A stretch of DNA of 22,758 nucleotides. Origin: a virus. Positions 1 through 22,758 of this stretch are shown here, in pieces. The notes below the pieces were generated by a model. That model searched no databases and was not told the DNA's origin. It worked only from the letters and a program-made list of their open reading frames with translations. Location of the stretch: the UHGV virus genome UHGV-2149192. The stretch is one strand, 5' to 3'. The position numbers and the translations under genes are program-made. Within the stretch, counting starts at the first letter, position 1. The number at the start of each line of letters is the position of its first letter.

Positions 1-143
1 GGTGATACGTGAATATACTCTCTTCCAACCATCCAGCATTCTTTCCGGGCCCGAAGAATTGTGCCTGGTTTGAGCCCGGTAATTGCGATAAGAACGCTTT
101 CACAAACCCATTCATTGGGAGCCAGTTGAATCACATTGCCCAT
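1..143 (-). CDS. xis: Excisionase (Xis/AlpA-like), N-terminal part; gene continues past the window start
   Basis: Minus-strand ATG at 141-143 translates to MGNVIQLAPNEWVCESVLIAITGLKPGTILRARKECWMVGREYIHVS..., a small DNA-binding excisionase-type sequence; sits at the distal end of the leftward early operon. No stop codon in window. Not in ORF track because it is partial. Confidence 0.55.
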   Translation of the reverse strand, partial: MGNVIQLAPNEWVCESVLIAITGLKPGTILRARKECWMVGREYIHVS

Positions 144-151
144 GTATTACC

Positions 152-298
152 TCACACAACACTCAGCCCACGGCAGTGGCACCACACTTCAAACATTCGC
201 TTCACAACTTCACGACAGTAGAAGCCGTCAACATCTCGCGTCAGGTCATAGCGATTGCCGTAACGCTGGTGGACCCATCGTTCAAATGCTTTATTCAT
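152..298 (-). CDS. Small hypothetical ORF (48 aa) immediately upstream of xis
   Basis: Minus-strand ATG at 296-298 to TGA at 152-154 (MNKAFERWVHQRYGNRYDL...); below ORF-track length cutoff; no recognisable motif. Confidence 0.2.
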   Translation of the reverse strand: MNKAFERWVHQRYGNRYDLTRDVDGFYCREVVKRMFEVWCHCRGLSVV

Positions 299-301
299 TC
301 T

Positions 302-580
302 TTACTTCCTTTTTATGGCTCGTAATTTTTTCAGGTGCTTTTCCTGCTCAGTGTCCGCGAGAATTTTGCGGTACTCCTGGTGGTCAATATGTTCGAACAG
401 GCAGTTTAACTCACCAATGCGTACCCGCCCGGATCGTCCGTCCATCCGTCGAAAGAACACTGAGTGCTCAGTGATGCGAGTAATCACCACGGGGTATCCG
501 GCTCTGTCCGTGTATATCTGACCGCGTTGAATCAAAGCGAACATGTGGTTATCCCCATCGACAAATCGAGAACACAACAA
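302..580 (-). CDS. Hypothetical phage protein (92 aa)
   Basis: ORF track; same strand and tight packing with neighbouring leftward early genes; no motif recognised. Confidence 0.4.
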   Translation of the reverse strand: MLCSRFVDGDNHMFALIQRGQIYTDRAGYPVVITRITEHSVFFRRMDGRSGRVRIGELNCLFEHIDHQEYRKILADTEQEKHLKKLRAIKRK

Positions 581-628
581 ACGCTGCTGCGAATACCACC
601 CCCAGAGTTACGATTGCATCAGGCCAGC

Positions 629-1141
629 TCATTGATTCACCTCCTGCCTGTCGTCCGGCATTCGCTCACTACAGCTTATCCAACCATCCGGAGTTACCGG
701 AGAGCTGGTTGACGCTTCCGGGATTTTCCGAAAATTATTGGTTGACGAATCTTTATTTTCCCGAAAGTTTCCGGACTGAAGCATGGCTTCGCGGCAATCG
801 TTCCAGCCTGTAGCGTATGCAGCCGCTTTGCTGCTGCCTTCAACTGGCGCATCCTGCCAATACATTTCTTCCGGCACTATCGGCGCTGGAGGGGCGGCAA
901 ATAGATATCCGCCAAAGTCAGGAAGCTCTCTAATGGCCTGTACGAATTTTTGTTTGCCTACGTCAACTCCTAATGGGTAATGAGCTATAATCTTTGCCAC
1001 CGGCTCTGCTGCCAGTGATGCCAGCGCAATCCGTGCCAGCTCTTCCGCTTCTTCTGCTGGAAGCACAACGTTGCTACCCGGTCCGTATGTTTCGCGCCAC
1101 TGCTTGATTGTCAGCAGTCGCTCTTTGGTTATAGTGGTCAT
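629..1141 (-). CDS. Hypothetical phage early protein (170 aa)
   Basis: ORF track; part of the co-directional leftward early gene array; function not recognisable from sequence. Confidence 0.5.
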   Translation of the reverse strand: MTTITKERLLTIKQWRETYGPGSNVVLPAEEAEELARIALASLAAEPVAKIIAHYPLGVDVGKQKFVQAIRELPDFGGYLFAAPPAPIVPEEMYWQDAPVEGSSKAAAYATGWNDCREAMLQSGNFRENKDSSTNNFRKIPEASTSSPVTPDGWISCSERMPDDRQEVNQ

Positions 1142-1151
1142 GTGTTACTCC

Positions 1152-1415
1152 TTAACCCGCAGTGCTTTCAACTGATGAGGGGAACAAAATCTTTTCATCA
1201 AACCCTGCATTCATATCATGAACAGCAACACACCAATCCATCGACGAACGATTATCAAGAGCCTCCATGATTTCATCCATGCGGCGCAGGTCATACAGGT
1301 AAATGCTTTTATCGCCAATGGTGTAAAAACCAATTTTTTTCGGTGATGGACAGCGATCAAGAACGTCCTGTAATTCGCTCAACCATGCTTGTTCTTTTTT
1401 TGTCAAAGTTGCCAT
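1152..1415 (-). CDS. Hypothetical phage protein (about 87 aa)
   Basis: Internal ATG at 1413-1415 is preceded by AAGGAG with 7-nt spacing and abuts the stop of the upstream gene at 1417-1419; the ORF-track start at 1448 would overlap the upstream gene. Confidence 0.5.
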   Translation of the reverse strand: MATLTKKEQAWLSELQDVLDRCPSPKKIGFYTIGDKSIYLYDLRRMDEIMEALDNRSSMDWCVAVHDMNAGFDEKILFPSSVESTAG

Positions 1416-1416
1416 A

Positions 1417-1902
1417 TCACTCTCCTTTGATGCGAATGCCTGTTGCAATGCTGTTTATGATGCTGTCAGTGCATGGGGTAGAAAGCTGGGCATCTCCAGC
1501 AATTTTCATGACCTCAACATCTGCATATCGAATACCGAGGTGTATCAGACCGGCTATGCCTGACTTAAGCCGAGCATTTTCCATAAATAGAACTTTTGCC
1601 CGCTGTTTTTCTGCTTCAAGCTCAACGCGCAGCTTCCCTACCGTTAGCGCAATATCCTCGTTCTCCTGATCGCGGCTTTTGATGTATTGCAGGTTTCTTT
1701 CCCGTTCATCCAGCAGTGCCAGCACGGTTTCTGGTCCGGTCAGAAATTTGAAGGCGTTGAGCGCATCAATATCCACACCGTAATCTTTAAGTTCCTGTTC
1801 ACTTAACAAGTCATCATCAGCTGGCAACATTAACAGGCGTTCCATTGCTGGAATTGCACGTTCCGCCACCTCACGCAGTGCCTGGTAATTAATTTCGCTC
1901 AC
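1417..1902 (-). CDS. Ead/Ea22-like coiled-coil protein (161 aa)
   Basis: GTG start at 1900-1902 preceded by AAGGAGG (7-nt spacing) and overlapping the upstream TGA; coiled-coil-rich sequence typical of Ea22-like early-left proteins (family assignment from memory). Confidence 0.5.
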   Translation of the reverse strand: MSEINYQALREVAERAIPAMERLLMLPADDDLLSEQELKDYGVDIDALNAFKFLTGPETVLALLDERERNLQYIKSRDQENEDIALTVGKLRVELEAEKQRAKVLFMENARLKSGIAGLIHLGIRYADVEVMKIAGDAQLSTPCTDSIINSIATGIRIKGE

Positions 1903-2639
1903 TGGTTGCCTCCTTTGCGAAGCTGGGCAGCAAAGTCAACTAACCACTCAGTCATTTCAACCTTCCCTACCAGGTCTGAACCAGGGTACATACAGCAATC
2001 ACTCTGCGCCGCTTTGAAATCCTTATACTCATATTCTTGGGCCACCAGATTTTTTGCAGCTTCTATAGCAGCATCCACCCCCTGCGCCAGGACTTCAGCC
2101 AGGAAAGCATCAGTGGTTGGCGTTTCAGGTATCTGTCTCCTCATCCGTTCTATTGCATGATTGAACCCGAAGTCTTCCGCGAGAGATACGTCATCCATAT
2201 TGTCATTGTCATCTTCAATATCCCGTGATTCTGGAATTGCAGACTTTATTCCCGCATTCTCCGCTGCCAGCGCCGTGAAATTACCCTCCAGCTCTGCAAT
2301 GCGCTGTTTTGCGGCATCAAGTTCAATCGATAATTTTTCCAACTGCTCTTTATGCTTCTTGTATTCCTGATATGCGTGCCAGGACTGACCTTTGCGCACA
2401 CTATCAGTAATATCAGTAATCTGTTCTGGTGTTAGAGTGGTCAGTGGCTGTGCTGGGAAAATCAGCACTTTCCCGGAATCCCAATCAAAACCAGCGTGAA
2501 TTGACTGAACTTCAACTGAGGGTGTTGAACCAATGCTGCCAGGCGAATGAACAACGATCGTTACATCCATATCGCGACGATGGCTGTGGTTGTTGGACAA
2601 AATACGATTCACCAACTCAGAAAATTTGGAAAATTTCAT
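1899..2639 (-). CDS. Hypothetical phage protein with coiled-coil segment (246 aa), possibly Ea22-like
   Basis: ATG at 2637-2639 with AAAGGGGAA upstream; acidic stretch (DIEDDNDNMDD) and coiled-coil region; operon-coupled to the downstream gene. Confidence 0.5.
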   Translation of the reverse strand: MKFSKFSELVNRILSNNHSHRRDMDVTIVVHSPGSIGSTPSVEVQSIHAGFDWDSGKVLIFPAQPLTTLTPEQITDITDSVRKGQSWHAYQEYKKHKEQLEKLSIELDAAKQRIAELEGNFTALAAENAGIKSAIPESRDIEDDNDNMDDVSLAEDFGFNHAIERMRRQIPETPTTDAFLAEVLAQGVDAAIEAAKNLVAQEYEYKDFKAAQSDCCMYPGSDLVGKVEMTEWLVDFAAQLRKGGNQ

Positions 2640-2926
2640 GCTGATTCCCCTTTCTCTGCTCTCTCCTGTCGGAACATCACTATCATCAGGTCGCCTTTTG
2701 TCGCTATCCTGGCTGTTGTACCTGGTTCAATGCGGCTAAGCTCAAATGCGTCATAGAACGCTTCTAATGCCTTCTGGCGTAGTTCCTGTTTGCGCCGTTT
2801 TTTCCACTGTTTTAGGAAAATGGAACCCAGCCATCGCCATGTACGGGACATGATGTAAAGCCAACCGAGAAGTGCCAGGCCGACATTCAGGGCCGTTTCT
2901 ATGGTTAGTTGTGAGTCAGTTGCCAT
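2636..2926 (-). CDS. Small predicted membrane protein (96 aa)
   Basis: ATG at 2924-2926; hydrophobic segment ALNVGLALLGWLYIMS followed by a basic stretch (KQWKKRRKQELRQK). Confidence 0.4.
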   Translation of the reverse strand: MATDSQLTIETALNVGLALLGWLYIMSRTWRWLGSIFLKQWKKRRKQELRQKALEAFYDAFELSRIEPGTTARIATKGDLMIVMFRQERAEKGESA

Positions 2927-3206
2927 TTCTTACCTGTTTAAGTAACTGGTTGAACATAACACTTAGGGGATTGCTGTATCCAAACGGCAGATTGTTTACG
3001 CAGTACAGAATCATTTTGTTTTTTTCTCCAGTTCGTACTATTAACCCATTCCACAATAACCGTGATAATTCATTACTGATAGAAGTTGCGCTTCTTCCAA
3101 GTGCGAGGGATATATCTTCTCTACTGCAATCTGGATTTTCCTGGATATACTCGATAACGGTCATGTGGTCCCTTTTACTTAATATCTGTTTCGGATTGCA
3201 TGCCAT
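2916..3206 (-). CDS. Small winged-helix-like DNA-binding protein (start uncertain: 3206 or internal ATG at 3162-3164)
   Basis: Segment EDISLALGRSATSISNELSRLLWNGLIVRTGEK resembles a winged-helix/HTH; an alternative start at 3164 has an AAGGGA Shine-Dalgarno and avoids overlap with the upstream gene. Confidence 0.4.
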   Translation of the reverse strand: MACNPKQILSKRDHMTVIEYIQENPDCSREDISLALGRSATSISNELSRLLWNGLIVRTGEKNKMILYCVNNLPFGYSNPLSVMFNQLLKQVRNGN

Positions 3207-3756
3207 GAGTATTCATTTCGTTAATAATTTCATCCAGAAGAATTTCAAGCCCTTCTCGACCCATATCTGAAAGAATGAAACCTTTATCAGGGGAAGTAGT
3301 GAGCATTTTCTGATAAAGAAACAGCGCTCTTCCCATTCCTTCAGCTTCGCCGTATTTTTGAATTAAATTCCATTCAATATACTGTTGTAAGGCAAATCGA
3401 ATGGGGCCGGGATATATCGTCATAAACCCATACATCCCGTTATATACCACGGCGTGTTCAGTTGTTCCGTGTTCATTCAGGATATCAATTGTGCCGTTCT
3501 TGTCTTCTTCTTCGTTGATGAATGTCGTCACATACAACCATCGCCACTGAGCAACCTTCATCTCAACCGGAAGTTTACCCAGTAATCCTGCTTCGTCGGC
3601 TTGCGCCAGACACTGAAGGATACGTAAACCTCGCACATTAGGAGTATCGAATTCTCCGGCATCCAGACGACGTATGGCGTCGTGATAATCAATCGTCATA
3701 CTGCCAGTTCGTATACCATTGGCTGTTGCTTCAGCCTGGAATTCATCGTATTGCAT
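3175..3756 (-). CDS. Hypothetical phage protein (193 aa)
   Basis: ATG at 3754-3756 with GAGGAA upstream; no recognisable motif. Confidence 0.5.
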   Translation of the reverse strand: MQYDEFQAEATANGIRTGSMTIDYHDAIRRLDAGEFDTPNVRGLRILQCLAQADEAGLLGKLPVEMKVAQWRWLYVTTFINEEEDKNGTIDILNEHGTTEHAVVYNGMYGFMTIYPGPIRFALQQYIEWNLIQKYGEAEGMGRALFLYQKMLTTSPDKGFILSDMGREGLEILLDEIINEMNTHGMQSETDIK

Positions 3757-3761
3757 GATAT

Positions 3762-3968
3762 TTATTCCTCATCTTCATCTTCATCTTCATCTTCATCTTC
3801 ATCTGCTGGTGCAATAACGTCATATCCTGCCTTTTCTGCAATAAACAGGAATGTTGAAAGAGTTCCTACAAGTTCATCGTCATGAACATGGCGAATGAAT
3901 ATTACTTTCCCGTTTTTGATGGTCAGCAATACTCTGGTTTGTTCGTGTTCTGCTGTTTTCTGATGCAT
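3762..3968 (-). CDS. Small acidic protein with C-terminal (ED)n tail (68 aa)
   Basis: Translation ends ...APADEDEDEDEDEDEE; the tail is encoded by a perfect hexanucleotide tandem repeat. Confidence 0.45.
   Translation of the reverse strand: MHQKTAEHEQTRVLLTIKNGKVIFIRHVHDDELVGTLSTFLFIAEKAGYDVIAPADEDEDEDEDEDEE
3768..3804. repeat. Hexanucleotide tandem repeat (TCATCT)x6 on plus strand, encoding the acidic tail
   Basis: Directly visible: tcatcttcatcttcatcttcatcttcatcttcatct. Unit length is a multiple of 3, so slippage would change tail length without frameshift. Confidence 0.9.
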
Positions 3969-4162
3969 TATTATCTCCCGTATGCTTTACGCAGAAATAA
4001 GCAGGCAATATGCATGTAATTTTCACCGTATTGTGCAATAAGGCAGGCGGTCTTGTGTGATGCCATATTCTTTATAAAAGTCACAATAAAGCCTCCTGTG
4101 GATTAAGGTTGTAATAATCCCCGGCGATAAAACCGCAATAAACGTTCAGGGCATATTTGTTG

Positions 4163-4528
4163 TTATTGCGCTAATTCTTTTTCGGCAGCAGCTTTTGTAT
4201 ACTCACATGCAAAACTCAGAATTTCGCTGCCGAGTGTTTTCGTTTCGTGATTACTGGACATATGTAATACCTGTGTTGCATGCAATAAATGATAAACATT
4301 TACCGCAAATGAATCAGGCTCCAGACAAATGCCTTCGTAATTATCTTGCTGTGAGGTTGTTTCTGTCATTGCTCCTGAAGTGCATGCGAGCCTGTTTTTG
4401 ACAATTCTCTTTTCTCTAATCACTATATCGGCAACATCTATTGCCTTTACAACCTCCGGGAGAAGTTCCGGGTTTGTATAATCAAAGTCATCAACATGGA
4501 GAACAGTTATGTTTTCGAACTTTTTCAT
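4163..4528 (-). CDS. Hypothetical phage protein (121 aa)
   Basis: ORF track; second gene downstream of the left operator cluster; no motif recognised. Confidence 0.45.
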   Translation of the reverse strand: MKKFENITVLHVDDFDYTNPELLPEVVKAIDVADIVIREKRIVKNRLACTSGAMTETTSQQDNYEGICLEPDSFAVNVYHLLHATQVLHMSSNHETKTLGSEILSFACEYTKAAAEKELAQ

Positions 4529-4656
4529 GGCTTCCTCAGCTGACTTATATGTTCTGCTATATAGCGAGTCTCAGAAGTGTTTTCATATTGAGACTGTTTC
4601 CGCAATGATTGATAAAAATGTTCGCATGTACCTTGAAGGGCGAAGCGGCGATTATG

Positions 4657-5160
4657 TCACCATTGGTATTGGTTCTTCCGCAGAAGAGCTTCGCGAGATA
4701 AGGGGCAAACTTGTTGAGATGCGTCATGGTGTTGCTGCTCCTCACTTTTTGGTTGCTCCGGAGGAGTAACCTCACCAGTTAACAGCCACATCGGATCGCA
4801 GCCAAGAATATTTGCCAGTGGGATAAGCATACTGATAGTTGGTTCATACTCTCCGCTCTCCCACTGGATGATAATTTCTTCATCGAGATCGAGCAGCCTG
4901 GCGAGTTCGGCGGTTGTTAAGCCGCAGGCTTCGCGTTGGGTGCGAAGACGGTTGTTGATTGCAGAATTTTTGTTCTGTAAAAGCATTGCTGACGATAGCT
5001 TTCTGGATATGCTATTTGTCATATCCCATGCCAGTCCTGCGCATGACTCTATATCGCTAGAGAGCGTAGCATCAGGTGTTGCTTTTGCTATTAGTGTAAT
5101 GAGGCTGCCGAGGTTTTTCAGTTCTTCGAGACAGTCAAGAGTTGTAGCTTTATTGATCAT
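4657..5160 (-). CDS. HTH (XRE-family) domain protein, first gene of the leftward early operon (167 aa)
   Basis: ATG at 5158-5160; segment GLTTAELARLLDLDEEIIIQWESGEYEPTISMLIPLANILGCDPMWLL is a classic XRE/Cro-C1-type helix-turn-helix; start lies directly next to the left operator cluster. Confidence 0.55.
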   Translation of the reverse strand: MINKATTLDCLEELKNLGSLITLIAKATPDATLSSDIESCAGLAWDMTNSISRKLSSAMLLQNKNSAINNRLRTQREACGLTTAELARLLDLDEEIIIQWESGEYEPTISMLIPLANILGCDPMWLLTGEVTPPEQPKSEEQQHHDASQQVCPLSREALLRKNQYQW

Positions 5161-5164
5161 GAGA

Positions 5165-5243
5165 TGATACCTCAGTTACGAACTTTGTTTTATGGTAACT
5201 AAGGTATCAAGGTGTGGCAAGTGATTTTTGATACTTTGGTTTC
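5165..5243. promoter_or_regulatory. Left operator cluster (OL-like): three GATAC-containing operator-like repeats
   Basis: Sites near 5165-5181 (gatacctcagttac), 5194-5212 (ggtaactaaggtatcaagg) and 5228-5243 (ttgatactttgg) share the core with the sites on the other side of cI. Confidence 0.5.
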
Positions 5244-5263
5244 TTTTTGTGTTTTGTGTCTGG

Positions 5264-5920
5264 TCAGAAAATATCCCACCTGGCATCAACCACAACACCT
5301 ACTATTTCGCAATCATTGTCCATTTCTATGATTGGATATTGTGGATTAAGGGGCTTTAGAAACGCCTTTCCCATGTCAGAAATATATTTTTTGAATGTTG
5401 CTTCATTGGTAGATTTTTTTCTGGCGATGACGTAACACCCTGAAAAAACTTCTTTATCTGGGTTGACAAGGATCGACATTCCTTCAGGAAATGTTATTCC
5501 TACGGGCGAAGTCATTGAGTCTCCGTGCACTTCCAGCCAGAACCCCCTCTCACCAGCGTATTTTACAGAATGCCTCCAATTATCCTGATCATACATGTTG
5601 TAGTCATCACCAGAAGTTGCGAATAATCCTGCCTGAACCCAGTTAATTACAGGGTAAGAGTGTGCTGTGTCTCTCTGTGGGCAGCTCTTAACATTATTTT
5701 CCCAATGCTTATCTTTTTCATCTCCGTTCTGAAGCCACTGCGGTGAACACCGCAGTGCAGCTGCAACTTTAAAAAGGGTGTCACCGTTGAAACTTTTTGT
5801 AAGGCCTTGCTCGGCTTTACTGATTGCAACTCTGGTGATCCCAGCTTTTTTAGCCAACGCATCTTGTGTTAACCCAGCTTTTTGCCGTGCGTTGATGAGA
5901 CGTTCACCTAAAGACTTCAT
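5264..5920 (-). CDS. cI: CI-type prophage repressor (N-terminal HTH plus C-terminal S24 LexA-like autopeptidase)
   Basis: Start verified at ATG 5918-5920 with GGAG upstream (ORF-track start at 5995 is an upstream in-frame Met). N-terminus KSLGERLINARQKAGLTQDALAKKAGITRVAISKAEQG is an HTH; C-terminal domain has the GDSM serine motif and a downstream lysine (ARKK), typical of LexA/CI self-cleaving repressors. Confidence 0.85.
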   Translation of the reverse strand: MKSLGERLINARQKAGLTQDALAKKAGITRVAISKAEQGLTKSFNGDTLFKVAAALRCSPQWLQNGDEKDKHWENNVKSCPQRDTAHSYPVINWVQAGLFATSGDDYNMYDQDNWRHSVKYAGERGFWLEVHGDSMTSPVGITFPEGMSILVNPDKEVFSGCYVIARKKSTNEATFKKYISDMGKAFLKPLNPQYPIIEMDNDCEIVGVVVDARWDIF

Positions 5921-5942
5921 TTTTCTTCTCCTCTCATGGCTG

Positions 5943-6014
5943 TTGATACTAAAGTAACAGAATTTCTTGATACTTTGGATTCCTGTGGTTAACATCGTTG
6001 GATAACAAAGTATC
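5943..6014. promoter_or_regulatory. Right operator cluster (OR-like): three operator-like repeats between cI and the rightward genes
   Basis: Sites at 5943-5958 (ttgatactaaagtaac), 5967-5978 (ttgatactttgg, identical to the 5229-5240 site) and 6001-6014 (gataacaaagtatc, near-palindrome). Confidence 0.5.
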
Positions 6015-6031
6015 TGGTGTGAGACTAAAGA

Positions 6032-6241
6032 ATGACCCTTTATGAAATATTAAAAATTCAATTTAAAACCAATGCCGCTATTGGTCGCAGGTTCCCAAAG
6101 AAAGGAAGGCCTCGTGGCAGTCAAGGTGTTGGAAAGTGGAAAACGCGAGGTGTTCCGGAGGATGTTGCCATTCTTTGTCATTTGGATCCGAGCATTCCAT
6201 ATACACACCCAAGCCTAGCGCACACGGAAGATGGGAAGTGA
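6032..6241 (+). CDS. Small basic protein in the cro position (69 aa); function unclear
   Basis: First rightward ORF after the OR-like cluster; Arg/Lys-rich (GRRFPKKGRPRGSQGVGKWKTRG) but no clear HTH and only a weak Shine-Dalgarno. Confidence 0.25.
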   Translation: MTLYEILKIQFKTNAAIGRRFPKKGRPRGSQGVGKWKTRGVPEDVAILCHLDPSIPYTHPSLAHTEDGK

Positions 6242-6311
6242 TGGTGGTGATATGAGCGAAAAAATAACTATTAAATACGATGGGACAACCATTTCGATTG
6301 CCCCGATCACA

Positions 6312-6605
6312 TTAGCGTTCGCTGAGAAGTTGTTGGTAAGCCTTAAAGGATGCGAACTGCATTCTACCTTCGGCATTGATTCCAATGCCTTCGCTTGTAC
6401 ACCAAGCGATGAACTCGGCTGTATCCGCTTCAACTTTAATAACTCGTTGCCCGCCTCTTTCGACACGCTTAATCAATTTTTCAGCGTCGTGTTTCCACTC
6501 GGTGTAACTGTCGGAGAGCACATCAGCATCAGTAAAAATATTTTTGAGCTCATGATACTGAATCGCATCGCGAAACCAGAATAAACCAACGGCCTGAACT
6601 TTCAT
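6312..6605 (-). CDS. Hypothetical protein (97 aa) encoded opposite to the rightward early genes
   Basis: ATG at 6603-6605 preceded by AAGGAGG with 7-nt spacing (strong RBS); no motif recognised. Confidence 0.5.
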   Translation of the reverse strand: MKVQAVGLFWFRDAIQYHELKNIFTDADVLSDSYTEWKHDAEKLIKRVERGGQRVIKVEADTAEFIAWCTSEGIGINAEGRMQFASFKAYQQLLSER

Positions 6606-6718
6606 GTCGAACCTCCTTTGGTTCTTTTGTTTATAGGGATCAAAAGGATAACTGAAGGAAGGTTCGGCACCAATAAGTACGAATGTGCGGAATCTTAAAA
6701 GAATTTATCCGTAAGGAG

Positions 6719-7432
6719 ATGGCAGTGAACACCGTAATTTTTAACGGCAAAGCATCCATGACCAGCCTTGAAATCGCAGAGTTGGTGGGCAGCCAACACA
6801 AAGATGTTAAGCGCAGCATTGAAAGGCTCATGGATAAGGGGATTATTCGAAGTGCGCCAATGGCGAATTTCGAAATAATCAACAACTTAGGATTAAAACG
6901 AAATGTAGGTGCTTACATCTTCGAAGGCGAACAAGGTAAGCGCGACAGCATCATTGTCGTCGCACAGCTCTGTCCTGAATTCACAGCTCGCCTGGTAGAT
7001 CGCTGGCGCGAACTGGAAGAACAGATCCGTAAGCCAATGAGCGAAATCGAAATGGTTGCCGCGATGGCTCTTGAAGCCGTTCGCCAACAGAAACGGATCA
7101 CTCAGGTGGAAGAAAAAGTCAGCCACGTTGCTGAAACAGTCGAGCAAATTAAAAAGGGCACTATTCGTGAGGGCTATGCCGGATATCGCCAACTGAAAGC
7201 AAAAACCGGTTTGTCAGATGATAAATGCCGCAATCTGGTGAACGCCTATCAAATTCCTACAGACACACATGAGTTCATGACGCCGGACGGATTGTTGTCA
7301 CGTCGCGCAATTGTTGCTGTGGAACCGTTTATGGCTGCTTTTTATCGGGTTATGGAGGAAGCAGAACCGCGAGGGACTCGCTGGTATCACCCGAAAATGG
7401 GGTTATTTCAGGTTATTGGTTGGCAGCGATGA
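6719..7432 (+). CDS. Rha-family phage regulatory protein (antirepressor-like), paralog 1
   Basis: N-terminal region TVIFNGKASMTSLEIAELVGSQHKDVKRSIERLMDKGII matches the Rha (Phage_pRha) N-terminal pattern. Start is ATG 6719 or GTG 6725; TAAGGAG at 6712-6718 is better spaced for 6725. Confidence 0.55.
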   Translation: MAVNTVIFNGKASMTSLEIAELVGSQHKDVKRSIERLMDKGIIRSAPMANFEIINNLGLKRNVGAYIFEGEQGKRDSIIVVAQLCPEFTARLVDRWRELEEQIRKPMSEIEMVAAMALEAVRQQKRITQVEEKVSHVAETVEQIKKGTIREGYAGYRQLKAKTGLSDDKCRNLVNAYQIPTDTHEFMTPDGLLSRRAIVAVEPFMAAFYRVMEEAEPRGTRWYHPKMGLFQVIGWQR

Positions 7433-7562
7433 AAAAAAGCCGGGAGTAACCCGGCTCACTCAACATCAATAACGGGGAGCTGTTTCGCATAAAACGGCTC
7501 CGAAACATCCAAGAACAGTTCTAAAGATATCAGCAGCTATATGATCATTTCAAGACCAAATA

Positions 7563-7591
7563 TTGATTCTGCAATTTCGGGACGTTACACT
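7563..7591 (+). promoter_or_regulatory. Sigma70-like promoter (TTGATT-17 nt-TACACT) inside a 60-bp block repeated at 8219-8247
   Basis: Hexamers at 7563-7568 and 7586-7591 with a 17-nt spacer; the surrounding 60 bp differ from the second copy by one mismatch. Confidence 0.45.
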
Positions 7592-7654
7592 GTCTCCGCA
7601 CCTTATAAAGCGGGTGCCGGGGGTCGCAGCCCGGAATTGCATACGGCGATATAC

Positions 7655-7674
7655 GACGCGCCAGCGTCTTTTTT
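7655..7674 (+). terminator. Intrinsic terminator-like hairpin plus T-tract in the leader of Rha paralog 2
   Basis: GACGC-gcca-GCGTC stem-loop followed by TTTTTT, about 65 nt downstream of the promoter-like element. Confidence 0.45.
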
Positions 7675-7840
7675 ATCGTCCGCGCTCACGCACGCCAGAA
7701 TTATGGTGGGCTGGGCAGGGGAGCCGAAAGGCTCGCCGGTTTCCGTATGCGCCGGTACTGCGAACCCTGTTCAGTCTGCCACCAGTGAGTTTCGCAGCTC
7801 CGGTGGTGGAAGTTATCCATTGCATACGGAGGCTGCCATC

Positions 7841-8203
7841 ATGGCTACAGTCCCAACTTCCCCATTCCTCAAAATTGAAGTTGTCAACGGCAAGGCCGTT
7901 ATTTTCTCCCTGCATGTTGCCTGCCACTTTAAGCGCATGCACCAGAACATCGTCGACAAAATCGAGTATCTGAACTGCTCACGCGAGTTTTTTACCCGCA
8001 ATTTCATACCGGGTACTTATCACATCTACGGTGACTCCCTGCGTGGTTATTACATCACCCTTGATGGTCTGATGATGCTTCAGCTTGGGTTAAGTCTGCG
8101 CACAATGCGGTACTACGAGAGCTGTATTGAAGCATTCCATGAGGCTGAAACCGTCCAGGGTCACTCCGCGTTCCGTCGTAATCAACGGGAGGTGCACCTA
8201 TGA
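7841..8203 (+). CDS. Rha-family phage regulatory protein, paralog 2 (short form; possible N-terminal extension from ATG 7541)
   Basis: ATG 7841 preceded by GGAGG (7827-7831); translation from here begins MATVPTSPFLKIEVVNGKAVIFSLHVACHFKRMHQNIVDKI, the Rha N-terminal pattern. The upstream 300 nt is open in frame but also open in other frames and contains a promoter and terminator. Confidence 0.5.
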   Translation: MATVPTSPFLKIEVVNGKAVIFSLHVACHFKRMHQNIVDKIEYLNCSREFFTRNFIPGTYHIYGDSLRGYYITLDGLMMLQLGLSLRTMRYYESCIEAFHEAETVQGHSAFRRNQREVHL

Positions 8204-8218
8204 TCCGCCACCAGCATA

Positions 8219-8247
8219 TTGATTCTGCAATTTCGGGACGTTACACT
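8219..8247 (+). promoter_or_regulatory. Second copy of the promoter-like element (TTGATT-17 nt-TACACT)
   Basis: Near-identical 60-bp block to 7563-7620. Confidence 0.45.
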
Positions 8248-8308
8248 GTCTCTGCACCTTATAAAGCGGGTGCCGGGCGTGGAAACCCGAAATTCAATAT
8301 AGAGCACA

Positions 8309-8329
8309 ACCGCGCTCATGCGGTTTTTT
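8309..8329 (+). terminator. Intrinsic terminator-like hairpin plus T-tract in the leader of Rha paralog 3
   Basis: ACCGC-gctcat-GCGGT followed by TTTTTT, about 60 nt after the promoter-like element. Confidence 0.45.
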
Positions 8330-8499
8330 CGTGTCATGAGCATCGTTACGCCCAAATTATGGTGGGGCGTGCAGGGCCAACTTCGGTTGGGCCGGGTTCT
8401 ATGTTGACCGGTATTTCCACCCCTGTACGTCTCACCACCTATATGGTCGTGGAAAGCCTTGGTGGTGAGTTCATTGAATTCAACATAGGGGCTGTCACC

Positions 8500-9051
8500 A
8501 TGACTACTCTCCCAACCCAATCTCACCCTGAAATCACGATTATCAATGGTCGCGTTGTCACCACATCTCTTGCAGTAGCTAATTACTTTACTAAACGGCA
8601 TGAGCGGGTTTTAGATAGAATTAGAAACCTCGAATGTTCCGCTGAATTTACTGAACACAATTTTGTGTTAAGTGAATACACCGACGCATCAGGCCGCAAA
8701 CTACCTTGCTATCAAATCACCCGCGATGGCTTCGCGTTCCTTGCCATGGGCTTCACTGGTAAACGTGCTGCCCGGTTCAAAGAGGCATACATCAACGCCT
8801 TTAACCTGATGGAGAAGAGTTTATCAGGTGCCGATACGTCTGATATGTCAGCTGTCGCACGAAACGCCAGAGGCGTATACCTGCATTTGCGTGAAATCCA
8901 TCAAATCTGGACAAGCCAGCTTTATCCAATGCTTAAGGCCGTTGAATCTCCGCTGGCTAGCAAACTGTACGACCGTGTTGGTGATGCTGTTTTTGGCGCT
9001 GCACTTGTTGATTCCAGGCTGAATGGTTCTGACAAGGAGGTTCGCCCATGA
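8500..9051 (+). CDS. Rha-family phage regulatory protein, paralog 3 (possible longer form from ATG 8200)
   Basis: From ATG 8500: MTTLPTQSHPEITIINGRVVTTSLAVANYFTKRHERVLDRIRNLECSAEF... is a clear Rha domain. An alternative start at 8200 has GGGAGG upstream and an ATGA overlap with the previous stop, so the long form cannot be excluded. Confidence 0.55.
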   Translation: MTTLPTQSHPEITIINGRVVTTSLAVANYFTKRHERVLDRIRNLECSAEFTEHNFVLSEYTDASGRKLPCYQITRDGFAFLAMGFTGKRAARFKEAYINAFNLMEKSLSGADTSDMSAVARNARGVYLHLREIHQIWTSQLYPMLKAVESPLASKLYDRVGDAVFGAALVDSRLNGSDKEVRP

Positions 9052-9242
9052 TTAGTTACGAAATCATCATCTCCACTACGGAATACAGAAACGATGTATC
9101 AGTTCGCACGGATGTATCTGTCTGGCACCGTCGCTATAAATCCAGAAAAACAGCGGAACTGAAAGCGGCAGAGATGTGTGAAACCATCTCAATGAAAGGT
9201 AGCCCGGTTAAATACGTAACTACGGCGGAGGTGCGTCCATGA
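9048..9242 (+). CDS. Small hypothetical protein (64 aa)
   Basis: ATG 9048 with AAGGAGG at 7-nt spacing; ATGA overlap with upstream stop. Confidence 0.45.
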   Translation: MISYEIIISTTEYRNDVSVRTDVSVWHRRYKSRKTAELKAAEMCETISMKGSPVKYVTTAEVRP

Positions 9243-9463
9243 TCCGCCACATCGTTAATTCCCTGTATCACCGATACAACCGTTGCCCCCGAGTGGGGCA
9301 GTGGTTTACCACCAGCAACGGCCTCGTTCTGCGGGTTTGCCTGGTCAATGCAGAAAGTCAGAAGGTTGTCTGCCAGGTGCAGGGGCGTACTTATACCCTG
9401 AGTTACCCGCTGGTGGCGTTTCAGTCCGGAAAAATGTTTAAGCGTCTGGGAGGTGTCGTATGA
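9239..9463 (+). CDS. Small hypothetical protein (74 aa)
   Basis: ATG 9239 with GGAGGTG upstream; overlaps neighbouring genes by 4 nt at both ends. Confidence 0.45.
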   Translation: MIRHIVNSLYHRYNRCPRVGQWFTTSNGLVLRVCLVNAESQKVVCQVQGRTYTLSYPLVAFQSGKMFKRLGGVV

Positions 9464-10386
9464 GTAGCAAGATCCTCGGTAATGTCTGGGATGCATGCGC
9501 AGCATATGGCGTCAAAGGTGCAAAACTGATGATTATGGCGCGCCTGGCTGATTATTCGAATGATGACGGGGTGTGCTACCCGGGTGTTGAAACCATATGT
9601 CGACAGCTTGGATTGGGAGAAAGTACAGTCAGAACGGCAATCTCCGAACTGGAGGCTGATGGCTGGCTGACGCGTCAGTCACGCCGCAAAGGTAACCGTA
9701 ATACGTCCAATCTTTATCATCTGAATGCTGATCGGCTTGAGCAGCTTGCCAGAACTGAGCGGGATAAGGTTGCAGAACTGAAACAGCAGCGCAGACTTTC
9801 AGTATTACGTGACCCTTCAGATTCTGAACTTTCAAAATCTGAACCGTCAGAATCTGTATGTTCAGGCGTGTTTGAGCCTTCAGATTCTGGCAAAAATACG
9901 CGTTTGACCCTTCAGAATCTGACTCCAGATCCACAAGGTTTAAAACATGAACCACCAGTAAATTCAAAACATGAACCGCAAGATATTGGCGCATCCGCTG
10001 ACGCGTCTGCACCAGCGCGTTCTGCCAGACAGGAATATTCACCGGAATTTGAACAGGCCTGGCAGGAATATCCCAAACGTGCTGGTGGCAATTCAAAATC
10101 TGCAGCCTTCAAAGCCTGGAAAGCCCGTATCAGGGAGGGAATAAAACCGGAGACCATGCTTGATGGCGTGAAGCGGTATGCCGCCTGGGTACGTGCTACA
10201 GGAAATACCGGCACACAGTTCGTGAAGCAGGCTGCGACGTTCTTTGGACCCGATCGTCACTTCGAAGATTACTGGCAACAGCCAGCCGCTCACGGAGGTG
10301 GGCGACAGCGACAGGTCGATGTCCTGGCTGGCCTGGGAGCCATGTCTGACAAATTCGGTAAATCCAGTAACAAATTGACATTCTGA
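9460..10386 (+). CDS. Phage replication initiator (O-like; N-terminal HTH, internal iterons)
   Basis: ATG 9460 with GGGAGG upstream; N-terminal HTH-like region; the gene body contains four approximately 13-bp iteron repeats, as lambda O contains ori; directly followed by DnaC- and DnaB-like genes. Confidence 0.6.
   Translation: MSSKILGNVWDACAAYGVKGAKLMIMARLADYSNDDGVCYPGVETICRQLGLGESTVRTAISELEADGWLTRQSRRKGNRNTSNLYHLNADRLEQLARTERDKVAELKQQRRLSVLRDPSDSELSKSEPSESVCSGVFEPSDSGKNTRLTLQNLTPDPQGLKHEPPVNSKHEPQDIGASADASAPARSARQEYSPEFEQAWQEYPKRAGGNSKSAAFKAWKARIREGIKPETMLDGVKRYAAWVRATGNTGTQFVKQAATFFGPDRHFEDYWQQPAAHGGGRQRQVDVLAGLGAMSDKFGKSSNKLTF
9814..9921. repeat. Iteron array (candidate origin of replication): four CCnTCAGAwTCTG repeats at about 31-bp spacing, followed by an AT-rich stretch
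   Basis: ccttcagattctg (9814-9826), ccgtcagaatctg (9844-9856), ccttcagattctg (9877-9889), ccttcagaatctg (9909-9921); each is near-palindromic. Followed by aaaacatgaacc x2 in an AT-rich stretch (about 9930-9975). Confidence 0.6.
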
Positions 10387-10396
10387 GGTGACAGCG

Positions 10397-11296
10397 ATGA
10401 TGACGATTGACCAACGTGAGAAACAAACAAGACTACAGGCGCGAATGGATGATTTACGGGCAGAAATGGATGAGTTACGGGCAGAGATTGCATTTGCTCA
10501 GAAGGGCGAAAAGCCATGGCCTTATCGTTCCTGCCTGATGCGTGAAGGTCGCGGATATTGCGAAAAACACGGTAAATATCGTACGCATATACTGGTGTGG
10601 ATCGATCGTAATGGCGAGGACAGAGAAAAAATTTCATGCTGCCCTGACTGCTTGATCGCTGAGGCCAGTGATTTGACCATGGAACTGTCGTCCCTCAAGG
10701 CGGAAGAACTGACTGATAACGCCGGAATTGCTCTGCGTTTTCGGGACTGCGAGTTTGATAATTATCTGGAGGTTAATCCTGACGCAGCCAGAAATCTTGC
10801 GGCCTGTCGCCGCTATGCGGAGAACTGGCCAGATATGCTGGAGAACGGTACCAGTCTTGTTATGACCGGCAGTTGCGGTACCGGGAAAAATCATCTGGCG
10901 GTATCAATGGCAAAACACATCATCCGTAACTATCTGGCCAGTGTGGAGATCACCGACGTGATGCGCCTTACCCGGGCTGTGAAAAACTGCTGGCGGAATG
11001 ACAGTGAAAAAACAGCGGATGACGTCATTGAGCATTATGCGTCACTGGATTTGCTGATTGTCGACGAAGTCGGCGTTCAGTTTGGCAGTGCGGCTGAAAT
11101 GGCCATTTTGCAGGAAATTATCAATGCCCGGTATGAGGGTATTTTGCCAACTATCCTGATCAGCAACCTTTCACCGGAAGAATTGTGGGCGTTCATCAGT
11201 CCCCGGATTGCCGACAGAATCACCGATGGCGGGCGTAACTGGTTGTCGTTTAACTGGCCCAGCTACCGTTCTCGTATCGGAGGTGTTGCCGCATGA
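10397..11296 (+). CDS. DnaC-like helicase loader (IstB/AAA+ ATPase)
   Basis: Walker A GSCGTGKNHLA and Walker B-like LLIVDEVG; ATG 10397 with GAGGTG upstream (ORF track begins at in-frame GTG 10388). Confidence 0.8.
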   Translation: MMTIDQREKQTRLQARMDDLRAEMDELRAEIAFAQKGEKPWPYRSCLMREGRGYCEKHGKYRTHILVWIDRNGEDREKISCCPDCLIAEASDLTMELSSLKAEELTDNAGIALRFRDCEFDNYLEVNPDAARNLAACRRYAENWPDMLENGTSLVMTGSCGTGKNHLAVSMAKHIIRNYLASVEITDVMRLTRAVKNCWRNDSEKTADDVIEHYASLDLLIVDEVGVQFGSAAEMAILQEIINARYEGILPTILISNLSPEELWAFISPRIADRITDGGRNWLSFNWPSYRSRIGGVAA

Positions 11297-12693
11297 CCAG
11301 CCAGAACACCCCGGCATGGCGTAACGATGACCTGGAAGGCGCTGTCATCGGTGCGTTCTTTCTGCGTGGGGCAGATCCTGAAGTGATGGATATTCTGGTC
11401 ACACTACCTGCGGACGTTTTTTCTGTACGAGCGTATAGGGATATCTACACAGGCATCTGCAGACAGGCCCGTGTTTCAGGCGTGATTGACCCTGTGCTGT
11501 TGTGTAATGAGATGCCGGAACTTGCCCCGGTGATTACTGATACCGGGCGCAAAACCTGGGTGAAGTCTTCACTGGAGCACTATGTTGCAGCGTTGCGGCG
11601 CAATGCCGCATTGCGCGATGCAGAAAAAACGCTGAATGAGGCGTTGCAGAAATTACGTGATGCGCATACCTGTGAAGCAGCTGAAGATGCCCTGAAGGAT
11701 GCGCAGAACATGATGGCCTCATTGTCGACGGAAAAGGGCATTATTCAGCCGGTACATATTGATGATGTGCTTCCGGAGGTGGTTGAGCGTGTTGAATGCC
11801 GGAATCAGGGACAGGAGAAATCCAGAACGTTGATGACCGGTATTGATGAACTGGACGCAAAAACAGGCGGCATGGAGCCCGGCGACCTGGTATTTATTGC
11901 TGCTCGTCCTTCGATGGGTAAAACCGAACTGGCGCTGGATATCATCGACAAGGTGACTGAACAGGGGCACGGCGTTCTCCTGTTCACAATGGAAATGGCG
12001 AACATCCAGATTGGTGAACGCATGGTATCTGCGGCTGGAGGAATGCCGGTATCACGCCTGAAATCTGTCACTCACTTTGAAGACGAAGACTGGGCACGTT
12101 TCTCACAAGGAGTGGGGCGGATGACCGGGCGCAATATCTGGATGGTGGACCAGGCGAACCTGACCATTGATGAGATATGCGCAACAACGAAACATCACCT
12201 GATTAAACATCCGGAAACGGCGCTGGTGGTGGTTGATTATCTCGGGCTGATAAAAACCCGAACCACGGGGCGTCATGACCTTGCCGTGGGTGAAATCTCA
12301 AAGGGGCTTAAAGGCCTGGCAAAATCCGGTGGTTTTCCGTTGATTGCGCTGAGCCAGCTCTCCCGCGGTGTGGAGTCCAGACCCAATAAACGCCCCATGA
12401 ACTCAGACCTGAAAAATTCCGGAGAAATAGAGGCGGATGCAGACATCATTCTGATGCTTTACAGGGATGAAGTGTACAACCCGGATACGCAGGCCAGGGG
12501 CATCGCAGAAATCAATATCACGAAACAACGTAACGGTTCTCTGGGGACGATTTATCGGCGTTTTTATAACGGACATTTTCTGCCTGTGGATCAGGAAAGC
12601 GCACAGGTTCTTTCCACCCCAATGCAACAGCCCCAGCCGCGCAGATACAGCAACAAACGAACTGACAGCAGTAAGATGGAGCGTTTCTTTTGA
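11293..12693 (+). CDS. DnaB-family replicative DNA helicase
   Basis: Walker A ARPSMGKTELALD, helicase-like C-terminal domain with ...VDYLGLI... and ...ALSQLSRGVESR...; ATGA overlap with the upstream gene. Confidence 0.85.
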   Translation: MTSQNTPAWRNDDLEGAVIGAFFLRGADPEVMDILVTLPADVFSVRAYRDIYTGICRQARVSGVIDPVLLCNEMPELAPVITDTGRKTWVKSSLEHYVAALRRNAALRDAEKTLNEALQKLRDAHTCEAAEDALKDAQNMMASLSTEKGIIQPVHIDDVLPEVVERVECRNQGQEKSRTLMTGIDELDAKTGGMEPGDLVFIAARPSMGKTELALDIIDKVTEQGHGVLLFTMEMANIQIGERMVSAAGGMPVSRLKSVTHFEDEDWARFSQGVGRMTGRNIWMVDQANLTIDEICATTKHHLIKHPETALVVVDYLGLIKTRTTGRHDLAVGEISKGLKGLAKSGGFPLIALSQLSRGVESRPNKRPMNSDLKNSGEIEADADIILMLYRDEVYNPDTQARGIAEINITKQRNGSLGTIYRRFYNGHFLPVDQESAQVLSTPMQQPQPRRYSNKRTDSSKMERFF

Positions 12694-12704
12694 ACAACCA
12701 GACA

Positions 12705-12947
12705 ATGACTTTTACCCCTGAGCAATTACGTAAACAGGCACAGGAAATGTTGCGGCAGGCGGAACAACTGGAAAAAACAGGTGTAACAAAAGATGCCATT
12801 CGTCGGGATATGGTGCCAGCGCTCAGGGAACTGATGCAGGCAAAACACCGTGCACAAAAAGCAGTGGATGAGCTGGTGGATTGTGTGGCAGAGCTGGAAA
12901 CCAGAGTTGGTAAGTTTGAAAAACTGGTGCAGGAGGTACTGCGCTGA
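12705..12947 (+). CDS. Small coiled-coil hypothetical protein (start ATG 12705 or TTG 12690)
   Basis: ORF track; helical, charged sequence; start ambiguous. Confidence 0.4.
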   Translation: MTFTPEQLRKQAQEMLRQAEQLEKTGVTKDAIRRDMVPALRELMQAKHRAQKAVDELVDCVAELETRVGKFEKLVQEVLR

Positions 12948-13315
12948 TGCGTGATATGTACGAAGTTTTAGATCGTTGGGGGGCCTGGGCTGCAGCAGAT
13001 AACAGTGGTGTGGACTGGCAGCCGATAGCAGCAGGCTTCAAGGGGCTTTTACCACACGGTAAAAAGTCACGTCTCCAGTGTGATGATGACGAAGGTATCA
13101 TGATAGACGGTTGTGTGGCTCGGTTGCGAAAGTATAAACCCGAAGAGTATGAGTTGATCATTGCTCACTTTGTTATTGGTATCTCATTACGCGCTATTGC
13201 TAAAAAACGGAAATGTTCAGATGGAACAATACGGAAAGAGATGCAAACAGCAATGGGGTTTATTGATGGCTGCTTGTCATTTTTCATTTACTACAATGAC
13301 TTAAGTTCTATGTAA
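12947..13315 (+). CDS. Putative late antiterminator Q (small Q family, QuuD-like)
   Basis: 122 aa, MRDMYEVLDRWGAWAAADNSGVDWQPIAAGFKG...; size, Cys pattern and position (after replication genes, before lysis genes) fit the small Q family as I recall it from E. coli DLP12 QuuD. Not verified by search. Confidence 0.5.
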   Translation: MRDMYEVLDRWGAWAAADNSGVDWQPIAAGFKGLLPHGKKSRLQCDDDEGIMIDGCVARLRKYKPEEYELIIAHFVIGISLRAIAKKRKCSDGTIRKEMQTAMGFIDGCLSFFIYYNDLSSM

Positions 13316-13378
13316 AATCGTTCTACTTTCCCAACTTTTATGTGTATATAATACCAGGATAAAGTAACGGAGAATCTT

Positions 13379-14419
13379 GTGAACATTCAGGCAGTAGACA
13401 TTTTTTGTGGTGCGGGGGGCTTAACTTTTGGGCTAAAAAAAGCCGGGATTGAGGTTTCTCATGGTATTGATATTGATGAATCCTGCCGTTTTGCTATTGA
13501 GAGCAATAATCCTTTAACGCAGTTCATTAATCAGTCAGTTACAGAACTGCAATCCTGCGATGTGTCTGCTATGTTCAAGGAAGGAAATATTAGATTGCTT
13601 GCTGGATGTGCTCCTTGCCAACCGTTTTCCAAGTATCGTAATCCAAATAGCCGTAAAGACGATACAAAGTGGCGTTTGTTATATGAGTTTCAAAGGCTTG
13701 TAAGTGATGTAATGCCAGAGCTTGTGACGATGGAGAATGTTCCTCAACTTAGAAACCATAAGGTTTTTGAAGGGTTTGTTAGTGCATTAAAGACTCTTGG
13801 ATATCATTTGTGGTACGACGTTGTAAGATGTTCTGAGTATGGCTTACCTCAAAATAGACGTAGATTAATTCTAATTGGTTCCCAATTGGGGCCGATCAGC
13901 CTTGATCAAAAAAAAGTTAGCCGTAAAGTTACTGTTAAGGATGCTATTGGTAGGTTGCCAAAAGTAGGGGCAGGTGAGAAGCTGGAAAGCGATCCCTTGC
14001 ATCGTTCGCCTAAATTGATGGATATCAATCTTAAACGAATCATGCATTCTTTACCTGGTGGTACGTGGGATGACTGGCCTGAAGAAATTAGAGCAGACTG
14101 TCATAAAAAGAATTCAGGTGCTACCTATAAAAGCGTTTATGGACGGATGGTTTGGGACGATACTAGCCCTACGATAACTACCCAGTGTTATGGATATGGA
14201 AATGGACGATTTGGCCATCCTGAGCAAAATCGCGCCATAACTTTGCGTGAAGCTGCGATTTTGCAATCCTTTCCAATGGATTATAAATTCCTTGACAAGG
14301 AGACGCCTTTTTCATTCCAAAAATTGGGGACAATGATTGGAAATGCTGTTCCCCCTATAATTGGTCAGATAATAGGGGAAACATTTATCAGACATGTTGA
14401 GGGGATAAATACCCGTTAG
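13379..14419 (+). CDS. DNA (cytosine-5)-methyltransferase
   Basis: Canonical m5C methyltransferase motifs in order: I DIFCGAGGLTFG (FxGxG), IV PCQPFS (catalytic Cys), VI ENV, VIII QNRRR, X GNAVPP. GTG start 13379 with GGAG 7 nt upstream. Lies in AT-rich DNA. Confidence 0.85.
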   Translation: MNIQAVDIFCGAGGLTFGLKKAGIEVSHGIDIDESCRFAIESNNPLTQFINQSVTELQSCDVSAMFKEGNIRLLAGCAPCQPFSKYRNPNSRKDDTKWRLLYEFQRLVSDVMPELVTMENVPQLRNHKVFEGFVSALKTLGYHLWYDVVRCSEYGLPQNRRRLILIGSQLGPISLDQKKVSRKVTVKDAIGRLPKVGAGEKLESDPLHRSPKLMDINLKRIMHSLPGGTWDDWPEEIRADCHKKNSGATYKSVYGRMVWDDTSPTITTQCYGYGNGRFGHPEQNRAITLREAAILQSFPMDYKFLDKETPFSFQKLGTMIGNAVPPIIGQIIGETFIRHVEGINTR

Positions 14420-15077
14420 AGGTAATATAATTTTCTGTTGAGTTGATTAATAAACGCAAATATAGATCAATTCTTTCTGACCTCGATTTGACTTCTTCTA
14501 AAGGGTCTATTTGACCTTTTTTAGAAAAGCTGGTACTTCCATGTGCCAGCTCATTTCTGATATCTTTAAGTAAATCTAAGTCAACACCATTTCTACACTC
14601 TGGTGAGTTTGCAACAGTTATTCCGTAAGCTTGTGTTATTTTGTGCAATACAGACTTGCAAACATTACCATTGAATTCTTTACGTATGTTTAATGAGGCT
14701 GAAATGATCCTTTTAGATATATCGGAACCAATTTTTTGATAAAGAGATTTTCCCGATTCATTATCTGAAATGATACGGTGCAAGATATTTACTTGGAATT
14801 TCTCCCTGAGTGATGCGTAATTTACTTCATTATCTTGCAAATGGTCATAAATTGACTCAATGCATCCTCTGGCAGTGTTTTCAACCTGATTGTACAGCAT
14901 CATGTGCACGGATGATTTTAAAATGTTAACCCTAAGGGTATTTGATTCTATTTCATCTTTATGCGTTTGCTGATCTAACTGCTGAGTCTGAGCCTCTAAA
15001 GATGACGCAAGAGAAAGCAATTCCATAATATCTCTTGCTCTTTCTTCGTATTCATCTCTTAAATCAATCAAACTCAT
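14388..15077 (-). CDS. HEPN-like protein (R-x4-H motif), downstream partner of the DUF262 gene
   Basis: ATG 15075-15077 with AGGAA upstream, 2 nt after the DUF262 stop (operon-coupled). Mostly helical, charged sequence with RNELAH near the C-terminus, matching the HEPN R-x(4-6)-H signature. Inference only. Confidence 0.5.
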   Translation of the reverse strand: MSLIDLRDEYEERARDIMELLSLASSLEAQTQQLDQQTHKDEIESNTLRVNILKSSVHMMLYNQVENTARGCIESIYDHLQDNEVNYASLREKFQVNILHRIISDNESGKSLYQKIGSDISKRIISASLNIRKEFNGNVCKSVLHKITQAYGITVANSPECRNGVDLDLLKDIRNELAHGSTSFSKKGQIDPLEEVKSRSERIDLYLRLLINSTENYITSNGYLSPQHV

Positions 15078-15079
15078 AG

Positions 15080-16237
15080 TTACATTCCTAATAATTTATC
15101 TTTGACATAAAATATTCTGTTTTTGAGTTGGCTGGTGTTGTTGGCACTATCAGCAGTAACTATGGTTTCAAATTCCTCCCCAAACAGCCAGTCTCCTACA
15201 GGAATAACCGGAGCCTGTAGATGTGGATTGGCTTTTAAGGCAAGAGCAGTTCCCACTGCTATGGCTTCGTATCTAGCACGGGGGGTGGTTTTGCTTGTTG
15301 GTGTCTTTTTAAACCCCATAGGGAAATGAGCATCTACAAAAGCAAGCATGCTTTCAAAATCATGTTTAAATTTGTCTACATCTTGTTGTGTGACCCTTTC
15401 GGCCTGAACATTAAGATAATTGTCAATAAAAGGAGCGACATAACCCTTATAATTTTCTAAATCATTTAAGTATGCAAAAAATCTCAAAACTAACTCACGA
15501 TGATCGCCATTCGAACGTTTCCGATCTGATAATGGAGCTAGACTAGCGAAAAGTGGATTTGTTGAGCAAGGAGTCACAACATCCCTATAGAAAATTGAAG
15601 TGGCCGCATCTGAACCATGTCTAACCTCCATCGCTTCCAGTCTCTTAACACCTGAATTTATTCTTTCGAATAAATCTCTTCTATGCTGCTCCTCAACATC
15701 ACCTTTCAATTCAATAAATCTTAGTGATGCCCTTAAAAATCGCCTCTGGCGGCTAGCCAAAAGATCTGAAAATTTGAAGCCCTCTAAACTTTTGAGTTCT
15801 TTTAAGTCTTTCAATTCAAACTGATTGTTCCAAAAGTAGTAAATTGAGCGAATCCTTTGTGAACCGTCAATAATTTCTACACGACCATCCAACTCAGGAT
15901 CTTCATTAAATACGTCGGAGATGTAGAGGTACGGGATTGGAAAATCTAATAATATACTTTCGATGAATCGAGAGGCTGTTTTGATATCCCATTTGTAATC
16001 GCGTTGATAATCAGGAATAAAAAGTTCGTTTTTGTCAGTTTCAAGATTATTGCCATACTTTTGTACAATTAATTCAACGGTCCATTCACGTACGTTGTAT
16101 CCAATATTTCTCTGAGCAAGCCTAATCTCGTTGTCGGCAGAAGTGACCAAGGCTGCAATTTCAGCTTTTTTTCTATTTTTCGCGTTTTCATCTTGAATCT
16201 GAGCAAGCTCTTCTTTGAGTTCTTTGAGTGTGGTCAT
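15080..16237 (-). CDS. DUF262 (ParB-like / GmrSD-N-terminal-like) domain protein
   Basis: Both DUF262 hallmarks are present: FIPDYQRDYKW and IIDGSQRIRSI (DGQQR-type). ATG 16235-16237 with AAGGAA upstream. No DUF1524/HNH-type C-terminal motif recognised. Confidence 0.75.
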   Translation of the reverse strand: MTTLKELKEELAQIQDENAKNRKKAEIAALVTSADNEIRLAQRNIGYNVREWTVELIVQKYGNNLETDKNELFIPDYQRDYKWDIKTASRFIESILLDFPIPYLYISDVFNEDPELDGRVEIIDGSQRIRSIYYFWNNQFELKDLKELKSLEGFKFSDLLASRQRRFLRASLRFIELKGDVEEQHRRDLFERINSGVKRLEAMEVRHGSDAATSIFYRDVVTPCSTNPLFASLAPLSDRKRSNGDHRELVLRFFAYLNDLENYKGYVAPFIDNYLNVQAERVTQQDVDKFKHDFESMLAFVDAHFPMGFKKTPTSKTTPRARYEAIAVGTALALKANPHLQAPVIPVGDWLFGEEFETIVTADSANNTSQLKNRIFYVKDKLLGM

Positions 16238-16347
16238 ATCACTGTTCCTTTAATTGGAGTTGGAAATAGATTGTAAGAAAACTATAACGCGTACGCAAAA
16301 AATATTATATCGTGTTAAGAGTGGTTACTACGCCACACAGCTTAAAC

Positions 16348-16367
16348 CCGCCGCCAGGCGGTTTTTT
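16348..16367 (+). terminator. Short GC hairpin plus T6 (terminator-like) in the intergenic region upstream of the DUF262 operon
   Basis: CCGCC-gcca-GGCGG followed by TTTTTT. Confidence 0.3.
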
Positions 16368-16490
16368 GTGTCCGAAAAACGGCGCAGTACGTTAAACGTG
16401 CTGGTGGTTGCGAATACCTGTCTTTCAGCTTGCTGGCTTTTTCGACAAGAGTTATTGGTGTGTCACGTTAACCGGAAAAGGGAAAAAGAC

Positions 16491-16654
16491 ATGCTAAAAC
16501 AGCAGGATATGACAGAAACCGCCAGAGTAGTGTTTAATGAATTAAGCGTTACCGAACCGGCGACAGTCGGGGAGATAGCGCAGAATACTTACCTTTCACG
16601 CGAACGCTGCCAGTTAATACTGACCCAGCTGGTTATGGCGGGTCTGGCAGACTA
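16491..16654 (+). CDS. Small HTH-like protein, truncated in this assembly by the N-run
   Basis: ATG 16491 (AAGGGA upstream); MLKQQDMTETARVVFNELSVTEPATVGEIAQNTYLSRERCQLILTQLVMAGLAD then runs into N. The ORF-track entry 16254..16835 is an artefact of a TTG start and translation through the N-run. Confidence 0.4.
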
Positions 16655-16750
16655 NNNNNNNNNNNNNNNNNNNNNNNNNNNNNNNNNNNNNNNNNNNNNN
16701 NNNNNNNNNNNNNNNNNNNNNNNNNNNNNNNNNNNNNNNNNNNNNNNNNN
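16655..16750. other. Run of 96 N (assembly gap or masked bases)
   Basis: Directly visible; content and true length unknown. Confidence 1.
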
Positions 16751-16827
16751 GGGTTCACAAGCAAACCTCAGGCCCACTGCTTTGCGCAAAAGCAGAATGA
16801 GCCTATCAGAGACAGGCTTAATGATCC

Positions 16828-17877
16828 ATGCTTAATACTGTAAAAATATCCAGTTGTGAGTTAATCAACGCCGACTGCCTGGAATTTATCCGGTCGTTAC
16901 CCGAAAATTCTGTTGACCTGATAGTCACGGACCCGCCGTACTTTAAAGTGAAGCCTGAGGGCTGGGATAACCAGTGGAAGGGCGACGATGATTACCTGAA
17001 GTGGCTGGACCAGTGTCTGGCGCAGTTCTGGCGGGTGCTGAAACCTGCCGGAAGTCTTTACCTGTTCTGTGGTCATCGCCTGGCATCTGATATCGAAATC
17101 ATGATGCGTGAACGCTTCAGTGTGCTGAACCATATTATCTGGGCGAAGCCGTCCGGACGCTGGAACGGATGCAACAAGGAAAGCCTGCGGGCGTATTTCC
17201 CCGCCACAGAGCGCATTCTGTTCGCGGAACATTATCAGGGGCCGTATCGTCCGAAAGATGCCGGGTATGCGGCGAAGGGCAGTGCACTGAAACAGCATGT
17301 GATGGCCCCGCTGATTTCTTACTTTCGTGATGCGCGCGCGGCCCTGGGGATAACGGCAAAACAGATTGCAGATGTCACAGGAAAGAAAAACATGGTGTCG
17401 CACTGGTTCAGTGCCAGTCAGTGGCAGCTACCGAACGAAAGCGATTATCTGAAATTACAGTCGCTGTTTGCCCGGGTGGCAGAAGAGAAACATCAGCGCG
17501 GTGAACTGGAAAAGCCCCACCACCAGCTGGTGGATACGTATACGTCACTGAACCGGCAGTATGTGGAGCTGCAGAGTGAATATAAGCATCTGCGGCGGTA
17601 TTTTGGTGTGACGGCGCAGGTGCCGTACACGGATGTATGGACACATAAACCGGTGCAGTTCTATCCCGGGAAACATCCGTGCGAAAAACCGGCAGAAATG
17701 CTGCAGCAGATAATCAGCGCAAGCAGTCGTCCGGGTGACCTGGTTGCAGATTTTTTTATGGGCTCAGGTTCAACGGTAAAAGCGGCACTGGCGCTCGGGC
17801 GTCGTGCGATTGGCGTTGAACTGGAGACCGGACGTTTTGAGCAGACAGTCAGGGAAGTTCAGGATTTAATCGTTTGA
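16828..17877 (+). CDS. Beta-class amino-methyltransferase (N6-adenine or N4-cytosine DNA MTase)
   Basis: Motif IV DPPY (LIVTDPPYF) near the N-terminus and the AdoMet-binding FFMGSGST near the C-terminus (IV-then-I order of beta-class N6_N4 MTases); no adjacent endonuclease candidate. Confidence 0.8.
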   Translation: MLNTVKISSCELINADCLEFIRSLPENSVDLIVTDPPYFKVKPEGWDNQWKGDDDYLKWLDQCLAQFWRVLKPAGSLYLFCGHRLASDIEIMMRERFSVLNHIIWAKPSGRWNGCNKESLRAYFPATERILFAEHYQGPYRPKDAGYAAKGSALKQHVMAPLISYFRDARAALGITAKQIADVTGKKNMVSHWFSASQWQLPNESDYLKLQSLFARVAEEKHQRGELEKPHHQLVDTYTSLNRQYVELQSEYKHLRRYFGVTAQVPYTDVWTHKPVQFYPGKHPCEKPAEMLQQIISASSRPGDLVADFFMGSGSTVKAALALGRRAIGVELETGRFEQTVREVQDLIV

Positions 17878-17926
17878 AACGGATGAGATTGCAGAATTAA
17901 TTACGCACCATTATTATTCTGCTCCC

Positions 17927-18002
17927 GGCCCTTTAGCTCAGTGGTGAGAGCGAGCGACTCATAATCGCCAGGTCGCTGGTTCAAATCCAGCAAGGGCCAC
18001 CA
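17927..18002 (+). tRNA. tRNA-Ile2 (anticodon CAU, ileX/ileZ-like)
   Basis: GGCCCTTTAGCTCAGTGGTGAGAGCGAGCGACTCATAATCGCCAGGTCGCTGGTTCAAATCCAGCAAGGGCCACCA: perfect 7-bp acceptor stem, anticodon loop CTCATAA, T-loop TTCAAAT, encoded CCA; closely resembles E. coli ileX as I recall it. Confidence 0.8.
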
Positions 18003-18009
18003 TCACATA

Positions 18010-18086
18010 CCGCCATTAGCTCATCAGGAAAGAGCGCCAGCCTTCGAAGCTGGTTGCGCGGAGTTCGGGTCCCCGAAGGCGGTCCA
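18010..18086 (+). tRNA. tRNA-Arg-like (anticodon UCG) with imperfect stems; possibly degenerate
   Basis: Cloverleaf can be drawn with anticodon loop CTTCGAA (UCG) and encoded CCA, but the acceptor stem has an A-A mismatch, the T-stem has an A-C mismatch, and the T-loop is TTCGGGT. Confidence 0.45.
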
Positions 18087-18099
18087 TTATCTGTATCCT

Positions 18100-18176
18100 G
18101 CGTTGTTAGCTCAGCCGGACAGAGCAATTGCCTTCTAAGCAATCGGTCACTGGTTCGAATCCAGTACAACGCGCCA
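18100..18176 (+). tRNA. tRNA-Arg (anticodon UCU)
   Basis: GCGTTGTTAGCTCAGCCGGACAGAGCAATTGCCTTCTAAGCAATCGGTCACTGGTTCGAATCCAGTACAACGCGCCA: perfect acceptor stem, anticodon loop CTTCTAA, T-loop TTCGAAT, CCA encoded. Confidence 0.8.
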
Positions 18177-18191
18177 CACTTATTTTCCCTG

Positions 18192-18215
18192 GCTCGCTTT
18201 TGCGGGCTTTTTTTT
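18192..18215 (+). terminator. Rho-independent terminator after the tRNA cluster
   Basis: GCTCGC-tttt-GCGGGC hairpin followed by eight T. Confidence 0.6.
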
Positions 18216-18411
18216 AAATGTCTCACAATTCAGGCGGTTGACTGTTGTCTGGTTTGCGGGGAGTTTGTTAAAAGAAACTGGCATGGTGAATCCCCCTGTG
18301 CGGAGGGGCAATCAGCGAGTAGGTATATGGGATAATCGCGGATTCAGGTGCTGGTACTGAATTCACCGGGAGGCACCCGGCACCATGCAATGGCACATAG
18401 CGCCACTCTCC

Positions 18412-18446
18412 AGCCCCTCTCCGGAGGGGCTGTTTATATTGATTTT
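18412..18446 (+). terminator. Second terminator-like hairpin (AGCCCCTC-tccg-GAGGGGCT) with T-rich tail
   Basis: Perfect 8-bp GC-rich stem followed by gtttatattgatttt; a related hairpin CCCCT-gtgcgg-AGGGG lies near 18285-18300. Confidence 0.45.
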
Positions 18447-18466
18447 GTCAGATGTGAGTAAACTCC

Positions 18467-18802
18467 TTATGGACTTTGTTGTTTTAGTCCATAAGGACAT
18501 ATTTGCAGAGTGCAACGGTTATTAAAGCATTCATTCAATACGTTATCTGTATTTGTAGGGCATTCCTGGCTGTTTTTGATTAAATTCCAGAATGTTTTAT
18601 TGAATGGTACTACGTTGTAAATGGTTACAGGTAGCACTTTGTTATTGAGCATGATGCCTGTGTGAGTCAGTGTAAATATACTTTCAGGAGGTAAGAAAGC
18701 ATCCGATTGATACCAGATTATTAATTTTATTTTACTCCATATGACTGAAAAAGATATTCCGCATGATGGCTGGATAACTGTATCAATCACAATCCACTTC
18801 AT
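18467..18802 (-). CDS. Hypothetical protein (111 aa) in an AT-rich island at the position where Stx phages carry toxin genes
   Basis: ATG 18800-18802 with AAGGAA at 6-nt spacing; C-terminal Cys-rich segment ([24 protein letters not shown]); sits in an AT-rich block between tRNAs and lysis genes. No similarity recognised. Confidence 0.35.
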
Positions 18803-19062
18803 TTGGTTTCCTTGTTTATGCCTTGCTGGTGATGTCCTGAAAAGTATAAATGATATTTTTGAATGTAAACCATAGAGCAGAATTATTTTTCTGATGTTGT
18901 TTATTGTTTATTTAAATGCAGGGTGGTTTATATCTCGTCTTGTAGTTTATCCATGCATATCTGCTTGATAATCAGGTTTTTATTTAAGGTATAGTTTTGT
19001 GTTTTTTCTGTATTACATGTCAGGTATTTTAAAGAATTATTTTTCAGATAGTGGAAAGAACC

Positions 19063-19251
19063 ATGGCATTTAAACACTATGATGTTGTCAGGGCGGCGCC
19101 GCCGTCAGATCTTGCGGAAAAGCTGACACATAAACTGAAAGAGGGCTGGCAGCCGTTTGGTAGTCCGGTGGCCATAACCCCTTATACCCTGATGCAGGCG
19201 ATTGCAGCAGAAGGTGATGTGGTGGTCAGTGGTGCAACTGAGCCGGAGTGA
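19063..19251 (+). CDS. Small conserved phage protein (possibly DUF1737-like) upstream of the lysis cassette
   Basis: ATG 19063 (ORF track begins at in-frame GTG 19051); MAFKHYDVVRAAPPSDLAEKLTHKLKEGWQPFGSPVAI... resembles small proteins found next to lysis genes in lambdoid prophages (from memory). Confidence 0.45.
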   Translation: MAFKHYDVVRAAPPSDLAEKLTHKLKEGWQPFGSPVAITPYTLMQAIAAEGDVVVSGATEPE

Positions 19252-19494
19252 TACTACGTCATCGTACTGGCCCGGCATTCCAGGCCATAAAAGACAGTCT
19301 GGCAGTGGGACTAAATGCACTGACGCTGACGGATATTACCAAAAATGCAACGTATGGCGTTGAGATAGAAAGTCTGGCGCTGGAGATAAATGCACCGGCA
19401 TCATCATAAAAAGTGAGCCAGTCAAATGGAAGGTATCGTTAAACTCACCGGTAGTGTCAGTGGGTCGTCTGAGACGCTTGCATGAGTTATCAGA

Positions 19495-19526
19495 GCCATC
19501 AGTAGTTAACTGGTGGCTTTTTTATT
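19495..19526 (+). terminator. Strong intrinsic terminator immediately upstream of the holin (tR'-like position)
   Basis: GCCATCAG-tagttaa-CTGGTGGC (8-bp stem with one G-U) followed by TTTTTTATT; about 30 nt upstream of the holin RBS. Confidence 0.55.
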
Positions 19527-19558
19527 GTTGTCAGCTTCCGGATAACGGGAGACGGGGT

Positions 19559-19774
19559 ATGGACCAGATGGAAAAAATCACAACAGGTGTGTCATACACC
19601 ACGTCAGCGGTGGGAACGGGCTACTGGTTCCTGCAGTTGCTGGACAGGGTTTCCCCGTCTCAGTGGGCGGCAATAGGCGTGCTGGGAAGTCTGCTGTTTG
19701 GGCTGCTGACATATCTGACTAACCTGTATTTCAAAATCAGAGAGGACCGTCGTAAGGCGGCACGGGGAGAGTAA
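19559..19774 (+). CDS. Class II holin, phage-21 S-like pinholin (dual start MDQM)
   Basis: [71 protein letters not shown] closely resembles the S21 pinholin as I recall it; two TM segments; Met1/Met4 dual-start arrangement; GGGAGACGGGG RBS. Confidence 0.85.
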
Positions 19775-19778
19775 TTCA

Positions 19779-20123
19779 ATGACTCAAAACTATGAACTGA
19801 TTGTGAAAGGGATCCGCAATTTTGAGAATACAGTTACGGTAACTTTAGCGTTACGGGACAAAAAACGCTTTGACGGTGAAATTTTAGACCTGGACATCTC
19901 GCTGGACCGTGTTGAAGGTGCCGCGCTGGAGTTTTATGAGGCAGCAGCCAGAAGGAGCATCAGACAGGTCTTCCTGGATGTTGCTGCCGGGTTATGTGAA
20001 GGGGATGAGCAGTCACCGGAAAAGCGCCCCATAATTTTAGAGGCGCAGGGTGTGTGGATAACCTACAAAGGAAAACTGCCGGGAAGAATTACTGGTTCAC
20101 TGAAGACTCCGCCGAAATGGTAA
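19779..20123 (+). CDS. Hypothetical protein (114 aa) inserted between holin and endolysin
   Basis: ATG 19789-19791 (ORF-track 19779 is an in-frame GTG) with GGGGAGAG 9 nt upstream; no motif recognised. Confidence 0.5.
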   Translation: MTQNYELIVKGIRNFENTVTVTLALRDKKRFDGEILDLDISLDRVEGAALEFYEAAARRSIRQVFLDVAAGLCEGDEQSPEKRPIILEAQGVWITYKGKLPGRITGSLKTPPKW

Positions 20124-20361
20124 TTTCACCAGCATATTTTTCTTCCAGTAATACCGCCAGCCACTTGAAAGAATTTTGTTGTTGCTGGGACCATTTGGGG
20201 TTGAGTGATTCAAGCTGGAGCGATGCCAGTGTTGGTTGCATTTGTTCCTTGGGAATTGAGAATGCCAGATATGAAAATGCGACAGTAAGGGCATTTACAT
20301 CATCCCGAAGCTTGGAAATGCAGTCGAGCAACTCCTGTAGAGAAATGGTGCTATTGTCCAT
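20089..20361 (-). CDS. Hypothetical protein (90 aa), antisense to the lysis cassette
   Basis: ATG 20359-20361 with GAGAGGA at 6-7 nt spacing; 3' end overlaps the 3' end of the 19779-20123 gene by about 35 nt (convergent). Confidence 0.45.
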   Translation of the reverse strand: MDNSTISLQELLDCISKLRDDVNALTVAFSYLAFSIPKEQMQPTLASLQLESLNPKWSQQQQNSFKWLAVLLEEKYAGEITISAESSVNQ

Positions 20362-20466
20362 AAACAATCCTCTCTATTGTATTTAACTATTCCTTGCCTG
20401 ATTCAACAGGCCGGGACAGATAAACATATCCAGGGTTCAGAAACCGATAAATCCTGATAAATATCC

Positions 20467-21000
20467 ATGAACGCAAAAATCAGATACGGCCTGTCGGCTG
20501 CCGTTCTGGCACTGATTGCCGTCGGTGCGCCTGCGCCTGATATTCTCGACCAGTTTCTGGATGAAAAAGAAGGTAACCACACAACGGCATACCGCGATGG
20601 TTCCGGTATATGGACCATCTGTCGTGGTGCCACAATGGTGGATGGTAAGCCCGTCATACCGGGAATGAGGCTGTCGAAGGAAAAATGCGACCAGGTTAAC
20701 GCTATTGAACGTGATAAGGCGCTGGCATGGGTGGAGCGCAATATTAAAGTACCACTGACCGAACCACAGAAAGCGGGTATAGCGTCATTCTGTCCCTATA
20801 ACATTGGCCCCGGTAAGTGTTTCCCGTCGACGTTTTATAAGCGGCTGAATGCCGGTGATCGTAAGGGCGCATGCGAGGCGATTCGCTGGTGGATAAAAGA
20901 TGGTGGGCGCGATTGCCGCATACGTTCAAATAACTGCTATGGACAGGTTATTCGTCGTGACCAGGAAAGCGCATTAGCCTGTTGGGGGATAGATCAGTGA
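20467..21000 (+). CDS. R: SAR endolysin (T4-lysozyme-like family, signal-anchor-release type)
   Basis: N-terminal weakly hydrophobic Gly/Ala-rich SAR segment ([18 protein letters not shown]) followed by the lysozyme catalytic region ([22 protein letters not shown]); pairs with the pinholin as in phage 21. Confidence 0.85.
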
Positions 21001-21464
21001 GCAGAGTCGCAGCGATTATTTATACTCTGGTTATCTGCACCATCGTCTGCCTGTCATGGGCTGTTAATCATTACCGCGATAACGCCATTACCTACAAAGC
21101 CCAGCGCGACAAAAATGTCAGAGAACTGAAGCTGGCGAACGCGGCAATTACTGACATGCAGATGCGTCAGCGTGATGTTGCTGCGCTCGATGCAAAATAC
21201 ACGAAGGAGTTAGCTGATGCGAAAGCTGAAAATGATGCTCTTCTGCGGAAGCTTGATAATGGTGGCAGGGTGCTCGTCAAAGGAAAATGCCCTGTGCCAT
21301 CCTCAGCCGAAACCTCCAGCGCCTCCGGCATGGGCAATGATGCCACCGTCGAACTCTCTCCAGTTGCTGGACGAAACGTTCTCGATATCCGGGACGGAAT
21401 TATCCGCGACCAAACAGCACTGAGAACGCTTCAGGAATACATTAGGACGCAATGCCTTCGATGA
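20997..21464 (+). CDS. Rz: Rz i-spanin
   Basis: From GTG 20997 (overlapping the endolysin stop): [79 protein letters not shown]... is nearly identical to my recollection of lambda Rz over the N-terminal half. Confidence 0.8.
21217..21423 (+). CDS. Rz1: Rz1 o-spanin lipoprotein, embedded in the +1 frame of Rz
   Basis: [21 protein letters not shown]... has a lipobox (VAGC) and a proline-rich stretch ([11 protein letters not shown]); AAGGAG 7 nt upstream of ATG 21217. Confidence 0.7.
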
Positions 21465-21639
21465 TAGCAATAATTTTACTCATCATCCTTCACATCTGGC
21501 TCTGTAGACAGGGTGGTGATCACTTCTGGAGTAAATCCAGATTAAACATCTCATTGCTGATGCTTGATATTGAGCATCTGGCGCGCAGTAAGGGGCTGCG
21601 TTGAGATAAGAGCCAGTTCATTACAAATACCAGGATTTA

Positions 21640-21664
21640 GCCTCGCATTCGCGGGGCTTTTTAT
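21640..21664 (+). terminator. Intrinsic terminator-like hairpin after the lysis cassette
   Basis: GCCTCGC-attc-GCGGGGC (7-bp stem with one G-U) followed by TTTTTAT. Confidence 0.5.
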
Positions 21665-21806
21665 ATCTGAATTTCACAGCGCATCTCACGCGCATATTAA
21701 CGAGAGCCTTTCAGTAAGCGAGCCTGAGAAATGCCGTTATAGGTGGCGACCTCTCTCGGGCGGCTTTTCTGTGAGACAGGCTCACTTTCTAAAAGGTAAA
21801 GACGCT

Positions 21807-22331
21807 ATGAATAATCATTCAGTTATTCCAGCCTTCGACTTCCGAGAAATGGTGCAAGCCAAAAACGGAGAGGTCGTTACCACATCCAGAAAAATTGCCA
21901 AGTACTTCGGCAAGCGACACGGTGATGTTCTCAGGAAAATCGAGCAGGTTAAGGCTGATTGCTCGCGTGAGTTTAGCCAACGCAATTTTGCGTCGGCTGA
22001 TTATATCGATGAGCAGGGCAAGGTTCGCCCGATGTACAGCCTGACGAAAGATGGCTGGATCATGGTTGTGATGGGGTTCACCGGGAAAGCTGCTGCGGCA
22101 ATCAAGGAGAGCTATATCGCAGCATTCAACTGGATGGCAGAGCAACTGAGCCGCCGCATGGCAATTGGCGAAGAAATGCAGCACCGCTACGCCACCAAAG
22201 AAACACGCTCAAAGCTGAAAGGTACGATCGGCAGTCGGTTAATGAACGAACGGAAGAAAGAGAAGCGTGTCCTGGCTGTCGAGCATGAATACATCTTGCA
22301 GGTGACACAGCCTGAACTGCTGATTAATTGA
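21807..22331 (+). CDS. Rha-family phage regulatory protein, paralog 4
   Basis: From ATG 21807 (AAGG upstream): MNNHSVIPAFDFREMVQAKNGEVVTTSRKIAKYFGKRHGDVLRKIEQVKADCSREFSQRNF...LTKDGWIMVVMGFTGKAAAA is a clear Rha domain, parallel to the 8500-9051 paralog. Confidence 0.7.
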   Translation: MNNHSVIPAFDFREMVQAKNGEVVTTSRKIAKYFGKRHGDVLRKIEQVKADCSREFSQRNFASADYIDEQGKVRPMYSLTKDGWIMVVMGFTGKAAAAIKESYIAAFNWMAEQLSRRMAIGEEMQHRYATKETRSKLKGTIGSRLMNERKKEKRVLAVEHEYILQVTQPELLIN

Positions 22332-22758
22332 AGATGTCATTACAAAGCCTATCTACGGGGGGATTGATAATGGCTTATACCCTGCACGGGATAACTTAAC
22401 TGATATCCCTTTTAACGGATAAAGGTATTCAAGCCTGACACATCATGCGCTGTATCGTCGCCGTATTCCCGCATTAACCATGACCGTAGCCCGACGGGGA
22501 ATTCCTTCTGCGTGAGTGTGCGGGAATAATCAAAAACGATGCACACCGGGTTATTAACGCGTCAACTGAACGCGGGGTTGCTCTTCATGTCAGCCAGTCC
22601 GGTGCAGGGGTAGAAGAAACCGGACGTTATGGTTTAGTGTGGAAACATTTGTGATGTGCTCTGTATGTTTTCAGTAAAGAGTAATGAATTATCAAAGGTA
22701 TAGTAATATCTTTTTTGTTCGTGGATATTTGTAACCCACCGAAAAACTCCTGCTTTAG

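Follow-up and report, generated by a model that had tools for sequence, protein, structure and literature searches.

The closest described systems to the locus analysed here are the C4-type systems of P1 and P7, of the satellite P4, and of the prophage Gifsy-1. The known models differ in net sign, as IsrK of Gifsy-1 activates translation whereas C4 of P1 and P4 represses it (PMC4825925, PMC3632133, PMC8198154). In P4, the CI RNA is the immunity factor (PMC3632133), and PMC10111431, citing Forti 1999, assigns a regulatory role to the translation of Eta. In Gifsy-1, the sRNA and a read-through mRNA are both transcribed from the IsrK promoter (PMC4825925).

The window, i.e., the whole analysed stretch of 22,758 nucleotides (UHGV virus genome UHGV-2149192), carries two tandem Rha genes of the Bro network, which belong to the early-right operon of a lambdoid prophage from E. 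coli. Judged from the sequence, both units are very probably self-contained antisense-RNA immunity cassettes located within the 5' part of the Rha genes. They are clear but ordinary members of the system known from P1, P4, and Gifsy-1. All the features of the two units given below lie on the plus strand.

P4 resembles the window in several aspects. Its long eta ORF starts 5' of a constitutive promoter inside it and extends over the IsrK-like seqA and the C4-like CI RNA, and a short in-frame ORF begins 55 nt past the end of C4. The kil start of P4, GGAGGCTGCCATCATGGCTACA, is identical over 22 nt to positions 7828-7849 of the window at the start of rha1, and Rha1 stands at the position of kil. 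As in unit 2, the long ORF has a start that overlaps the stop codon of the preceding gene (ATGA). Also shared are the layout of a1/b1 and a2/b2 and a gene of the Bro/Rha network. However, the gap between isrK and C4 is about 107 nt in P4 against 24 nt in the window, and the short product of P4 is the cell-killing Kil protein of 65 aa, whereas those of the window are Rha-domain proteins. Moreover, P4 is a satellite with a single cassette on its replication operon, while the window has a tandem pair in a lambdoid early-right operon.

P1 and P7 possess a homologous c4 with about 82-83% DNA identity over some 53 nt and of the same Rfam family. The annotated order a1-b1-c4-a2-b2-icd-ant of P1 immI is colinear with the window, and b2 is found directly before the regulated start codon. 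In both, short sequences in the loops determine specificity, and a secondary regulator or antirepressor is encoded downstream. The differences concern the upstream part and the regulated gene. The P1 upstream sequence matches Rfam c4-a1b1 and not isrK, whereas c4-a1b1 reaches just 23.8 bits in the window. In P1, the regulated ORF is the small icd, with ant coupled to it, while b2 of the window lies on the Rha ribosome-binding site itself, and no separate small upstream ORF comparable to icd is present in the units of the window. A C1 operator governs the P1 promoter, and no operator was identified at the window units.

Gifsy-1 is, like the source of the window, a lambdoid prophage in which IsrK and C4 (STnc1160) are followed by a Bro-network regulator, anrP. 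Unlike the window, in which the frame is fused to Rha, orf45 of Gifsy-1 starts in C4 and ends at anrP, to which it is coupled. The domain of AnrP is ORF6N instead of Phage_pRha, and the locus is a single copy 3' of Q, whereas the pair of the window lies 5' of the replication genes.

Predicted promoters and small RNAs of the two units

A 60-bp block that is nearly identical between two otherwise diverged genes had been described in the initial annotation, and this holds on direct comparison. The segments 7561-7620 and 8217-8276 differ solely by C/T at 7597/8253, and in the same register identity is 0.54-0.58 across the remaining leader and falls to 0.30 in both flanks. The repeat search extends the pair to 7560-7673 and 8216-8329, with 81% identity over 114 nt and a spacing of 656. 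The block contains the promoter which had been proposed, TTGATT-17-TACACT, with both hexamers and the 17-nt spacer present, but the positions are 1 nt off those implied. In unit 1, the predicted internal promoter, of the sigma-70 type, occupies 7563-7591 (-35 TTGATT at 7563-7568, 17-nt spacer, -10 TACACT at 7586-7591), and in unit 2 it occupies 8219-8247 (TTGATT at 8219-8224, TACACT at 8242-8247). TTGATT/TACACT is absent from the output of a generic promoter scan, because only 8 of the 12 consensus positions are matched. Hence, the call is based on the comparative conservation of the register rather than on such a scan. At a shared register 5' of the IsrK start, TTGATT-17-TACACT occurs in 53 of 94 related units, TTGAAA-17-TATAGT in 15/94, and TTTACA-17-CATAGT in 10/94. 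Hexamers kept at a fixed register among non-homologous sequences support the predicted promoters.

The model of the first sRNA begins 7 nt past the -10 hexamer of unit 1. An Rfam scan, suggested at the outset as a check, gives isrK and C4 hits that exceed the gathering score in each of the two units. The IsrK-like sRNAs lie at 7598-7674 (RF01394, 57.0 bits) and 8254-8330 (61.6 bits), each covering the full model (positions 1-77) against a gathering score of 50 bits. Each is 77 nt long, with the predicted promoter directly 5' and an intrinsic terminator at its own 3' end. The GC hairpins with T-runs that had been noted after each copy of the repeat are recovered as stems at 7655-7668 (followed by T6) and 8308-8325, and the short terminated RNA which had been considered as one option corresponds to IsrK. 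Within IsrK #1, a1 (7623-7628) lies in the loop of hairpin 2 and b1 at 7638-7646; the equivalents in IsrK #2 are 8279-8285 and 8294-8305.

The C4 antisense RNAs are found 24 nt past IsrK, at 7699-7786 (RF01695, 80.4 bits) and 8355-8442 (82.4 bits), where the gathering score is 45 bits. Both are of 88 nt and show the three-helix fold of the family, in which a long stem closes off two hairpins and a junction that is single-stranded. An acceptor-like stem is followed by CCACC. RNAalifold, on an alignment including P1 and P4, recovers this fold with 27 pairs, of which 15 show compensatory changes. The second conserved patch shared by the leaders (7699-7720 and 8355-8377) is a real repeat, and it is composed of the 5' flank of C4 and the 5' strand of its stem. 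In C4 #1, the loop of the b' hairpin lies within 7737-7751, the a' junction at 7758-7764, and a conserved AUG at 7703 is in the Rha frame. In C4 #2, the corresponding elements are at 8396-8407, 8414-8420, and 8359, the last in the Rha2 frame. Apart from these families, Rfam at E<=1 across 5900-9500 returned just a sub-threshold c4-a1b1 at 8241-8293 (23.8 bits). Leaders of a tRNA or tmRNA nature were ruled out, since ARAGORN finds neither in them and reports only three tRNAs, at 17927-18176.

It is very improbable that the leader is a classical cis-acting attenuator or riboswitch with a regulated terminator and no trans-acting RNA. The terminator, 60-65 nt past the promoter, is indeed followed by a structured leader of about 167 nt, and the minimum-free-energy fold of leader 1 is other than the modular one, suggesting that the leader may adopt alternative conformations. 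However, the E<=1 scan returned no cis-regulatory Rfam family, the terminator is the 3' end of a family of free sRNAs whose Salmonella member IsrK is a stable sRNA (PMC4825925), and the conserved element downstream acts in trans in P1, P7, and P4. The variation of the loops, described next, follows the ribosome-binding site and not the terminator.

Predicted pairing of C4 with its target sites

The b' loop in the second hairpin and the a' junction of each C4 are complementary to a1 and b1 in IsrK and to a2 and b2 after C4. In unit 1, a2 is at 7791-7797 and b2 at 7821-7835, the latter covering the Shine-Dalgarno GGAGG (7828-7832); in unit 2, a2 is at 8449-8455, and b2 (8480-8490) overlaps the Shine-Dalgarno-like AGGGG at 8487-8491. 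Thus, as is characteristic of C4, unpaired a' and b' are complementary to a2 and b2 of the mRNA, with b2 at the ribosome-binding site. The b'/b2 helix of unit 1 has 15 bp over the Shine-Dalgarno (P<0.0005 against shuffles), and unit 2 has helices of 12 and 11 bp, with b2 alone at P about 0.03 against shuffles. In the within-window shuffle tests, the a' helices (6-7 bp) and the b'/b1 helix of unit 1 (9 bp) are not significant alone, and the support for them therefore comes from covariation across loci. The two units have different b' and a' sequences with targets matched to each, and the duplex energies in the window are -32 to -41 kcal/mol for cognate against -22 to -30 kcal/mol for non-cognate pairs.

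The 94 related units show 34 combinations of b' and a' which co-vary with targets at fixed positions (b1 at -60 and a1 at -75 from the C4 start; a2 at +5 to +7 and b2 at +35 to +38 from the C4 end). The b'/b2 helix measures 11.0 bp for cognate and 6.2 bp for non-cognate partners, with the cognate partner best in 24 of 26 rows. The three members of a trio have equally many variants (a1/a'/a2, 5/5/5; b1/b'/b2, 10/10/10). Altogether 26 b' loops and 11 a' junctions occur, and b' and a' assort independently. The upstream target copies a1/b1 known from P1 immI are present in both units of the window and co-vary with a' and b'. A covariance analysis of homologous leaders had also been suggested at the outset; besides the 15 compensatory pairs of the 27 in C4, it finds the loops co-varying with their targets.

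Both leaders are strongly structured (z of -4.6 and -5.45), which supports the reading as antisense cassettes. Positive control of the Gifsy-1 type may dominate, with cis pairing of IsrK and C4 closing the mRNA, free IsrK opening it in trans, and translation beginning at the AUG in the 5' part of C4 (7703 or 8359) in a frame running into Rha; this is possible, though somewhat unlikely. The components are the same as in Gifsy-1, and the minimum-free-energy fold of leader 1 pairs a1/b1 with b'/a' in cis, as in ‘structure A’ (PMC4825925), but that of leader 2 leaves the C4 fold intact. In Gifsy-1, orf45 has its first AUG at +107 relative to the IsrK start, and AUG 7703 corresponds to it, about 106 nt after the modelled IsrK 5' end (7598); however, no Shine-Dalgarno can be recognised 5' of 7703 or 8359. 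In 78 of 94 units, the C4 AUG shares the frame of the gene's ATG with no stop between them, whereas nine related units have a short orf45-like frame that is out of register with the gene. Of the pairings, that of b' with b2 on the Shine-Dalgarno of the downstream ATG is both the strongest and the best conserved, which fits repression. Control of the Gifsy-1 type is compatible with the explanation by antisense cassettes and not exclusive of it.

Long and short reading frames across the leaders

Each unit has two in-frame starts, 7541/7841 and 8200/8500, without a stop between them, as for eta and kil of P4. The in-frame extensions of 100 codons which had been noted are present at 7541-7840 and 8200-8499. 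In unit 1, the Eta-like long ORF (7541-8203, 220 aa) is named ‘ash family protein’ by PGAP and matches Phage_ASH at aa 16-107, and the short ORF (7841-8203, 120 aa) encodes Rha1 with only the Rha N-terminal domain (phrog_995, 3e-56). In unit 2, the Eta-like long ORF (8200-9051, 283 aa) matches Phage_ASH at aa 15-111 and is predicted to be translationally coupled to rha1, and the short ORF (8500-9051, 183 aa) encodes Rha2 (Phage_pRha PF09669, 105 bits; TIGR02681; phrog_821). Both Rha proteins possess a Phage_pRha domain, and their matches to anti-repressor PHROGs are weak to moderate. ATG 8200 is preceded by GGAGG and overlaps the rha1 stop codon (ATGA). ATG 7541 has no Shine-Dalgarno upstream and lies 108 nt from the preceding gene without coupling, which makes an Eta-like use of the long ORF of unit 1 doubtful.

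The RefSeq annotation of the stretch holds protein-coding genes only and no RNA genes. The leaders may alternatively be read as simply an N-terminal ‘Ash’ domain of two Rha proteins, with the repeat due to protein conservation and the RNA hits incidental. PGAP, besides its name for 7541-8203, puts the Rha2 start at 8200, PF10554 Phage_ASH matches both extensions above its gathering score of 26 (60.1 and 35.7 bits, E 3e-16 and 1e-8), and PHROGs give strong matches. The Rha frame is free of stops in 86% of the 94 units, a figure that is 0-17% in the five remaining frames, and it is open across the promoter in 76 of 85 related units. That the leaders are open in other frames too, as had been pointed out, is true of the window (plus strand, 7563-7973; minus strand, 8182-8601) but is not general over the 94 units.

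The pattern of variation argues against this reading, which is judged very improbable. Entropy in the leader is about equal at codon positions 1, 2, and 3, i.e., without periodicity, unlike the first 40 Rha codons, which have the usual pattern of position 3 > 1 > 2. Variation in the leader is concentrated in six short elements which co-vary by the rules of base pairing and not by amino-acid similarity, the stems carry compensatory changes, and the promoter hexamers persist amid non-homologous sequence. The length classes from the C4 AUG to the ATG of the gene are out of frame in 5 of 8. In the 138-nt class, about 12 stops are expected by column shuffle and none is observed, a diffuse signal which is weakened by phylogenetic linkage and is suggestive only. 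The apparent stop avoidance in the 141-nt class was rejected as an artefact, since it arises from a single linked codon in a tetraloop (TCG vs CAA).

Pfam Ash corresponds to residues 22-146 of P4 Eta, a stretch overlying isrK and the CI RNA, i.e., P4's immunity factor (PMC3632133), which also argues against the leaders being simply a protein domain. The idea that Ash is a wholly spurious family derived from an obsolete P4 ‘cI protein’ ORF was dropped, as the full P4 Eta covers the entire Pfam model. The leader stretch of the antisense cassettes is an ORF as well, in which translation rather than the peptide seems to be kept. The extension and the RNA had been treated as alternatives, but nesting like that of eta and kil in P4 suggests that both hold. 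With such a layout, translation from 8200 across the leader would be compatible with the function of the RNA.

Predicted control, tandem arrays, and significance

The steps of the mechanism past the anatomy are inferred from P1 immI, P4 immunity, and Gifsy-1 isrK. Constitutive activity of the internal promoter is predicted for the lysogen, where most transcripts would end as IsrK. The read-through transcripts may be processed to release C4, as by RNase P in P1/P7. Pairing of C4 with a2/b2 would shut off translation of the short Rha ORF, and the RNA, when not translated, is proposed to be exposed to premature (Rho-dependent) termination. The outcome would be a silent Rha and insulated downstream replication genes. 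IsrK shares the target sequences, and so it could pair with the C4 region in cis (on the read-through transcript) or in trans, and such pairing may tune or relieve the repression as in Gifsy-1. With its start 5' of the internal promoter, the long ORF would be translated solely from mRNA made at the early promoter further upstream; in unit 2, its ATG 8200 would be coupled to the rha1 stop codon. By analogy to eta of P4, ribosomes crossing the leader would make expression of the long ORF insensitive to RNA immunity. The other option which had been considered was a leader controlling each Rha gene by transcription attenuation. The leader does appear as a regulatory leader, but one predicted to act by C4 pairing over the Rha Shine-Dalgarno with IsrK sequences as decoys and not by classical attenuation.

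The repeat search also reveals a 24-bp sequence, GGAGGTGCACCTATGATCCGCCAC, at 8188-8211, which is both a coupling and a recombination junction. It carries a Shine-Dalgarno and the ATG 8200 overlapping the rha1 stop (ATGA). A second copy at 9227-9250 forms the downstream edge of the inserted cassette of unit 2 and orf64. New cassettes are gained at this junction, whose 24 bp comprise the Shine-Dalgarno, the overlap ATGA, and codons 1-4 (MIRH). Arrays reach three cassettes, each with its own pairing specificity. The cassettes of an array always differ in b' or a', while the 120-aa proteins that follow them are almost the same (91-97% identical in L015 and L086). Based on this observation, tandem arrays of two or three cassettes may constitute a stack of orthogonal RNA immunity specificities, though this is rather unlikely. 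If so, each extra C4 ‘key’ would silence the Rha or antirepressor gene of another superinfecting relative or satellite using the system, and the hypervariable and independently assorting b'/a' would be a record of an arms race. It is also possible that the long ORFs, if coupled to the preceding genes, would allow release of the first cassette to override the later ones.

Arrays of up to three cassettes, the independent assortment of b' and a', and the gain at the 24-bp junction go slightly beyond the descriptions found, and the tandem arrangement of cassettes that differ in specificity adds modestly to the known system. The units are a case of compact dual use, where about 300 nt serve as promoter, two sRNAs, and their targets, plus an open reading frame. 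The two IsrK-C4 cassettes correct the annotation as ‘ash family protein’, which comes without RNA genes. They would also explain the repeat and predict how two Rha regulators near the replication genes stay silent in the lysogen.

Putative promoter, IsrK and C4 in each leader

The 60-bp repeat described in the initial annotation is borne out, as 7561-7620 and 8217-8276 are unlike at 7597 alone. By repeat search, 7560-7673 and 8216-8329 share 81% identity across 114 nt and are spaced 656 nt apart; in the same register, identity is 0.54-0.58 across the remaining leader and 0.30 outside it. The second conserved patch noted in both leaders is also found by the repeat search, and its identity is that of the 5' flank and 5' stem strand of a C4 RNA. 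The Rfam scan that had been suggested for the leaders, run on the window at gathering threshold, gives two plus-strand families per unit (a unit being one duplicated leader with its Rha gene). These are isrK (RF01394) at 7598-7674 in unit 1 (57 bits) and 8254-8330 in unit 2 (61.6 bits), and C4 antisense RNA (RF01695) at 7699-7786 (80.4 bits) and 8355-8442 (82.4 bits). Because the isrK family matches in both units, the short terminated RNA suspected earlier is IsrK, and hairpin-plus-T terminators lie at 7655-7674 and 8308-8330. The leader region contains no further RNA family at E ≤ 1 except a sub-threshold c4-a1b1, and no tRNA or tmRNA by ARAGORN.

The proposed promoter comprises the -35 hexamer TTGATT (7563-7568 and 8219-8224) and, 17 nt away, the -10 hexamer TACACT (7586-7591 and 8242-8247). 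It matches only 8 of 12 consensus positions and is omitted by a generic promoter scan. Despite this, comparison lends good support to a promoter with its predicted start site at the first position of the IsrK model, since recognisable hexamers with 17-nt spacing persist at equal register before the IsrK 5' end even in non-homologous sequences. The versions include TTGATT/TACACT (53 units), TTGAAA/TATAGT (15) and TTTACA/CATAGT (10). On the minus strand, the interval that separates the first Rha gene from unit 1 holds a promoter-like TTGAAA-18-TATCTT with a TG motif (7524-7553) and, about 70 nt 3' of it, a strong terminator with an 8-bp stem plus T-run (7437-7457). The pair could give a small antisense transcript; Rfam has no family for it.

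Pairing elements in the window and among relatives

Both units have the same order of elements: a1 and b1 inside IsrK, C4 with its second hairpin loop (b') and junction (a'), the further complements a2 and b2, and the start codon. The P1 record annotates an identical order for c4, with b2 at 11 nt before the icd start. In unit 1, the C4 loop (within 7737-7751) makes a helix of 15 bp with 7821-7835, which spans the Shine-Dalgarno GGAGG (7828-7832) of ATG 7841, and one of 9 bp with IsrK positions 7638-7646; the single-stranded junction (7758-7764) is complementary to 7791-7797 and, over 6 bp, to an IsrK hairpin loop (7623-7628). Likewise, the loop 8396-8407 of unit 2 forms 12 bp with 8294-8305 and 11 bp with 8480-8490, overlapping a Shine-Dalgarno-like AGGGG before ATG 8500, and the junction 8414-8420 is complementary to GUGGAAA at 8279-8285 and 8449-8455. 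In shuffle tests of the window alone, significance is confined to b'/b2 in unit 1 (P<0.0005) and, in unit 2, to both b' helices (P ~0.01-0.03), the a' helices being not beyond chance.

Comparison among relatives extends this picture. Viral contigs searched with an exact pattern for the shared 5' stem gave 120 loci, reduced to 94 distinct 430-nt units with 43 distinct C4 sequences. The 26 loops and 11 junctions occur in 34 distinct b'/a' combinations, and in nearly all of them the complements stand at constant offsets (b1 at -60, a1 at -75, a2 at +5 to +7, and b2 at +35 to +38, adjoining GGAG). The mean b'/b2 helix is 11.0 bp for cognate versus 6.2 bp for non-cognate pairs, the cognate being best in 24 of 26 rows. 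Within one length class, variant numbers agree per trio (5/5/5 for a1/a'/a2, 10/10/10 for b1/b'/b2), and the six elements vary about twice as much as the remaining leader. From 18 C4 sequences, P1 and P4 among them, RNAalifold recovers the C4 family fold; compensatory changes occur at 15 of its 27 pairs. In the covariance analysis proposed at the outset, the C4 fold is thus supported by these 18 sequences, and the loop/junction combinations co-vary with their targets across the 94 units. A given loop can be found with differing junctions; therefore the b' and a' determinants assort independently.

Cognate duplexes of the window's units have energies of -32 to -41 kcal/mol versus -22 to -30 for cross-unit duplexes, so the two units look orthogonal. 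The junction of the second C4 (8412-8421) has a 9-bp complement at 7806-7814, between a2 and b2 of unit 1 (P 0.0065, uncorrected, 16 comparisons), which may be cross-talk or chance. Both full leaders fold much better than shuffles (z of -4.6 and -5.45). The predicted minimum free energy fold of leader 1 (7598-7850) pairs IsrK a1/b1 in cis with C4 b'/a' and breaks the C4 fold, resembling 'structure A' of the Gifsy-1 study; in that of leader 2 (8254-8510), IsrK and C4 stay separate.

The reading frame through the leader and its precedents

The leaders had alternatively been read as 100-codon in-frame extensions of Rha. The translated leaders match Pfam PF10554 (Phage_ASH) and several PHROGs, and RefSeq names 7541-8203 an "ash family protein" and 8200-9051 a Rha family protein, with no RNA genes annotated in the stretch. 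Among related units, the Rha frame is without a stop in 86% (other frames 0-17%) and is open across the promoter in 76 of 85. In one length class, about 12 stops are expected from a column-shuffle null and none is observed; stop avoidance in the other length class was rejected as an artefact, since it traces to a single linked codon. Variation ranks position 3 > 1 > 2 across the first 40 codons of Rha, a periodicity not found in the leader, and the distance from the C4 AUG to the gene ATG is out of frame in five of eight length classes. Therefore, the frame tends to stay open across relatives, while the encoded peptide shows no conservation as a protein. The Pfam Ash family and the RefSeq 'ash' name (7541-7840 and 8200-8499 in the window; P4 ORF 8767-8168) thus stand for that portion of P4 Eta-like ORFs which lies over a promoter, IsrK and C4.

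In P4, Rfam places isrK (8692-8615) and C4 (8507-8420) on the minus strand, both within the single ORF 8767-8168, which covers the entire Pfam Ash model (residues 22-146) and which, at its start ATGATGATG, runs over the stop of ORF88, the ORF upstream. As summarised there, the CI RNA and a constitutive promoter are encoded within eta, CI/seqA interactions terminate transcripts from that promoter, and read-through yields Kil, a truncated in-frame product; full Eta is made only from an upstream late promoter, coupled to the alpA homologue, and its translation prevents termination (PMC10111431, summarising Forti et al. 1999). Window 7828-7849 matches the P4 kil start region (GGAGGCTGCCATCATGGCTACA) at every base, and in each case the start is 55 nt from the C4 end. 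The coupling is mirrored in unit 2 (GGAGG, then ATG 8200 overlapping the rha1 stop) but not in unit 1.

Similarly, Gifsy-1 carries isrK (34316-34240) and C4 (34214-34131) ahead of the ORF6N-domain gene anrP. Its read-through mRNA is translationally silent, IsrK activates orf45 translation in trans, the first orf45 AUG is at +107, and anrP is coupled to orf45 (PMC4825925). That AUG corresponds to the one at the C4 5' end (7703 in the window), which here is fused in frame to Rha, unlike the coupled anrP. In P4, IsrK and C4 go by the names seqA and CI RNA, similar systems exist in P1, P7 and N15, and some lambdoid prophages carry IsrK/C4 (PMC3632133). DNA similarity of the unit 2 leader extends to P1 and P7 c4, N15 and SfV.

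The anatomy of the RNA cassettes is shown by the sequence, and the dynamics are inferred by analogy with P1, P4 and Gifsy-1. In a lysogen, each internal promoter would give IsrK, and read-through would give a precursor releasing C4. C4 would mask the Rha ribosome-binding site and the untranslated RNA would then be terminated, keeping Rha silent and shielding the downstream replication genes. Through its target-like sequences, IsrK could engage the C4 region by pairing either in cis or in trans. Transcripts from an upstream early promoter would be translatable through the leader and so escape RNA control, which is certainly plausible for unit 2.

Genomic surroundings and probable gain of the second cassette

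Several E. coli chromosomes contain a prophage identical to the window. By RefSeq annotation, Pfam and PHROGs, a minus-strand LexA-like repressor is followed by the first Rha/Ant-like gene (6683-7432), units 1 and 2 and a pair of small ORFs; the order then continues with O-like and DnaC-like genes, DnaB and Q. Further downstream, past the gene for the Q antiterminator, a cytosine methyltransferase gene followed by a minus-strand HEPN-like nuclease and DUF262 gene (RefSeq names; 13379-16237) looks like a defence-type insert, and three tRNA genes (Met-CAT, Arg-TCG, Arg-TCT) precede an STnc100 sRNA match of 132 bits (17927-18441). There are also 95 masked N within an ORF-rich region (16656-16750) and a perfect tandem repeat (CATCTT)x6 at 3769-3805.

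Among 5426 complete E. coli genomes, 90 have the two-unit arrangement at ≥80% query coverage; it also occurs in the viral contigs L009, L037, L057 and L086, and the contig L015 has three units on its minus strand with 656-nt spacing. Units of the same array are invariably unlike in b' or a'. The 120-aa Rha-N proteins of L015 and L086 are 91-97% identical between cassettes, so that the same cargo stands behind a differing C4 loop and/or junction; in the window, the unit 1 and unit 2 proteins are 37% identical. A 24-bp linker, GGAGGTGCNNCCATGATCCGCCAC, lies on either side of unit 2 plus orf64 (8188-8211 and 9227-9250); it combines a Shine-Dalgarno, an ATGA in which stop and start overlap, and codons for MIRH. 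It is present once in the single-unit relative Stx2_EH2201 (L125 3290-3315), where it joins the rha1 end to a small ORF. Judging from these junctions, the second cassette therefore appears to have been gained by recombination at the gene-boundary linker.

The repeat is thus real, and a known kind of system accounts for it in full, none of the system's components being new. Tandem orthogonal cassettes and the independent assortment of two specificity elements were not found described in the searchable literature, and they are incremental additions to that system.

Follow-up and report, generated by a model that had tools for sequence, protein, structure and literature searches.

The late promoter and the Q-loading site of the virus genome UHGV-2149192 probably lie at about positions 16288-16367, 3 kb downstream of the antiterminator gene Q, and a cargo insert would separate them from Q. 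All positions refer to the window, which is the whole stretch of 22,758 nucleotides that was analysed (Table 1). An earlier note on this DNA had described Q as remote from the lysis genes, with two methyltransferase genes, an opposite-strand DUF262-HEPN operon, three tRNAs, terminators and an AT-rich gene in between, and had asked whether the late promoter is located beside Q or shortly before the holin gene. All of these elements are present, the cargo that separates Q from the lysis genes amounts to about 6.2 kb, and the location of the late promoter is the right question. Neither of the two proposed sites holds, and the third location at 16288-16367 most likely fits better. The presence of cargo in the interval from Q to the lysis genes is per se already well known.

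Building on the conservation and the layout of the module at 16288-16367, and on the co-variation of Q with a short DNA box, we infer the following late switch. After induction, Q would bind the palindrome GCGTACGC and the adjoining A-tract (16289-16302), probably as a symmetric dimer, and would be loaded onto a sigma70 RNA polymerase paused on TAAGAGTGG after initiation at about 16314-16320. The Q-loaded polymerase would become terminator-resistant and could read through tR' (16348-16367), a second terminator past a small ORF and three more at 18191, 18411 and 19492. The N6 methylase and the tRNAs would thereby be expressed, as would the lysis genes at a distance of 3.2 kb and the genes that follow them. 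Because the promoter module is placed at 16288-16367, the C5 methylase gene and the DUF262-HEPN operon would lie between Q and its promoter and thus outside the late operon. Among the convergent genes, just the small iraM-like gene would be crossed head-on by the late transcript.

Table 1 Features in the window and the basis of their assignment
Feature	Positions	Strand	Basis
Q antiterminator, Q21 family, 122 aa, short K-12 QuuD-like form	12947-13315	+	PF06530
-10-like element TATATAAT	13345-13352	+	Perfect -10 match, 30 nt past Q stop
C5 cytosine DNA methyltransferase, cargo	13379-14419	+	PF00145 E=1e-53; PADLOC MTase_II 1.6e-87
HEPN protein, cargo	14388-15077	-	Pfam HEPN_MAE_28990 4e-16
DUF262/GmrSD_N protein, cargo	15080-16237	-	Pfam GmrSD_N 1e-25
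Candidate Q-binding element: palindrome GCGTACGC (16289-16296), then six A (16297-16302)	16289-16302	+	Comparative
Overlapping -10-like hexamers TATTAT (16303-16308) and TATCGT (16308-16313)	16303-16313	+	Conservation, spacing
Conserved leader: pause-element-like TAAGAGTGG (16316-16324), then small hairpin (16321-16336)	16316-16345	+	Conservation, fold
Candidate tR': intrinsic terminator CCGCCGCCAGGCGG and six T	16348-16367	+	Hairpin scan, fold; about 50 nt after predicted start
Small 65-aa ORF, partly under N run	16491-16750	+	L002 counterpart 6592-6789
N6/N4 DNA methylase	16828-17877	+	Domain match
tRNA-Met(CAT)/Arg/Arg	17927-18176	+	tRNA calls
Terminator after tRNAs	18191-18215	+	Hairpin scan
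sRNA STnc100 (Rfam RF02076)	18252-18441	+	132.4 bits vs threshold 47, full length 1-206
STnc100's own terminator	18411-18432	+	Hairpin scan, fold
iraM-like anti-adapter gene, AT-rich (33% GC), convergent	18467-18802	-	Annotation in relative
Terminator before holin	19492-19526	+	-17 kcal/mol, z=-5.0
Holin, phage 21-type, PF04971	19560-19774	+	
DUF1327/YdfR	19779-20123	+	
Lysozyme	20467-21000	+	

The Q gene, its insert and the module at 16288-16367

The gene at 12947-13315 encodes a Q-family antiterminator, as had been supposed. It matches PF06530 (Phage_antitermQ) with E=3e-47 and 159.7 bits (cut-off 26) over positions 1-111 of the 118 positions of the profile, and this Pfam entry represents the Q21 family, which includes the Q of phage 21 (PMC9388147). 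The protein shares 48% identity with K-12 QuuD and, by tblastn with Q21, 25% identity with the phage 21 protein (E=1e-5); the solved Q21 structure 6p18 gives a weak phmmer match that covers residues 8-86 only (E=1.2e-3). Moreover, the gene is the single Q-like gene of the window, as the earlier note had stated, since searches with the lambda, 21, Sp10, Sp12 and 273-aa Q types revealed no second one. Homology among the Q genes stops at about codon 110, past the residues GFIDGC; this point, near position 13276, marks the left edge of the cargo. We propose that the cargo insert extends from there to about position 16285 and carries the C5 methylase gene together with the DUF262-HEPN operon.

The two-gene operon on the minus strand (14388-16237) resembles the PD-T4-2 and NsnA defence systems in its gene content. 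In PADLOC, the DUF262 protein matches NsnA (5.6e-46) and PD-T4-2_A (4e-27), and, as in PD-T4-2 and NsnAB, the A-component has a partner in the same operon, here the adjoining HEPN gene on the same strand. However, the HEPN partner (14388-15077) matches no PADLOC model, and the operon is accompanied by the adjoining C5 methylase gene.

Synteny with related prophages, a comparison recommended in the earlier note, was examined for more than 200 related loci, and it revealed the conserved module at 16288-16367, which follows Q in about 200 of the loci. Fuzzy pattern matches in coding sequence (TGAAGAGTGGTATC) were filtered out, as were genome-wide 16-mer matches outside Enterobacterales, which were mostly due to chance. 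The distance between Q and the module varies from 0 to 3.8 kb, and the inserts, which fall into at least 41 distinct cargo clusters, mostly carry minus-strand genes that look like defence genes. In some loci without cargo, the module abuts Q, with the Q alignment ending 64-76 nt before it. The candidate promoter of the window lies about 3.0 kb past the Q stop codon and is thus not adjacent to Q.

The window has a single copy of the 8-bp palindrome GCGTACGC, at 16289, and with its A-tract the palindrome takes the position of the phage 21 QBE (-27 to -12). The A at position 2 and the T at position 6 of the hexamer TATCGT are kept in all of the unique modules (85/85), and TATTAT begins 13 nt before TAAGAGT (start to start), which is the -10-to-pause spacing of phage 21. 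The start site is predicted at 16314-16320, with an uncertainty of about 6 nt because the two -10-like hexamers overlap. The -35 region is unlike TTGACA, and it is due to the lack of a -35 match that a generic promoter scan was negative at the module. The leader with TAAGAGTGG is nearly invariant over all Q types. This element aligns with the pause elements TAAGCTG of phage 21 and AACGATGGGTTAATTCGC / AACGATGGG of lambda, with an imperfect hexamer, as TAAGAG lacks the usual final T unless AAGAGT is read. Covariation in the leader stem is limited and, since a double change affects one pair only, compatible with a role of the leader as DNA or as RNA. Furthermore, of the 66 distinct module variants, 59 have a hairpin with a T-run at the distance of the candidate tR', and the stem sequences are wholly unrelated between loci. 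A second terminator, GCCTTCCGCAGTGAAGGC followed by T6, is located at the small ORF in the near-identical relative L002 (L002 positions 6776-6799). The window itself contains a run of 96 N at 16655-16750, which had been missed before.

The box of 8-9 bp co-varies with the Q type, and the leader downstream of it is common to the Q types. The box also follows the predicted recognition helix of Q: two divergent Qs with SHTxxLKRLQ both have GGAATTCC. Moreover, 11 of the 17 box types are perfect palindromes at the offset of the module, as compared to at most two at any other offset. These comparative data suggest that the box at -27 to -12 is a DNA element of the promoter spacer that is specific to Q. 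Part of the association could be co-inheritance, because Q and the box are physically linked.

Comparison with known late regions

Yin et al. reportedly solved the late regulatory cassette of phage 21 structurally in 2019. The curated record of this cassette, which comprises Q21, pR'21, the QBE, a sigma-dependent pause element and tR' (GenBank OL657228), agrees with the module in element order, spacing and leader length. Both have a PF06530 Q, and the predicted elements of the window succeed each other as in phage 21, with a QBE in the -35/-10 spacer, a -10 element, the start site, a TAAG... pause-like element 13 nt after the -10 start and, about 50 nt past the start site, a terminator; in both cases tRNAs and a phage 21-type holin are found downstream. 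However, the Q proteins are weakly similar and differ in length (122 aa in the window, 162 aa in phage 21), a TTGACA -35 is missing here, and the promoter is 3 kb away from Q instead of 7 nt. The candidate site of the window is an 8-bp palindrome with an A-tract, whereas phage 21 has two tandem 8-bp repeats. Because the phage 21 Q binds a direct repeat and not a palindrome, the binding mode of Q21 is not directly transferable.

The same module, with the box ACGTACGT, is also present in the K-12 prophage DLP12 (quuD, nmpC, essD-rrrD-rzpD). It is located about 2.9 kb downstream of quuD, past nmpC, so that oppositely oriented cargo separates Q and module as in the window. However, the DLP12 module lies directly before the holin gene, with the terminator ending about 110 nt upstream of essD, whereas 3.2 kb of late-operon cargo follow the module here. 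The DLP12 lysis cassette is described as being under Q-dependent control in the citation of Rueggeberg 2013 given in PMC7918800. For DLP12, the literature uses one mapped start only, a '+1' inferred here from published primers. It is situated 350 nt upstream of the module, has a sigmaE-type appearance and therefore speaks neither for nor against the module.

The 3.2 kb after the module (N6 methylase, tRNAs, STnc100 and iraM) are ordinary Stx-phage-like late-operon cargo. The N6 methylase-tRNA block (16828-18176), which is common to Stx2 phages and phiP27, as well as STnc100, iraM and the holin module are shared with 933W / Sakai Sp5, Stx2_EH2246 and phiP27 at 87-93% identity, and in the Stx phages several kb separate Q and the lysis genes, too. 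The gene order of these phages is Q, pR', tR', methylase, tRNAs, stx, nanS-p and lysis genes, whereas the window is devoid of stx genes. In Stx2 phages, stxAB is situated between the tRNAs and the STnc100 region, and STnc100 has been placed 75 nt downstream of stx2 (PMC12370729); here, the tRNA and STnc100 blocks are adjacent. The module follows Q after 38 nt in Stx2_EH2246 and is located behind a GIY-YIG nuclease insert in phiP27. Phages with the 144-aa Q933 have a different pR' with a 258-nt leader, StxS (PMC7547250), and a survey of Stx pR' regions found several without the known pR' site (PMC6266700). The region 18467-18802 is annotated as anti-adapter IraM in a 96.5%-identical phage. STnc100 (18252-18441), like the conserved module, had not been noticed in the earlier note. 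Terminator-like hairpins of the plus strand are located at 16348-16367, 18191-18215, 18411-18440 and 19492-19526; the scan detected 14 as compared to 7.6 +/- 3.0 in shuffles, and the segment 18411-18432 has a fold energy of -20.3 kcal/mol (z=-4.4).

Other readings of late control

The earlier note had offered two locations for the late promoter. A -10-like element, TATATAAT, is indeed present after Q, one base away from where it had been put, and if it were the late promoter, a Q-modified polymerase would transcribe the C5 methylase gene, run antisense across the convergent DUF262-HEPN operon and from there on into the lysis genes. Directly after Q is the canonical place of pR' (PMC9388147), the -10 match is perfect, and no terminator is found between Q and the C5 methylase gene. 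However, the 63-nt spacer that contains the element (13316-13378) occurs only in loci that also have the C5-methylase cargo, and it is absent from relatives that combine the same Q with other cargo. The promoter scan detected no -35 match in the spacer, the fold is not significant (z=-0.3), and a Q-type box, a pause-like element and a nearby terminator are absent. Since Q homology ends before the spacer, the latter appears to be part of the insert, and TATATAAT is probably the C5 methylase's own promoter. We thus regard a late promoter beside Q as quite improbable. The second option, a late promoter or qut site at 19260-19490 that would make the terminator at 19492-19526 its tR' as in lambda, seems very improbable indeed. 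The strong terminator upstream of the holin gene is there, with its T-run ending 33 nt before the gene, and a weak TAAACT -10-like element can be read by eye at about 19441-19446. However, the segment is mostly coding (a DUF1737 gene and a 53-aa ORF), the promoter scan gave no promoter-like match on its plus strand, and it has no Q box, as GCGTACGC is found at 16289 only. The terminator also precedes the holin gene in phages whose Q types and upstream sequences are unrelated: Stx2 phages and other loci retain it ahead of related holins, with compensatory changes in the stem, and it is near-identical in the Sakai prophage Sp10, whose different Q has its own terminator directly after it. The Sp12 holin gene is preceded by a different hairpin. 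By this comparison, the terminator is part of the holin module irrespective of the Q type and does not take the tR' position of this phage; it may serve to stop polymerase without Q modification from reading into the lysis genes.

The module at 16288-16367 could also act independently of Q, either as an sRNA gene or as an insulating promoter-terminator unit with a palindrome that is bound by another factor. Conservation of the leader across Q types is what one would predict for an RNA that functions in its own right, palindromes are typical of repressor operators, and short pR' transcripts can act as sRNAs, for which StxS provides a precedent (PMC7547250). We nevertheless consider this explanation unlikely, because the box co-varies with Q and with the Q helix over many cargo contexts, no gene other than Q is always located upstream of the module, and an Rfam scan of the module gave no match even at E=10. 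Two known sRNAs were rejected as candidates. STnc100 does not fit a pR'-tR' transcript, as it is located downstream of stx in Stx2 phages and 1.9 kb past the module here. HnrS, a 66-nt multicopy prophage sRNA (PMC13502914), was discarded as module transcript or pre-holin element: Sakai Sp10 lacks the module and has a Q of another type, and the pre-holin regions of Sp10 and Sp12 differ, whereas the HnrS copies are identical.

Implications for related prophages

A Q-dependent promoter at 16288-16367 can be embedded in a wider proposal, which we put forward tentatively and which is rather doubtful as a whole. Short QuuD-type Qs might bind 8-9 bp palindromes as symmetric dimers, unlike Q21 with its tandem repeats and the lambda Q monomer; the gap of a few dozen bases between the C-terminus of Q and its site might serve enterobacterial lambdoid prophages as a dedicated and heavily used hotspot at which defence and other accessory genes are inserted; and the inserts may use a divergent promoter that shares the -10 region, so that Q binding could affect defence-gene expression at the late switch. 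A divergent promoter is conceivable because most of the inserts point away from the late promoter and begin within about 90 nt of it.

If the module is the late promoter, late transcription need not run head-on through the defence operon, since the latter lies upstream of it. A Q that is far from its promoter behind defence cargo also seems to occur in many related prophages. The model offers a precise late-promoter prediction for a large group of Q21-family prophages, including some Stx2 phages, phiP27 and K-12 DLP12, and in Stx phages of this kind the toxin output depends on the late promoter. Moreover, the pairing of recognition helix and box amounts to a Q-to-site table. As there are at least 41 insert types, many of them without a PADLOC match, the slot between Q and the promoter would also be useful for seeking new defence systems.

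Gene content of the prophage

The window belongs to a lambdoid prophage of E. coli and shares 87-99% identity, in segments, with Stx2 phages, phiP27 and many E. coli chromosomes. Its only Q-like gene (12947-13315) matches PF06530 (E=3e-47), the Q21 family of antiterminators (PMC9388147). It is followed by a C5 methylase gene, a convergent DUF262-HEPN operon, a small ORF, an N6 methylase gene, three tRNAs, the STnc100 sRNA, a minus-strand iraM-like gene, a DUF1737 gene, a strong terminator and, finally, a phage 21-type holin gene with the other lysis genes. The features in the earlier note were right to within a base or two, and its gene order and terminators were recovered. The C5 methylase gene and the HEPN gene that converges on it share 32 nt at their 3' ends (14388-14419). 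In the nearest relative, L002, the N run that interrupts the window corresponds to 107 nt, and these contain the end of the 65-aa ORF and a hairpin resembling a terminator (GCCTTCCGCAGTGAAGGC, then T6); a mechanically called 193-aa ORF (16254-16835) was discarded as an artefact of the N run. In Stx2 phages the tRNAs are separated from the STnc100 region by stxAB, whereas in the window the two blocks adjoin; a TTGACT sequence lies just 5' of STnc100 (18238-18243). The early region contains two tandem pairs of isrK and C4 antisense RNA (7598-7786 and 8254-8442, 656 nt apart; Rfam RF01394 at 57-62 bits and RF01695 at 80-82 bits), which look like a duplicated immunity or antirepressor control unit of the P1/P7 type.

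Coordinates of features in the window and of their counterparts in the curated phage 21 record (OL657228, locus L206)
Feature	Window	Phage 21	Remarks
Q stop		2232	
-35		2239-2244	
Q-binding element	16289-16302	2247-2262	window: candidate, box and A-tract
-10	16303-16308	2262-2267	window: -10-like TATTAT
Start site		2274	
Pause element	16316-16322	2275-2281	window: candidate, TAAGAGT; phage 21: TAAGCTG
Terminator end	16367	2323	
Run of 96 N	16655-16750		conceals end of small 65-aa ORF
STnc100 sRNA	18252-18441		full length, 132 bits; directly 3' of tRNAs

Candidate position of the late promoter

The late promoter most likely lies at 16288-16367, where a conserved non-coding module was found just beyond the DUF262 gene. 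In Stx2_EH2246 the same block starts 38 nt after a related Q gene, and in phiP27 it lies 3' of a GIY-YIG nuclease insert. The distance from Q to the block ranges from 0 to 3.8 kb among 80 viral contigs retrieved by means of the Q protein and a further 120 retrieved by means of a 16-mer from the block. When one genome per species was scanned, true copies were confined to Enterobacterales, several of them 64-76 nt after the end of the Q alignment. Column conservation over 85 distinct copies revealed a constant order that begins with an A-rich stretch and an 8-9 bp box. Five or six A come next and then a pair of overlapping -10-like hexamers; in the second hexamer, the A and the last T are unchanged in all 85 copies. 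The hexamers are followed by an almost invariant G-TTAAGAGTGGTTAC...CTTAA, and in 59 of 66 distinct variants this leader is succeeded by a hairpin with a T-run, the stem sequences being unrelated between variants. RNA covariation in the leader is sparse and too slight to tell a DNA role from an RNA role.

The module can be aligned, element for element, with the late promoter region marked in the phage 21 genome, in which tRNAs and the holin gene also lie 3' of the terminator. The distance from the start of TATTAT to the start of TAAGAGT is 13 nt, as between the equivalent elements of phage 21, and about 53 nt separate the predicted start site from the end of the terminator. The lambda initial transcribed sequence AACGATGGGTTAATTCGC likewise resembles TAAGAGTGGTTACTACGC of the window. 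However, the box is a palindrome in the window and a tandem repeat in phage 21, and the window has an alternative -10 (TATCGT, 16308-16313) that would shift the predicted start to about 16320. Unlike phage 21, the module also lacks a TTGACA -35, which is why a generic promoter scan was negative here. In the K-12 prophage DLP12, whose Q controls its lysis cassette according to work cited in PMC7918800, the module lies about 2.9 kb from quuD, beyond nmpC, and its terminator end is about 110 nt upstream of essD. The '+1' used in the literature for DLP12 resembles a sigmaE-type start and lies 350 nt upstream of the module.

The earlier note had offered two other sites, one at TATATAAT beside Q and one, as a second late promoter or qut site, at 19260-19490; the module is better supported than either and replaces this choice. 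The 63-nt spacer with TATATAAT is restricted to loci with the C5 methylase. When the 3' ends of Q genes from loci with different inserts are aligned, homology stops directly after GFIDGC, at about codon 110; the insert therefore includes the final codons of Q as well as the spacer. Neither a terminator scan nor folding detected a terminator or stable fold in the spacer. The region 19260-19490 is occupied by conserved small ORFs, and the generic scan found no plus-strand promoter-like site in it. The hairpin before the holin, regarded as tR'-like in the same note, is a genuine strong terminator (19492-19526; -17 kcal/mol, z=-5.0), but it travels with the holin. In Stx2 phages it stands before related holins, its stem showing compensatory changes, and it is almost identical in the Sakai prophage Sp10, despite a different Q with its own terminator immediately after it. 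Sakai Sp12 has a different hairpin at this position. The pre-holin terminator may serve as a barrier keeping polymerase unmodified by Q out of the lysis genes.

Box sequence and Q type

The leader 3' of the box is common to all Q types, whereas the box itself depends on the type of Q: GCGTACGC, which occurs once in the window, for the window's type, ACGTACGT or ACGATCGT for QuuD, GCGG-T-CCGC (GCGGTCCGC) for Stx2_EH2246, GGAATTCC for phiP27, and GTTATAAC, GTAATTAC, GCGT-T-ACGC and TCGT-T-ACGA for others. Perfect palindromes occur at this offset in 11 of 17 box variants, covering 205 of 213 modules, and in at most two variants at any other offset. The box also tracks the predicted recognition helix of Q, CSDGTIRKE accompanying GCGTACGC and CSDGYIGKR accompanying ACGTACGT; GGAATTCC goes with each of two Q proteins that have SHTxxLKRLQ in common and are otherwise divergent. 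Part of this association could come from linkage rather than function. The box stays the same within one Q type, whichever of more than 20 different inserts is present. Taken as a pattern of sequences, this is what would be expected of a Q-binding element, for which the box is the candidate site.

Cargo slot and predicted late transcription

Clustering of 157 loci with an insert of at least 200 nt between Q and the module yielded 41 sequence clusters, mostly of minus-strand genes starting within about 90 nt of the module. The inserts include the window's C5 methylase with DUF262-HEPN (PADLOC NsnA, 5.6e-46; PD-T4-2_A, 4e-27), pairs of NA37-like proteins, a RelA/SpoT-like protein, a KAP NTPase, an NYN nuclease, an AAA_15/21 ATPase beside a putative C5-methylase-like ORF, the NmpC porin and a GIY-YIG nuclease. 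PADLOC gave no match for recurrent two-gene minus-strand inserts (L016, L028, L020, L090 and others; clusters 1, 3, 4, 7, 8 and 10). These include the NA37-like pairs and a protein of about 300 aa with a 150-180-aa membrane protein, and are candidates for uncharacterised defence systems. A partly conserved TATnGTA (16303-16312) reads as -10-like TACnAT on the minus strand (TATAAT in the window, TACAAT in many relatives). As most cargo operons also run leftward from within this short distance, a divergent promoter sharing the -10 region of the module could drive the cargo. In Sakai Sp10 (L207, 14127-17626), a DNA methylase gene is followed by two oppositely oriented hypothetical genes, a layout like that of the window's cargo but upstream of the Sp10 Q rather than downstream.

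According to the proposed mechanism, Q would be produced from the early rightward transcript, bind the box and load onto polymerase paused just past the start, at about 16315. The modified polymerase would then cross five terminators (16348, one in the masked stretch inferred from a relative, 18191, 18411 and 19492) on its way to the lysis genes and past them. The late transcript would exclude the C5 methylase and the defence operon and include the N6 methylase, the tRNAs, STnc100 and the DUF1737 gene; the iraM-like gene would present its sole head-on encounter.

Stx phages and DLP12 are well-known cases of cargo carried between Q and the lysis genes; the predicted displaced promoter, the palindromic boxes specific to the Q type and the apparent insertion hotspot are a variation on this arrangement. 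The cargo of the window's predicted late transcript occupies the slot in which Stx phages carry stx. In the Stx2a phage Stx2_EH2246 (L003, 2991-3004), the hexamer that is TAnnnT without exception elsewhere reads CAGTAT, having lost the first T and kept the A and final T, and this hexamer could alter late-promoter strength and toxin output.

Follow-up and report, generated by a model that had tools for sequence, protein, structure and literature searches.

Two described systems come closest to the locus studied here. A MAE_28990 HEPN / ParB(DUF262) / DNA methylase operon class was listed in 2013 (Anantharaman, Makarova, Burroughs, Koonin & Aravind, Biol Direct 8:15, Table 1; PMC3710099), in a single table row and with the generic proposal that HEPN RNases in restriction-modification (R-M) loci act like PrrC, a mechanistic analogy put forward for all HEPN-R-M linkages. 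PD-T4-2 of Escherichia coli ECOR65 is a two-gene 'DUF262, HEPN' operon that protects against T4 (Vassallo 2022, Nat Microbiol, PMC9519451). Its deletion in native ECOR65 dramatically raises T4 plaquing efficiency, and the system (1,540 bp long; 1.8 kb in its cloned form) is active in K-12 without a methylase. The ten T4-selected systems, PD-T4-2 among them, generally protected against T2 and T6 too (PMC9519451).

DUF262 proteins also serve in other defence contexts. Domain analysis of Menshen (NsnABC; Millman 2022) placed methylases beside some loci and raised, as a speculation, that ParB-DUF262 may target non-modified genomes (PMC12065111). The characterised DUF262 enzymes all sense modified, not unmodified, DNA: the SspE DUF262 domain senses host phosphorothioate marks and BrxU acts on m5C DNA in vitro. 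SspE also causes growth arrest without its cognate DNA-modification module. A literature search for DUF262 with HEPN, with or without a methylase, turned up the 2013 genomics paper, some reviews, PD-T4-2 and the Menshen analyses, and no experimental work beyond these.

A three-gene cassette next to the prophage Q gene

The window, i.e. the whole 22,758-nt stretch of virus genome UHGV-2149192 that was analysed, harbors three intact genes that fill an AT-rich cargo slot directly past the antiterminator Q gene (12947-13315, plus strand; Phage_antitermQ PF06530, E = 3.3e-47), which forms the left border of the slot. Our ORF calls and the RefSeq/PGAP gene calls show no differences, and both agree with the convergent layout and the 2-nt operon gap described in the first-pass annotation. 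The turn to AT-rich composition that it had noticed past a Q-like gene is equally clear (GC of 0.35-0.41 over 13001-17000 against 0.49-0.53 upstream). From the cassette span it had proposed, 13316-16490, the genes stand while the right end has to be moved: cargo proper stops at about 16305 and positions 16309-16490 are prophage backbone common to phage phiP27 and Stx phages. The same backbone in phiP27 carries a different nuclease-type gene in the Q-proximal slot, which fits the expectation for a defence-cargo hotspot. This slot, occupied by stx in related phages, would then be an exchangeable defence-cargo site, a point that bears on prophage biology.

The plus-strand gene (13379-14419, GTG start) encodes a 346-aa C5-cytosine DNA methyltransferase (MTase) matching PF00145 over its full length (E = 9.5e-54, model positions 2-322 of 324) and also the TIGR00675 dcm superfamily (E = 6e-35). 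Every catalytic motif previously named for it was found in the translation (FCGAGG, GCAPCQPFS, ENV, QNRRR, GNAVPP), and we predict that this m5C MTase is the modification arm of the trio. A Dcm-like identity was discarded (NF007772, 16.5 bits against a cutoff of 710). The nearest solved structures (DNMT1 catalytic domain, 3g7u and M.HaeIII) align with it over the catalytic core only and do not allow its specificity to be inferred.

On the minus strand, a 385-aa DUF262 protein (15080-16237) combines a ParB/Srx-fold NTPase with a helical C-terminal half (PF03235, E = 1.1e-25, the accession also given in the first-pass annotation) and carries both motifs quoted for it, FIPDYQRDYKW and IIDGSQR. 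Pfam, motif and structural comparison found no nuclease domain in it, and it is predicted to be the DNA or modification sensor. Its stop codon is separated from the ATG of the next gene by 2 nt (15078-15079, minus strand), which we read as translational coupling. That gene (14388-15077, minus strand) encodes a 229-aa protein of the HEPN_MAE_28990 family (PF18737, E = 3.8e-16, 60.4 bits against a gathering cutoff of 26.8, positions 5-209 of 211), named MAE_28990/MAE_18760 family HEPN-like nuclease by PGAP/RefSeq. Its Rx4H motif is R174-N-E-L-A-H179 and its helical-bundle fold resembles solved HEPN domains by fold comparison, so the HEPN call, rated the weakest part of the first-pass annotation, holds well. 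The arginine is kept in 76 out of 77 homologues from diverse phyla and the histidine in all 77. We predict this protein to be an RNase effector; between them, the two partners present a ParB-fold NTPase and a HEPN (RNase-type) domain and no recognisable DNA nuclease domain. The HEPN and MTase genes converge with a 3′ overlap of 32 nt (14388-14419) that leaves no terminator space between them.

Sequence features that may drive expression are found at both ends. The Q-MTase intergenic region (13316-13378, plus strand) shows a TATAAT-like box (TGTATATAAT) and a GGAG Shine-Dalgarno ahead of the GTG, possibly representing an MTase promoter or a phage late promoter; the stretch is nearly identical in a Klebsiella prophage cassette and partially conserved in phiP27. 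Upstream of the DUF262 gene, a cassette-specific region (16238-16305, minus strand) includes an AGGA Shine-Dalgarno, with TATAAT on the minus strand at about 16303-16308 and phiP27 homology from about 16309, and is presumed to hold a putative DUF262-HEPN operon promoter and the right end of the cargo. A generic sigma-70 scan was uninformative, returning fewer sites than shuffled controls and missing the visible TATAAT boxes, so these expression signals stay putative.

Linkage of the methylase to the DUF262-HEPN pair

Word-indexed searching for HEPN homologues proved insensitive (31 matches, 42 with a profile) and exhaustive as well as locus-based profile searches were needed instead. The exhaustive search yielded about 1,280 clusters (50% identity) at E ≤ 1e-10. 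The family occurs in at least six phyla and is widespread in cyanobacteria, the source of its name, and in proteobacteria. Conservation of the gene pair, which had been put forward as a check, is strong: out of 80 species-level loci, 76 have HEPN directly after DUF262, and of the other four, three lie at contig ends and one is decayed. The gap between both genes, measured at 71 intact loci, has a median of -1 nt, is ≤10 nt in 70 and is an overlap in 44. Pairwise identities of the two proteins are correlated as well (Spearman 0.86).

Over the same 80 loci, an orthologous MTase converges on the pair in most lineages and takes other orientations in further clades. The convergent arrangement is seen in 35 loci, with overlapping ends in 26 of them (median 4 nt, maximum 68). 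Such convergent trios are found in Pseudoalteromonas as Tn7-like cargo, in Photobacterium between housekeeping genes, in Pseudomonas adjoining McrBC, and also in unrelated Klebsiella prophages, a P2-like coliphage and a Klebsiella linear plasmid. Considering the 41 complete trios, the MTase is the best-conserved gene (median 53% identity) and its residues ~180-300, the presumed TRD, are conserved to the same degree as the catalytic core. MTase presence, position or replacement tracks the clades of the DUF262 tree: the gene was lost once, relocated once and in further cases exchanged for another m5C or an N6 MTase. A monophyletic cyanobacterial clade has the pair without an MTase, adjoining ClpB or aconitase genes; the pair is therefore not intrinsically dependent on an adjacent methylase.

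In 5,426 complete E. coli genomes, MTase and pair were each detected in 107, both split 73/34 between alleles, and all 107 have the cassette as one contiguous whole; this survey returned neither a solo MTase nor a solo pair. Carriers thus make up 2% of complete E. coli genomes and include an ST131 isolate. At the level of sequence comparison, conserved synteny, co-evolution and perfect co-occurrence show the MTase to be an integral partner of the pair and not separate cargo. The first-pass annotation had allowed for either; its partner option stands on this basis and its independent option does not.

Decay at individual loci is mostly one-sided: the predominant pattern is decayed effectors next to an intact MTase (L031, L043 and L067). 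The opposite situation may exist. An A8 homopolymer within the MTase gene (13908-13915, plus strand) is the site of a 1-nt deletion (A8→A7) that frameshifts the MTase of E. coli strain 639, and the MTase of phage P24B2 is frameshifted by G8 in place of the expected G7, both with intact effectors. A split, distant MTase at a MAG locus (L033) is a possible third MTase-defective case. Both homopolymer frameshifts may be sequencing errors; if they are real, the MTase is not a strict antidote, and the prediction that no MTase-null allele occurs beside intact effectors found no clean confirmation given these two cases. We speculate that such single-base runs within the methylase gene (A8 in this cassette, G7/8 in P24B2) could allow phase-variable switching.

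Proposed mechanism and competing readings

The cassette is most reasonably read as serving defence or abortive infection. The likeliest single explanation, which we consider about an even call, is that it works as one three-gene R-M-like defence module with an RNase effector, carried as prophage cargo. In such a module the m5C MTase would mark resident DNA, that of the host chromosome as well as that of the prophage, at one fixed short motif, and the DUF262 protein, with its ParB-fold NTPase, its helical DNA-binding half and its lack of a nuclease domain, would read the modification state of DNA and control the translationally coupled HEPN RNase, probably in complex with it. Unmarked incoming DNA would release the RNase, and cutting of phage and/or host RNA would lead to growth arrest or abortive infection. 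Starting from the domain identities, the intact catalytic motifs, the tight DUF262-HEPN coupling and the co-inherited orthologous methylase, we infer the anti-phage function, methylation as a self mark, RNase activity along with its targets, and a switch that unmethylated DNA activates. Support for a defence module comes from the PD-T4-2 precedent, the 2013 operon listing and the precedent of the SspE modification module. A more specific version, in which m5C is the self mark, DUF262 the reader and HEPN RNA cleavage the read-out of an R-M system without a DNase, spread as a compact 3-kb module on prophages, transposons and plasmids, is advanced only tentatively.

Several points count against the defence module: PD-T4-2 works without a methylase, the cyanobacterial pair stands alone, MTase frameshifts possibly adjoin intact effectors, no DNA nuclease is evident, and the characterised DUF262 enzymes are modification-dependent. 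All of these except the point on the nuclease favor an alternative that we regard as rather improbable, namely that two independent functions share the cargo slot: a self-sufficient PD-T4-2-type DUF262-HEPN system, e.g. sensing hypermodified phage DNA like GmrSD, and an orphan or anti-restriction methylase that travels along and would protect element DNA in new hosts. The selection of PD-T4-2 on T4, with T2 and T6 generally covered too, and the swaps of the methylase for a different class in some clades fit this alternative as well. However, an orthologous methylase with a conserved TRD keeps its convergent, end-overlapping geometry in 35 of 80 loci and takes other orientations in further clades, across at least six phyla and in many unrelated contexts, the E. 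coli genomes show perfect co-occurrence without solo parts, and hitch-hiking would not hold linkage over such distances.

Slightly less probable still is a logic like that of SspE, by which DUF262 would bind the m5C marks of its own element, licensing or tuning NTPase and HEPN, so that the mark would be a requirement for activity instead of a shield against it. Sensing of host marks by SspE and BrxU activity on m5C DNA speak for it, and linkage to an MTase of fixed specificity fits it as well as it does the shield model. On the other hand, an antidote model predicts the predominant decay pattern, in which effectors decay while the MTase stays intact, and one clade keeps the pair with no MTase nearby. 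We deem quite unlikely a selfish addiction module, in which cassette loss would dilute methylation and free a long-lived DUF262-HEPN toxin, stabilizing the carrier element with defence as a by-product: the trio does occur on lambdoid and P2-like prophages, in Tn7-like cargo and on a linear plasmid, persists intact in a decayed prophage remnant and has the convergent M/R-like layout typical of addictive R-M systems, but it is also found at chromosomal sites, in islets flanked by housekeeping genes and beside McrBC, and addiction is compatible with a defence role rather than exclusive of it.

Returning to the self-mark logic of the defence module, if it is true a ParB-fold NTPase would turn DNA methylation state into RNase activation, giving the link between R-M-type discrimination and abortive infection that genomics has predicted since 2013. 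For tests in a native setting, the copy on the E. coli prophage is convenient. Defence finders that rely on PADLOC v2 would probably overlook the trio because its HEPN partner lacks a model.

Comparison with known systems

Gene content of the cassette is identical to that of the MAE_28990 HEPN-ParB-methylase class, with a MAE_28990-family HEPN, an Rx4-6H motif, a same-strand DUF262 gene 2 nt upstream and an adjacent methylase. On the sensor side, the DUF262 protein is related to PD-T4-2_A and at most a putative orthologue of it: it matches the PD-T4-2_A model (E = 4.3e-27, 93 bits, a comparison through PADLOC HMMs and not direct sequence alignment), with the NsnA model scoring higher (155 bits). 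The HEPN protein had no PADLOC match to PD-T4-2_B even at E ≤ 10; its likeness is at the Pfam level only, by a cross-match to PF18735, to which PD-T4-2 is reported to belong. With 229 aa, the cassette protein is the larger of the two HEPN proteins.

Menshen NsnA is the best PADLOC match of the DUF262 protein (E = 5.6e-46, model positions 13-301 of 385). Both are ParB-DUF262 proteins with a helical C-terminal half, and Menshen shares the proposed logic of a DUF262 DNA sensor governing an RNase effector. Membership is excluded since the cassette has neither an NsnB ABC/OLD-type ATPase nor NsnC (inPIN + BECR nuclease); HEPN lies downstream and there is no ATPase gene, so that sensor and effector are directly adjacent and the effector is HEPN. 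No PADLOC model match was obtained for Dazbog.

The DUF262 NTPase has the same QR, DGxQR and FxxxN motifs as GmrSD, BrxU and SspE, and the latter two are among its best structural matches; SspE likewise works with a cognate DNA-modification module. The cassette falls outside this group for want of a C-terminal DUF1524 His-Me (HNH) nuclease: its effector is a separate HEPN protein and the linked modification is m5C from a single methylase. That DUF262 sensors carry alternative effectors in different systems bears out the effector swap suggested by the first-pass annotation. A classical type II R-M system is excluded too: the cognate m5C MTase is present, but no sequence-specific DNA endonuclease domain is evident. 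PrrC-EcoprrI offers a likeness in having a HEPN RNase (anticodon nuclease) genetically embedded with DNA modification and restriction genes (type Ic R-M locus). PrrC, however, includes an ABC-type NTPase domain of its own, and a complete type I R-M enzyme keeps it silent, whereas the cassette has only the methylase and DUF262, with no R-M endonuclease or helicase.

The architecture, which had been taken as undescribed and unnamed, is therefore not so: 'DUF262, HEPN' is the validated PD-T4-2 (PMC9519451), which the trio resembles, comparative genomics listed the trio class in 2013 (PMC3710099), and PGAP names the HEPN protein. To that 2013 description, given without experiment, methylase analysis or prophage example, the present analysis newly adds the MTase partnership, the Q-slot location in E. 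coli, the conservation of the TRD, the MTase changes that follow clades and the linkage seen across E. coli genomes.

The cassette and its prophage setting

The window represents a lambdoid E. coli prophage. An identical stretch of strain FAH carries annotations for, in this order, an integrase, a CI-like repressor, replication genes, Q, the cassette, a small hypothetical gene, an N6/N4 DNA methylase, three tRNAs, lysis genes and terminase; the stx gene is absent from the window. After the Q antiterminator gene (12947-13315; Phage_antitermQ, E=3.3e-47, Pfam), GC content is 0.35-0.41 against 0.49-0.53 upstream, and the AT-rich cassette described there by the first-pass annotation is borne out by this drop and by three intact ORFs whose boundaries are those of the RefSeq gene calls. 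On the plus strand, 13379-14419 encodes a 346-aa m5C methyltransferase matched over its full length by PF00145 (E=9.5e-54, Pfam). Converging on it from the minus strand are the genes of a 385-aa DUF262 protein (15080-16237; PF03235, DUF262/GmrSD_N, E=1.1e-25) and, after a spacer of 2 nt, of a 229-aa HEPN protein (14388-15077; PF18737, HEPN_MAE_28990, E=3.8e-16, 60.4 bits vs a cutoff of 26.8; second match PF18735, RiboL-PSP-HEPN, E=6.7e-8), the latter overlapping the 3′ end of the methylase gene by 32 nt. The earlier domain calls for all three proteins are supported by these Pfam matches, every motif quoted with them is found in the translations, and the active sites are intact, with C79 as the PCQ cysteine of the methylase and R174 and H179 as the motif residues of the HEPN protein. 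The span originally given, 13316-16490, holds for the cassette but not for its right edge: the cargo ends at ~16305, and 16309-16490 is backbone common to phiP27 and Stx phages.

Putative expression signals can be read from the sequence. A TATAAT-like box and a Shine-Dalgarno precede the methylase gene. Both recur almost unchanged in a Klebsiella cassette and are conserved in part in phiP27, so that this stretch could be a phage late promoter region; TATAAT and AGGA precede the DUF262 gene. A strong terminator-like hairpin on the plus strand (16348-16370; CCGCCGCCAGGCGG then TTTTTTGTG) belongs to a backbone stretch that is also conserved in phiP27 and could be a Q-dependent late terminator. 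If a late promoter directly follows Q, the methylase and other plus-strand cargo would sit between promoter and terminator. In phiP27 itself, this slot, bounded by Q and a conserved segment of ~180 bp (L090, the phiP27 locus, 2240-3469), is occupied not by the trio but by the gene of a 409-aa T5orf172/MUG113 (GIY-YIG-type) protein, and because its content differs the Q-proximal slot behaves as an exchangeable cargo/defence hotspot.

Further downstream, a 95-N run (16656-16750) masks the spacer before the N6/N4 methylase gene together with the 3′ end of the small gene that begins at 16491. RefSeq lists this gene as a 198-bp hypothetical, and in the phiP27 annotation it is a TrmB-family regulator; because of the mask, the listed ORF 16254-16835 is an artefact. 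The N6/N4 methylase (16828-17877, plus strand; PF01555, E=2.2e-44; PADLOC MTase_II, E=5e-167) belongs to the backbone common to phiP27 and Stx phages, and the prophage therefore encodes two methylases of different classes ~2.4 kb apart. Three plus-strand tRNA genes (17927-18176) show the ileZ-argN-argO-like arrangement of Stx phages, the first being called Met(CAT) by ARAGORN and Ile by PGAP, and the lysis genes lie directly 3′ of them. Other AT-rich patches (GC 0.33-0.40; 3175-3756, 4163-4528 and 18467-18802) hold minus-strand ORFs without a Pfam match and may be further morons; around the last of them RefSeq has just a short partial pseudogene annotation.

Linkage of the three genes across lineages

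Relatives of the DUF262 protein were gathered from 80 species-level loci, with neighbouring genes called by profile searches. The DUF262-HEPN pair is kept as a unit in 76 of the 80, HEPN lying directly downstream of DUF262, and the exceptions are three contig ends and one decayed locus. Translational coupling is evident in the gap between the two genes, which has a median of -1 nt, is at most 10 nt in 70/71 cases and is an overlap in 44/71. A methylase orthologous to that of the window (phmmer E<1e-90) converges on HEPN at 35/80 loci, with overlapping ends in 26 of these 35.

The trio keeps its geometry in genomic settings unrelated to one another, as seen in the neighbourhoods of diverged DUF262 homologues. 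In Pseudoalteromonas (locus L002, 6001-13302) it directly adjoins Tn7-like tnsC/tnsD(tniQ)/tnsE genes, which suggests that it travels there as Tn7 cargo. It is flanked by housekeeping genes in Photobacterium and adjoins McrBC in Pseudomonas. Among Klebsiella elements it is found on a linear plasmid and in no fewer than two unrelated types of prophage, and a P2-like coliphage carries it in its hotspot.

The three family motifs of the DUF262 protein hardly vary: Q78-R79, D124-G125-x-Q127-R128 and N194 are present in 81/81 homologues and F190 in 80/81. The best matches of the predicted model are BrxU, ParB-like proteins and SspE. The C-terminal half is helical. The absence of the usual His-Me nuclease noted in the first-pass annotation stands, as this half has no invariant histidine, no DUF1524 match and no nuclease fold among its structural matches. 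The HEPN protein also has a distant relative, at 27.6% identity over residues 53-224, in nine Moraxella catarrhalis phages (Mcat24-32; KR093648-KR093656).

The methylase as partner

Among 41 complete trios, median pairwise identity is highest for the methylase (53%), followed by DUF262 (49%) and HEPN (33%). In m5C methylases the target-recognition domain lies between motifs VIII and IX, and in these trios that stretch equals the catalytic core in conservation, which argues for one fixed specificity across the family. Pairwise identities correlate at a Spearman coefficient of 0.86 for DUF262-HEPN and 0.49 for DUF262-MTase, values of which only sign and size are meaningful because the data points are not independent.

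Methylase status follows the clades of a neighbour-joining tree of the DUF262 proteins. Most of the tree shows the convergent m5C arrangement; in one clade the orthologous methylase lies upstream, and one small clade has a more distant m5C methylase. In a beta/gammaproteobacterial clade (L054, 1715-11851; L052, L061, L063) the pair is flanked by the genes of a 1,376-aa MmeI/Eco57I-like N6 methylase and of a ~1,330-aa helicase-like protein with Helicase_C as its only Pfam match; this four-gene co-directional operon may be a separate and larger system with the same pair at its core. A single monophyletic cyanobacterial clade (L056-L089; e.g. L062, 5962-7739, and L073, 5962-7766) carries the pair beside ClpB or aconitase B, with no methylase near it in the locus neighbourhoods.

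Among 5,426 complete E. coli genomes, 107 (108 places) are matched by the methylase query and likewise 107 (108 places) by the pair query, and 107 contain the cassette as one contiguous block. Both queries give the identical allele split, with 73 copies near-identical and 34 belonging to a second allele. Identity of this second allele is 90.6% for the methylase and 84.5% for the pair, so the effectors diverge faster than the methylase. The first-pass annotation allowed for the methylase as either a partner or an independent cargo gene; our analysis identifies it as a dedicated partner, inherited together with the pair and conserved in its recognition region.

Proposed mechanism and relation to known systems

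Because of these properties of the methylase, restriction-modification (R-M)-like logic with an RNase output is our leading hypothesis, and it is directly testable in E. coli. The methylase would mark resident DNA, and the DUF262 NTPase would read DNA modification status and control the HEPN RNase as effector. We infer such a module from literature precedents: PD-T4-2 is a validated DUF262+HEPN defence (Vassallo 2022, PMC9519451), DUF262 is a modification-sensing NTPase regulating an effector in GmrSD, BrxU and SspE, SspE depends on its cognate modification module, and HEPN genes of R-M loci have been likened to PrrC in an earlier proposal. We likewise infer that the module acts against phages, that methylation labels self DNA, that the effector attacks RNA, and which way the switch works. 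The full statement, a methylation-coupled, R-M-like module with a HEPN RNase effector under DUF262 control, has in our judgement about an even chance of being right.

Less probably, the element's own marks might license the effectors in the manner of SspE. A mainly addictive role of the module is likewise improbable. At three loci (L031, L043, L067) the effectors are decayed beside an intact methylase, the asymmetry that an antidote model predicts, in small numbers. A strict antidote role must be qualified, given that PD-T4-2 works without a methylase (Vassallo 2022, PMC9519451), that the cyanobacterial clade is without one, and that two methylase genes are frameshifted beside intact DUF262 and HEPN genes. 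The first, flagged by PGAP in E. coli strain 639 (NZ_CP187284.1; L091, 5961-7000), lacks one A in an A8 run (A8->A7), the sole difference over 1,041 nt from another strain's copy, and the window methylase carries the same A8 tract (13908-13915); in phage P24B2 (LR595873; L094, 2021-3041) a G8 run where G7 is expected shifts the frame by +1 and splits the orthologous gene. Both look like typical homopolymer sequencing errors and could also be real slippage or phase variation. Independent cargo functions, with pair and methylase separate, are improbable: neither a solo methylase nor a solo pair was found among the complete E. coli genomes, and the three genes very probably form one functional unit.

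The first-pass annotation did not recognise the architecture as a named system; it is not new to the literature, its gene content having been catalogued in 2013 as the MAE_28990 HEPN-ParB-methylase operon class, all four features of which the window trio shows (Anantharaman 2013, PMC3710099). RefSeq already names the HEPN protein of the cassette, both effectors fall in PHROG families of unknown function, and no experimental study of the trio was found in the literature. GmrSD-type enzymes have only the DUF262 domain in common with the window system. Menshen (NsnABC) is alike in its NsnA-type sensor and sensor-to-RNase logic and unlike in its ATPase and NsnC, which are absent from the cassette. 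The closest validated system is PD-T4-2 (QOYX01000002:338334-339873), which, unlike the trio, has no methylase. Membership in it fails on the B component, as the window HEPN protein has no PADLOC match to PD-T4-2_B even at E<=10, and the window DUF262 protein scores best in PADLOC against NsnA, ahead of PD-T4-2_A. Occupying a cargo slot of an E. coli prophage, the trio belongs to a mechanistically unstudied family that is related to PD-T4-2 and was catalogued by computation.

Follow-up and report, generated by a model that had tools for sequence, protein, structure and literature searches.

A cluster of tRNA genes, the small RNA STnc100 and the anti-adaptor gene iraL in the probable late region of a Stx-phage-type Escherichia coli prophage

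IraL was described in the uropathogenic Escherichia coli strain CFT073 as a paralogue of the anti-adaptor IraM (Hryckowian et al., mBio 2014, PMC4045071). It is transcribed from a sigma-70-type promoter, raises both the level and the stability (half-life) of RpoS in unstressed exponential growth, and binds RssB in two-hybrid and pulldown assays (PMC4045071). [quoted passage not shown] The location of iraL was termed only a "genomic island" in that paper, in which EHEC strains with high log-phase RpoS but without iraL were also reported (PMC4045071). The IraL protein was detected by proteomics in CFT073, and its amount was raised in a delta-fur mutant (PMC7157518). A crystal structure is available for IraM(1-78) bound to RssB (PDB 8TWD); residues 79 onward were removed in the IraM-RssB structural study, and the tail was called less conserved and flexible (bioRxiv 10.1101/2023.01.07.523045). 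STnc100 lies 75 nt downstream of the stx2 operon in Stx2 phages according to one study (PMC12370729), and was related to PasD in a preprint; it is a catalogued prophage small RNA. The gene, product, mechanism and transcription start of iraL have been on record since 2014, and the tRNAs and STnc100 considered below are likewise already catalogued.

Here we analyzed a locus in a virus genome sequence (UHGV-2149192; the whole stretch of 22,758 nucleotides is called the window). On sequence comparison, we have little doubt that this locus is an accessory cluster in the late region of a lambdoid (Stx-phage-type) E. coli prophage, made up of tRNAs, STnc100 and iraL. In order, its elements are ileZ-argN-argO, a terminator, an empty stx slot, STnc100 with its own terminator, and iraL on the minus strand. 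The original prediction, made from the letters and their open reading frames, had singled out three tRNAs and an AT-rich block with a minus-strand gene; this observation is confirmed and far exceeds what chance would give. The features are listed here by coordinates and strand.

17889..17917, plus strand: weak candidate sigma-70 promoter for the tRNAs (TTGCAG, 17-nt spacer, TATTAT), read directly from the sequence
17927..18002, plus strand: ileZ, tRNA-Ile2, anticodon CAU (ARAGORN; Rfam 72.5 bits)
18010..18086, plus strand: argN, tRNA-Arg (UCG), a somewhat degenerate copy (ARAGORN; Rfam 43.4 bits)
18100..18176, plus strand: argO, tRNA-Arg (UCU), reading AGA/AGG (ARAGORN; Rfam 70.1 bits)
18191..18216, plus strand: intrinsic terminator after argO, a 7-bp stem (hairpin 18191-18208) followed by a T run (terminator scan)
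18214..18219, no strand: empty stx slot (pairwise BLAST junctions and junction sequences)
18252..18441, plus strand: STnc100 small RNA, Rfam RF02076 (132.4 bits against a threshold of 47, full model 1-206)
18411-18432, plus strand: terminator hairpin of STnc100 itself (terminator scan)
18464..18497, minus strand: perfect 12-bp hairpin over the last iraL codons and the stop (minus-strand fold of 18380-18500, z -6.2)
18467..18802, minus strand: iraL, 111 aa, RssB anti-adaptor of the IraM/IraL/RssC family (NCBIfam and identity to CFT073 IraL)
18803..18869, minus strand: iraL 5'UTR and promoter, with start at 18835 and a 33-nt UTR (published 5'-RACE, CFT073 identity)
18870..19050, minus strand: AT-rich upstream regulatory region of iraL (GC ~0.30; identical to CFT073)
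19063..19251, plus strand: DUF1737 ORF, 66 aa, first gene of the rightward late/lysis block (Pfam DUF1737, E 4e-17)

Exactly three tRNAs were found by ARAGORN in the whole window, all on the plus strand, and all of them also exceed the threshold of 29 bits of the Rfam tRNA covariance model, at 72.5, 43.4, and 70.1 bits (E 2e-14, 2e-6, and 1e-13, respectively). The proposed set of Ile2-CAU, Arg-UCG and Arg-UCU is thus called by both methods. The gene names were adopted from the annotation of AP012536.1. Both ileZ (76/76, identical also to tRNA-Ile of CFT073) and argO (77/77) are identical to the genes so named in phage Stx2a_1447, which upholds the earlier assignment to the ileZ-argN-argO cluster of Stx phages. 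Our search for literature on ileZ, argN and argO together found none, and a looser one brought up nothing of use. The CAU tRNA is close to K-12 ileX, from which it differs by paired stem substitutions, and aligns poorly with metU; it carries C4-G69 and C5-G68, which we take to be TilS determinants. Judged by its sequence, it is a tRNA of the Ile2 (lysidine) type and not a Met tRNA, and it would read AUA after the predicted modification of C34 to lysidine.

The variable member of the cluster is argN, in which 70-74 of the 77 positions are identical to other copies. In the copy in the window, the acceptor stem contains an A-A mismatch and the T-stem one mismatch, and the Rfam score is the lowest among the five copies compared (the others score 45.5-56.2). 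This copy may be decaying and, being weak and having two broken stem pairs, it may be non-functional. The candidate promoter ahead of the cluster ends 9 nt before ileZ and agrees with the consensus at 8 of 12 positions, under the threshold of the sigma-70 scanner; it might serve the tRNAs. Homology to CFT073 and to phage vB_EcoS-640R1 starts at 17888. At the other end of the cluster, the hairpin of the post-argO terminator is the one that precedes stx2A in Stx2a_1447. As phage-borne tRNAs, ileZ, argN and argO would serve codons that are rare in E. coli, namely AUA, CGA/CGG and AGA/AGG. Because ATA accounts for 6 of the 13 Ile codons in iraL, we propose that the tRNAs may help to translate AT-rich cargo, including iraL. 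Codons of this kind are frequent in the AT-rich cargo; the upstream HEPN and DUF262 genes contain 6.5-7.4 codons per 100 that are read by these rare-codon tRNAs.

STnc100 occupies the same relative site in five related loci, and its predicted fold has an energy of -74.6 kcal/mol (z -2.3). Both this small RNA, which lies between the tRNAs and iraL, and the terminator after argO had been overlooked in the original prediction. The sigma-70 scan of the locus gave no convincing promoter for STnc100; the same scan missed any tRNA promoter and also the published promoter of iraL.

The GC content is 0.30-0.34 across 18450-19050 and ~0.52 in the flanks on either side, so that the AT-rich block is where it had been placed. 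Within it, the one 111-aa minus-strand ORF described earlier as having a good ribosome-binding site and a Cys-rich C-terminus is indeed a real gene, with an ATG start, AAGGAA 5-10 nt upstream (18808-18813) and four Cys in its last 31 residues, while the other small ORFs of the block (44 aa on the plus strand and 49 aa on the minus strand) have no support. The accompanying statement that its product resembles nothing recognizable has to be abandoned. The protein is identical at 111/111 residues to the characterized IraL of CFT073 (WP_000871291.1) and 62% identical to K-12 IraM, and residues 1-110 match NCBIfam NF007393 ("anti-adapter protein IraM") with 162 bits against a cutoff of 121 (E 4.7e-48). 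At the DNA level, 18211-19500 is 99.8% identical to the potB prophage of CFT073, and the pairwise alignment shows no difference anywhere in the coding sequence of iraL or in its upstream region; the published definition of iraL asks for at least 95% coding identity and at least 96% identity of the promoter/upstream region, and the mapped start is also present. In a Pfam scan, the 111-aa protein matched no family at E <= 0.01. Its homologues, which form 20 homologous protein clusters, carry a precomputed match to PF11183, which is presumably the PmrD family. The protein matches chain A of PDB 8TWD, that is IraM(1-78), with E 9e-32. In an AlphaFold2 model from an 11-sequence alignment, the strands were as expected and 69-77 formed a helix, but the mean pLDDT was 49 and the pTM 0.35; because this model is poor, the fold assignment rests on the sequence similarity to 8TWD. 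The 12-bp hairpin at the end of iraL encodes a QQSP extension, which K-12 IraM does not have.

The published 5'-RACE sequence ACATCACCAGCAAGGCATAAACAAGGAAACCA maps exactly to 18804-18835, so that transcription of iraL starts at 18835 on the minus strand with a 33-nt leader; we placed the start from this sequence rather than from the sigma-70 scan. The -10 element is TATACT at 18843-18848, a -35-like TTTACA is found at 18864-18869, and the 215 bp upstream of iraL are identical to CFT073. From this sigma-70 promoter of its own, iraL would run leftward, against late transcription, and Q-dependent late transcription would be expected to read antisense through iraL in lytic growth. Leftward orientation, a dedicated sigma-70 promoter with a published 5'-RACE start, expression in growing lysogens and RpoS of the host as the target all agree with the earlier view of the AT-rich block as a lysogenic-conversion moron.

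The contact residues known from IraM were compared in IraL. [quoted passage not shown] This pattern would fit with IraL binding the N-terminal domain alone, as was reported. In the C-terminal tail, C81, C92, C97 and C102 as well as ICPYG do not vary among 12 family members with identities as low as 54%, and a Salmonella sequence at ~35% identity shows the same CP...C...C...CPFG pattern. The tail motif invariant in the family can be written as CP-x9-10-C-x4-5-C-x4-CP(Y/F)G, and it is absent from the only crystal structure.

Downstream of the AT-rich block lies the DUF1737 ORF, which PGAP treats in STEC388 and CFT073 as a pseudogene without its C-terminal part. In other genomes a SASA family carbohydrate esterase is annotated at the DUF1737 end of the match, and in Stx2 phages yjhS/nanS comes after the iraM-like gene. 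Taking these three observations together, the ORF is probably the 5' remnant of a phage nanS-p sialate esterase gene. It is followed by genes for a P21-type holin, DUF1327, a lysozyme and Rz.

The locus had been called Stx-phage-like and free of Stx A and B subunit ORFs, and both statements stand. Most of the 365 phage records that match 17600-19400 are Stx-converting phages, and 16285-19282 of the window is colinear with Stx2a_1447 and Stx2_EH1910 at an identity of about 70-94% (88-94% through the methylase and tRNAs and ~70-72% through the STnc100 and iraL region). The sole large difference from these two phages is the 1335-bp stx2AB segment, which is missing at 18214/18219, after the argO terminator and before STnc100; no ORF matching annotated stx2A or stx2B is present in the ORF list for 16000-22758. 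The stxA and stxB genes that mark a Stx-converting phage, between the tRNAs and STnc100/nanS-p, are therefore lacking. A colinear backbone from which stx2AB is missing might suggest that the phage once carried stx and exchanged it for a different conversion gene, the AT-rich block having taken over the toxin position. We regard such a replacement as highly improbable, and the words "equivalent position" and "instead of toxin genes" in the original prediction do not hold, because the stx slot (18214/18219) lies upstream of STnc100 and the iraL slot is a separate site downstream of it. Stx2_EH1910 has both, that is stx2AB and then an annotated iraM-family gene of 107 aa, 73% identical to IraL, and in Stx2a_1447 the stretch from stx2B to the gene that follows aligns with the iraL interval but bears no annotation. 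In a translated search, 41 phage records matched IraL at 60-80% identity, nearly all of them Stx2a/Stx2c and often unannotated. Since stx2AB and the iraM-family gene are present together in Stx2 phages, toxin and anti-adaptor coexist in adjacent slots. The same stx-less junction is also found in the stx-negative phage PhiR49_2, which is likewise without iraL, and CFT073 has an unrelated 643-bp insert near the slot, the junction of which maps to 18188/18211. The clean junction in the window is compatible both with stx having been lost and with stx never having been present.

Other doubts concern the gene itself. The family model shared with IraM, and the product name IraM given by PGAP, would suit an IraM orthologue in the K-12 sense, which would be induced by PhoP under Mg2+ starvation, as K-12 iraM is, and would bind both domains of RssB. 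A PhoP-box-like site with one mismatch (search pattern KGTTTA-N5-KGTTTA) also lies at 18898-18914, 63-79 nt upstream of the start; we rejected it as a sign of IraM-like regulation, because the 11 such matches in the window, against 6.6 +/- 2.7 expected, are not above chance. [quoted passage not shown] It is scarcely credible that the protein acts like PmrD, as a connector whose response regulator is not RssB but, e.g., PmrA: the core of IraM has a PmrD-like fold (bioRxiv 10.1101/2023.01.07.523045) and family members have the precomputed PF11183 match, but experiments demonstrated RssB binding by IraL and an effect on the stability of RpoS, and the Pfam scan of IraL itself gave nothing at E <= 0.01. 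Because the gene is short and AT-rich and found no family in that scan, one might still take the ORF for a chance product of an AT-rich spacer, or the tRNAs for false calls; the probability of this is practically negligible. The NCBIfam match (E 4.7e-48), the 20 protein clusters and the family-wide invariant motifs all speak against a chance ORF, and the identical sequence has a published transcript start, protein detection and a phenotype. All three tRNAs pass the covariance model of Rfam. The two findings that were named in advance as fatal, an ORF without homologues or expression and tRNAs without covariance calls, were thus not what we obtained.

With the gene read as iraL, a course of action can be proposed by analogy with CFT073. 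IraL would bind the adaptor RssB at its N-terminal receiver domain, sequestering or remodeling the adaptor; RssB so bound would fail to hand RpoS to the ClpXP protease, and RpoS would accumulate. Stable RpoS in exponential growth would leave the lysogen primed for the general stress response. We infer the same action on RssB and RpoS in the host of the window, the function being transferred by sequence identity. Carriage of the prophage therefore probably raises RpoS of the host in exponential phase, and this would bear on the stress tolerance of uropathogenic and other E. coli.

The locus is real but ordinary, as every element is already catalogued and the central gene has been characterized experimentally. 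Automatic annotation already labels all of its parts. Among 5426 complete E. coli genomes, iraL with its promoter is present in 1446 (at least 90% identity), about a quarter, the whole tRNA-STnc100-iraL block in 1193 (megablast, at least 80% coverage), and the paralogue of Stx2 phages in 236. The block is labeled everywhere by PGAP as tRNA-Ile, tRNA-Arg, tRNA-Arg, and "anti-adapter protein IraM." Two corrections follow from our analysis. The RefSeq "IraM" at this place is an allele of IraL, which behaves differently from K-12 IraM. The gene iraL itself is a moron that the prophage carries within the late region of a Stx-type phage backbone, where it has its own slot and does not occupy that of the toxin.

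A wider proposal can be built on these elements, although we think it unlikely to be right as a whole. It would hold that the late region of the Stx type has a fixed cargo slot for an IraM-family gene (tRNAs, stx where present, STnc100, iraL-like gene, nanS-p) and works as a unit, in which ileZ makes it possible to translate the ATA-rich gene. This gene would be expressed in lysogens and, upon induction, shut off by late transcription running antisense to it, and the C-terminal Cys motif would be a metal- or redox-sensing stability module. The 73% identical paralogue next to stx2 would then explain the high log-phase RpoS of EHEC without iraL. Searches of the literature for anti-adaptor, and for IraM together with Shiga toxin phage, found no experimental work on this paralogue of Stx2 phages.

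Among known systems, PmrD, the PhoP/PmrA connector, has a beta-barrel core fold in common with IraM according to the structural study. It differs from IraL in its partner, which is RssB for IraL, and IraL is without a Pfam match. To our knowledge, PmrD has no four-Cys C-terminal tail. [quoted passage not shown] In Stx phages, the ileZ-argN-argO cluster has the same order, anticodons and spacing as in the window, but here stx does not follow, and argN differs at 7 positions and has lost two of its stem pairs. STnc100 of Stx2 phages has the same position as here, except that in the window it comes directly after the tRNA terminator, stx being absent. The IraM-family gene of Stx2a and Stx2c phages (phage 2851, phage 1717, Stx2a_WGPS2, and others) encodes 107 aa, is 72-74% identical to IraL, and in the two loci inspected has the same slot and orientation as iraL, with STnc100 upstream and nanS-p downstream; it sits behind stx2AB and is mostly unannotated in phage records. 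The closest relative is the iraL neighborhood of CFT073, where tRNA-Ile, tRNA-Arg, tRNA-Arg, STnc100, iraL, the DUF1737 remnant and the holin follow one another just as they do here. It differs by the 643-bp insert between argO and STnc100, and by an IS200 upstream of the tRNAs, in place of which the window has an N6-adenine methylase.

A third paralogue of the IraM family, besides IraL and IraM, is found in Shiga toxin phage Stx2_EH1910 (L005), with an aligning interval in Stx2a_1447 (L008):

L005:5208-5531 (-) and L008 about 6200-6530 (-), third IraM-family paralogue, 107 aa

This protein shows 72-74% identity to IraL and 65% to IraM. Of 5426 complete E. coli genomes, 236 carry it, and O157:H7 strains stand out among the matches listed. 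Our search of phage records returned 41 matching IraL; in most phage records the 107-aa paralogue carries no annotation. It lies directly 3' of stx2AB and STnc100 in Stx2_EH1910, and the corresponding interval of Stx2a_1447 also aligns. EHEC strains with high log-phase RpoS are reported to be without iraL (PMC4045071), and literature searches on anti-adaptors and on IraM with Shiga toxin phage listed no study of the 107-aa paralogue.

Two features were recognized at the 3' end of iraL:

18497-18562 (-), Cys motif, IraL residues 81-102
18464-18497 (-), perfect 12-bp hairpin over the 3'-terminal codons of iraL and its stop codon

All IraM family members down to 54% identity share the motif CP-x9-10-C-x4-5-C-x4-CP(Y/F)G, and it can still be made out in a Salmonella homologue of ~35% identity. 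The tail carrying it was truncated in the IraM-RssB structure and described as less conserved (bioRxiv 10.1101/2023.01.07.523045). The motif may have a metal-binding or redox role. The hairpin encodes a QQSP extension, which IraM does not have. Because no U-tract was seen after this hairpin, iraL transcripts may run on, in antisense, into STnc100, whose terminator hairpin starts ~35 nt past the iraL stop codon.

What is inserted at the stx slot varies. The CFT073 potB prophage region (L004) holds a 643-bp insert there (L004:22568-23209), including a small DUF3927 ORF. Phage vB_EcoS-640R1 (L001) has ileZ as its only tRNA at the locus, and two tandem STnc100 copies (L001:6466-6659 and 6935-7123). 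Nearby annotations are as follows:

18268-18396 (-), window-equivalent position of a pseudogene, "hypothetical protein, missing C-terminus" (PGAP, STEC388 and CFT073)
19063-19251 (+), DUF1737 ORF

The pseudogene call overlaps STnc100 in antisense and probably reflects an artefact of annotation. The DUF1737 ORF appears to be what is left of the 5' end of a nanS-p sialate O-acetylesterase gene; a SASA family esterase is annotated at the matching end of the alignment in related genomes.

Upstream, one tRNA and one masked run deserve mention:

18010-18086 (+), argN, tRNA-Arg (UCG)
16655-16750, masked run of 96 N

The argN copy has an A-A mismatch in the acceptor stem and a mismatch in the T-stem, and of the five related copies compared it has the lowest Rfam score (43.4 bits). 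By contrast, the ileZ genes of the same five loci are 100% identical; this argN may be a decaying tRNA. The masked run breaks a small winged-helix ORF beginning at 16491, just 5' of the N6-adenine methylase gene (16828-17877).

A defence-like island directly follows, on its 3' side, the antiterminator Q gene (12947-13315):

13379-16237, defence-like island, comprising:
13379-14419 (+), C5 cytosine methylase
14388-15077 (-), HEPN MAE_28990-type protein
15080-16237 (-), DUF262/GmrSD_N protein
16260-16370 (+), beyond the island, candidate late promoter and terminator

The last stretch, closed by a strong terminator (16348-16361) and T run, has the appearance of a late promoter with its terminator behind it. 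Its distance from Q is ~3 kb because the island intervenes, and the stretch is kept in Stx2a phages (window 16285-16654 versus L008 2685-3044). The three-gene set also occurs in other E. coli genomes, ST131 included, and the DUF262 protein matched NsnA (155 bits) and PD-T4-2_A (93 bits) in PADLOC.

7598-7786 and 8254-8442 (+), two copies of an isrK and C4 antisense RNA pair

The two copies form a tandem repeat with a 656-bp period, and each lies in the opening part of an Ash/Rha-domain ORF (7541-8203 and 8200-9051). The arrangement resembles an immI-like anti-repressor module that has been duplicated.

Follow-up and report, generated by a model that had tools for sequence, protein, structure and literature searches.

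In the Qin prophage of Escherichia coli K-12, the DUF1327 protein YdfR (b1555, P76160) is encoded between essQ (a class II holin) and rrrQ (an R21-type lysozyme), and its stop codon overlaps the rrrQ start, with no antisense gene at this place. The K-12 protein binds RNase E 1-597/598, as seen by two-hybrid and co-purification experiments; its residues 1-72 are sufficient for binding, RNA co-purifies, and its overexpression affected few transcripts and caused no growth defect (PMC13232886). The order S, YdfR-family gene, antisense gene and R, with the same flanks as in the locus described here, is present in the Stx2-converting phage 86 (orf5/orf6) and in the Escherichia phage PhiR5_1 group. 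Their YdfR proteins carry long C-terminal extensions (268 and 211 aa, against 114 aa in our locus), and their antisense genes belong to phrog_1853 and phrog_2572. A 'DUF1823' label in the PhiR5_1 record was rejected, the match being sub-threshold (15 bits against a cut-off of 25). A literature search on 'DUF1327' gave one passing mention, and the accessible part of a survey of Stx-phage lysis cassettes (PMC8136144) contains no discussion of ORFs between S and R.

The locus lies in a 22,758-nt stretch of viral DNA (the window), which we found to be 100% identical to a CFT073 prophage. Some 690 bp between the holin and lysozyme genes encode two proteins, ORF A and, on the opposite strand, ORF B (Table 1), both annotated in that prophage by RefSeq. 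As read from the sequence, the pinholin begins with an M-D-Q-M dual start, and the N-terminal segment of R is G/A-rich. With a dual-start pinholin, a SAR endolysin and an Rz gene with embedded Rz1, the cassette is of the phage-21 type. The R leader contains a hairpin (20431-20437 / 20450-20456) and no obvious Shine-Dalgarno sequence for R, and we observed no Rfam RNA family within 19000-21600. An earlier note on this DNA had placed two genes in the S-R interval, one in antisense orientation; all its coordinates hold, and both genes are real, backed by family matches and RefSeq annotation. It had also called them unknown, which does not apply: RefSeq and PHROGs list both, and ORF A falls into a named Pfam family on which experimental results have recently appeared. 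The locus is already known: it is annotated and is a case of very common E. coli prophage mosaicism, and we found nothing to tie either gene to lysis control. We consider it probable that these 690 bp represent a mosaic accessory region of a lambdoid late operon, situated in its lysis cassette and made up of a YdfR gene and an independent, moron-type ORF B.

Table 1. Features of the S-R interval and of the surrounding lysis cassette (window coordinates).
Feature	Position	Strand	Support and remarks
Holin, phage-21-type class II (pinholin)	19559..19774	+	PF04971 (P21 holin S), E 9e-33; RefSeq 'class II holin family protein'
Shine-Dalgarno of ORF A, GGGGAGAG	19764..19771	+	9 nt before ATG, inside holin 3' end; read from sequence
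ORF A, 114 aa	19779..20123 (ATG 19779, stop 20121-20123)	+	DUF1327, phrog_406, WP_000193296.1
Shadow ORF, 110 aa, opposite ORF B	20054..20386	+	rejected as gene
ORF B, 90 aa	20089..20361 (ATG 20361, stop 20089-20091)	-	phrog_2411, UniRef 'Ybl58', WP_000370546.1
ORF B-specific module, ~300 bp	20115..20411		junction alignment, slot survey; absent or replaced in other cassettes with the same flanks
Shine-Dalgarno of ORF B, GAGAGGA	20368..20374	-	7 nt before ATG; GAGG core kept in all variants including the 84% variant
Sole sigma-70-like candidate promoter of ORF B	20376..20406	-	TTGAAT, 19-nt spacer, TACAAT at 20381-20376; weak; relaxed scan
Small hairpin, GCCTG-ATTCAA-CAGGC	20396..20411		between ORF B and R leader
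Conserved R leader (right-hand recombination flank)	20423..20466 (44 nt)	+	common to all slot variants
R21-type SAR lysozyme (R), right neighbour of slot	20467..21000	+	Pfam PF00959, phrog_7; RefSeq 'lysozyme' / rrrQ
Rz i-spanin	20997..21464	+	Pfam PF03245; RefSeq 'lysis protein'
Rz1 lipoprotein ORF, embedded in Rz	21217-21423	+	ORF list; lipobox present

We observed that ORF A matches Pfam PF07041 (DUF1327) over residues 1-112 (138.6 bits, cut-off 25, E 8e-41) and phrog_406 over its full length, and it is named 'YdfR family protein' in RefSeq. In an AF2 model, residues 1-72 form a beta-beta-beta-alpha domain, and over these N-terminal 72 residues ORF A is 79% identical to K-12 YdfR. Residues 73-112 make up a conserved 'mid module', in place of which the K-12 protein (103 aa) has a short helical tail; the final two codons of ORF A (KW) distinguish this slot variant. 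ORF A was intact in 38/38 haplotypes, with pN/pS of 0.42-0.45. When we examined complete E. coli genomes, ydfR-like DNA was present in 4349 of 5426 (80%), at 8616 places; the annotation was YdfR family in all of the places listed, and the position was between S and R wherever the genomic context was read. The textbook expectation, also expressed in the earlier note, that the holin gene is normally followed directly by the endolysin gene is thereby corrected, a ydfR-family gene between the two being very common in natural E. coli prophages.

Since only 4 nt separate the holin stop from the ORF A start, translational coupling of ORF A to the pinholin is likely, and the late promoter would drive ORF A together with S, R and Rz. 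Judging by homology with K-12 YdfR, the likeliest partner of its N-terminal domain is the catalytic N-terminal domain of RNase E, with RNA as a possible further ligand. Binding has been demonstrated for K-12 YdfR only, a protein without the mid-module, and this counts against our reading. ORF A may be a non-toxic late-phase modulator or a passenger rather than a lysis effector.

ORF B matched phrog_2411 over residues 1-90 of 90 (E 4e-59); an alternative start, TTG at 20367, would give 92 aa. The protein is acidic (pI 4.4), with four predicted helices. The gene converges on ORF A with a 3' overlap of 35 nt (20089-20123), its stop and last ~8 codons being antisense to the conserved ydfR core, and it is spaced from the R start by 105 nt (20362-20466). 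The ORF B module was found in 1221 of the 5426 complete E. coli genomes, and the homologues fall into 63 clusters of 67-99% identity. REL606 and a BL21-derived strain carry an identical copy, so that expression and phenotype can be tested cheaply; the REL606 locus is NC_012967.1 1416625-1418524. Homology and structure searches, which the earlier note had put forward, gave family matches for both proteins (DUF1327/phrog_406 and phrog_2411), while the fold searches returned weak and generic matches only, a helical bundle in the case of ORF B. Nothing meaningful was found in Pfam (E up to 10), NCBIfam or PADLOC for ORF B or for the other antisense genes of this position.

Copies with as little as 72% nucleotide identity still have an uninterrupted ORF B reading frame, and dN/dS is 0.17-0.29. 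Nonsense mutations occur in 4/38 haplotypes and several frameshifted variants also exist, so the constraint on ORF B is not universal, a point against our reading. We also evaluated the shadow ORF on the opposite strand. As the third codon positions of the two frames coincide, dN/dS alone cannot separate them, and the values from the frame comparison (0.24 for the shadow ORF and 0.38 for ORF B) are uninformative. The shadow ORF was ruled out as a gene by its being broken in 9/38 haplotypes and by its carrying 1, 2 and 4 stops in diverged copies in which ORF B is intact. Frameshifting from ORF A into this frame to give a long YdfR was likewise rejected, since the shadow frame is unconserved and bears no resemblance to the real C-terminal extensions. 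As judged by the conservation of its coding frame, ORF B is a genuine, selected gene family without Pfam coverage.

A standard scan for promoters and terminators gave counts at or below chance and none for ORF B. The candidate promoter from the relaxed scan has a -35 that is unconserved among diverged variants and a -10-like element that is similarly placed in a copy linked to iha. As this -10 lies so close to the Shine-Dalgarno sequence, a transcript starting there might lack it, and this again counts against our reading. The small hairpin upstream of ORF B keeps its stem in the 84% variant, with an altered loop, and is not followed by a T-run on either strand. There is no terminator of its own behind ORF B, in which it departs from the moron type, and none between its stop and the holin gene. 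The stop lies within ydfR, and the nearest minus-strand terminator-like site is a weak 5-bp stem ~490 nt beyond, the number of such sites being at chance. Any leftward transcript would therefore run antisense into ydfR and S. Being antisense to the late transcript, ORF B needs a leftward promoter, located within the 105-nt spacer or to the right of it. Its production would most plausibly take place in the lysogen or at a stage at which late transcription is not yet dominant.

The variation at this position was evaluated in 120 viral contigs with the ydfR mid-module, in 113 of which the lysozyme start was located; these were classed by their distance to the R start. No antisense gene was present in 48 of the 113 (~40%). 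The ORF B type accounted for 29, an 88-aa or 91-aa antisense gene for 25 (classes 444 and 532-554), and a 104-aa antisense gene for 7; a long YdfR tail without a real antisense gene was seen in 3 (classes 529 and 712) and an IS insertion in 1. In the alignments, all classes shared the same flanks, with sharp junctions. At least three further unrelated antisense genes use the slot of ORF B; pairwise BLASTP among the antisense types detected no relatedness, and those of phage 86 and PhiR5_1 have no detectable similarity to ORF B. These variants delimit a compact slot for recombination, bounded by conserved flanks, in which at least four small antisense genes alternate. The modules would be swapped by recombination between a left flank, the '...SLKTPP' codons of ydfR, and a right flank, the 44-nt R leader. 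The ORF B module has a GC content of 42%, against 52-54% in the flanks (S, R and Rz). Viable phages with such slots include Chlobot, phiSTEC1575-Stx2k and the PhiR series.

Among 80 ORF B loci on viral contigs, the holin was found in 78 (two loci were cut) and the lysozyme in 79, and the geometry of ydfR, ORF B and R was invariant wherever the neighbours were present. Holin identity across these loci was 75-100% and Rz identity 45-100%. Within prophages, ORF B was always seen beside the 114-aa form of YdfR; taken alone, the phage data are compatible with a functional link, which counts against the independence of the two genes in our reading.

Outside the slot, ORF B relatives without YdfR were present in at least six other contexts. 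On IncF plasmids they follow an autotransporter adhesin gene (AIDA-like), and they also lie beside iha, in a decayed cassette fragment in which ORF B is intact. Remote relatives (26-36% identity, 81-97 aa) were found on the antisense strand between tail genes M and L, immediately upstream of packaging genes and oppositely oriented, and at chromosomal sites. The family recurs on the opposite strand in or beside late operons: in the S-R slot, in the slot between tail genes M and L, and directly ahead of the terminase genes. The YdfR tail LKTPPKW is similar to LKKPPSY, the tail of a 71-aa gene lying convergent to a remote relative of ORF B; as there is no DNA similarity, we regard this likeness as a coincidence.

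It is very improbable that ORF A and ORF B form a functional pair (toxin/immunity, toxin/antitoxin, or a lysis-timing regulator and its antagonist), of which the earlier note had proposed the first and a lysis-timing form. The two genes do lie within a lysis cassette, with convergent 3' ends that overlap by 35 nt and the invariant geometry seen in the viral-contig loci. In the other variants, too, the antisense gene abuts or overlaps a variable C-terminal extension of YdfR, superficially like a polymorphic C-terminal domain and its cognate partner; however, since the tail and the antisense gene overlap physically, linkage between their types is trivial. YdfR is found without an antisense gene in K-12 and in the 48 contigs mentioned above, the long tails of classes 529 and 712 have no antisense neighbour, and relatives of ORF B do without YdfR in at least six contexts. 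Being on opposite strands, the two genes are not an operon. Neither protein has a Pfam match beyond DUF1327 or any match in NCBIfam or PADLOC, and overexpression of K-12 ydfR is harmless to growth (PMC13232886). The separability of ORF A and ORF B largely refutes such a pair; their independent occurrence points to an ordinary mosaic accessory region instead. The moron, also offered by the earlier note, does fit ORF B, given its presence/absence polymorphism in collinear cassettes, its lower GC and its relatives antisense in late operons.

The relevant product of the ORF B module could also be the leftward antisense RNA, with the protein secondary; in the lysogen it would damp a leaky holin and late genes, or tune the S:R ratio via dsRNA processing. 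The lack of a terminator from the ORF B stop to the holin gene would suit this, as would the tolerance of nonsense mutations in some prophages, and with at least four unrelated antisense genes at one position selection could be on antisense transcription itself. We nevertheless consider it quite unlikely, since purifying selection acts on the protein (dN/dS 0.17-0.29), whose full length is preserved in the copies beside iha and on plasmids, where holin and ydfR are missing. Equally long remote homologues of the protein in unrelated contexts, the weak or uncertain candidate promoter, and the ~40% of cassettes without any antisense insert speak against it as well. It is doubtful, though less so, that ORF B is a lysogen-expressed protein of benefit to the host (superinfection exclusion, defence, anti-defence or virulence-linked regulation) and the S-R slot a hot spot of small cargo diversity. 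This would agree with the presence/absence polymorphism and type replacement at the slot, with a GC below that of the flanks, with the repeated antisense placement of the family in late operons, and with the retention of an intact ORF B in decayed fragments beside iha and AIDA-like autotransporter adhesin genes. On the other hand, the adjacency to adhesin genes may be a coincidence of hitch-hiking in islands rich in IS elements, ORF B has the fold of a generic helical bundle, the PADLOC, Pfam and NCBIfam searches gave it no match, and a literature search for 'ybl58' found no paper. A wider proposal, to which we give an equally modest chance, would make the ydfR-R interval a dedicated exchange site for at least four unrelated antisense genes of ~90 aa. 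The recurrent Ybl58 family would then have a lysogen-expressed function (an exclusion, defence or anti-defence factor, or an unterminated antisense brake on a leaky holin), and temperate phages would possess, in YdfR, a protein that binds RNase E in the late phase.

The mosaic accessory region that we favour can be set beside known systems on both of its parts. Phage-encoded modulators of RNase E include phiKZ Dip, T4 Srd and T7 gp0.7. If the binding of K-12 YdfR to RNase E is physiological, the lysis cassette would carry a modulator of RNA decay. ORF B would be a separately acquired cargo of ~300 bp on the opposite strand, of the moron type, with a small, acidic, helical and cytoplasmic protein as its predicted product. 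Lambda bor and other lambdoid morons are small accessory genes beside or within late-operon genes, and some of them, including bor, are read in the direction opposite to the late transcript. Phages that are otherwise collinear differ in carrying or lacking them, and the base composition of these genes is atypical. The bor gene encodes a lipoprotein and is transcribed from a promoter of its own, with expression demonstrated in the lysogen and a phenotype of serum resistance, whereas ORF B has a weak candidate promoter, no terminator of its own and no sequence relationship to bor. What ORF B shares with morons such as bor is its orientation, its presence/absence polymorphism with sharp junctions, and its divergent base composition.

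The window is a lambdoid prophage. Across 19450-21000 it matched E. coli CFT073 (NC_004431.1, 1344448-1345998) at 100% identity, as it did many further ExPEC genomes. The genes flanking the two ORFs under study make up a phage-21-type lysis cassette. An earlier note had described two unknown genes here, a plus-strand gene (ORF A) and an antisense gene (ORF B), between the pinholin gene (S) and the SAR endolysin gene (R). Its coordinates, ribosome-binding sites and convergent, overlapping 3' ends were upheld by the ORF listing and by direct reading, which put the overlap at 35 nt. The label 'unknown' could not be kept, since RefSeq annotates both genes at the identical locus (class II holin, YdfR family protein, minus-strand hypothetical protein, lysozyme, lysis protein), ORF A being the YdfR family member.

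Features of the lysis cassette in the window
Feature	Position	Strand	Length	Description
Holin (S)	19559-19774	+		PF04971; M-D-Q-M dual start
ORF A ribosome-binding site	within 3' end of holin gene	+		GGGGAGAG
ORF A	19779-20123	+	114 aa	from ORF listing and direct reading
ORF B	20089-20361	-	90 aa	from ORF listing and direct reading
ORF B ribosome-binding site	7 nt upstream of ATG	-		GAGAGGA
Spacer	20362-20466		105 nt	ahead of lysozyme gene
Lysozyme (R)	20467-21000	+		PF00959; SAR-like N-terminus
Rz				PF03245; Rz1 lipoprotein ORF embedded inside

An intervening gene between S and R is also no anomaly. Among 5426 complete E. coli genomes, 4349 carried ydfR-like DNA (8616 places, up to 10 per genome), with a ydfR-family gene between holin and lysozyme wherever the context was read. 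Natural E. coli prophages thus commonly have such a gene, and the locus is an already annotated, extremely common mosaic region.

Several other elements were seen in the window. A terminator-like 12-bp hairpin with a T-run (19492-19520, +) lies within the late operon, about 40 nt 5' of the holin start; it is directly preceded by a truncated DUF1737 gene and a small ORF (19051-19409). An IS200C transposase gene (~16700-17160) separates the Q-like antiterminator gene from the tRNA/late region and might affect late transcription of the cassette. R has no recognisable Shine-Dalgarno sequence. Its 44-nt leader (20423-20466) is conserved in every variant of the ydfR-R interval and contains a hairpin (20431-20437/20450-20456) with G-U versus G-C differences among variants, possibly an element that controls R translation. 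Further away, isrK sRNA followed by C4 antisense RNA occurs in two tandem copies (7598-7786 and 8254-8442; Rfam gathering-level matches), making up a duplicated RNA module of the P1/P7-like immunity or anti-Q type. A full-length STnc100 sRNA match (132 bits, 18252-18441, +) lies just 3' of three prophage tRNA genes (17927-18173) and adjoins antisense iraM (~18467-18802).

ORF B matched phrog_2411 end to end (E 4e-59) and carries the UniRef name 'Ybl58', with zero matches in Pfam, NCBIfam or PADLOC. A 110-aa plus-strand frame (the shadow ORF, 20054-20386) lies opposite, and as the third codon positions of the two coincide, the substitution ratios (ORF B 0.38, shadow ORF 0.24) cannot tell them apart. 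ORF B kept its full length (90-92 aa) in three diverged copies, two of them 87% and 72% identical in nucleotide sequence where the coding regions align, the third a plasmid copy with ~61% protein identity; dN/dS against diverged copies was 0.17-0.29. The shadow ORF was rejected as a gene, having one, four and two stops in these copies, respectively, while ORF B was open throughout. When 1.84 billion representatives were searched exhaustively with a profile, just 20 proteins matched, including full-length relatives (81-97 aa, 26-36% identity) with the common core ELL..I..LR..VN.L..AFSYLAFS...E....T.A.L.FES.N. ORF B encodes an acidic protein (pI 4.4) that lacks signal and transmembrane segments; its predicted structure has four helices (pLDDT 77), and a PDB structure search matched only generic helical-repeat structures. 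Constraint is not absolute: nonsense mutations interrupt ORF B in 4 of 38 haplotypes, and some forms are frameshifted. The stop and last ~8 codons sit within the conserved ydfR core. Model confidence is lowest in this tail, and copies found in other contexts differ there, so the tail looks like read-through into neighbouring sequence. ORF A was intact in 38/38 distinct haplotypes (pN/pS ~0.43). We conclude that both ORFs are real genes.

ORF B is antisense to the late transcript, and its GAGG ribosome-binding site is conserved. By analogy with other morons (independent cargo genes in phage late operons), it would be transcribed leftward, most plausibly in the lysogen. A standard scan found no ORF B promoter; a relaxed scan gave a weak candidate, TTGAAT-19 nt-TACAAT (20406 to 20376). 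Its -35 coincides with the loop of a small hairpin that is conserved (20396-20411), and diverged variants do not keep this -35. An iha-linked copy has a -10-like TATAAT at a similar position. The scan found no terminator after ORF B, so a leftward transcript would be antisense to ydfR and S. An RNA-level effect is thus conceivable, which we consider a minor rival.

The ORF B module (~20115-20411) occurred in 1221 of the 5426 complete E. coli genomes, REL606 and the BL21-derived Rosetta2-DE3 among them, and also in three deposited phages (Chlobot, vB_EcoS-783R2 and phiSTEC1575-Stx2k). In REL606 it lies in the Rac remnant (essD-ydfR-ORF B-lysozyme-Rz-trkG). Module GC is 42%, versus 52-54% in S, R and Rz. 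In the 80 viral loci retrieved, ORF B was always between the 114-aa YdfR form and R at invariant spacing wherever neighbours were present (a few loci were cut), with holin identity of 75-100% and Rz identity of 45-100%. As the two ORFs overlap, this linkage is physical.

Relatives of ORF B without YdfR were seen on 73 mostly conjugative plasmids (IncF where checked), in one case read 309 nt 3' of an autotransporter adhesin accompanied by its heptosyltransferase, and beside iha in an IS-rich island of the strain F11 chromosome. Homology of the F11 copy extends from ORF B through the spacer into the first ~23 nt of R; this locus is a decayed lysis-cassette fragment that has lost ydfR and R, with ORF B alone still intact. 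Intact ORF B homologues are retained beside adhesin genes in IS-rich regions (iha, L207/L211; AIDA-like autotransporter on IncF plasmids, L206/L210). Remote relatives (30-36% identity) were antisense between tail genes M and L, in opposite orientation just 5' of two small genes and the terminase genes, and in chromosomal sites, e.g. between dinI and bssS. The genes converging on them are unrelated to YdfR.

We also compared the interval between ydfR and the R start (the slot) in a sample of 120 viral contigs with the conserved ydfR mid-module, measuring how far away the R start codon lay; a lysozyme start was identified in 113 of them.

Slot classes by distance to the R start codon
Class (nt)	Content	Contigs
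55, 75, 94	no antisense gene; YdfR ends ...KT, ...LA or ...ESQP	48
368	ORF B type (as in the window)	29
444, 532-554	88-aa (phrog_2572) or 91-aa antisense gene; YdfR C-terminally extended	25
939	104-aa antisense gene (phrog_1853); 268-aa YdfR; like Stx2 phage 86	7
529, 712	long YdfR tail, real antisense gene absent	3
1797	IS insertion	1

All classes share a left flank up to the ...SLKTPP codons (20100-20114) and a right flank of the last ~44 nt ahead of the R ATG (20423-20466), and the antisense genes of different classes have no detectable mutual similarity. At the slot junctions compared (L134, L167, L090, L168), a 9-nt direct repeat, CTGAAGACT (20100-20108 in the window), stands on both sides of the variable segment in several classes; contig L134 alone has just one copy, with the insert missing. 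These sequences suggest that deletion or insertion may occur via CTGAAGACT microhomology. Other classes (L181, L090, L168) have a GC-rich hairpin, CGCCAGTG-CCCACC-CACTGGCG and variants, ~60-80 nt ahead of the R ATG; it separates the start of the antisense gene from the R leader. The window equivalent is the smaller hairpin at 20396-20411; neither hairpin is followed by a T-run.

The earlier note had offered a moron, or a toxin/immunity or lysis-timing pair. A pair is not supported: YdfR occurs without ORF B (in K-12 and other slot classes) and ORF B relatives without YdfR, the genes are on opposite strands, no toxin-like domain is present and K-12 YdfR is non-toxic. Phages with occupied slots are inducible and plaque-forming, so the inserts do not disable lysis. 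The moron reading fits ORF B; the locus combines a late gene of the YdfR family with an antisense gene that is independent and moron-like. What remains of interest is the uncharacterised ORF B family and a slot that exchanges small antisense genes.

ORF A is in late-operon orientation, starts 4 nt past the holin stop and has a ribosome-binding site that falls within the holin gene; it is therefore expressed with the lysis genes. It matched Pfam DUF1327 (residues 1-112, E 8e-41) and, along its entire length, phrog_406. The AF2 model (45-sequence alignment) has an N-terminal beta-beta-beta-alpha domain (pLDDT 65-86), with confidence <50 for residues 72-114. In a 196-aa variant (P0135), most of the N-terminal domain is tandemly duplicated internally. 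K-12 YdfR, from the Qin prophage (essQ-ydfR-rrrQ), is the founding member. It is reported to interact with RNase E 1-597 in bacterial two-hybrid assays and to co-purify RNase E 1-598, residues 1-72 being enough for interaction; RNA also co-purified, and overexpression altered few transcripts and caused no growth defect (PMC13232886, 2026). A 92-aa remote relative of ORF B, the dinI-bssS one (L222 4001-4279), lies ~1.7 kb 3' of rne (RNase E), beyond pyrC and dinI; given that report this is curious, though probably a coincidence. By homology to K-12 YdfR, the N-terminal domain of ORF A would bind RNase E. The first 72 residues of the two proteins are 79% identical, whereas from residue ~73 they diverge, ORF A having the widespread mid-module GLCEGDEQSPEKRPIILEAQGVWITYKGKLPGRITGSLKTPP and K-12 YdfR a short unrelated tail.
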